NCBI RefSeq assembly: GCF_004010195.1
Contig: NC_057718.1
Span: 94,652,297-94,694,813 of the forward strand
DNA length: 42,517 nucleotides
Direction of reading: 5' to 3'
DNA from: Chiloscyllium plagiosum
Taxonomy: Eukaryota
Below, piece by piece: positions 1 through 42,517 of the stretch (position 1 is its first letter; each line of letters opens with the position of its first letter). The notes under the pieces are model-generated. The model worked only from the letters and a program-made list of their open reading frames with translations. It was not told where the DNA came from and did not search any database. A program made the translations under genes and the position numbers.

Positions 1-318
1 CCCTGGGGTTGGAGAGTCCAGAACTAGAGGGCATAGGTTTAGGGTGAGAGGGGAAAGATATAAAAGAGACCTAAGGGGCAACTTTTTCACACAGAGGGTG
101 GTATGTGTATGGAATGAGCTGCCAGAGGAAGTGGTGGAGGCTGATACAATTGCAACATTTAAAAGGCATCTGGATGGGTATATGAATAGGAAGGATTTGG
201 AGGGATATGGGCCAGTTGCTGGCAGGTGGGACTGGATTGGGTTGGGATATCTGGTTGGCATGGACGGGTTGGACCGAAGGGTCTGTTTCCATGCTGTACA
301 TCTCTAAGACTCTATGAC
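1..318 (+). mobile_element. CR1-clade LINE (HER1-like) 3' end
   Basis: Translates as ...RYKRDLRGNFFTQRVVCVWNELPEEVVEA..TFKRHLD, the CR1 ORF2 C-terminus, followed by a 3' UTR and a GACTCTAT-type tail. Confidence 0.9.
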
Positions 319-719
319 TTTAAATGTATCACTATCATCTGGTGAGTTTTTGAAGAAGTAGAATCTTTGATCTTGAGTTAGAAGTCTGTGGGGAACATTT
401 GCCTCTGAATCAGAAGCCTTCCTGCCCACATTATCAGCTGTCAGATGGTCAGAGATTAATTGAAGACACTGTCCCAACAGGTAGTGTGGAACCCTTGGAA
501 GTCCCAATGCACAAGCTCTGTGGGAATTTCCTGGGAAGTTTAAACCCCTGTTTCCCAAAAATCACCAACAAAGCCGAGTTTAAGGAAGAGACTTCTGATG
601 GTTCCAATTTACCTTCTAGTAACGTGAGGAAAATCCAAATCCAAGTAGTGAAACAACGTACCTCCTTAATTACTTACATTGATACCCTAGCCCTCCAAAC
701 CTGGCTCAACCATCCATGA

Positions 720-1120
720 TATGACCTGACTAGCCCAGCCCAATTCCCCTTTCTGACCTGACCAGACCCAACCTCACCATTTGGATATCCCCAATCCCCA
801 CTGACTACCTCCTAACCCTGACCTGATTGGCCTCTAACCTGACCAAGCTTGAATTGCCCCCAAACCTCAACCTGACTAGCCACTGAGCTGACAACCTGCT
901 GCTACCCAACCACTCCCAACCCTTCTCCCATCCTACCCTCTTCACCCATTTACCACCTGACTCAACTACCACCCTCTCAACATGGCACCATAATTACCTG
1001 AAATCCTCCCTCCTCCCCTGTCCACCTTCTATAATACCCACCAGCCACTATATACTCCATCCATTTATTTTACAAACTCTACCCTCTAACCCACTTGGCT
1101 GACCCAAGTATCCTCTTACA
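720..1120. repeat. C-rich low-complexity region with recurring ACCTGAC / CCTGACT motifs
   Basis: Repeated ACCTGAC-like words and strong C over G skew. Confidence 0.5.
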
Positions 1121-1369
1121 TACTTTACTTCTCTATGTAGCTTTTCAAAGATGTTTTACCTATGGGAATATGGCTACCAATGCTGTAAAAGACGGTGTAA
1201 CTTCTGCATGGACTTTCTGAACTGCTCCCTCTGAGGGTTGAAAGCTCCTCCGATGGAATAGCACTCAGAAAAATCAGAGGATGATAAATAGGATTTTTTT
1301 TGCCTGACTGGGATCAGAACTAAAAAAAAGAGGTGTGGGCCCCCCATCTGGACTGCTGCTGCTGAGAGA

Positions 1370-1790
1370 GGCTGGCTCTGTCAGAGGCTCTGCCTTTTGG
1401 CTGAGATGTTTAAACAAGTCCTGTTATCTGCACAGTTAGACATAAAATATCCCACGGTGCTATTTGAAGGTAATAGGGGATTTTTGTCAAACCTTGCAGC
1501 CCAAGTTTATTTCTCAACCAACAACAAAAGGAAAAACCTATTTTGGGGTGAACTTTGGGTTTTGCTTATCTGTTGGAACATCATCAGAAGAATTACGAAA
1601 AGGGTTAATTAGCAGAACGGCTGTAGAGATCCACTAGTCCTAACTTGTTTGTGGGAACTTTCTGCACACAAATTGCCTTTTTCCTTCATTTAGCAGAATC
1701 AATATTTCAGAGTTACTTGATGGGCCATGAAATTCCTCAGAATAACTGGACATGTGGAAGGCGTCATGTCGAAGATGATTCATTCCTTTA
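1370..1790 (+). mobile_element. Old Deu-domain SINE (SacSINE1/AmnSINE-like)
   Basis: Degenerate match to the Deu core: GAGATGTTTAAAC...CATAAAATATCCCACGGTGCTATTTGAAG...TTTATTTCTCAACCAAC. Confidence 0.6.
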
Positions 1791-2060
1791 CTCAAAGGAA
1801 CATTGGCTCATCATCTAATCAAGTTAATACCAAGCCATTCCATTAAAAATCAGCTCTTGCTTAGCCAAGCACAGTGCAATGTTCCTGTAAAACAGCTTAC
1901 TAATTGAAGAAGCATGTCTACTCAGTGGTTAATGTCACAATAGGGATTAAAATTTTACTTATGGTTATCACATAAGTATTATGCTACTGCATTGTAACAG
2001 CTAAATTGACTTGTTCATTAATCTGAAAAATACAACTAAATATTCCATTGTTTATAATAT

Positions 2061-2816
2061 TATGACATGGCGGTGAACCCTTCTGCGAATGAAACCAAAT
2101 ATCCAGAAAAGTTACCCTCGCCTCGTAATCTGTTAAAATATGAGTGACAGAGAACTCCCAAATTCCACTGTTAAAAGAAAATAACATTGATTTATTATTT
2201 AACACTAAATAGTGAACATTAAACAATAACTATTCACAACTCTGTGCCCCCTTTCTCTTAACTGCTTATTATCTGCCTCCAACTCTATAACAATATGCTG
2301 TTCCAATAAGACAATTATTAAAATTACATCAACTTAATATCAATACCATACAGTGGCTGTCGTCTTTGGTGTCTTTCTTCTTCCAGCTGAAGTCATCTTT
2401 TTTCATTTACTATGAATATATTTAATATGAAAAGGTACCTTTGATAGAGAGTGTTTCAAAGTCTTGGGTCTCTCTCGATGGCAGTTACTTACTCTGATTT
2501 TCAAAATGCCTGCCTTTTTTTTATATCCCCAACATTGGATCATCTTATTGGTTCAATATTGGCAAAACAATAAATTCAAATTCAATTGGATTTTAATATC
2601 CTGGGGCATAATTTAAACTGATTGGTTAAATTTGAATTGTTGTCAAAACAGCAACCAACTCAGGTATCTATTTCACACCAAATGTTACATATTTTCAATT
2701 TTCCAGGATGCACTGAGATTGCTAGTAAGTCACATGACAGGTGCCTGCAAGCTCTTAGTGCAAAACAGCCTTCACTCTCTCTTAAAGCTGCAGTACACAC
2801 CTTCAACTTCAATGCA
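2061..2816 (-). mobile_element. Probable degenerate solo LTR
   Basis: Ends resemble decayed TG...CA termini. There is a minus-strand AATAAA near 2191 and it resembles a shark LTR-type repeat. TSD not clean. Confidence 0.4.
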
Positions 2817-3009
2817 GCATCACCCCAGTGAAGACCTTTGCAAGTTGTATGATTAAGGTGTATTTTTGGAGAAGATGTTTGTCAAAGGGGATGAATCCAA
2901 TCTTGTAATATTATCATTCCTCATGCCATTTCCCATTTCAAATAAAGACTGAAAGAAGTGTAGTCTATAATTACTACTTTAAGATGTGCTTTCACTCTTT
3001 GCTTTGCAG

Positions 3010-3072
3010 TGAATGAACGATCAGAAGAGGATATCTAATGAGCAAGCGATCCTGTAGTTTGCAATGGAGGAA
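3010..3072 (+). CDS. PRDM2: PRDM2-like start-codon exon (5' UTR 3010-3063, coding 3064-3072 = MEE)
   Basis: Acceptor ttcactctttgctttgcag ends at 3009, strong Kozak context GCA ATG G, 9 coding nt, then donor GTGAGT at 3073. The phase-0 junction joins the 5934 exon in frame and mirrors the three-residue (MNQ) first coding exon of human PRDM2. Confidence 0.7.
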
Positions 3073-4540
3073 GTGAGTTTAATCGTAATTTAGATCCTTT
3101 CATATGTGGGGTGAATTCTGTATTATTGTCTTGTACGTTGCTGAAAGGGAACAAAATTAAATGTCTTGTACAAAGTACAAGATTGGAAGAAGGAGATGCT
3201 AGTTGCAGTTGGCATATTTCCCTTTGCTCCTGAACTACACATTTTTTTTGTTCAAAATCCTTTGCTGTTTTCATGACCTAGAAATATAGGTTGGTGACCA
3301 TGATTGTTTTAATTTCATGTGTGGCTTAATATTTTTTTGTTAGATTTGTTGGATGTGGAACAGATCCTTGTGTTAAATGTCCAAAGTTGTCAGGTGGATA
3401 CAAACCACAACATTTCCAAATCATGGTAATTGTGGTTCTCTCTGCTATACATGCATCCCAGTGCAATCGCATATTTCAGTATGTCTACTTGAGGGATGAT
3501 GCTTATTTTTAGATTGTTAATAATATCACCCACCTTAGCAGAGGTTATTTCTGAGGAATTTATATTCGCATTCCACCGTCCTCATTTTCAACACTTTTGA
3601 AAAACAAAAAGACAGAATCCTGGAGATTGCAAGAATTGCTTGTTTTTATATCCAATATTAAAAAATTCAGGAGGTATCTATGCACAGAAAAGTAAGGCTA
3701 TTGGCCTGATTTTTCCTCTGTTAGTTGGGTAACACAAGCGGATGGAGTCTGGAGCACTGTCCCCCACAATCAGAGGCAACCACAAGGATTTCTGAGTGCC
3801 AAGTATATGTGTTAAAAGTTGGTTGAGAATTTGTACTCCCATTAAGTTGTAACTTCTTCCATTGGTACTGCTGGGGAGAAGTTGACCACTTTTTGAAATG
3901 GTAATGCACTGTTTTTCTGAGAGCTCTTTCTGTAAATGGCTAAGTATTTATTTGTACAAAACAAACAGATGTCCAGTGCTTACACCTTCTTGTAAGGTAT
4001 CAAGTGCTTACTTTAAATATCATGTTGACTAGGGCTCCAGTTTAAGGAAATTATGAATGTTTGTTTGTATTTTTTAAGCACTCTGCACATGCCATTGTCA
4101 CTACAGAATTAATTGGTTGTGTACAGAATATATATAAGTTATGGGGAGTCTGTGAGATCTTGGGGTAGGGGAGTGAGATGTGAGGCCAAGATGGGTGGCA
4201 GGTGCAAGTTGGTTTTGAGGTGTAATGGGAGATGCAGTTGACATAAAGGGGACGTTGGAAAATCAGTAAAACCTTGTTATTTTTGAAAAGGCGCCAGAAT
4301 CCAGACTCGAGACTCCTCTTAAATCCGTGAACAAAGGGGCATAGAAAAGGGCCTTTCAGATGCTTGCATCCCCATAATGAGTTGACAGTGTTGCAAATTC
4401 CCACGACTTTATCTCATGCCAGGGAAAATTACTGCCACCTACCTTTTTTTCAAAGGTCTTTGAAGTCTTCGCAACGCCAGGAAAATCCAAACCAGTGTTT
4501 CGGTCAATGACCTTCTTATCAAATCAAATGGTGTAATTGT

Positions 4541-5420
4541 ACATGGAGTCATACAGCTTGGAACCAGACCCTTTGGTCCAACTAGTCCATGTTGATCATA
4601 TTCCCAAACTAAATTAGTCCCATTTGCCTGTGCTTGTCCCATATCCCTCCAAACCTTTCCTATTCATGTACTTATCCAAATGTCTTTTAAATGTTGTAAT
4701 GGTACCTTCATCCACCAGTACTTCTGGCATTTCATTCCACACACAAACCAACCTCTGCGTATAAAAAAAGTTGTCCTTCATGTCCTTTTTAAAACAATGT
4801 CCCCACCCTAGGGAAAAGACGCATACTTATTCACCTTGTCCATGCCCTTCATGATTTTGTAATCCTCCATAAGGTCACCCCTCAATCTCCCATGCTCCAG
4901 TGAAAGAAGTCCTGACCTACCCAACCAGTTTTAAAACTCAAACCCTCCATCCCTGGCAACATCCTGATAAATCTTTTCTGAACCCCCTCCAATTTTAATA
5001 ATAGCCATCCAATAGCAGGGCAGCCAGAATTGCTCCAGATGAAGCCGAACCAACGACCTGCACAACTTCAACATGACATCCCATCTCTTATACTCAACAG
5101 TCTGAGTAATTAAGATAAGAATGCGAAACTCCTTCATAGCCACCTTATCTACCTTTGATGCAAATTTCAAAGAATTGTGTATCTGATCCCTTCGATCTGT
5201 CTGTTTTACAATATTTCCCAGTGCCCTATCATTAATTCTGAAAGTCCTGCCCTTCTTTGTTTTACCAAAATGCAATGCCTCGCATTTATCCAAATTAAAT
5301 TTCATTTGCCACTCCTCAGCCCATTGACCAATTTGATCAGGATCTTTTTGTTATCTTTAGATAACCTTCATCACTGTCGACTAGACCATCAATTTTGGTA
5401 TCATCCACAAGCTTACTAAT
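4541..5420 (-). mobile_element. CR1/HER1 LINE, 5'-truncated and decayed
   Basis: Minus ORF MKFNLDKCEALHFGK...LVRLHLE is CR1 RT C-terminal sequence. The HER1-type 3' end lies near 4541. Confidence 0.9.
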
Positions 5421-5933
5421 GTAACTACTTCACTGCCTGATTATTGTAGCTAAACCTATTCCTTCCTTCACAGCAATATTAATAACAAGGGTTTCTAGTT
5501 AATAGCTGAAGATCAATGGCCTTATTTTCATCTCCAAATATAATGGTCTGAAGTAATGTGAAATGAGAAAATTGAAGCTCTAATCGAGATTAATTAGCTC
5601 AGCCTAAATCTTGGAGAGTGGGTCAATCCTGAAATGCTTGGCTTAGTTACTCACTGGACAAATTTTATGGTCCATTGGACTATTTGAGATGAAAAGTTCA
5701 ACAGTGCCCTGTTTTTGTTCAATATCCAGTACTGTTTTCTACAAGAGAATAGGAGGTTTTAGGATGCTAACACCATCAAAAACAGTTTCACCGCAGTTCA
5801 AATTAACTTATTACATTTAATAGAACATTTTCTAATAAGCTGCTGTGCAAATCCAATCCTTTCTTTGCCAATGTATTCCTTAACTAATAGTCTAGTTCAC
5901 AAAATAATCTTCCTTATTATTCTTAATATGCAG

Positions 5934-6051
5934 AGCGATCCATTAACTGCACCTGAAATTGAGATGTTAGCTGATGTGCCTCAGCGTGTGTTGAAGGGAC
6001 TTCCTCAAGAGGTGACTTTAAAACCATCAGCAGTTGATGAGAAACGCTTAG
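5934..6051 (+). CDS. PRDM2: PRDM2-like coding exon (start of PR/SET region), 118 nt, phase 0 to 1
   Basis: Acceptor ttattcttaatatgcag and donor G|GTGAGT. Translation SDPLTAPEIEMLADVPQRVLKGLPQEVTLKPSAVDEKRL(G) aligns without gaps to human PRDM2 NTTEPVAATETLAEVPEHVLRGLPEEVRLFPSAVDKTRIG as recalled. Confidence 0.92.
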
Positions 6052-6207
6052 GTGAGTGTTTTTGGACAATGTTTCATGAACCTAAAGACTGGCACTAGAT
6101 GCTGTCTTTTGCAAAGCTTGCAGTTTTAACATGCATTATTTGAACTTCTGTCTTGTTATCTTATGGAGGAGCTGGGTTCAAGTGCATTATGTTAAAATAG
6201 ATGATTG

Positions 6208-6343
6208 GAGAGTGTGGTGCTGGAAATGCACAGCAGGTCAGGCAGCATCCGAGGAGCAGGAGAATCATCAGTTCCTGAAATGCCAATTCTCCTGCTCCTC
6301 GGATGCTGCCTGACCTGCTGTGCCTATCCAGCACCACACTCTC
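6208..6343. mobile_element. PLE-derived hairpin element (family 1)
   Basis: 58-nt near-perfect inverted arms at 6208-6265 and 6286-6343 with a 20-nt loop. Confidence 0.8.
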
Positions 6344-6389
6344 GACACCCTCAGTATTTCTCTGGAGTGTTGATGTGGCATACCATTAC

Positions 6390-6832
6390 TGATTTGATTT
6401 ATTTATTGTTGTCGCATGTACCTAAGCAGTGTGAAAAGCTTTGTTTTGCAAGCAGTCCAGGCAGATTAATGCAAACAGGGACATACAGATCACAGGATGC
6501 TTAGACAGAGTCAGGCGTACAAGATTATGGCTGCACAGGAGATCCGCAAAGCAAGATCAACATTTTTTGAAGTTAGCGAGGTCCATTCATCAGTCTAATA
6601 ATGACCGTGAAGAAACTGTTCTTGAACCTGTTGGTGCATGTGTTTAAGCTGCTGTATCTTTTGCCTGACAGAAGGGGTTGTAGGAGAGCATTACTGGGGT
6701 ACGATGTGTCTTTGACGATGTTGGCAGCTTTTCCGCAGCAGTGAGAAGTGTAACTGGAGTCCATGGATGAGGGTGGTTGGCTTCTGTGATGGTCTGGGCT
6801 GAGCACACAACCCTCTGGAGTTTCTTACAAGC
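6390..6832 (-). mobile_element. Rex1/Babar LINE 3' fragment
   Basis: Minus translation KLQRVVCSAQTI...KAANIVKDTSYP..LLSGKRYSSL..TNRFKNSFF matches the Rex1 C-terminal signature. Confidence 0.8.
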
Positions 6833-7005
6833 AAATAACATTTGCAGAGGTGTGTTCACATCCCCACTCCCAATTGCAGAACAAAACAAGAAAAATAAAA
6901 ACAAAGCCTAGACATTACAGCTGCACATGTACAAAACGGGTAATATATGAGCTAAGCAACTTTATTTTATCCAGCATTATAAGTTCTAAACTATGCTGTT
7001 ACATT

Positions 7006-7213
7006 AAATAAAAACTGAAAGAACTGCAGCCATTGTAAATCAGAAACAAAAACAGAAGTCGCTGGAAAAGCTCAGCTGAGAAACCAGTTAACATTCTGGG
7101 TCCAGTGACGCTTCCTCAAAATGGGTCACCGGACCCGAAACGTTAACTCTGATTTCTCTCCACAGATGCTGCCAGACCCTTTGAGCTTTTCCAGCAAGTT
7201 CTGTTTTTATTTT
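7006..7213. mobile_element. PLE-derived hairpin element (family 2)
   Basis: Inverted arms AAAAACAGAA..GCTGGAAAAGCTCA / TGAGCTTTTCCAGC..TTCTGTTTTT with central GGGTCACCGGACCCGAAACGTT. An 11-bp direct repeat GCTGTTACATT sits at 6995-7005 and 7389-7399. Confidence 0.75.
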
Positions 7214-7380
7214 AGAATTAGATTCACTACATTGTTGAAACAGGCCCTTCAGCCCAACAAGTTCACACTGACCCATTCTCCTACATTTACCCCTGACTTA
7301 TGCACCTAACCTCTACATCCCTGGACACTGTGGGTAATTTGGCATGGCTAATTCACCTAATCTGCATATCTTTAGACATC
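7214..7380 (-). mobile_element. HE1 SINE 3' fragment
   Basis: AAACAGGCCCTTCAGCCCAACAAG...CCTGGACACTGTGGG, the same as full copies in this window. Confidence 0.8.
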
Positions 7381-7469
7381 TTTTGTACGCTGTTACATTG
7401 TTAACGAGTTATGCAAGTCGTTTACAGTATAGTTCCAAAAGCATCAATGTCAAGATTTAAATCCCTACC

Positions 7470-7510
7470 TCTTTCTTTCTTTCTCTCTTTCTCTCTCTCT
7501 CTCTCTCTTT
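7470..7510. repeat. (CTTT)n/(CT)n microsatellite
   Basis: Direct inspection. Confidence 0.85.
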
Positions 7511-7844
7511 GTCTACACCCACCAGAGCCCTGCTTCCCTCCCACAGGCTGGCTATTTCAGATTAATGAGAATAGCCGCTGGGACAAGCAACTTTATTTAT
7601 ATGTCTGGACTGGAGAACCGGGGATGGTTTAGCTTAGAGAAGCAAAAACTGTGAGGTGGTTAGATAGATGTGTTCAAAATCAGGGGATACATCGACAGTG
7701 GAGATGGAGAGAAACTGTTCCTGTTGTTAGAAGAGAGTCTGAGGAACTGATATAAGGACAAACCAACTGTGACACAGGGAAAAGCTTACTGACTTAGCAA
7801 ACAATTTTGAAAGGCCTCCCTGTTTGTAAGCATTGCGTTGACTT

Positions 7845-7956
7845 TCTTATCCATTTAAGAGAGCAGATGGGACCTTGGTTTAACATCTCACCTCAACAAC
7901 GACGCCTCTAACAGCTGAACACATCCTCAGTATTGCACTGGGGTGTCAGCCTTGAT
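7845..7956 (-). mobile_element. Deu-domain SINE 5' fragment
   Basis: GAGAGCAGATGGGACCTTGGTTTAACATCTCA...CCTCAGTATTGCACTG. Confidence 0.6.
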
Positions 7957-7971
7957 GTGGTATACCACTGC

Positions 7972-8166
7972 TGATTTGATTTATTTATTGTTGTCTCATG
8001 TACCTAAGCAGAGTGAAAAGCTTTGTTTTGCGAGCAGTCCAGGCAGATCATCGCAAACAAGGACATGCAGATCACGGGGTGCTTGGACAGAGCGAGGTGT
8101 ACAAGAATATAGCTGCACAGGAGGTCCACAAAGCAAGATCGACATTATTTGAAGTTAGGGGGTCCA
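7972..8166 (-). mobile_element. Second copy of the Rex1 3' tail (duplicate of 6390-6585)
   Basis: Colinear similarity to 6390-6585. Confidence 0.75.
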
Positions 8167-8353
8167 CAGAAATATATAAATAGGAACAAGAGGAGGCCAT
8201 TCTTTATGATCACAGCTGACTTCCAACTCAATCCCCTGTTCCTGCTTTCTCCCCACACCTTTGATTCCTTTAGCCCTGAAAACTGTATCAGTTTATTTCT
8301 TGAAACTGGTCGATGGATTGGCTCTGATTGCACTCTGCAGCAGAGGATTCCAC

Positions 8354-8545
8354 TGAACAAAAACTGAAAGAACTGCAGATGCTGTAAATCAGAGACTAAA
8401 GTAGAAATTGCGGAAAAGCTCAACAGGTCTGACGGCATCTGTGCAGAGAAATCAGAGCTAACGTTTCGGGTCAAGTGACCATCCTGATTTCTCTCCACAG
8501 ATGCTGCGAGACCTGCAGAGTTTTTCCAGCAATTTCTGTTCTTCT
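8354..8545. mobile_element. PLE-derived hairpin element (family 2) inserted in a CR1 remnant
   Basis: Inverted arms, flanked by CAGAGGATTCCAC (8341-8353) and CAGAGAATTCCAC (8546-8558). Confidence 0.75.
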
Positions 8546-9289
8546 CAGAGAATTCCACAGACTCACCAGGCTCTGAGTGAAGAAATTTCACCTCATCTCA
8601 GTCCTCTGGGGTTTTCAAAGCAAATTGGAAAGGCACCTCAAGAGGAAGGTTATGTGGATAGGGCAGAGGAGTGGGCCTAACTGGGTGACACTTGCAGAAA
8701 GCCAGCACGGACACACCAGGCTGAATGGCCTCTTTCTGTGCCGGAACCAATCTGTCATTATCAGATTGCCCCATTGCATCGCTTTGTCCAGTTGGCTGAA
8801 AGCACACAGGTTTTGTTCAAGCATTGATGCTATGGGTGCATCTTTGCCATTTACTGTACTTTGTAATGGAGACTTTCATTTGTTGTTTTGACCGCAGGAG
8901 CTGGCTCATGATTTTTGCTCATGACAGATAATAGTGATTTAGAACTTCATGTTTGCATAATAAAGCCCTTATCTCAGTTTAGCAGGAGCTTGTTTCGCAA
9001 CAAGAGTGGTGAGTAGTGCTTTTGGACTGACACCAACACCGTCCAGGCAAACACAGTACCTTTCCAAGCAAGTGCAAAATCTAGCTTACTGCCTTTTTCT
9101 TCAAAATGGAAACCAGTCCATGATAATCCAAGCTATCAATTGTAATTTGTAAACCAAACTGTTAAAACCTCAGAAATATGAATCAACAAACTTGCTGAGT
9201 GTCCTCAGGGCTCCAATTTCGTCTTCTTCCTGAATTCTCTGCCCAAAATCATGTCTGACGCACAGCTTCACAACTTTGTTTGAGTTCTG

Positions 9290-9722
9290 AGGAAATGCTG
9301 GATAGGCAGGGACGTCTTTCCTCACTGGAGCGTAAGAGGTTGCGAGGTGATCACACAGAGGTTTGCAAAATCACGAGGGATATAGATAAGGTGAATGGCA
9401 GGTGTCTTTTCCCACAGGGTGCAGAGTTTCAAATCTCGGGGGCACTTTTTTAAGACGAGAGAGGAAAGATTTAAAAAAGATGAGGGGCAGTTCTTTTTTA
9501 CACAGACTGGTTCCCTTGTAGAATGAACTTTCAGAGGGAGTGGCGGATGCGGATGGCAGTTACAATGTTTAAAATTCATTTAGATAAGTACATGAATAAG
9601 AAATATTTGGAGGGATATTGGCCAAGCGCAGGCAAGTAGTTTATTTTGGTCCTATGGTCAGCATGAACTGATTACACTGAAGGGTCTGTTTCTGTGCTGT
9701 ATGACTCTGTGACTCTATGACT
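9290..9722 (+). mobile_element. CR1/HER1 LINE 3' end
   Basis: CTGGATAGGCAGGGACGTCTTTCCTCACTGGAG... ending in a GACTCTGTGACTCTATGAC tail. Confidence 0.85.
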
Positions 9723-9906
9723 TTCAGCGCAGGTATAACAAGGAGATAGATCCCAAGTCCCTCCTCACTAGAACAGGGGTTGAACACTGTGTTGTTGACC
9801 ATGAACTGATCCATATTGACCATCCAGTTTGTAATTTTATGATTGGGGTGGGGTCATGGAAGATGTTGTGTCCTTGGTAGGATCTAGACAGTCTGCTAGA
9901 GTCTAG

Positions 9907-10043
9907 CATCACATTCCTGATGAAGAGTTTATGCTCAAAACATCGACTCTCCTGCTCCTCAGATGCTGCCTGACCGGTTGTGTTTTTCCAGCACCATACT
10001 GTTTGACTCAGATCTCCTGCATCTGCAGTCCTCACTTTCTCCT
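9907..10043 (+). mobile_element. Hammerhead-bearing PLE-derived short element (family 1)
   Basis: CTGATGA AGAGTTTATGCTC AAAA (degenerate core). 13-bp TSD TGCTAGAGTCTAG at 9894-9906 and 10044-10056. Confidence 0.8.
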
Positions 10044-10526
10044 TGCTAGAGTCTAGGCTGAAGGTAAGATTTTTATTTAACATTCCGTTAACTATTTACA
10101 TCATCAAGCATAGCAGAAGATTATACACTGGACTGTCTTTCCCCAGAGTCTGCAGCTGTGGGAAAGGAGGAGGTGGCATCAACGTGATCATGTCACTGGA
10201 TTAACAACCCTAATCCCAGGCGATGTTGCAGAGACATGGTTGAGGGGAATTCATGTGTAACAAAGTAAAAACCCTGAAGGGTGTTAAAAGAAAAAGCCAA
10301 GAATTTTAATTGGGCCTCAGCCAAAATTGAGACCTGTCCCATTGGGAAGCAGCTGGAAGATGCCCAGGATGGAGCAAGAAACAAGCTTGGGAAGGGGCGA
10401 AGCAACTATAGGTTTCACTGCAAGCCTAGTTCACCACAGTCCTGCCTGATTTCCAGGTGCTAAGGTATCACAGGCCTGACCATTCAGATTGTGCTAAACC
10501 TTCTGCCCTATTCTCAAGATCCTGAT

Positions 10527-10656
10527 CCCTGATGAAGGGCTTTTGCCCGAAGCGTCGATTTTCCTGCTCCTCGGATGCTGCCTGACCTGCTGTGCTTTTC
10601 CAGCACCACTCTATTCTTGACTCTGATCTCCAGCATCTGCGGTACACCCTTTCACC
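10527..10656 (+). mobile_element. Hammerhead-bearing PLE-derived short element (family 1)
   Basis: CTGATGA AGGGCTTTTGCCC GAAG CGTC (GAAA changed to GAAG) followed by the family-1 arm. Confidence 0.8.
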
Positions 10657-10875
10657 CTGCTGTGTTCCCAGCCCAGTTTAGAACTGCAGCTCCCAGGCAA
10701 CATGGCAATACACGGTTAAAACAGAAACAGAAGTGGTCAGGTAAAATACACCAGGCTTCAAGAGTCAGGGGCCAAGGAGGAGATGAAAGCACAGGACCAC
10801 CATCGCCCACCAGTGCTCCTCATTAACAGCTCAGAGCAACTTTTAGCATCACTAACCTTGCTTGCACTATCTATT

Positions 10876-10968
10876 CCTGAAGAAGGGCTTATGCCCGAAA
10901 CGTCGATTCTCCTGATCCCTGGATGCTGCCTGACCTGCTGCGCTGTTCCAGCAACACATTTTCAGATT
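10876..10968 (+). mobile_element. Hammerhead-bearing PLE-derived short element (family 1), intact core
   Basis: CTGAAGA AGGGCTTATGCCC GAAA CGTC at 10877-10904. 15-bp TSD CTTGCACTATCTATT at 10861-10875 and 10969-10983. Confidence 0.85.
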
Positions 10969-11157
10969 CTTGCACTATCTATTGCCTTCCTTCAATCCAG
11001 CTTTCTGGAATTTCCCTCATTTGACAACAAATACTGGCATAGACATCAATGGAGCACTCTCAAGATTTATTATAATATTTATTAGAAATAATCATGAAAC
11101 TTAGACCGTTCCGATCACACCCATTATTCCTCTTCATTCAAAGTTACTTAAACCCAA

Positions 11158-11460
11158 GTCATCGAATCCCTACAGTATAGGACAGGCCATTCAGCCCACA
11201 ACAACCCCCCAACTGGCATCCCACCCAATCTCTGTAACCTTGCATTCCCTATGGCTAATCCACCTAATCTACACATCCTCAGACATTATGGGCAATTCAG
11301 CATGGCCAATCCGCCTAACCTGCACATCATTGGATGGTAGGAGGAAACCCATGCAGACATGAGGAGAATGTGCAGACTCCACCCAGACAGTCACCTGAGG
11401 GTGGAATCGAACCCAGGTCCTTGGCGGTGTGACACAGCTGTGCTAATCACTGTATTGCCC
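11158..11460 (-). mobile_element. HE1 SINE (V-SINE)
   Basis: tRNA-like head on the minus strand (GGAATCGAACCCAGGTCC on +), V-domain and HER1-like tail. Confidence 0.85.
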
Positions 11461-11569
11461 GAAATGATTTGACCATGCAGCATTTTTGATATTCCCAAGT
11501 TGTTATTTATATTGTTTAATTTATTGGACACTTCTGGATTTTGTAATCAACACAGTGATTTTTTTTTGA

Positions 11570-11865
11570 GGCAGGTGTCTATTCCCCAGGTTGAGGGATA
11601 TCAAGGCGAAGTGGCATATTCTTAAGGTGGGAGGAGAGAGATTTAAAAAGGACATTTACACAGAGTGTGGTTCGTGTGTGGAATGAACTTCCTGCAGAAG
11701 TGGTGGGTGTGGGCACAGTTACAAAGTTTAAAAGACATTTTAGGTAAGTACATGAATAGGAAAGGTTTGGAGGGATAGGCAGGTTAGACTAGTTTACTTT
11801 GGGATTATGGTCGGCATGGACTGGTGGGACCAAAGGGTCTGTTTCCCCATTGTATCACTCTGACT
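11570..11865 (+). mobile_element. CR1/HER1 LINE 3' end
   Basis: GTGTGGAATGAACTTCCTGCAGAAGTGGTGG...AAGGGTCTGTTTCC. Confidence 0.85.
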
Positions 11866-11874
11866 TTCTGCATG

Positions 11875-12005
11875 GATTAGGTGGATTGGCCATGGTAAAT
11901 GTGGGGTTACAGGGATAGTGCTATCTCTGGGTGGGATGCTATTTGGAGAGTTGGTAAAGACTCAATGGGTGAAATAGTTTCTTTCCGTGCTGCCGGGATT
12001 TGATG
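11875..12005 (+). mobile_element. HE1 SINE 3' fragment
   Basis: TTAGGTGGATTGGCCATGGTAAATG...GGGATT. Confidence 0.65.
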
Positions 12006-12429
12006 CCTCCAAACCTGCTTTTTTTTCCTGTGGATTGCTAACTCAGTGGCATTATCACTGTGCAACCATTTTCCCACAGGTCTGAATATATCAAAGTGGC
12101 TTTAACTTCCTGCACTTCCTCCATGTTTTTTAGATACACGAGTGCTCCCTTCAATGCTCACGGCCCATTTCTGTTTTGCATTTGCATCAGGGTGTCAACA
12201 GCTGTAGTCTTTGAAGAACATATGTGTTGGAGACCTGATCAGAGATAGGCTGGACAGTAATGGGCTAGCCATGTCTTATGTGCACCACAAACAAATCCAA
12301 AAGGAGGCCATAAAATCCATTTCCAGGCTGGCAGTTACAGCACAGAAACTGGCCATTCGGCCCAACTGCTCCATGCTGGTATTGGCAGTCTACACAAGTT
12401 TCCTCCTGCCTTACCACATTTCATAGTAT

Positions 12430-13355
12430 CCTTCCCTTTATTGGGTCAGAGCATTGAGTATAGGAGATGGGAGGTCCTGTTGTGGCTGTACAGGACATTG
12501 GTTAGGCCACTTTTGGAATATTGCATGCAATTCTGGTCTCCCTCCTATGGAAAGAATATTGTGAAAGTTGAAATGCTTCAGAAAAGATTTACAAGGATGT
12601 TAGATTAGATTCCCTACAGTGTGGGGAACAGGCCCTTCGGCCCAACAAGTCCACACCAACCCTCCGAAGAGTAACCCACCCAGACCCATTTCCCTCTGAC
12701 TAATGCACCTAACACTACAGGAAATTTAGCAAGCAAACACATGGAGAATGTGCAAACTCCACACAGACAGTCACCTGAGGCTGGAATCGAACTGGGACCC
12801 TGGTGCTGTGAGGCAGTAGTGCTAACCACTGAGCCACCGTGCCACCCCTAAAGATGAAACAGTGAACGTTTGATACAGCAAGCAGGCACCACTGGGATGT
12901 TGCCAGGGTTGGACAGTTTGAGCTATAAGGGAAGGCTGAATAGGCTGGGGCTGTTTTCCCTGGAGCATCAGAGGCTGAGGGGTGACCTTATAGAGGTTGA
13001 TAAAATCATGAGGGGCATGGATAGGATAAATAGACAATGTATTTTCCCTGGGGTAGGGGAGTCCAGAACTCGAGGGCATAGGTTTAAGGTGAAAGGGGAA
13101 AGATATAAAAGGGACCTAAGGGGTAACATTTTCATGCAAAGGTTGGTGGGTGTATTGAATGAGCTGCCAGAGGAAGTGGTGGAGGCTGGTACAATTACAA
13201 CATTTAAAAGGCATCTGGATGGGTATATGAACTGGAAGGGTTTAGAGGGATTTGGGCCAAGCGCTGGCAGGTGGGACTAGATTAATTTTGGGTATCTGGT
13301 CAGCATGGATGATATGGCCCAAAGGGTCTATTTCCATGCTGGACATCTCTATGAC
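12430..13355 (+). mobile_element. CR1/HER1 LINE, 5'-truncated, interrupted at 12602-12894
   Basis: ORF2 C-terminus LYRTLVRPLLEYC.QFWSP...RLNRLGLFSLE..RLRGDLIE.. Confidence 0.92.
12602..12846 (-). mobile_element. HE1 SINE nested in the CR1 LINE
   Basis: Head GTGGCACGGTGGCTCAGTGGTTAGC on the minus strand. GGATGTT is duplicated at 12595-12601 and 12895-12901. Confidence 0.9.
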
Positions 13356-13379
13356 CCAATCACAACTTCCTTCTACAAT

Positions 13380-13985
13380 GAGCAAAGTGCTGAAGATACT
13401 GGAGATCTGAAACAAAAGCCGAAAGTGCTGGAGAAACTCAGCAGGTCTGACAGATCTGTGGAGGCAGAAAAGACTTAAAGTCTCGAGTCCAGTATAACTC
13501 TCCTTCAGAGCTGGAGAGAGACTGTATGCTGTTGAGAAATGTGGGGAAGAGCAAGTGGAACAGAAGGAAAGATTAGGGAAAGGTTAAAGGGTGAGAGGGG
13601 CTAGAGATCAAAAGCATCATAGAACAAAATGGAAAGGGAGTCGTAATAGTGGTGGAGAATAGACAAAACATGCATCCATGTGTTAATAGCAGAATGTACA
13701 TTACCTCTAAATGAAATCAAAAGCATAAAACCAGGGCACGGGTACTCAGAAGAAATAAAAGGCAAGAGGATAGAATTTACAGTCTGAAGTCAAAGTTAAG
13801 TCCAGAAAACTGTAAACTGACATTGCAGTATATGAGGTGCTGTCCCAGCAGCTTCGGTTCCCTGGGACACTGCAACAGGCTGAGGATGGAAATGTGAGTC
13901 TGACGGTAAGATGGCATATTGAAATGGCTCGCGAGTGAAGGGTCGGGGTCGTGCTTGTGGGTGCAGTGGAAGTATTCCACAAAGT
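13380..13985 (-). mobile_element. Decayed Penelope-like element 3' end (GIY-YIG C-terminus plus terminal repeat)
   Basis: Minus translation ASHFN...ISILSLLQC....LLGQHLIY..SLQFSGLNFDF, with a family-2-like terminal arm at 13380-13510. Confidence 0.7.
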
Positions 13986-14741
13986 GGTTATACATCGTTC
14001 TGTCTCTTCTGCCCTCGCGCACAAACCCGACTTCCTCTCATGAACTGCAAACCACTAGTCATAAATCTCAAAGACGCCACATGTCCAAACCGATGGGCTT
14101 TTAAACATCATTTCATTCTGTTTGTTAGCAACTGGAGAAAGTATTGTTTCAGAAGTCACTGGATTGGATGATCGATTTAGTGATAATTCCGTTTTAGACC
14201 ACGCATGTTGATTTGCATTTCGGATAAAGCCCAGATATCAAATCTTTGTCTTTAACGTGGGTGTATATTTTCCCCTCCACATTGGCATCTTTTTGTTATT
14301 GCGATGCATGAACTGTTATAATTCTCAATTACACACACATCAGCAACAAATAGAAAGGCTGAACTCCAAGCTAGTCCCATTGTCCACCTCTTGTTGCCAT
14401 GGTAATACATGGCAAGTCTGTGTTCGGCCTTGATAACATGATTGGAGGCAATGTGATGGTAGCAGGAATAATGTGGCCACTTAGACAAATAGGGAGCAGT
14501 AATTACAAGTGGATAGAGAGATTCATGTGGTTGTAATAAGGAAGGACCCGCAAAGTAGAACACAATTTGAAGGCAACATTTCTGACTGAAGAGCAGGCAA
14601 GGAAGAAAGTGGACTCAGATTAGAAAGGAGACAAGAAAGCTCTTTATTTACTCAGAGGAGGGTAGTGAATGAAAAAGTAAAAGGGCATAAACTCAAAAGC
14701 ACATTTTTTAAAAAGTCTTTCAGTCTATTTGAAGGATTCAA

Positions 14742-15712
14742 CCATAAAACCGTAAGGTGTAGAAGCAGAATTAGACCAAGGGGGCCATCAAATCTGCTCC
14801 ACCATTCAATCGTGGCTGATATGTTTCTCAACCCCATTCACTTGCTTTCTTCTTGTAATTCTTGATCCCATGAATAATCAGGAAACCAGTTCTGTCTTAA
14901 AGACGTGCAGTGATTTGGCCTCCACAGCCCTCTGTGGCAATGAGTTCCATAGATTCCCCACGCTCTGGCTGAATAAATTCCTCCTCATCTCAGTTGTAAA
15001 GGGTCATCCCTACACTCTGAGGCTGTGCCCTCAGGTCCTAGTCTCTTCTACTGGTGAAAACATCTTCTCCACATCTACTCTACCCAGACATCTCAGTATT
15101 TTGTATGTTTCAATCAGATCCCCCCCCTCATCCATCTAAACTCCATTCTTCTAAGCTCCAGCAATAACTGAACCCAAATCTGACTTGCAATCTGTTTCAC
15201 ATGAGAACATGGTCATGGCATTTGACATTAGAAGGGTCGGAAAGTACACACCCAGACTCCTTAACTGCTCCCCATATGACAGAGTCATAGAGTCAAACAG
15301 CAGGGAAACAGACTCTTTAGTCCAACCAGTCTGTGCTGAACATAATTCCAAACTAAGCTAGTCCCTCCTGCCTGGTCCTGACCCATATCCCACCAAACCT
15401 TTCCTATTCACATACTTATCCATTTTCAGAATTATTTTTGTAAATCTCTTCTGTACCTTCTCCAATGCCAGTGCATCTTTCCTTCGATCCAAGGCCCAAA
15501 ACTGCTCATAATGTTCTAAATCAGTGTGACCAGGGCCTTATACAGCCTCAGCAGTACATCTCTGCTCATGCATTCTAGCCCTCTTGAAATGATTCCTAAC
15601 ATTGTATTTGTCTTCCTAACAGCCAAATGAACCACCAGGTTAGCCTTAAGAGAATCCTAACTAGGATTCCCAAGTCCCTTTAGACTTCAGATTTATGAAG
15701 CTTTTCCCCATG
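14742..15712 (-). mobile_element. CR1-clade LINE 3' region, interrupted at about 15152-15430
   Basis: AATGAGTTCCATAGATTCCCCACGCTCTGGCTGAATAAATTCCTCCTCATCTC is antisense MRRNLFSQSVGNLWNSL. The element resumes after 15430. Confidence 0.85.
15279..15422 (-). mobile_element. HER1 LINE 3' tail fragment
   Basis: AGAGTCATAGAGTCA...GAAACAGAC...CCCATATCCC. Confidence 0.8.
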
Positions 15713-16265
15713 AATCATTGTGAAACCAGCAGGAATACTGACGGAGGTGGGCTAGGCTGTGCAGCTTTTCATTGACTGACTCGATCGCTCTGGGCTGATT
15801 GGCCTCCGTCTATGAATCTTCTGTGAATCTTCTGTGAAATCTTTGGTCTCTTCATGAAAGACAAGGTGCAATAACTGGACCCAAATCTGACTTGTGGCCT
15901 GTTTCACCTGAGAATCACGGTCATGGCATTTGACATTAGAAGGGTCAGAATGTTTGCAGCCCTGTGGAGGTGTTTTTTTTGTCAGCAAAGAGGTTGCAAG
16001 AAGTCACACAAAAGCAAGTCAGGGTGGGAGTCAACTCCCCAAGGTGTCAGCACCTCCAGGAGATGTTTCCAGTGAAGGCAACTCCCGACTATCTTAAAAT
16101 AACCAAATTAAATAAACAACTCCTCAGGGGCACAGAAACAATCTTCAAAGTTTCATCAAAACGGATGAACATTCAGTTCAAATATGGTACTATGGGTTGC
16201 CAATGGATCCCACCTCCTTAGTGCCCACCAATTGCGAAAGATAGGAACAGCTACCTACCTGTCCA

Positions 16266-16394
16266 TGAGACAGTAAGGACTACAGATTCTAGAAGCCAAG
16301 GTCAATAGTTGTGGAGCTGGAGAAGCACAGCAGATCAGACAGCATCTGGGGAGCAGGAACGATCGATGTTTCAAGCCAAGACCCTTCATCAGGA
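16266..16394 (-). mobile_element. Hammerhead-bearing PLE-derived short element (family 1)
   Basis: Minus strand CTGATGA AGGGTCTTGGCTT GAAA CATC. Degenerate TSD ACCTACCTGTCCA / ACCTACTTGCCA. Confidence 0.75.
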
Positions 16395-16574
16395 CCTACT
16401 TGCCAGACAATCAAGGCCTTTAAAAGATAACTATTCTTTCATTGTGCATTCTGCCACCAGTGCATTGATCAGAAGGTATTTCACTTGAGTTGGACATTCC
16501 AGACTGTTCTATTCCTCAGTGTTTGCAAGCCTTATTAAACATGAGGTGATATCCGTCCTCCTGTCTGACACTCT

Positions 16575-17200
16575 TGTGACAATGCTGCTCCTTTAACAAG
16601 GTCATGCTGTCCTTGACTTTTCTTTCAGAGAGGTTGTAAAAGCAGTTATTCCAAAAAGTCTGGGTTTGATGGGTTTTAGGGCCAGTTCGATGATTGATAC
16701 TGCCTCAGGCGAAAGGTTTTCAATTTTAAAAAAACACTTGTACAATGAAAGCAGAGTGGCCAGTTCTCCTGGGTCAGCTTTTCTCTGGTTTGGTTTGGTT
16801 TGGTTTTAGCAGTCTGGCTGTTCACTGAAAGCAGTCCTTTTGTTTTTGAGGCTGCTGGTCCAAGAAACAGCTACACGGTAGAAGGCTAAATCTCGCTGCC
16901 ACATCTATCCTGTAAGAACCTGTGTTTGATTTTACCTTTTGTGCCAAGGGATGTTTAAGGGGATTTGGAACAGCATCATTAAGTTGAGATAATCTTTTGA
17001 ATAGGTTAGGTTATTTCATATTCTTTCTCTTTTGTTTGTGTTTCATTCGGTAATCTTTTAAATAAATTCTGTTTTGTTTAAAACTACATTATTTGACAAA
17101 CTGCATTACTCCTGGAATATCCATGTTACACCAACTAGCCAAGATAGGGTCTGACTTGTTTCTTGAAATGGTTTGAGGGGTTCTGGCCTGGTCTATAACA
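16575..17200 (+). mobile_element. Probable solo LTR
   Basis: TGTGAC...ATAACA termini, AATAAA near 17061, flanks CTCT / ATCT (3 of 4 TSD match), internal (GGTTT)n. Confidence 0.6.
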
Positions 17201-17757
17201 ATCTCTTGCTCTCCATCTACCCAAGCAGGGCTCACATCTTACTTTTGAGTTCCTATCCGTCTCTTGCTGGACACTGAACGTGGAGGTGACTTGTTCATTG
17301 ACTGTCTCCTGTAAGATCATGCCCCACCTCTGACATGAGTGGGTTTGAGGACCCAAAAGTGTTTCAGCAACCTGAAAATGTTTGACGAGGAGATCAATGC
17401 TCCCTGGATCCCAAAAGTGAGCTCTCTCAAGTTCTCAATTCAACACTGACGCATGTGAAAACTCACAAGGCAATTATCCAAAGTTGCAAACAAACATTCT
17501 ATGGCATTATCATTGTGTTATATGAATCTGCAGAAACGTATTTCACTTGTATATCTTGATTCTGACTTAATTATATGATACAGCTACAGACAACAAGAAA
17601 CATTATGTGCTGAAGTCGTGACAAAATTCAAAAGTGGTCTGTGATTTCTAAAAACAACTCCTTTTTACCATCCACTCTGTGGCTAACAATGAATGTTCTA
17701 GGTCAAACAAAAAATTATGGCAATGAAGATGTCGGAATCAATGTTAGGTAAGAAGAT

Positions 17758-17965
17758 ACAAAAAACAGAAATTGCTGGAGAAATTCAGCAGGTCTGTCAG
17801 TATCAGTGGAGAGAAAGCAGAGACCAGTGCATCTCTATCAGAATTAGACTCGAAACATTAACTCTGCTGTTCCTCACAAATGCTGCCAGACCTGCTGTGT
17901 CTCTCCAGCAATTTCTGTTGTTGTTTCAGATCGTCAGCATCCACACTCCTTTGTTTTATTTTAGA
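17758..17965. mobile_element. PLE-derived hairpin element (family 2-like)
   Basis: AACAGAAATTGCTGGAGA..CAGCAGGTCTG / CAGACCTGCTG..TCTCCAGCAATTTCTGTT inverted arms with central GACTCGAAACATT. Confidence 0.75.
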
Positions 17966-18254
17966 CAACGAGATTTTCCATTAAAATAAAAATCACAAAC
18001 AATGCCGAAGAGATATTGAGCCGAAAGCAATTTGGCAATTGGCATTGGAGCCATGCTAACATGCTGTTTCTGGCCACTTATTCAGTGTACGTTACCAAGG
18101 GAGCTAAAGAAATACTGACTCAATGTCCATTCCTAGTGTCTACTTGAATCAAAAGGGAACCTTCAGAATGCTGCACAAAGCACCGACAAGGACCGGACGG
18201 GAAAGGATAACAATGATTTGTAATAGATATAGGTCAGAAGCTCAACTTTAGTTG

Positions 18255-18530
18255 ATTCATTCAGAGGATATGGGTGTCGCTGGCTAAGCCAGTACTTATT
18301 GCTCAGAAGGAAGTTAAAAGTCAACCATGTTGCTATGGGTCTGGAGTCACATGACAGCCAGACCAGGTAAAAACAATCGTTTCTTTCCCCAAAGGATAGC
18401 AGTGAACCAGATTGATAATTGTCATCTTTAAACTCTTAATTCCAGGATTTTATTCAAATTCCACCATCAGCCTCAAACCCGAGTTTCTGGGATATTATCT
18501 GGGTCTCCGGATTAATACTCCAGCAACAAG
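18255..18530 (-). mobile_element. tRNA-derived SINE (family also at 23205-23430)
   Basis: GTCAACCATGTTGCTATGGGTCTGGAGTCACATG..GCCAGACCAGGTAA is the reverse complement of the core at about 23370-23425. Confidence 0.7.
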
Positions 18531-18735
18531 ATTAGAGTTCACAAGACATGCACAGCAGGGGTCTGTCATTACTGACTCAAGTTGAGCTTGTGCTTGCCTC
18601 TGATCGTGGGAAATCGAGAGAGCAACCAATCTCTCACTGCACCCCCCGACTGGCTGCATGGCTCTCCGAGGGGATCCGAGTGCCGTGCGTCTTGGATGCT
18701 CCTTCTGAACGTACCTGGCATCTCCTTAAGGCTAG

Positions 18736-19410
18736 GCACACTCTGATCACTCTCCCCTACATCAAAGACATCTCGGAAATGACTGCCAGACTACTCAGAC
18801 CCCTTGGCATCATGATAGCCCACAAACCCACCAACACACTAAAACAGCAGCTAATGAACTTGAAAGACCTTATACAGACGAGCAAAACTAACGTCATTTA
18901 CAAAATACCGTGAAAGAACTGTAACAAACACTACATTGGACAAACAGGCAGAAAACTAGCCACCAGGATACATGAACATCAACTAGCTACAAAACAACAC
19001 GACCCTCTCTCACTAATATCCTCACATACAGATAAGGAAGGACACCACTTTGACTGGGACAACACATCCATCCTAGGACAAGCCAAACAGCAACATGCAC
19101 AAGAATTCCTAGAAGCATGGCATTCCAACCGGAACTCTAGCAACAAACACATCGAGTTAGACCCCATCTACCACCCTCTGAAAAAAAACAAGAAATGACA
19201 TCACCACAGGAAATGACATCACCACAGGAAAACCCAAAGAAACCCAAACATATAAATCAAAAGCAGGAATTATCAGCAGTGCTTCACCCAGGGGCCCCCT
19301 GAAGATATTACCTGGTAGGGTGACGAAACGTCTGGAAATGAACCTTACAGCTCAACGAGCAAACCTGCATTTAGAACCTCAACCTGAGCTACAAATCTTC
19401 TCAAAACTCT
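18736..19410 (+). mobile_element. Penelope/Poseidon-type PLE 3' fragment: GIY-YIG endonuclease plus terminal repeat
   Basis: ITLPYIKDISE...NVIYKIP*KNCNKHYIGQTGRKLATRIHEH..., with one in-frame TGA replacing a Cys. Tandem GAAATGACATCACCACAG, hammerhead core at 19299-19332. Confidence 0.92.
19299..19332 (+). ncRNA. Minimal hammerhead ribozyme core in the PLE terminal repeat
   Basis: CTGAAGA - TATTACC TGGTAG GGTGAC - GAAA CGTC. Stem II carries one mismatch. Confidence 0.65.
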
Positions 19411-19612
19411 GGTCAGTCATAAGCACTTCTGAGTGAAGGAAGGGCACCTGTCAGGGCAGGTAGACTGAGCTTGCACATTCTCCTACGCCACACTTGAAAG
19501 CCTGATGTAGAGGAAGGAGTGAGATCATGCTTACCTTCACAGGGCAGGTGATCCCACCAACCATAAACTCTCCCACCGCCTCCCCCAGCCATCCGCTCTG
19601 TTCATCATCAGA

Positions 19613-19654
19613 AACAGAGAGAGCGAGAGAGGGAGAGAGAGAGAGAGAGAGAGA
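19613..19654. repeat. (GA)n microsatellite
   Basis: Direct inspection. Confidence 0.9.
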
Positions 19655-20149
19655 AAATGGCCACAGCTTAAATCCCAATGCTCTCTTTTATTCTGGTCAC
19701 ACTGTCAATATCTACAGCCTTTCTGTACATAGCACTCTCCCCTCACTGCATTTCCCTTCTATATTTTATTCGCAGTTGTGCTCATATTTTTCAGCAGCCA
19801 TGTTTGTGTGTGCGCAGATGCAAGATACAACGGAAAACACTGAATGAAAATAACCGTTTTAACATTCCACCACCAGGCAAGACACCCATCGGCCAATGGA
19901 GCAGTGACAAGCAAAGCCCAGGGGGAGCAATGCTTGCATTTCCCTTCTACTCAGACGACGAGAGGTATTTTTGATGCGCAGGTTCTATGTGCTGCCTTCA
20001 TTTCTCAGCAAAAGTCTCTAGTGTCTGAGTACAGCAGGGTCTCACTGCAGCGAACTACCGAACTTATACAGAGAGTGAACACTTTGTTCAGCAGTCCCAT
20101 GGTCTGCTTTCTGTTAGTCCAGAGCTTTAACTGAGTTTAAAGCACAGAG

Positions 20150-20546
20150 CCATAGAGTCATACAGCATGGAAACAGACCCTTTGGTCCAACCAGTCCATG
20201 CTGACCATGTTCCCACCCTAAACTAGTCCCACCTGCCTGTGCTTGGCCCACATCACTCCAAATATTTCTTATTCATGTACTTATCCAAATGTCTTTTCAG
20301 CATTGTAACTATGCCCATGTCCACCACTTCCTCTGGAAGTTCCTTCTACACCTGTACCACTCCCTATGTAAAAAAAATTGCTCCGCATGTCTTTTTAAAA
20401 TCTTTCTCCTCTCACCTTAAAAAAATGCTCTCTAGCCTTTAAATCCCTACTTTCGGGAAAAACACACGCCATAAACCTTACCTGTACCCCTCATTATTTT
20501 ATAAGCCTCTATAAAGTCACCCCCTCAACCTCCTACACTCCAGTGA
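20150..20546 (-). mobile_element. CR1/HER1 LINE 3' end
   Basis: CATAGAGTCATACAGCATGGAAACAGACCC...TCACCCCCTCAACCTCCTACACTCCAGTGA. Confidence 0.88.
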
Positions 20547-21382
20547 GGAAGGGATCATGAACCGTGTATAGCAAAGGTCATCGTAGTTTGAAAACAGAGA
20601 CAGTAAGCTGGCAAGAAAAAAGATTTCAAGGAGAGATGGTAGATTGGCTCCACATGTTGGCATCATGAAACCCACCAGGAAATGCAGAACATAATTAACT
20701 GGCATTGAGCGTTCGCCAATACAAATTGATGAAAATGGATTTCAGTTTCTCTGTTTATACTAATGCACAATGTTGTTGGCTTCAGGAATGCAGTCAACCA
20801 CAGACTGAACTTGTGCGAAACCTACTGTGGCAACAAAGTCCAGAAACTCCCCCTGTTTATCATTTGCCTTCATGATGAGTGTGGTTGGCCATGGAGTAGA
20901 GAACATCAATGATTTTCATATTCCAAGAATATATCTTATTCATAACAGTTGTACAAGAACATTATGGAATATCTCAACTTAAAAAGGATAGAAAATGCAA
21001 AATAAATTGAAATTGGCATGTTCCATTCTCAAATACTTTAATACAGTAACAATACTCCTAATAACTACAATATGTAATCCATGTCAAATACATAGCCCCA
21101 GGGAAAATATGTTTTAAATTGAAAATTACATGAAGTGCATTAGAATTAAACTTTTCTCCACACACCATATTCCACTCTGAGATGCTTCAGTTCAATTTCA
21201 GTACTCTTGATGTTCACAATTATTATAATTGCAGCTGATGATAATACTGAACAAGTTAGATACCCGAGTGAGCTCTAGGTCAATACATCATAAGCTATGA
21301 TTTTTTTTTCTTTTTGTTTATCCATGGAATTCAGTCACTGAATATATTCATTAAGATGTTGGCTGTGTACTTCGAACAAATT

Positions 21383-21688
21383 CATAGAACCCTTACAGCG
21401 TGAAAGCTGGCCATTCAGCCCATCTCGACCCTCCAAAGAGCATCCCTACAACCCCTTATTCACCAGTATTAACCCTACCAAGCCTACACATCCCTGGACA
21501 CTGTGGGCAATTTCAGCAAGGCCAATCCATCTAACCTGCATAGCCTTGGTTTGAGGTTGGAAACCAGAGCACCCAGAGGAAACCCACACAGACACAGGGA
21601 GAATGTGCAAACTCCACACAGACAATCGCCCGAGCTGGGTCCCTGCCGCTATGAGGCAGCAGCGCTACCTCTGAGCCACTGTGCTGCC
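21383..21688 (-). mobile_element. HE1 SINE
   Basis: V-domain GAGAATGTGCAAACTCCACACAGACA, head at about 21688. Confidence 0.85.
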
Positions 21689-21704
21689 AAACGAACTTAA
21701 ACTA

Positions 21705-21860
21705 CAGATGAACCTTGATTATCCATAGGCCATGGGTGGGGACTATATCAGCTAATTGAATGCCGGATAACACAGTTTAGCCATACATCGGGAACTTGCA
21801 ATCTTGTTTGGATAATCTGAAATTTGAATAATTGAATGCCGGATAATCGAGGTTCCTCTG
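21705..21860. mobile_element. pogo/Tigger-type MITE, 156 bp
   Basis: 20-bp terminal inverted repeats CAGATGAACCTTGATTATCC / GGATAATCGAGGTTCCTCTG (2 mismatches), TA on both flanks. Confidence 0.85.
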
Positions 21861-22362
21861 TATATTATACTATCCAAGAATAATTTGAAATAAACTTATT
21901 ACAACTATCTGAAGGACAGATTCAATGCTTTTAGCCAACAACAACCTTCTAAACACTCAAACCTTAGTGAAGAGTCACTTTTTCTCTCCATGCTCAATTT
22001 CCTTGTTCAGCTTCTCAGTTAAAATCAGTTTCTTTTCATTAAATTTCTGCGTTCACTCATGATTTTCTTCTTTAGATAAGGTCTCCTCCAGAGACCATTG
22101 AACAAACTGCTAACTAAGCTCACTTGACGCTTAACACAGGTTTCTTAACCTCATACCTTCAACAAACTTGTAAGATGTTTCCCTTCCTGGCACCTCCAAA
22201 AGTGAATGCTTTTGGTTTCTTTCCTCAGGACTTCTTTCTGTTCGGAGGCCTGAGTGTTCGGAAGATTAATATTAGCCTTTCTGCTGTTATGGACCTCTTC
22301 TCAGTCAACCAGCGGGCTCTTTGAATGAACTTGCTTGTATCTGAGTCAACCTTCTTCTGGGC

Positions 22363-22428
22363 CTCTCTCTCTCCCTCTATCTATCTATCTATCTATCACT
22401 CTCTCTCTCTCTCTCTCTAACTCTCTTT
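22363..22428. repeat. Compound (CT)n(CTAT)n(CT)n microsatellite
   Basis: Direct inspection. Confidence 0.9.
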
Positions 22429-22730
22429 CCTTGTACTTTGTAAAACTTAAATTAGCAATCATTCTAATAACTATTTCCTCAGAAGAATTGTTGTTCATGT
22501 GATTTCTTAGAAAAGCATTTTTTTAAAACATTCACTGTTCAAGATGAATTATTGACCTCTAAGGAACTGGTAAACAAAATTAATTTTTACACGACCTGAG
22601 CTCCAAGTTCTCTTAACAACAATAATAATACTATTGTGAAACTTTATCCAATGACGTACATTCCTTATCAGGCATGCAGCCTGAGGGATTTGGTAGCGCT
22701 TCTAACCACTTGGAGTCCTTTGACTTAAAG

Positions 22731-23098
22731 TTAAAAATCACACAACACCAGGTTATAGACCAACAGGTTTATTTGGAAGCACTAGTGTTTGGAGCGCTGC
22801 TCCTTCATCAGGAGGTTGTGGGGAATAAGATTGTAAGATACAGAATTTATAGCAAAAGTTTACAGTGTGATGTAACCAAAATTATATATTGTAAAAGACC
22901 TGGATTGTTTGTTAGTCTCTCTTAATGAAGGAGCAGTGCTCTGTAAGCTAGTGCTTCCAAACAAACCTATTGGACTATAATCTGGTGTTGTGTGATTTTT
23001 AGCTTTGTACACCCCAGTCTAACACCGGCTCTTCCAATTTATAACTACCATCGATACCACTAAGTGCCAGCTTAAAGTGGAGAGGATCGCCAAGAAGA
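22731..23098. mobile_element. PLE-derived inverted terminal-repeat element (family 3)
   Basis: About 85-nt inverted arms AAAAATCACACAACACCAG... / ...CTGGTGTTGTGTGATTTTT, each with a decayed CTGATGAAGGAGCAGCGCTCC hammerhead. 15-bp direct repeat TCCTTTGACTTAAAG at 22716-22730 and 23099-23113. Confidence 0.8.
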
Positions 23099-23204
23099 TC
23101 CTTTGACTTAAAGGCAGTGACCTTTCCCCATTGTTCCCCATTGACTCCTGTCATGAACTTTAATACATCCCTCAGCGTGGAAAGGTGATGCCCTAGTGGT
23201 ATTG

Positions 23205-23432
23205 TTGCTAGAGCAACAGGGATCCAGTTAACACCCTCTGGACTTGGGTTTGATTCCTGCCATGGCAGATAGAAGAATTTGAATTCAATAAAAAATAAGA
23301 GTCTAGTGATGCCCATGGTTGTTGGTTAATGGAAAAGCCCATTGGTTCACTAATTTCCTTTAGGGAAATTACCTGGTCTGGCCTACAAATGACTCCAACC
23401 CCACAGAAATGTGGTTGACTCCTAACCATCCG
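23205..23432 (+). mobile_element. tRNA-derived SINE
   Basis: Head TAGTGGTATT...GGGTTTGATTCC, core GGTCTGGCCTACAAATGACTCC..GTGGTTGACTC. Confidence 0.7.
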
Positions 23433-23456
23433 CCAAAAAATCTACCCAGCCAGCAG

Positions 23457-23992
23457 CACTGTGTTCAATTCTGGTCTCCCTACTATAGGAAGGATGGTGT
23501 GAAACTTGAAAGGGTTCAGAAAAGATTTACAAGGATATTGCCAGGGTTGCAGGGTTTGAGATATAGGGAGAGGCTGAACAGGTTGGGCCTATTTTCACTG
23601 GAGCGTCAGAAGCTGAGAGGTAGCTTCATAGAGATTACGAAAATCATAATGGGAGCATGGATAGGGTGAATAGCCAAGGTCTTTTCCCCAGGGTGGGGGA
23701 GTCCAAAACCAAACAGCATAAATTTAAGGTAAGAGGGGAAAGATTTAAAAGGGACAACTTTATCGCACAGATGGTGGTGTAGTGTATGGAATGATCTGCC
23801 AAAGGAAGTGGTGGAGGCTGGTACAATTGCAACATTTAAAAAGCATCTGGATGGCTATATGAATAGGAAGGGTTTAGAGGGATATGGGCCAAATGCTGGC
23901 AAATGGGACTGCATGAATGTAGGATATCTCGTTGGCATGGAATTGGACCAAAGGGTCTGTTTCTGTGCTGTCCATCTCCCTGACTCTGTGTC
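23457..23992 (+). mobile_element. CR1/HER1 LINE 3' fragment
   Basis: CVQFWSPYYRKD.VKLERVQKRFTR.LPGL..L.YRERLNRLGLFSLE. Confidence 0.92.
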
Positions 23993-24962
23993 ACTCACAT
24001 CCCATGAACAAATAAAGAAAAAGGCCCACCCTTGGGAATGTGCCATGGCTTACTCAATGCAGGCAGAGAATATAAGCCAAGTAACATGACTAGATGTCAC
24101 CAACTGCAGTCTGGATGGGAAGGCATGAATGGCCATATTTGCTTTGACTGAGCCAAGCAATGCTACACCAGGTGGCATTTGTGTGTAAAAACAGACAGTA
24201 ATGGAGAACAGGTCAGGTAGTATCTGTGGAGAGAGAAACAGAGTTAACATTGCAAATCCAGTGACTCTTCTTTGAGGTGGCACTGATGGTTGAGAATGGC
24301 ATTGCGTGGCAGTGCATGGCACTCAGTGTAGATCTTGGGCTACAGCAGGAATACCTACCCAAGAACCATTGCTTGTTACATCATAACCTGTAATCCTGGA
24401 TGAATTTGAATATGGAGGATAGACTTCAGGATTTGTAGGTTGTGATCTTTGCTATCAGAGACTAACAAAGATCTGTTACCATTTGTACATGTAAATATTT
24501 GTAATTTGATCCCTGTTGATAATTTAGCTTTAACCCAAGGTGACTAATGTCAATGCTGGTTGCTCCTGGTAAAAGCCACCTTACACACTACGTAGGAAAG
24601 GTGAATAGTAAGTACATCCTATTATCACCTCACTCTGTGTCCATTGATCCATTATCTCTAATTGCCTTCCCAACCGACCTCACCAGCCTTGGTCTTCCAG
24701 CAAGCCACTGACTGTATTCTTGTTGTGCCCTCCCTGCCAACAATTCTCGTGAGTCCTGCCCTATACACAACAGGACTCCTGACCTCTCCTATATCCTTAG
24801 GCACAACCTCCCATGCCCAAATTCCTATTGTGGATCTTGAGGCCTATCAGCTCCTTCTCCAGAGCCAAATACCCTCCCCATTCTGGGACAATGCGAAAAC
24901 TTCTCTGGATCTTGAACTCAGAACATTAAACCCCACGTGGGCTCTATCTCCATCACCATTAA

Positions 24963-25051
24963 TAGACAGGGAGGAGGCTGGAAGAACACAGCAAGCAAGG
25001 CAGCATCAGGAGGTGGAGAAGTCAACGTTTCGGGTGTAACCCTTCCTCAGG
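24963..25051 (-). mobile_element. Hammerhead-bearing PLE-derived short element, intact core
   Basis: Minus strand CTGAGGA AGGGTTACACCC GAAA CGTT. 8-bp TSD ACCATTAA at 24955-24962 and 25052-25059. Confidence 0.8.
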
Positions 25052-25166
25052 ACCATTAAAGCCACATGCTGGGCCTTAGGCCGAGTGCAGCAGCCAAGGG
25101 TCAAGAAGTGAACGTTCCGCGTTTCATCTACCTCTGTATGAAATTCCAGCTCAATGCAGTTTCACT

Positions 25167-25585
25167 TAGAGTCATAGAGTCTTCCAGCATAGAAACAGGC
25201 TGTTTGGTCCAATCAATCCACGCTGAACATAATCCCAAACTAAACTAGTCCCACCTGCCTGCTCCTGGCCCATATCCCTCCAAACCTTCCCTTTTCATGT
25301 ACTTATCCAAATGTCTTTAAAATATTGTAATTGTACCTAAATCGACCACTTCCTCAGGAAGTTCATTCACACGCGAACCACCCTCTGTGTAAAACATTTG
25401 TCTCTTATGTCTTTTTTAAATCTCTCAACTCACACTTTAAAAAATGCTGGCTCGTCTTGAAATCCCCATCCCAGGGAAAAGACAGCTACCATTAACCTTA
25501 TCTATATCTCTCATGATTTTATAAACTTCTATCACGTCACCCCTCAACCTCCTATGCTGCAGTGAAAGAAGTACCAGCCTATCTA
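25167..25585 (-). mobile_element. CR1/HER1 LINE 3' end
   Basis: TAGAGTCATAGAGTC... with the same structure as 20150-20546. Confidence 0.88.
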
Positions 25586-26589
25586 CACTTGTAGAATGAT
25601 CACACAGTTTTCAGGCACTGGGTGAGTGGTGCAGTAATCAGGCTATTTGGTCAAACAATAAATGACCTCATTGCTTTTAAAAACTGAGTTCCTCGAGTTC
25701 AGGTTACAGCAAGGAACCTTGTGACCCAGCTGTGCCAAAGAAGAAATCGTAAGTACATGAACTCCTGCCCCTGAACTTTAATTCAAAAACAAAACATGAC
25801 TCTGTTTTGCTTACAGATTTTTTCAGTTGCCAATGGAACCCTTATCCAGCTGATTAGACTTTTATTGCTCCATGTTCAGATTTAGCATCAAACTCTCTTG
25901 AGGGTTAAGTCACACCCAAGCGAGAAGATTATTCAATTTCGGCACAATTGATTGATAAATGTGTTTATTGTATAACAGGAAAGAGTGCGAGAAAGCTGAA
26001 GATAGGTTTTTGTAAGCATTAGGTTACAATGCAGAAGTGTTGCTGATTAAGCATATCAGCAGAAAAATCAAATATGGAAAATTATTAATGTGGAGGGTTT
26101 TCTTTTGTACTTGGGGTTGAATACGTTATTGGGAGACAATAAGGAATCATTTTGTCTTTGTGATATTTCATAAAATGCGTAACAGTGAGACTGCCTTTCA
26201 TTATACATTTTGCCCAATATTTATTTTCCTTGAAGCCAACACTTAGCAGTTTTAAGGACCAGTGCACAATGTGTGGTGCTCCTCCGGTTTCACAACCCTG
26301 ATCTTCTGGATCAAAGTATTCAACATTCTTTGAACAGTTAGGAAATACGAGCAATCCGAGGCAAAGTTATTTTTCTCGAACCAAACTCATGTCTTCAACT
26401 GGGATTGAGATAACTGTGAATTTGACCCGTGGTTATTTTCACCATTATGGTCATCATCTTTAATAAGGCCGTTCTTATATTGTACACAGACATGAGAGAC
26501 GAGGCCATGGTTTTCTAGACACTGGGACAGACAAAGATGACAAAGCAAGAAGCAATGAAATTATTGAGAGTCACTCTGTTTTTGGTTTT

Positions 26590-26750
26590 GGTGGAGGAAT
26601 AAATGTAGGCCAAGAATCTGCGATAATCTTCCTGCTCCTTTTCAACAAGTGCCATGAAATCATTTATGTCCAGCTTTAGATTCTAGGCCGTGGTTTAATG
26701 CTTCATATTAAAAGGAAACCTTCAACTCTTCATTACTGTATTAAGTGATC
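26590..26750 (-). mobile_element. Deu-domain SINE remnant
   Basis: GGAATAAATGTAGGCCAAGAA..CCTGCTCCTTTTCAACAAGTGCCATGAAATCATTTATGTCCA. Confidence 0.55.
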
Positions 26751-27240
26751 AACAATTCTACTATCACAAGGAGAAAGTGAGGATTGCAGATGCTGGAGAG
26801 TCAGAGTCGAAAAGTGTGGCGCTGGAAAAACATCCTTGGAGCTGCAACCAGAAGAGAAAATGCTGGAAAATCTCAGCAGGTCTGGCAGCATCTGTAAGGA
26901 GAGAAAAGAGCTGACGTTTCGAGTCTAACTGACCCTTTGTCAAAGCTAAAAAAAAGGGAGAAATAGGGAGGTATTTATACTAGGCTGAGAGAAGGTGAGT
27001 CGTGGCTGCAGAAGCAAAGGTAGCAATAAAGAGGTGATAATGACAGTGCATAGGGAGATTATAGGGAGATTAGGAGCTGTGAATGACCAAGGCTGAAGTC
27101 AGTGCTATGTGACAAAATACGTGGGGGATGGGGGGAATGGGTGAAGCAGAGACAAAATGGAAAACATGGGAAAAGGGTAGCAAAGGGGGAAGAGGAGAGG
27201 AAAAAGGCGATGAGAGTGGGGAGCGAGAGAGAGACGATCA

Positions 27241-28200
27241 NNNNNNNNNNNNNNNNNNNNNNNNNNNNNNNNNNNNNNNNNNNNNNNNNNNNNNNNNNNN
27301 NNNNNNNNNNNNNNNNNNNNNNNNNNNNNNNNNNNNNNNNNNNNNNNNNNNNNNNNNNNNNNNNNNNNNNNNNNNNNNNNNNNNNNNNNNNNNNNNNNNN
27401 NNNNNNNNNNNNNNNNNNNNNNNNNNNNNNNNNNNNNNNNNNNNNNNNNNNNNNNNNNNNNNNNNNNNNNNNNNNNNNNNNNNNNNNNNNNNNNNNNNNN
27501 NNNNNNNNNNNNNNNNNNNNNNNNNNNNNNNNNNNNNNNNNNNNNNNNNNNNNNNNNNNNNNNNNNNNNNNNNNNNNNNNNNNNNNNNNNNNNNNNNNNN
27601 NNNNNNNNNNNNNNNNNNNNNNNNNNNNNNNNNNNNNNNNNNNNNNNNNNNNNNNNNNNNNNNNNNNNNNNNNNNNNNNNNNNNNNNNNNNNNNNNNNNN
27701 NNNNNNNNNNNNNNNNNNNNNNNNNNNNNNNNNNNNNNNNNNNNNNNNNNNNNNNNNNNNNNNNNNNNNNNNNNNNNNNNNNNNNNNNNNNNNNNNNNNN
27801 NNNNNNNNNNNNNNNNNNNNNNNNNNNNNNNNNNNNNNNNNNNNNNNNNNNNNNNNNNNNNNNNNNNNNNNNNNNNNNNNNNNNNNNNNNNNNNNNNNNN
27901 NNNNNNNNNNNNNNNNNNNNNNNNNNNNNNNNNNNNNNNNNNNNNNNNNNNNNNNNNNNNNNNNNNNNNNNNNNNNNNNNNNNNNNNNNNNNNNNNNNNN
28001 NNNNNNNNNNNNNNNNNNNNNNNNNNNNNNNNNNNNNNNNNNNNNNNNNNNNNNNNNNNNNNNNNNNNNNNNNNNNNNNNNNNNNNNNNNNNNNNNNNNN
28101 NNNNNNNNNNNNNNNNNNNNNNNNNNNNNNNNNNNNNNNNNNNNNNNNNNNNNNNNNNNNNNNNNNNNNNNNNNNNNNNNNNNNNNNNNNNNNNNNNNNN
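27241..28200. other. Assembly gap (960 N)
   Basis: N run. Confidence 1.
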
Positions 28201-28302
28201 AGAGGTGTTAGGTGTGATGGGAAGGTGCCGTGTGTGATGGAAGAGGTGTTAGGTGTGATGGGAAGGTACTGTGTGTGATGGGAGAGGTGTTAGGTGTGAT
28301 GG
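28201..28302. repeat. 41-bp tandem repeat (about 2.5 units visible) inside the PLE
   Basis: AGAGGTGTTAGGTGTGATGGGAAGGT..GTGTGTGATGG repeated up to the gap edge. Confidence 0.85.
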
Positions 28303-28757
28303 AGGAGTGGGCTAGGTTGTCCCGGAGGGAACGGTCTCTGCAGAATGCAGACAGGGGGAGGGAAAGGAAGATGTGTTTAGGGGTAGCGTCGTGTTGGAGT
28401 TGGCAAAAGTGGCGGAGGATTATTCTTTGCATGTGAAGACTGGTAGGGTGAAAGGTGAGAACAAGAGGGACCCTATCCTTGTTCTGGGAGGAGGAGGGAA
28501 GGGGTGAGAGTCGTGGCGCGGGAGATGGACGGCACACTGTCGACAGCCCTGTCTACAACTGTAGGTGGGAAGCCACAGTTGGAGAAGAAGGAGTACATAT
28601 TAAGTGTACCACTTTGGAAAGTGGCCTCATCGGAACAAATGCGACAGAGGCGAAGGAGCTGAGAGAAAGGGATAGAGTCCTTACAGGACGTGGGATGAGA
28701 AGAGCTGTAGTCCAGATAACTGTGGGAGTCAGTGGGCTTGTAATGGATATTAGTGGA

Positions 28758-28840
28758 TCCAGGATGGCCGAGTGGTTAAGGCGTTGGACTTTAGATCCAC
28801 TAGACATATGTCTGCGTGGGTTCGAGCCCCACTTCTGGTA
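28758..28840 (+). tRNA. tRNA-Leu(TAA)-derived gene or pseudogene with anticodon TTA (ochre-suppressor type)
   Basis: 83-nt cloverleaf. A box TGGCCGAGTGG (28765-28775), anticodon arm TTGGA CT-TTA-GA TCCAC, long variable arm AGACA-TA-TGTCT, T arm GTGGG TTCGAGC CCCAC, discriminator A. TTTT at 28861-28864. Confidence 0.88.
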
Positions 28841-29234
28841 GCTCCTTGGTCCTGCTGTGCTTTTCCAGTGCCACACTTTCCAACTCTACTATCACACTCC
28901 CACCGTAATGACTGAAGATTCATTGGAGGTGTAGCCAAGAGCCAGATATGCTTTTGATCACAACTTTTCCTAAAGCTCTACAAGGGAAGAGCCTCTGCAT
29001 AGTCCGAACATTCCCTCAGCCTAGGAGGGAGTGGGATTTCCCAATGCCAAGAATTATCACACCCGCAGACCCTCAAAAGCTGGACAGATCTTCAATGGCT
29101 GGAGCAATGGATGATCCCACCGAACAGATCTGTCAAATTTCCAGGGGTAACCCATGCGATTGGAGAAAGTTGGTGACCTTACTCATGGGAGAGCTGCCAC
29201 TTACAAGCTCCCCTTCATGCCAACCCCGTCTTCA

Positions 29235-29415
29235 AACTATATCATCGTTCCTTCACTGTCACTGGGTCAAATTGCCAGAATTTCCTTCCTAAAAATGCCT
29301 TGGGTGTACCCTACTCCACTTGGACTACAGACGTTCAGGAAGTAATTCATTGTCACCTTCTCAAGGACATTTAGGAATGAGGAACAAATGTCACTTACAT
29401 TCCGAGAATGAATCA
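29235..29415 (+). mobile_element. L2-type LINE 3' remnant
   Basis: ATATCATCGTTCCTTCACTGTCACTGGGTCAAA...CACCTTCTCAAGG. Confidence 0.55.
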
Positions 29416-30344
29416 TGAACAAAATTAATCATTTGCTTGTTGGAGTTAATTAAGATATAAGGATTTTATTAATCTAGGTTCACTGGGTACTGTAGTTTCA
29501 AATCCTAAAAATAATTGGGATGGAGACCAATATATTAAACCCCAGGCTATCTGGATCTATACTTCAGTTAGCTGTTCAGTTCAGTCCAAAGGGATGTGAA
29601 GGGTTAAAAAAATCAACCAATTTCTCTGAGAACTTCCCCACATTTATATATCATATTAAGCACTTAGAGTCTGTTCAAAGACTGACTGTGATAACTTTTG
29701 AATGATAGCTTTGCTGTGTTTCCTGGCATTTTTAATTACATTTCAGAAAAAGACATTGATATGCTATGACAGAAGCAAAGACATCTCTTCTCAGTGTAAC
29801 ATTTGCAATAAATCACTAGCAGAAGCTAGAAAAGATAGCTTTAAGATCAATAATTGTCTTTGGGTTTTTTGTTTCAACAGTAACCTTTCATAATAACCAG
29901 ATCCAGTAAAATGAGGGAACAGGACCAAATATGGCGAAGATTTCAGTCATTTTAGCTGGACCTTTGTCCCAACTGAACTTATTTGTGTCCTTCAAAATTG
30001 CTTCAAGAAATCCTATTTTCTCATAAAATGGAACATTTGATAAATGCAATTTAAAAAGTGGCAAAGCATGCCGAACAGTTGAGGCAATTGGCACTTGACA
30101 ATGTCTCAGTGTGAGAAAGTTTGCTCTTCAGTTCCCTCAGGAGAACTAGTGTCTGACTACATGAAGGAGTTAACACTTTGGAGAAGGTTTCTCTGGTAAA
30201 CAAGGAGCCAGCAGTGTCAGCCTTTTGGCTCACTGATTCACTCTCTAGCTCAGAATATGGTGACCCACAAAAGGTTGCAGAAAGTGTGAGCTATTAATGG
30301 TGCAAGGGATGAAATGGGACATCATTAGTATGAGTGAACAGAAT

Positions 30345-30683
30345 GCGGCACGGTGGCTCAGTAGTGAGCACTGCTGCCTCACGGCGCCAGGGACCCAGAC
30401 TCGATTCCAGCCTCGGGTGACTGTCTGTGAGGAGTTTGCAGATTCTCCCTGTGTGTGCGTGGGTTTCCTCCGGGTGCTCCGGTTTCTTCCACAGTCGAAA
30501 GATGTGCGCATTAGGTGAATTGGCTATTCTAAATTGTCCATAGTGTTCAGGAATGTGTAGGTTATTTGCATTACTCAAGGGGAAATATAGGGTAGAGGGA
30601 ATGGGTCTAGGTGAGTTACTCTTCTATGAGTCGGTATGGACTTGTTGGGCTGAAGGGCCTGTTTCCACACAGTGGGGATTCTA
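30345..30683 (+). mobile_element. HE1 SINE, near full length
   Basis: GCGGCACGGTGGCTCAGTAGTGAGCACTGCTGCCTCACGGCGCCAGGGACCC... ending GGGCCTGTTTCCACACAGTGGGGATTCTA. Confidence 0.92.
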
Positions 30684-31339
30684 TATAATAAAAAACAAAT
30701 AACAGAGAAGCTCTGTAATGAATCCGATGTAAGGTTTGAAAAATAAACACAGACAGAAAAGGAAGGGAGAGTTTCTGCTTGATGGACAGAGCCATTCCTG
30801 AGGTTTCCCTCTGCCCTGCACTCCATACCCAAAAGTCTGAGGCCCACTGACATCTCCTGGTCAGGGCCTGTCTGCAGCCCCAGCACCGCTCTCTGGTGCT
30901 GCTGGGACAAGAGAGTCATTAGCACTGAGGCTGCTCTGACATTCTCAGAGGTGGGACTGGCACTCTGATGTGGTCCAGAAATTCCCAAATCAACGCATGA
31001 CAGCAATGAGCTTCAAAGGGCTGTGGGACGGAGCTGGGCAAACGTAGACAGCGTGCCCAATCTTCGCAGCTCAGATCCCACCCACCCTCAAGTATGAAGC
31101 TCTGGCTCTTGAGGGTCTTTGCTCCTAAATGTTGCTCAATCCACCACATTCCTCCCCCCCCCCCCCCCTCAACCCTCCCACTTCCCCCTACATCCTGTGA
31201 CTCAGGCTCAGTGGCTGGGGCTGATTTGTTAGGTGCTAAGTGTTGACTTTTTGCCACTCAACAAATCGAGCTCCAGGAGCCAGCATCTGGATTCTTGTTG
31301 GAGTCCTACCTTCTACCTTGAAAGAAAGGGGCCTCAGAG

Positions 31340-31537
31340 AAAGAGCAAAGCTGCAGAGAGCTGAGGAGGCCTAGTCATTGAGTGTATTTAAGACAGAGTT
31401 AGATATATCCTTGATTGGTAAGGGGGATCAAGAGGAAAGGCAGTAGGATGGGGTTGAGAGACATATCAGCCATGATCGGATGGCTGAGCAGACTCAATGG
31501 GCCGAATGGCCTACTCTGCTCTTATATCTTATGACCT
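31340..31537 (+). mobile_element. CR1 LINE 3' end
   Basis: TATTTAAGACAGAGTTAGATATATCCTTGATTGG...GGGCCGAATGGCCTACTCTGCTC. Confidence 0.8.
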
Positions 31538-31859
31538 TCTGGAAAGCGCTGACATGTCTCTAAACCCATGGCTCATTTCCCCTAATCTCACCCTCCCACA
31601 AACCCCAACATTTCACAAATAGAGTTCCTCTTGCCCACCCTCATTAGAATTGTAATTCATTGTGTAATTTATCAAGCTTTCCCTTCTGAACAAAAGAACC
31701 CTTCGCCCCCAACTCCTCTAACTCTGGGAACATTTGCAGGTTTACGGCAAAAAGGTGACGGTGTGGGACTAGTTGAATTGTTATTTGGGGAGCCGTCAAC
31801 AGGCCAAAGGCTTCCTTCTGTTCTGTAACAATTGTGTGATTCAACGATGGGACTCTAAA

Positions 31860-32150
31860 TAAAAGAGTCACCATAGTCTCACCAGACCATAGCATTGCTC
31901 TTTCATTAGAAAGAGTTGAAACTTTATTGCTGGAACCGCACAGCAGGTCAGGCAGCATCCAGGGAACAGGAGATTCGGTGGTGCTGGAAAAGCACAGCAG
32001 TTCAGGCAGCATCCAAGGAGCTTCGAAATCGACGTTTCGGGCAAAAGCCCTTCATCAGGGTTTAACCTGAGGGTCACCACTCCTCAAGTGAGGGGAGAGG
32101 TTGAGAAGAAGAGTCCTTCATGGTAACCTCAGCCCGTACGGGATTGATGG
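31860..32150 (-). mobile_element. SINE-like repeat (family also at 33185-33345 and 37400-37620), interrupted at about 31925-32059
   Basis: GTCACCATAGTCTCACCAGACCATAG...TTTAACCTGAGGGTCACCACTCCTCAAGTGAGGGGAGAGG. Confidence 0.65.
31925..32059 (-). mobile_element. Tandem pair of family-1 arms with an intact hammerhead core
   Basis: Two direct copies of GCTGGAA..GCACAGCAG.TCAGGCAGCATCCA. Minus strand CTGATGA AGGGCTTTTGCCC GAAA CGTC at 32031-32058. Confidence 0.82.
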
Positions 32151-32487
32151 GTGCTGTAAAAACACAAGTTCTTCAGTTTTACTTCTGTGCAACCAGGCAA
32201 TGACTCTGTTATAAAAAACAGCAATCTAACATCCTTCTGTTGTTATTTTCGTCTGCAAGACAGATTTGGCTGTCCTAATTGAACCAGTGCCTAATTTGTT
32301 TCATGGCCCAGTGTTTGTTTTTAAAGGAAATTGACTTTTAATTCCAGAGAAATATTATCATTTGTGTCCCTGAAGAATGCTCTCGATATTGCTTCCAAAT
32401 GACAGCCAGGAAACTCGATGGGCTATAGTTTGAGTCTAAATAATCTCAGAACTGAACTGAATTTAGCCCACGGCGGAGTCTATAGCT

Positions 32488-32615
32488 AGGTAAAAACAAT
32501 GACTGCAGATGCTGGAAACCAGAGTCTAGATTAGAGTGGTGCTGGAGAAGCACAGCAGTTCAGGCAGCATCCGAGGAGCTGCTGTGCTTTTCCAGCACCA
32601 CTCTAATCTTGACCC
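32488..32615. mobile_element. PLE-derived hairpin element (family 1)
   Basis: AGATTAGAGTGGTGCTGGA.AAGCACAGCAG / CTGCTGTGCTTTTCCAGCACCACTCTAATCT. 14-bp TSD CGGAGTCTATAGCT at 32474-32487 and 32616-32629. Confidence 0.85.
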
Positions 32616-33184
32616 CGGAGTCTATAGCTTCCAGGAAGGCTGCGTTGAGACATCACTTTTTGGTTAAGATTAACTATTTTTTGTCTGATTCAACATCATG
32701 ATTGAGACCTTCTTTTTGATTGATTTGATGTGTTGAGATAGTAGGCTGAATTTCGCCAACAATTTCAGAATGCCTGAGTGTCCATATCAGGGGGTTTTCT
32801 GCTATTTCACACAAACTCTCCACAATTGACCTTGATTTTTCACGCATCATTCCTCTATGGTTACCGTAGTTAAATCCCAGGTGTGTACCAGGTCAAAAGT
32901 TGCCAGCCAGAAATAGCCCTTCACAGTCTACATAGTGCGAGGGGGATGAGAAATAAAAACTTAGATGGCATGGGAGGCACCGCGTTGGGAATTGAATCCC
33001 ACATTTGTAAGTGTACAGTCAGCTCTAAAGAAAGGTCACTGGACTTGAAATGTTAACTCTGCTTTCTCTGCAAAGATGCTACCAGTCCTGTTGAGTTTGC
33101 CCAGCAGTTTTTTTTATTTATAAAACCATTTCCTCTTTCCATTTTCACCTTTTAAACCATCGTAACAACAGCCACAAAGATCAT

Positions 33185-33345
33185 TAATCAGTTTAGCTCA
33201 GTTGACTAGATCATTGGTTTACAGATTCTCCACCTCTTTCCTTGCCTGAGTTCTGGTGCCCCCCAGGTTAAATTGCCATCAGTTGATTTTTTTTCTCTCT
33301 CTAAGGAGAGAGCAGCCCCTATGGTCTGGTAAGACTATGGTGACA
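33185..33345 (+). mobile_element. SINE-like repeat
   Basis: TTAGCTCAGTTG head, tail GAGAGCAGCCCCTATGGTCTGGTAAGACTATGGTGAC. Confidence 0.6.
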
Positions 33346-33936
33346 CAACAATAAAGGACATTGGACAAGGTCATTTCTGGACATGTGTTCCAATTTGTCT
33401 GACTTTGCAATGTCGTCATGCCTTGGTGCTTTCATGGTACAGTAGTATTACTGAACTTGTGATCCTGAGACCAAGTTAATGCTTTGAGCACCCAAGTTGG
33501 AATGTAACAACAGCAGAGGCTCAACTTAGATTTTAAATAAACATAACCTGAAATTCGAAATTTATTATGATCATACAAGAATTAATTATTTTTTGGAGGT
33601 CCCCAGCATCACAACTGCCAGTTTTCAGCCAATTTAATTCACTCCTCACGATATCAGGATTAGATGTGAAGTCTGATGTGCTGTGATATCCTAATGATCA
33701 GCCACTATCACACTGTGACACTTCTGTTAGCTCCCATAACAAAGGACAAGATATGGATCACATAGCAACAAGCCTCTATTATAGCTCCATGTACTTACAA
33801 ATGTAGACCTCAATCACAGAGACTTGCATGTTTGGACCCAAGAAAATGAATTCAAATGTACTGTGTCACAATTCCCTCAGCATGCCATGTTCCAAGGGGA
33901 CAACTCCGTAAGATGGAGGGAGAGTTTTATACCATT

Positions 33937-34266
33937 GGGCAGTATGGTGGCTCAGTGGTTAGCGCTGCTGCCTCATAGAACCAGGGACCCGGGCTCAATT
34001 TCAGCCTCTGGTGACTGTCTGTGTGGAGTTTGCACATTATCCTAGTGTCTGCGTGGGGATGCTCCAGTTTCGTCCACAATCCAAAGATGAGCAGGTTAGG
34101 TGGATTGGCCATGCTAAATTGCCTGCAGAATCCAGTGATGTGTAGGTTAACTGCATTAGTCAGGGGAAATGTAAAGTAATAGGGTAAAGGAATAGATCTG
34201 GGTGTGATACTTTTCAGAGAGTCATGGGGACTTGTTGGGCCAGATAGCCTGCTTCCATATTGTAGG
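33937..34266 (+). mobile_element. HE1 SINE, near full length
   Basis: GGGCAGTATGGTGGCTCAGTGGTTAGCGCTGCTGCCTCA... Confidence 0.9.
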
Positions 34267-34729
34267 AGCTATATGGATCACATGCCATGGCATGGCAATG
34301 ATATCATAAGGATGTCCCTTAAAGGTATATCTATTGCAAGACATAACAGAAAACCTCTCTTTTCCTAAGTTACATGTAATCCCAAATAGCTATATCATTG
34401 TTTGTAGACATTCATTGTCAATTCAACAGTTATTAGATGTATAAAAAGAGTTAGCAAGATTAATAATTCAGGCTTTGATATAATGTTTTGGACGTTTGGC
34501 AACTGGACCTGATCTGGGTTGATTGTTTACCCATTGCAAAGAAGTATGTCTTATTCTTGGCTGATTTTGGCTGATATCTTGGTTGTCTTAATGTTGCTAG
34601 TTGGTCCTTTGCAAGGTCACACAGTTTTCATCAGAGTTTTCTTCCTCACTCTCTTTGTATGATTGGCATGTCATACATAGTGCTGAGCTGGCATTCTGTT
34701 CCTTCACAATCTAGCTCCGTGGAACCAAT

Positions 34730-35470
34730 CTGAAGCCCATCTAATCTTCACTATTCTATTTTAGTCCATATGTCTATCCAATGACTATTTAAATGCCCTT
34801 AAAGTTGGTGAGTCTACTACTGTTGCAGGCAGTGCGCTCCATGCCCCGACTACTCTCGGAGTAAAGAAACTACCTCTGCCATCTGTCTTTATCTATCACC
34901 CCTCAATTTAAAGCTATGTCCCCTCATGCTAGCCATTACCATCCAAGGAAAAAGGCTCTTACTGTTCACTCTATCTAACATTCTGATTACTTTAGATGTC
35001 TCAATTAAGTTACCTCACATCCCTCTTCTCTCCAACAAAAACACTGGTCTATAATTTCCAAGGTTGCCTCTACTCCCCCTCTTGAACAAGGGAACAACAT
35101 TTGCTATCCTCCAGTCTTCAGGCACTACTCCTGTAGACAATGACAACATTAAGCTCAAAGCCAAAGGCTCTGCAATCTCCTCCCTAGCTTCACATAGAAT
35201 CCTAGAATCAATCCCGTCCGGCCCAGGGGACTTATCTATTTTCACACTTCCCAGAATTGCGAACACATCCTCCTTGTGAACCTTAGTCCCATCTAGTCTA
35301 GTAGTCCGTATCTCAGTATTGTCCTTGACAACATTATCTTTTACCAGTGTGAATTTCCAGGATCTATATCCCTTATCATTTTATAAATATCTGTAAGGTC
35401 ACCCTTCAACCTTGATATCCTGGTAAATTTCTTCTGGACTTCTCCAGCTTAATAATATCCTTCCGATAAC
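34730..35470 (-). mobile_element. Rearranged or internally deleted CR1 LINE pieces
   Basis: 3' portion at 34730-35040 joined directly to the RT N-terminal piece DKSPGPDGI..RIL.EAREEIAEPL...VPEDWRIANVVPLFKRG....GNYRPV (35043-35355), plus a further piece at 35360-35470. Confidence 0.85.
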
Positions 35471-35815
35471 TGTATAACGTTTTTCTGTTTTGCTCTTCTG
35501 TTAAGGAAGGCCTATGGGGCCTAACTCCAGTTTTAACAAGGATTTGTATGGGAATCAATGCTTCACATAAAGTTATTTCACTTAAATACACCATTTACAG
35601 GAATACAGCCGACTTTAATCACCCGCCCACTTCCCCCACCCCAGTAATACTATTTGCAATAAATATACATTTTTAATCACAAATAAAATAAAAATACAGA
35701 CACTTATGAAAATTAAAGGTCAGGCAATTTTGTTCATTAACTCTCTAGTCAAGGCTATAACACCAGTGCAATGATCCAACACATTCTGCGACATGTAGAT
35801 AAAATCTGGAGCGAT

Positions 35816-36759
35816 TGTAATGAGGTCAGTGAGGTGGACGTCATAGAATATGAGTTCCCTTGATTAGGGCTGTTAATCTGGTCCAATCATGGAGCCCTGG
35901 CTGACAGATCTAAACAGGAGGGTCAGAGGTTCACATCACTCTGAGTGGTAAGGTCCTAGGGAGTGTTACTGAACAAAGAGACCTTGGAGTGCAGGTTCAT
36001 AGCTCCTTGAAAGTGAAGTTGCAAGTAGATAGGATAGCGAAGAAAGCGTTTGATATGTTTTCCTTTATTAGTCAGAGTATTGAGTACAGGAGTTGGGAGG
36101 TCATGTTGCAGCTGTACAGGACATTGGTTAGGCCACTGTCGGAATATTGTGTGCAATTCTGGTCTCCTTCCTATCAGAAAGATGTTGTGAAACCTGAAAG
36201 GGTTCAGAAAAGATTTACAAGGATGTTGCCAGGGTTGGAGGGTTTGAGCTATAGGGAGAGGCTGAACAGGCTGGGGCTGTTTTCCCTGGAGCATCTGAAG
36301 CTGAGGGGTGACCTTACAGAGGTTTACAAAACTATGAGAGGCATGGATAGGATAGATAGACAAAGTCTTTTCCCTGGGGTCGGGGAGTCCAGAACTAGAT
36401 GGCATAGGTTTAGGTTGAGAGGGGAAAGATTTAAAAGAGACCTACGGGGCAACCTGTTCACACAGAGGGTGGTACAGGTAAGGAATGAGCTGCCAGTGGA
36501 AGTGGTGGAGGCTGGTACAATTGCAACATTTAAGAGGTATTTGGATGGGTATATGAATAGGAAGGGTTTGGAGGGATATGGGCCGGGTGCTGGCAGGTGG
36601 GACTAGATTGGGTTGGGATATCTGGTCAGCATGGAATGGTCTGTTTCCATGCTGTACATCTGTATGACTCTATGACTCTAGCTGGCTCAAGGCCCAGTGT
36701 CAAGAACTATGCGTGTAGATACAGGGTGACGGGATACTGACCTCTGTGAAGTTATTTCA
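35816..36759 (+). mobile_element. Probable short solo LTR split by a CR1 insertion (35816-35945 and 36681-36759)
   Basis: TGTAATGAGG...GTTATTTCA termini, with CCAAT and a TATA-like TAAACAG in the first part. TSD not evident. Confidence 0.6.
35946..36680 (+). mobile_element. CR1/HER1 LINE, 5'-truncated, relatively young
   Basis: Uninterrupted 205-aa ORF2 C-terminus (35989-36606) and a GACTCTATGACTCTA tail. Confidence 0.95.
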
Positions 36760-36797
36760 GAGCCCTTGTGGTAATTGCATTCCTGGGTTCAAATAGA

Positions 36798-37121
36798 AGG
36801 AAGTCTTGCTTTTACACAGCACAATTTACAACTTCAGGCTGTCCCAGGTCGTCACAGCCCATACAGTAAATTCAAGTTTTAGTGACTTCTGTCATAAAGC
36901 AAAAGCAGCAGCCAATTTGAACACAGCAAGATCCCACAGATGGCAGTATGATAATGACTTATTTGTTTCAGTACCACTGATGTAGGAACAAATATTGGCT
37001 GGAAAGCTGGGAGATCTCCCCTGTTCTTCATCGAATAGTCACCCTGGGAGTGAGAAGGGGCCTTGTATAAGGGACCTCGTCAGAGAGCACTTCTGACAGC
37101 GTAGCACTCTCTCAGTGCTCC
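36798..37121 (-). mobile_element. Deu-domain SINE (SacSINE1-like), near full length, old
   Basis: GCAGCCAATTTGAACACAGCAAGATCCCACA...AAATATTGGC...CTCCCCTGTTCTTC..GAATAG...GACAGCGTAGCACTCTCTCAGT. Confidence 0.7.
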
Positions 37122-37399
37122 CATAAAATAATATTACTTATCAAATGTTACATAAAGCAGCGTTAAATAATTGGCTGCCATTTAGGAATAGCATCCAGTT
37201 TGAATGGTTTAAAAACAGTCAAGTGTGTTCAATCGCTGAATAATCATTGTTTGTTTGTTTATAGCAATAGCTGTCATTTAACTCTCAATTGTCTCAACAG
37301 ACTCCCTGCTTGTTGAATTGAGATGTTGAGTATAGCTATTTAGAGGTCTAGGCATGCCAATACTGATTTCTGATTCTGAGTCCAGTCATGACAAAACCA

Positions 37400-37620
37400 G
37401 GAATGGGATGTGACCAGAAAGAGTCAGTGAGCTCCTTAATGGGGCACTCGGCTGAACTGTTGGTAGGCTGGGAGGGAGGTGGTGTGAGGTTACCATGAGG
37501 GACTCTCCTTCTCAATCTCTCCCCTCACTCGGAGTATGATGACCTTCAGGGTAAACAACCACCAGCCATCTCCAATGAGGGAGTAGCCCTATGATCTGGT
37601 AAGACTGTAGTGACTCTTTA
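37400..37620 (+). mobile_element. SINE-like repeat
   Basis: TGAGGTTACCATGAGGGACTCTCCTTCTCAATCTCTCCCCTCAC...GGTAAGACTGTAGTGACT, the reverse complement of 31860-32150. Confidence 0.65.
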
Positions 37621-38652
37621 CCTCTTTTCTCGAGTTGATCAATAAAAAGTAACGAGAAAGTTGAGATGGTAGCTTGCGTGGTGTGGATATAGCTGGACCC
37701 TTCTGTGCAAAATAATCAGCAAGTCAACCAGTCTGAGCTCGGAGCTCTGTTTGAACTTGTCCTTCAACAATAAATGATTAATGCTTGCAGTTCATTATGT
37801 TCTTCGCTAAGATAATTATAGGTTTGACCTTACTCCTTCACAGCTCCTTAGTCATATTCAGTAGGATGTGATTTTATATTTCTGCAATAGATCTTGTTGG
37901 CTCCTAGCTGTCTCCTAGTTGATTTTAACCTACTACGAATCCTCTTGCAAGGATGCCTTCCTTGAAGAAGCTCTCTTCCTCCCTTACACCAGATGAAGGT
38001 GAGTAGATGATATAATTGATTTTCAATCACAATTATAACATTCTTAACGTAACTGCTGAGTTTCAGAAAATCCATAACCACTTATTGCTGAAGGATCAAT
38101 GGGAGCAGTGTTAGAGCTCTGTGAGTATGACATCTCTTTATTTGCTTTATCATTTAAATTCATCAGTTGCTATCATGGCATGAGTGAGACAAACCAAATT
38201 GACCACAGAAAGACAAGTCTTTACACTTTCCAACAATGTAATTAGGTAATTACTATCAAACAGCCTCTTCAGAACTGAAAATTAACTAAGACGTGTGGAA
38301 ACTCAATCACTCAAATTTTAACTGTTGCTGGAGATTTTAAAATTTCTTTCTTTGCTATTTTCCTTTTCTTTTTCTTGTCGATCAAGTCTGCATCTCTGTC
38401 TTTTTTATTTTTTAACCTGATTTGACATTACGTCAACCAACCCTAATTTTCACATTCTTCCCAGACATTACACTGTCAATTTTATAAAACTTCAACCTGA
38501 TTGGTTAAGGACATACTTAGTTCTGCTGTCTTCATTCAATCAGTCTTTCATTCTGCCATTAGCAGCTCAGACTCACAGCGACCTGACACGAAAACAAAAA
38601 TTGAAAAATGTGAACACTTAAGATGGGTCTGACTAATGTCTAATATCTTTAC

Positions 38653-38970
38653 ATCATAGAATTCCTATAGTATGGAAGCAGGCCATTCAGCCTATCAAGT
38701 CCACACCGACCCTCAAAACATCATCCAACCCAGACCCACCCCCATACCCTATCCCTGTAACCCTGCATTTCCCATAGCTAATCCACCTAGCTTGCACATC
38801 CCTGGACTCTATGGGCAATTTAGTATGGGAATCCAGCTAACCTGCACACCTTTGGACTGTAGGAGGAAACAAGAGCAAACCCACGCAGACACGGGGAGAA
38901 TGTGCAAACTCCACACAGACAGCTGCCCGAGGCTGGAATCGAACCCAGTGCCAGTGAGCCACCATGCCAC
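38653..38970 (-). mobile_element. HE1 SINE
   Basis: CATAGAATTCCTATAG..GCAGGCCATTCAGCC...GAGAATGTGCAAACTCCACACAGACAG..GGAATCGAACCC. Confidence 0.88.
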
Positions 38971-39444
38971 TCAGATGCCCAGCTACAATGCAATCCATTG
39001 ATTAGTTTGCTTTTGGGGAGGTGGACTCTGCAAACAGTAAAGAGGTGCAGAAACCTATGAACCATGTCATTAGCTATGCTGGTTAATTATCAGCCACTGG
39101 CATTTCTCCACCAATGCAATGACCCTCCTGCTCTAGTAAGCAAGGAGAAGCTACTTCTATTGACAGGAGGCTTGGTAACCAGGGAAACAGACTTGAGATG
39201 ACTGGCAAAGGTCATTATATCCTGACGCTCCTATTTCCATCTGCATGGATCTCTGTCCCTTCATTCGCACCTCTCAGACACACACTGAAACTGCTGGAAA
39301 TCTCAATTAGAAATGAAAGGTGTTGGAATTGCTCATCTGCTTCGATTTACCAACATCACAGACTAACAGTAATATTCCACCAACAACTTTTATTTTAAAT
39401 ACAAATGTGAGTAAAAATGCGATAATGATGGGATAATGAAAAGG

Positions 39445-40112
39445 CTAGAGGTACAAGTTCACAGCTCCTTGAAAGTGAAGTCACAGATAGACAGGGTGGT
39501 GAAAAAGGCTTTCGGCATGGTTGCTTTACCCAGCCAGCCTATTGGGTATTGGAGTTGGGACGTCTTATTGCAGCTGTACAAGACGTTGTTAAGGCCACAT
39601 TTGAAGTACCACTTGCTGATCGCCCTACTATAGAAAAGATATTATTAAACTGGAACGAGTGCAGATAAGATTAACTAGGATGCTATCCAGACTGGAAGGT
39701 TTGAATTATAAGGGAAAGCTGGATAGGCTGGGACCTTCTTCCATGGAGTGTAGGAGGCTGAGGGGTTACCTTATAGAGGCTTATAAAATCATAAAAGCCA
39801 ACAGCTTTTCCCCATGGTAGGGGAGTCTAAAGCTAGAGGGCATAGGTATATTGTGAGTGGGAAAAGATGCAGAAGGGTGCAGAGAGGCACCTTTTTCACA
39901 GAGAGGGTGATCAGTATCTGGTGGGCTGCCAGAGTCAGTGGTGGAGCCAAGTACAATTTTGTCATTCAAGAAACATTTACACAGGTACATGGATGGGATA
40001 GATATGGAGAGATATGGACCAAATACAGGCAAATGGGACTATTTAATTTTGGAAGCTGAACAGTATGGGAATGATGAGCTGAAAGGCCTGTAGACCGCTA
40101 TGACTCTATCAC
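39445..40112 (+). mobile_element. CR1/HER1 LINE 3' fragment, decayed
   Basis: LEVQVHSSLKVKSQIDRVVKKAFGM...LLQLYKTLLRPHL. Confidence 0.88.
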
Positions 40113-40369
40113 ACTATGAGCAAATCTGTTGTTGTCATATTGGTCAGGACAGGACAGCAATGGAAACCTACTGCTCTTCTCTGAACTGGTAGCACGTGGC
40201 CTTTTAGATGCACCTGAGGGCTCCCCTTAATGTCACTTCTGAAAGTTAGCACAATGAAGCTCTCTGTGAAGAGAGGTGAGAGGGACAGGGTTGTTTCAGT
40301 GAAGTAGAGCAGGCTGGGTGGGGCAGTGGTTCCATCCAGTTGTGGTGTACAACATTCTGAGGGGCAAAG

Positions 40370-40693
40370 GCAGGTTAGAGCAGAGAAACCTTACCCCTTA
40401 GTAAAGGGGTTAGTAACCACGGAGCCACAGTTTTAAGGTGAAAACCAGTAGGTTAAGACGGGATTTAAGAAAAAAAACAATTCAACCAGAGGCTGGTAGG
40501 TATCTGGAACTCACTACCAGTGAGGATAGTAGAAGCAGAAACCTGCAAGATATTTAAGAACGATTTAAACGAATACATGAAGCACCATAGCATGTGCTAG
40601 AAAATGGGATTAGAATGGATAGATGCTTGATGACCAGCATGGACGTGATAGGCTGAATAGCCTGTTTCCATGCTGTAAAAACTTTGTGACTCC
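40370..40693 (+). mobile_element. Old CR1 LINE 3' end
   Basis: TCTGGAACTCACTACCAGTGAGGATAGTAGAAGCAGAAACC...GCCTGTTTCCATGCTGTA. Confidence 0.7.
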
Positions 40694-40896
40694 CTACCAG
40701 TAGTGCTAATTGTGATCACAAGCACTTCAGTGGACTTGAATCCATAACCTTATAATGCAAAGGGGAGATTGCTACCAACTACACACCTAACACATTATCA
40801 CAAGGGGCACTCAACAAGTCAGACAGTATCTGTGCAGAGAGACAGTGTTCAGGTATTGAATTCAATGAAACTTCTTCAGAACTGAAATGAAGTCAT

Positions 40897-41174
40897 ACAC
40901 AGACTGAGAGAGAGGGGTACAGAGAGTGGGAGAGAGAGAGGGGGCACAGACAGACACATAGAGAGAGAGAGACAGAGAGATAGGTAGAGAGATAGAGAGG
41001 CACAGACTGAGAGAGAGAAGCACAGAGAGTGGGAGAGAGAGAGGGGCACAGACAGACAGAGAGAGAGGTAGAGAGAGAAAGGCTCAGACTGAAAGAGAGA
41101 GAGATGCACAGAGTGGGAGAGAGAGAGGGGCACAGACAGACAGAGAGAGGGAGAGAGAGAGAGAGATAGGCACA
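40897..41174. repeat. GA-rich minisatellite (GCACAGAGAGTGGGAGAGAGAGAGGGGCACAGACAGAC units) abutting a gap
   Basis: Direct inspection. Confidence 0.9.
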
Positions 41175-41263
41175 NNNNNNNNNNNNNNNNNNNNNNNNNN
41201 NNNNNNNNNNNNNNNNNNNNNNNNNNNNNNNNNNNNNNNNNNNNNNNNNNNNNNNNNNNNNNN
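41175..41263. other. Assembly gap (89 N)
   Basis: N run. Confidence 1.
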
Positions 41264-42517
41264 AGGACCACACACCGCAAAAAAACGGCACGAAAAGAAA
41301 AAATGGCCAAACTAACACACAACAAAGAGGACACCACAACACACACCTGGGTTAAAAACCTCTCCCACAGACAGCTCACAGACACGGAAAGAACAATACT
41401 GGCCAAGGGACTCAACTACAACCACAGGGACGCCAAGACAGCAGACTTCCTAGCAGCACTAGAATGCACACTCAGGAACAATGGACTGACAGAAGAGACA
41501 CAACAAACAGTGAGACAAAGTATCGTACCCCTGATAACAAGGAAAAAACAAACACATAACCTCAACCCCAAGGAGAGGGAAACACTAAAAGCACTAAGAA
41601 ACGATAAGACCATAATCATACTACCAGCAGACAAAGGCAGAATGACGGTCATCCTGGACAAAGCAGAGTTCATCCAAAAAGCGCAACAACTACTTGCAGA
41701 TACCAACACCCACCAAAAGAGGGAGTTTGACCCCACCCCACAGCTCACCAATAAGATAAACAACACACTGAGGAACCTACAAAAAAACGGCCAGATAACC
41801 AGGTCTGACCTACAGAGAATGAAATCTGAAAGCAACAACACCCCCAGATTCTATGGACTACCTAAAGTGCACAAACCAGACATCCCACTCAGACCCATAG
41901 TGTCACTATCAGGGACACCATCACACAAACTGGCTAAAGAACTACAGCAGAAACTGAAACACTTGATCAGCGGATCCAGACACTCTATACAATCAACACA
42001 GGAATTCTTGGACATCATCAGAAATATACACATAGACAAGGAAGAAACCATGGTCTCATTCGATGTAACGGCACTGTTCACCTCTATCAACAAAACTCTA
42101 GCCAGAGAAACAATAGCCATCCTGCTGGAGATACAGAACAGACAACAGGACTGTGAACCTATCAACAAAGACGGCATACTCAAACTACTGGACCTGTGCC
42201 TCACAACACACTTCACTTTCAACAACCAAATATATGAACAAATCAACGGCACACCCATGGGCTCACCCATCTCTGGACTCATAGCAGAAGCGGTGATGCA
42301 AAGGTTAGAACAAACAGTCTTACCGCAAATTCAACCCAAACTCTGGGTAGGGTATGTGGATGACACCTTTGTAATCATTAAAAACACAGAAATAGAGAAT
42401 ACACACCAGCTCATCAACGCCACACTCACAGGAATCCGATTCACGAGAGAGGAAGAAAAGGACAACCGACTCCCATTCCTAGACGTGATGGTACAGAGAA
42501 CACCTAACGGAGAATTC
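41264..42517 (+). mobile_element. Penelope/Poseidon-type PLE reverse transcriptase, frame open to the window end (418 codons)
   Basis: WVKNLSHRQLTDTERTILAKGLNY, LPADKGRMTVILD, PRFYGLPKVHKPDIPLRPIVS, SFDVTALFTSI, GTPMGSPIS, YVDDTF and LPFLDV all lie in one frame. Absent from the ORF track because no stop occurs in the window. Confidence 0.95.

Follow-up and report, generated by a model that had tools for sequence, protein, structure and literature searches.

The 42,517-nucleotide stretch of the Chiloscyllium plagiosum genome analysed here (the window) carries on its forward strand a full-length, 83-nt copy derived from a tRNA-Leu(TAA), at 28758–28840, which lies antisense to a Penelope-like open reading frame (ORF) and has no leader, trailer or CCA end of its own. 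Its anticodon, at 28791–28793, is TTA in the assembly sequence and would read UAA. This anticodon is due to a single change at position 35, the middle anticodon base, which the assembly gives as a T at 28792. ARAGORN calls the copy as tRNA-Stop(tta), and its match to Rfam RF00005 scores 51.9 bits (E 2e-08), where the gathering score is 29; neither program called a second tRNA across the 42,517-base sequenced window. A first-pass annotation of this DNA had described the locus as a tRNA-Leu body with a TTA anticodon, a description that holds for the assembly, and had proposed it as a candidate natural ochre suppressor.

The A and B boxes and the cloverleaf arms are present, the long variable arm is paired and the discriminator base is A. 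When scored against the list in a passage of PMC11028032, the identity elements for leucyl-tRNA synthetase (LeuRS), namely A73, A4:U69, G5:C68 and the long variable arm, are all kept. The cloverleaf contains both of the mismatches that had been noted earlier, a T.T at 1:72, which leaves the end of the acceptor stem unpaired, and a T.C at 27:43, together with a G-T wobble at 6:67. By-eye comparison with human tRNA-Leu-TAA-1-1, which was taken in the form given in supplementary file 15 of PMC12675287 and is not the shark parent, gave differences at 7 of the 83 sites, in agreement with the annotation's "about 7" from a vertebrate consensus. These are gene positions 1, 35, 43, 45, 56, 69 and 77 (28758, 28792, 28800, 28802, 28813, 28826 and 28834 in the window). 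Human Leu-TAA-4-1 natively carries the copy's base at 69, and human Leu-TAA-3-1 the copy's base at 77; hence, some of the differences may come from the shark parent. A fold of the tRNA alone (z of -1.29, no cloverleaf) was discarded as uninformative for an unmodified tRNA.

Upstream of the tRNA, on the minus strand, is a 5'-truncated fragment of the Penelope-like ORF (about 28253–28757) from the region after the reverse transcriptase (RT) core, with one frameshift near 28490. Of 133 candidates, 73 proved to be homologues of the fragment (best E 2.8e-25), and the named ones near the top of the list are from rays and a bamboo shark. PF26215 was detected in 65 of these 73 homologues, RVT_1 in 17 and GIY-YIG in 3, with both RVT_1 and GIY-YIG scoring in one of them (P0051). 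The combination of RVT_1 and GIY-YIG is the architecture of Penelope-like elements (PLEs), as described in passages of PMC11167929. The assignment to this class follows from the domains of the homologues, since Pfam gave no significant hit on the fragment itself (94 aa), nor on five window frames. A metagenome scan with the fragment matched 598 stretches, of which none was confirmed. Alignments to the homologues start at 28757 in 46 cases and at 28754 in 10, while 14 reach into the tRNA by four or five codons and 3 start deeper in the ORF. As residues that are conserved upstream of the 28757 point in the homologues are missing here, these alignment starts indicate that the ORF was cut off at the base before the tRNA. 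At the other end of the fragment, at the edge of an assembly gap, is a 41-bp tandem duplication (28201–28302; 2.5 copies, 95% matches), which may reflect real decay or an assembly edge effect.

The tRNA and the ORF fragment form part of a larger unit, which consists from left to right of one duplication copy, an inverted repeat end, the 3' part of a PLE, the oppositely oriented tRNA, a short repeat end and the second duplication copy. The outer boundaries are a 12-bp target-site duplication, with identical plus-strand copies at 26757–26768 and 28885–28896. This 12-bp word is found at these two places only in the window, and at the same spacing a common stretch of at least 12 nt occurred in 0 of 20,000 random pairs of 30x30 nt and in 67 of 20,000 pairs of 100x100 nt. 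Inside the left copy is a dispersed repeat end ("end type 1", 26769–26832, minus strand), probably a Penelope-like terminal repeat, with 79–88% identity to copies at 9981–10045 and 10593–10659. It is inverted relative to a short copy of the same end type at 28841–28884 (plus strand), which starts directly after the discriminator base and has a 10-nt internal gap. Both of these inverted copies have a G that is present in 0 of 7 other aligned copies. Further in are the related 3' end of a Penelope-like element ("end type 2", about 26840–26934, minus strand), with 76–88% identity to several window copies, and an assembly gap of 960 bases (27241–28200), where the GIY-YIG region would lie. The left end of the unit is joined to the rest only across this run of 960 Ns.

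The junctions of the tRNA are abrupt. Retroelement homology extends up to 28757 and resumes at 28841, so that the tRNA has no flanks of its own, and an 8-bp perfect palindrome (chance about 0.4%) is centred on the 5' junction at 28757/28758. Inverted terminal copies and a short target-site duplication are both present in the unit. That the tRNA lies inside one target-site-duplicated Penelope-like insertion is well supported. A pattern search for a hammerhead core found none in the sequenced part of the unit. Hammerhead-like cores were found in sibling repeat copies at 10877 (+), 16392 (-), 25050 (-) and 32058 (-) and also at a repeat end at 19299 (+); the pattern, which is what we take to be the hammerhead motif, gave 11 hits in the window in all, some of which are surely due to chance.

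The plus-strand arrangement of a Pol III head, a retroelement 3' end and a duplication could also belong to a multi-copy SINE-like family whose members join a tRNA-Leu head to a Penelope-like tail, for which the anticodon would be irrelevant, and non-autonomous PLE derivatives have been proposed (parts of bioRxiv 2026.07.22.740005). We consider such a family very unlikely, as the tRNA-headed unit is present as one copy in 42.5 kb and its left duplication is not at the 5' end of the tRNA but about 2 kb off, beyond the ORF fragment.

Several other repeats were observed in the window. Short fold-back insertions, in which two repeat ends lie head to head, are located at 6203–6343, 8403–8542, 17764–17933 and 32536–32604, and their ends are of the two types found on either side of the tRNA unit. 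Hairpins of these fold-backs account for weak Rfam miRNA hits (6224–6327, 8426–8513 and 32538–32599), all of them below the gathering score. An RT-core fragment at 41486–42496 (+) belongs to a different Penelope-related element and has 26–28% identity to the homologues P0022, P0027, P0051 and P0058. Two remnants with stops, at 18827–19105 (+) and 13786–14058 (-), match the C-terminal (GIY-YIG) region of PLE homologues; an end-type-2 copy at 13421–13489 is followed on the same strand by the second of these. A LINE-like 3' end family, presumably CR1-like, has copies at 1–300, 12895–13345, 23460–23941, 35914–36671 and 39605–40071 that are up to 91% alike, one of them with a 230-codon open frame without a Pfam hit. 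Finally, a SINE-like dispersed family (11340–11452, 30359–30471, 33953–34065 and 38873–38948) received no tRNA call from ARAGORN.

How did a tRNA come to lie within this insertion? We think it likely that a tRNA-Leu(TAA) copy was reverse-transcribed into a Penelope-like insertion and has decayed neutrally since, with TTA as one chance change among about seven. In the mechanism that we propose, the element's endonuclease would cut the two strands at sites 12 bp apart, and each resulting 3' end would prime reverse transcription. One cDNA would extend across the 3' end of the element and on into the RT region, while the other would copy about 45 nt of the repeat end, switch to the 3' end of a tRNA and copy this to its 5' end. 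The two cDNAs would then be joined head to head at 28757/28758, and the odd first base of the tRNA could perhaps be a product of this junction, either the final base of the PLE arm or one added without a template, and not a later mutation. A two-step variant, in which an ORF-tRNA chimera landed in an older fold-back, would also fit. This history is allowed by a 7-bp direct repeat (26833–26839 and 28843–28849, plus strand), a possible inner target-site duplication; the repeat is weak, as a match of at least 7 nt turns up in about 4% of random 30x30 pairs, and each copy sits in related repeat sequence. The one-step and two-step histories both place the tRNA inside the insertion.

In purified form, a PLE protein both cleaves the two strands and extends them, and its reverse transcription starts without homology (passages of PMC11167929); inverted truncated copies are typical of PLE insertions (parts of PMC8557442), which also exhibit junction palindromes, 8–10-bp duplications and unrelated captured sequence (parts of PMC3846280). 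Chimeras of tRNA and LINE-1, as described in passages of bioRxiv 2025.02.02.635956, are mostly antisense with 9–19-bp duplications and have been ascribed to twin priming. On the likeliest reading, the unit shows that a Penelope-like element can probably bring an entire tRNA into its insertion by copying, much as LINE-1 brings in tRNA halves.

A copy of a mature tRNA is expected to carry the CCA end. No CCA follows the discriminator base here, and its absence counts against RNA copying, although a switch at an internal site or a donor still lacking its tail would account for it. A genomic tRNA gene likewise lacks CCA, and it is conceivable that such a gene was taken at the DNA level, either because it was already present or because a DNA segment was copied between the inverted ends. 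PLEs are known to move intron-containing genes between their terminal repeats (a passage of PMC3846280), and the 960-base gap could hide a donor. However, both junctions lie within one base of the mature tRNA ends without leader or trailer, the duplication is outside the tRNA on both sides and no second tRNA is present in the sequenced window. We therefore regard capture at the DNA level as unlikely and favour reverse transcription of a tRNA.

If the tRNA was inserted together with the repeat ends, these provide a measure of its decay. The inverted ends, which presumably entered the genome as identical copies, differ at 4 of 27 sites (4 of 39 when the duplication is included), corresponding to about 5–7% per copy (95% interval, 1.4–17%). 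Decay at this level predicts 4–6 changes in 83 nt, while the tRNA has 7 relative to the human gene, or 4–5 if some were inherited; for 4–7 changes, the probability of as few is 0.26–0.94, in a test of low power. This low-power comparison weakly suggests that the tRNA is no less diverged than the repeat pieces inserted with it. The first-pass annotation had noted that boxes, arms, A73 and the variable arm are retained. They are indeed present, but seven random changes would miss the 11–15 key box and identity sites with a probability of 0.23–0.35, so that their retention is within chance. A double change in the variable arm had also been pointed out. The arm is paired as stated, but seven random changes would hit some base pair on both sides with a probability of about 0.13–0.15 (lower for staying paired) and the change may have been inherited from the parent; we do not accept it as a sign of selection. 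A paired variant of this base pair was not found under the names tried in the PMC12675287 supplement.

A T4 run is present 20 nt downstream of the tRNA, as had been reported, at 28861–28864. It belongs to the end of the dispersed repeat at 28841–28884, and 3 of the 7 other copies aligned from the window have it too; hence, we rejected it as a sign of a maintained gene. A stop-reading anticodon would arise by chance after seven random changes with a probability of about 0.02 for TTA, and up to 0.04 if TCA is included, under an assumed mutation spectrum. An error in the assembly consensus, with TAA as the true anticodon, is a further possibility, since T28792 lies where two short homopolymers meet and an assembly gap is about 590 bases away. 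The six other differences in the tRNA and the 5–7% decay of the co-inserted repeats make a real substitution far likelier than a base error at the usual consensus accuracy, and we give very little weight to such an error. These comparisons suggest that the TTA copy is likely a decayed tRNA pseudogene whose anticodon changed by chance. Of the earlier alternatives, a decaying pseudogene or a weak suppressor, the former is well supported by the Penelope-like insertion context, which the annotation had not seen.

It is necessary to consider whether a copy of retroposed origin could nonetheless be active, with Pol III transcription from the internal boxes, termination at the T4 of the repeat, maturation and leucylation of the RNA and weak readthrough of UAA. 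LeuRS does not read the anticodon (passages of PMC11028032 and PMC9976931), which bears out the annotation's premise, and the boxes and LeuRS identity elements listed above are all retained. The best amber-suppressor backbone is of the Leu-TAA family (parts of PMC12675287). In yeast, a plasmid-borne Leu-UUA suppresses ochre codons without a growth defect (a passage of PMC11028032), and Leu-UAA was among the types in a plasmid screen in human cells that reported multiple hits per type (parts of PMC6379413). Random leaders allowed expression, and T4 termination was predicted for about 75% of transcripts (parts of PMC12675287).

The effects of the individual body changes can be judged from a saturation amber screen of human Leu-TAA-1-1 in PMC12675287, for which we used the rows for the changes in this copy and neighbouring rows among 2,174. 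Values are mean/median log2 enrichment, and the unchanged tRNA, represented by one row with a slightly different oligo, scored 1.97/1.77. In these rows, the changes at positions 43 (4.28/4.34) and 56 (2.83/2.99) were above this baseline, that at position 45 (2.99/1.96) at or above it and that at position 77 (1.39/1.73) near it, so that four of six body changes are near or above baseline singly; the change at position 69 was about twofold lower (1.00/0.95). Only the position-1 change was clearly low (-0.17/-4.54). This change lowers amber suppression in TAA-1-1 and TAA-3-1, the two backbones with a clear baseline in the rows used; it is also low in TAA-2-1, for which no baseline was seen, while in TAA-4-1 it matches a baseline that is itself low. 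The low position-1 score may be confounded by the U6 start site. The 27:43 mismatch had been held against function. The position-43 change scored above the unchanged tRNA in TAA-1-1, but lower in two other backbones (2.13/0.11 versus a baseline of 3.48/3.43 in TAA-3-1, and -0.33/-5.13 versus -0.08/-0.34 in TAA-4-1, in the rows used). On these scores, we rejected this mismatch as a sign of damage. The body-change scores, which are for single changes in an amber reporter and show several to be tolerated, count against the pseudogene reading.

Against activity, the terminal 1:72 pair is broken in this copy, no constraint on the tRNA relative to the co-inserted repeat pieces was seen in the low-power test above, and the amber-screen values are noisy and differ among backbones. 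Moreover, an edit of Leu-TAA-1-1 at the anticodon only made it 5.6-fold less abundant than the wild type, and when 418 intact, endogenous human genes were prime-edited to a UUA anticodon at single copy, none proved to be an effective TAA suppressor (parts of PMC12675287). Even if expressed, the TTA copy would likely do little. We judge an active copy of retroposed origin to be highly improbable, and there is an equally slim prospect that a PLE insertion created a new Pol III gene, with a terminator from the element's end, which an anticodon change then turned into a live, weak, leucine-inserting ochre suppressor in a shark. From the sequence we infer that the TTA copy is not a working decoder, although low-level Pol III transcription is possible. 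The headline proposal of a candidate natural ochre suppressor has no positive support: the terminator is derived from a repeat, the retained features are within chance and intact human genes given TTA as single copies did not become effective suppressors. An active copy would be of far greater consequence, since a vertebrate would then be tolerating a natural ochre suppressor, built on a backbone that is favoured by gene-therapy screens and yet fails for UAA at single copy. On the likeliest reading, it is a single fossil.

Engineered Leu-TAA suppressors (parts of PMC12675287 and PMC6379413) share the backbone family of this copy and, in the TAA screens, the same anticodon edit. They differ in that their stems are intact and their flanks were chosen; as single copies they worked for TAG and TGA but not for TAA. 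The primate antisense tRNA/LINE-1 chimeras, as described in passages of bioRxiv 10.1101/2025.02.02.635956, are similar to the present unit in that a tRNA and a retroelement fragment lie in opposite orientation within one duplication (9–19 bp), and they have been explained by priming from both ends, as proposed here. A copy of the CCA is not required in these chimeras. In the shark, by contrast, the partner is a Penelope-like element, the whole length of the tRNA is present instead of the usual half and a short repeat end sits between the tRNA and the duplication.

The known PLE insertion units, in the parts of PMC8557442, PMC3846280 and PMC11167929 used, likewise have a 5'-truncated ORF, inverted ends, a junction palindrome and unrelated cargo. 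Their duplications are 8–10 bp, versus 12 bp here, and the cargo here is a tRNA cut at its mature ends. Capture of a tRNA by a PLE was not found in a literature search covering listings and the starts of abstracts, nor in the passages of PLE papers, a limited coverage; in those passages, a tRNA as cargo had 0 mentions in PMC3846280 and the retrozyme preprint, and PMC8557442 had 1 unrelated mention. Hence, the combination of a tRNA and a PLE insertion may be undescribed, although it is still one copy of a general kind.

Stop-reading tRNA copies are themselves to be expected. Stop-complementary anticodons account for 14 of 414 single anticodon changes (PMC3923123), and three of four fishes tabulated in the relevant part of PMC5982815 have 0–2 possible suppressors beside 497–4186 tRNA pseudogenes. 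A fish genome thus holds tRNA pseudogenes by the hundreds to thousands, among which some stop-reading copies would arise by chance. A literature search found 0 shark genome papers giving counts of suppressor tRNAs. The tRNA-Sup-TTA entries of zebrafish and mouse, in the portions of the annotation consulted, are like the shark copy tRNA-shaped, with a stop-complementary anticodon one base from that of a sense tRNA. The zebrafish entry clusters with Lys-TTT, whereas the shark copy derives from Leu-TAA, and, compared with these annotated vertebrate entries, the retro-insertion context can here be read directly. Read in this context, the TTA copy explains how a "suppressor" entry arises in vertebrate tRNA annotation without function.
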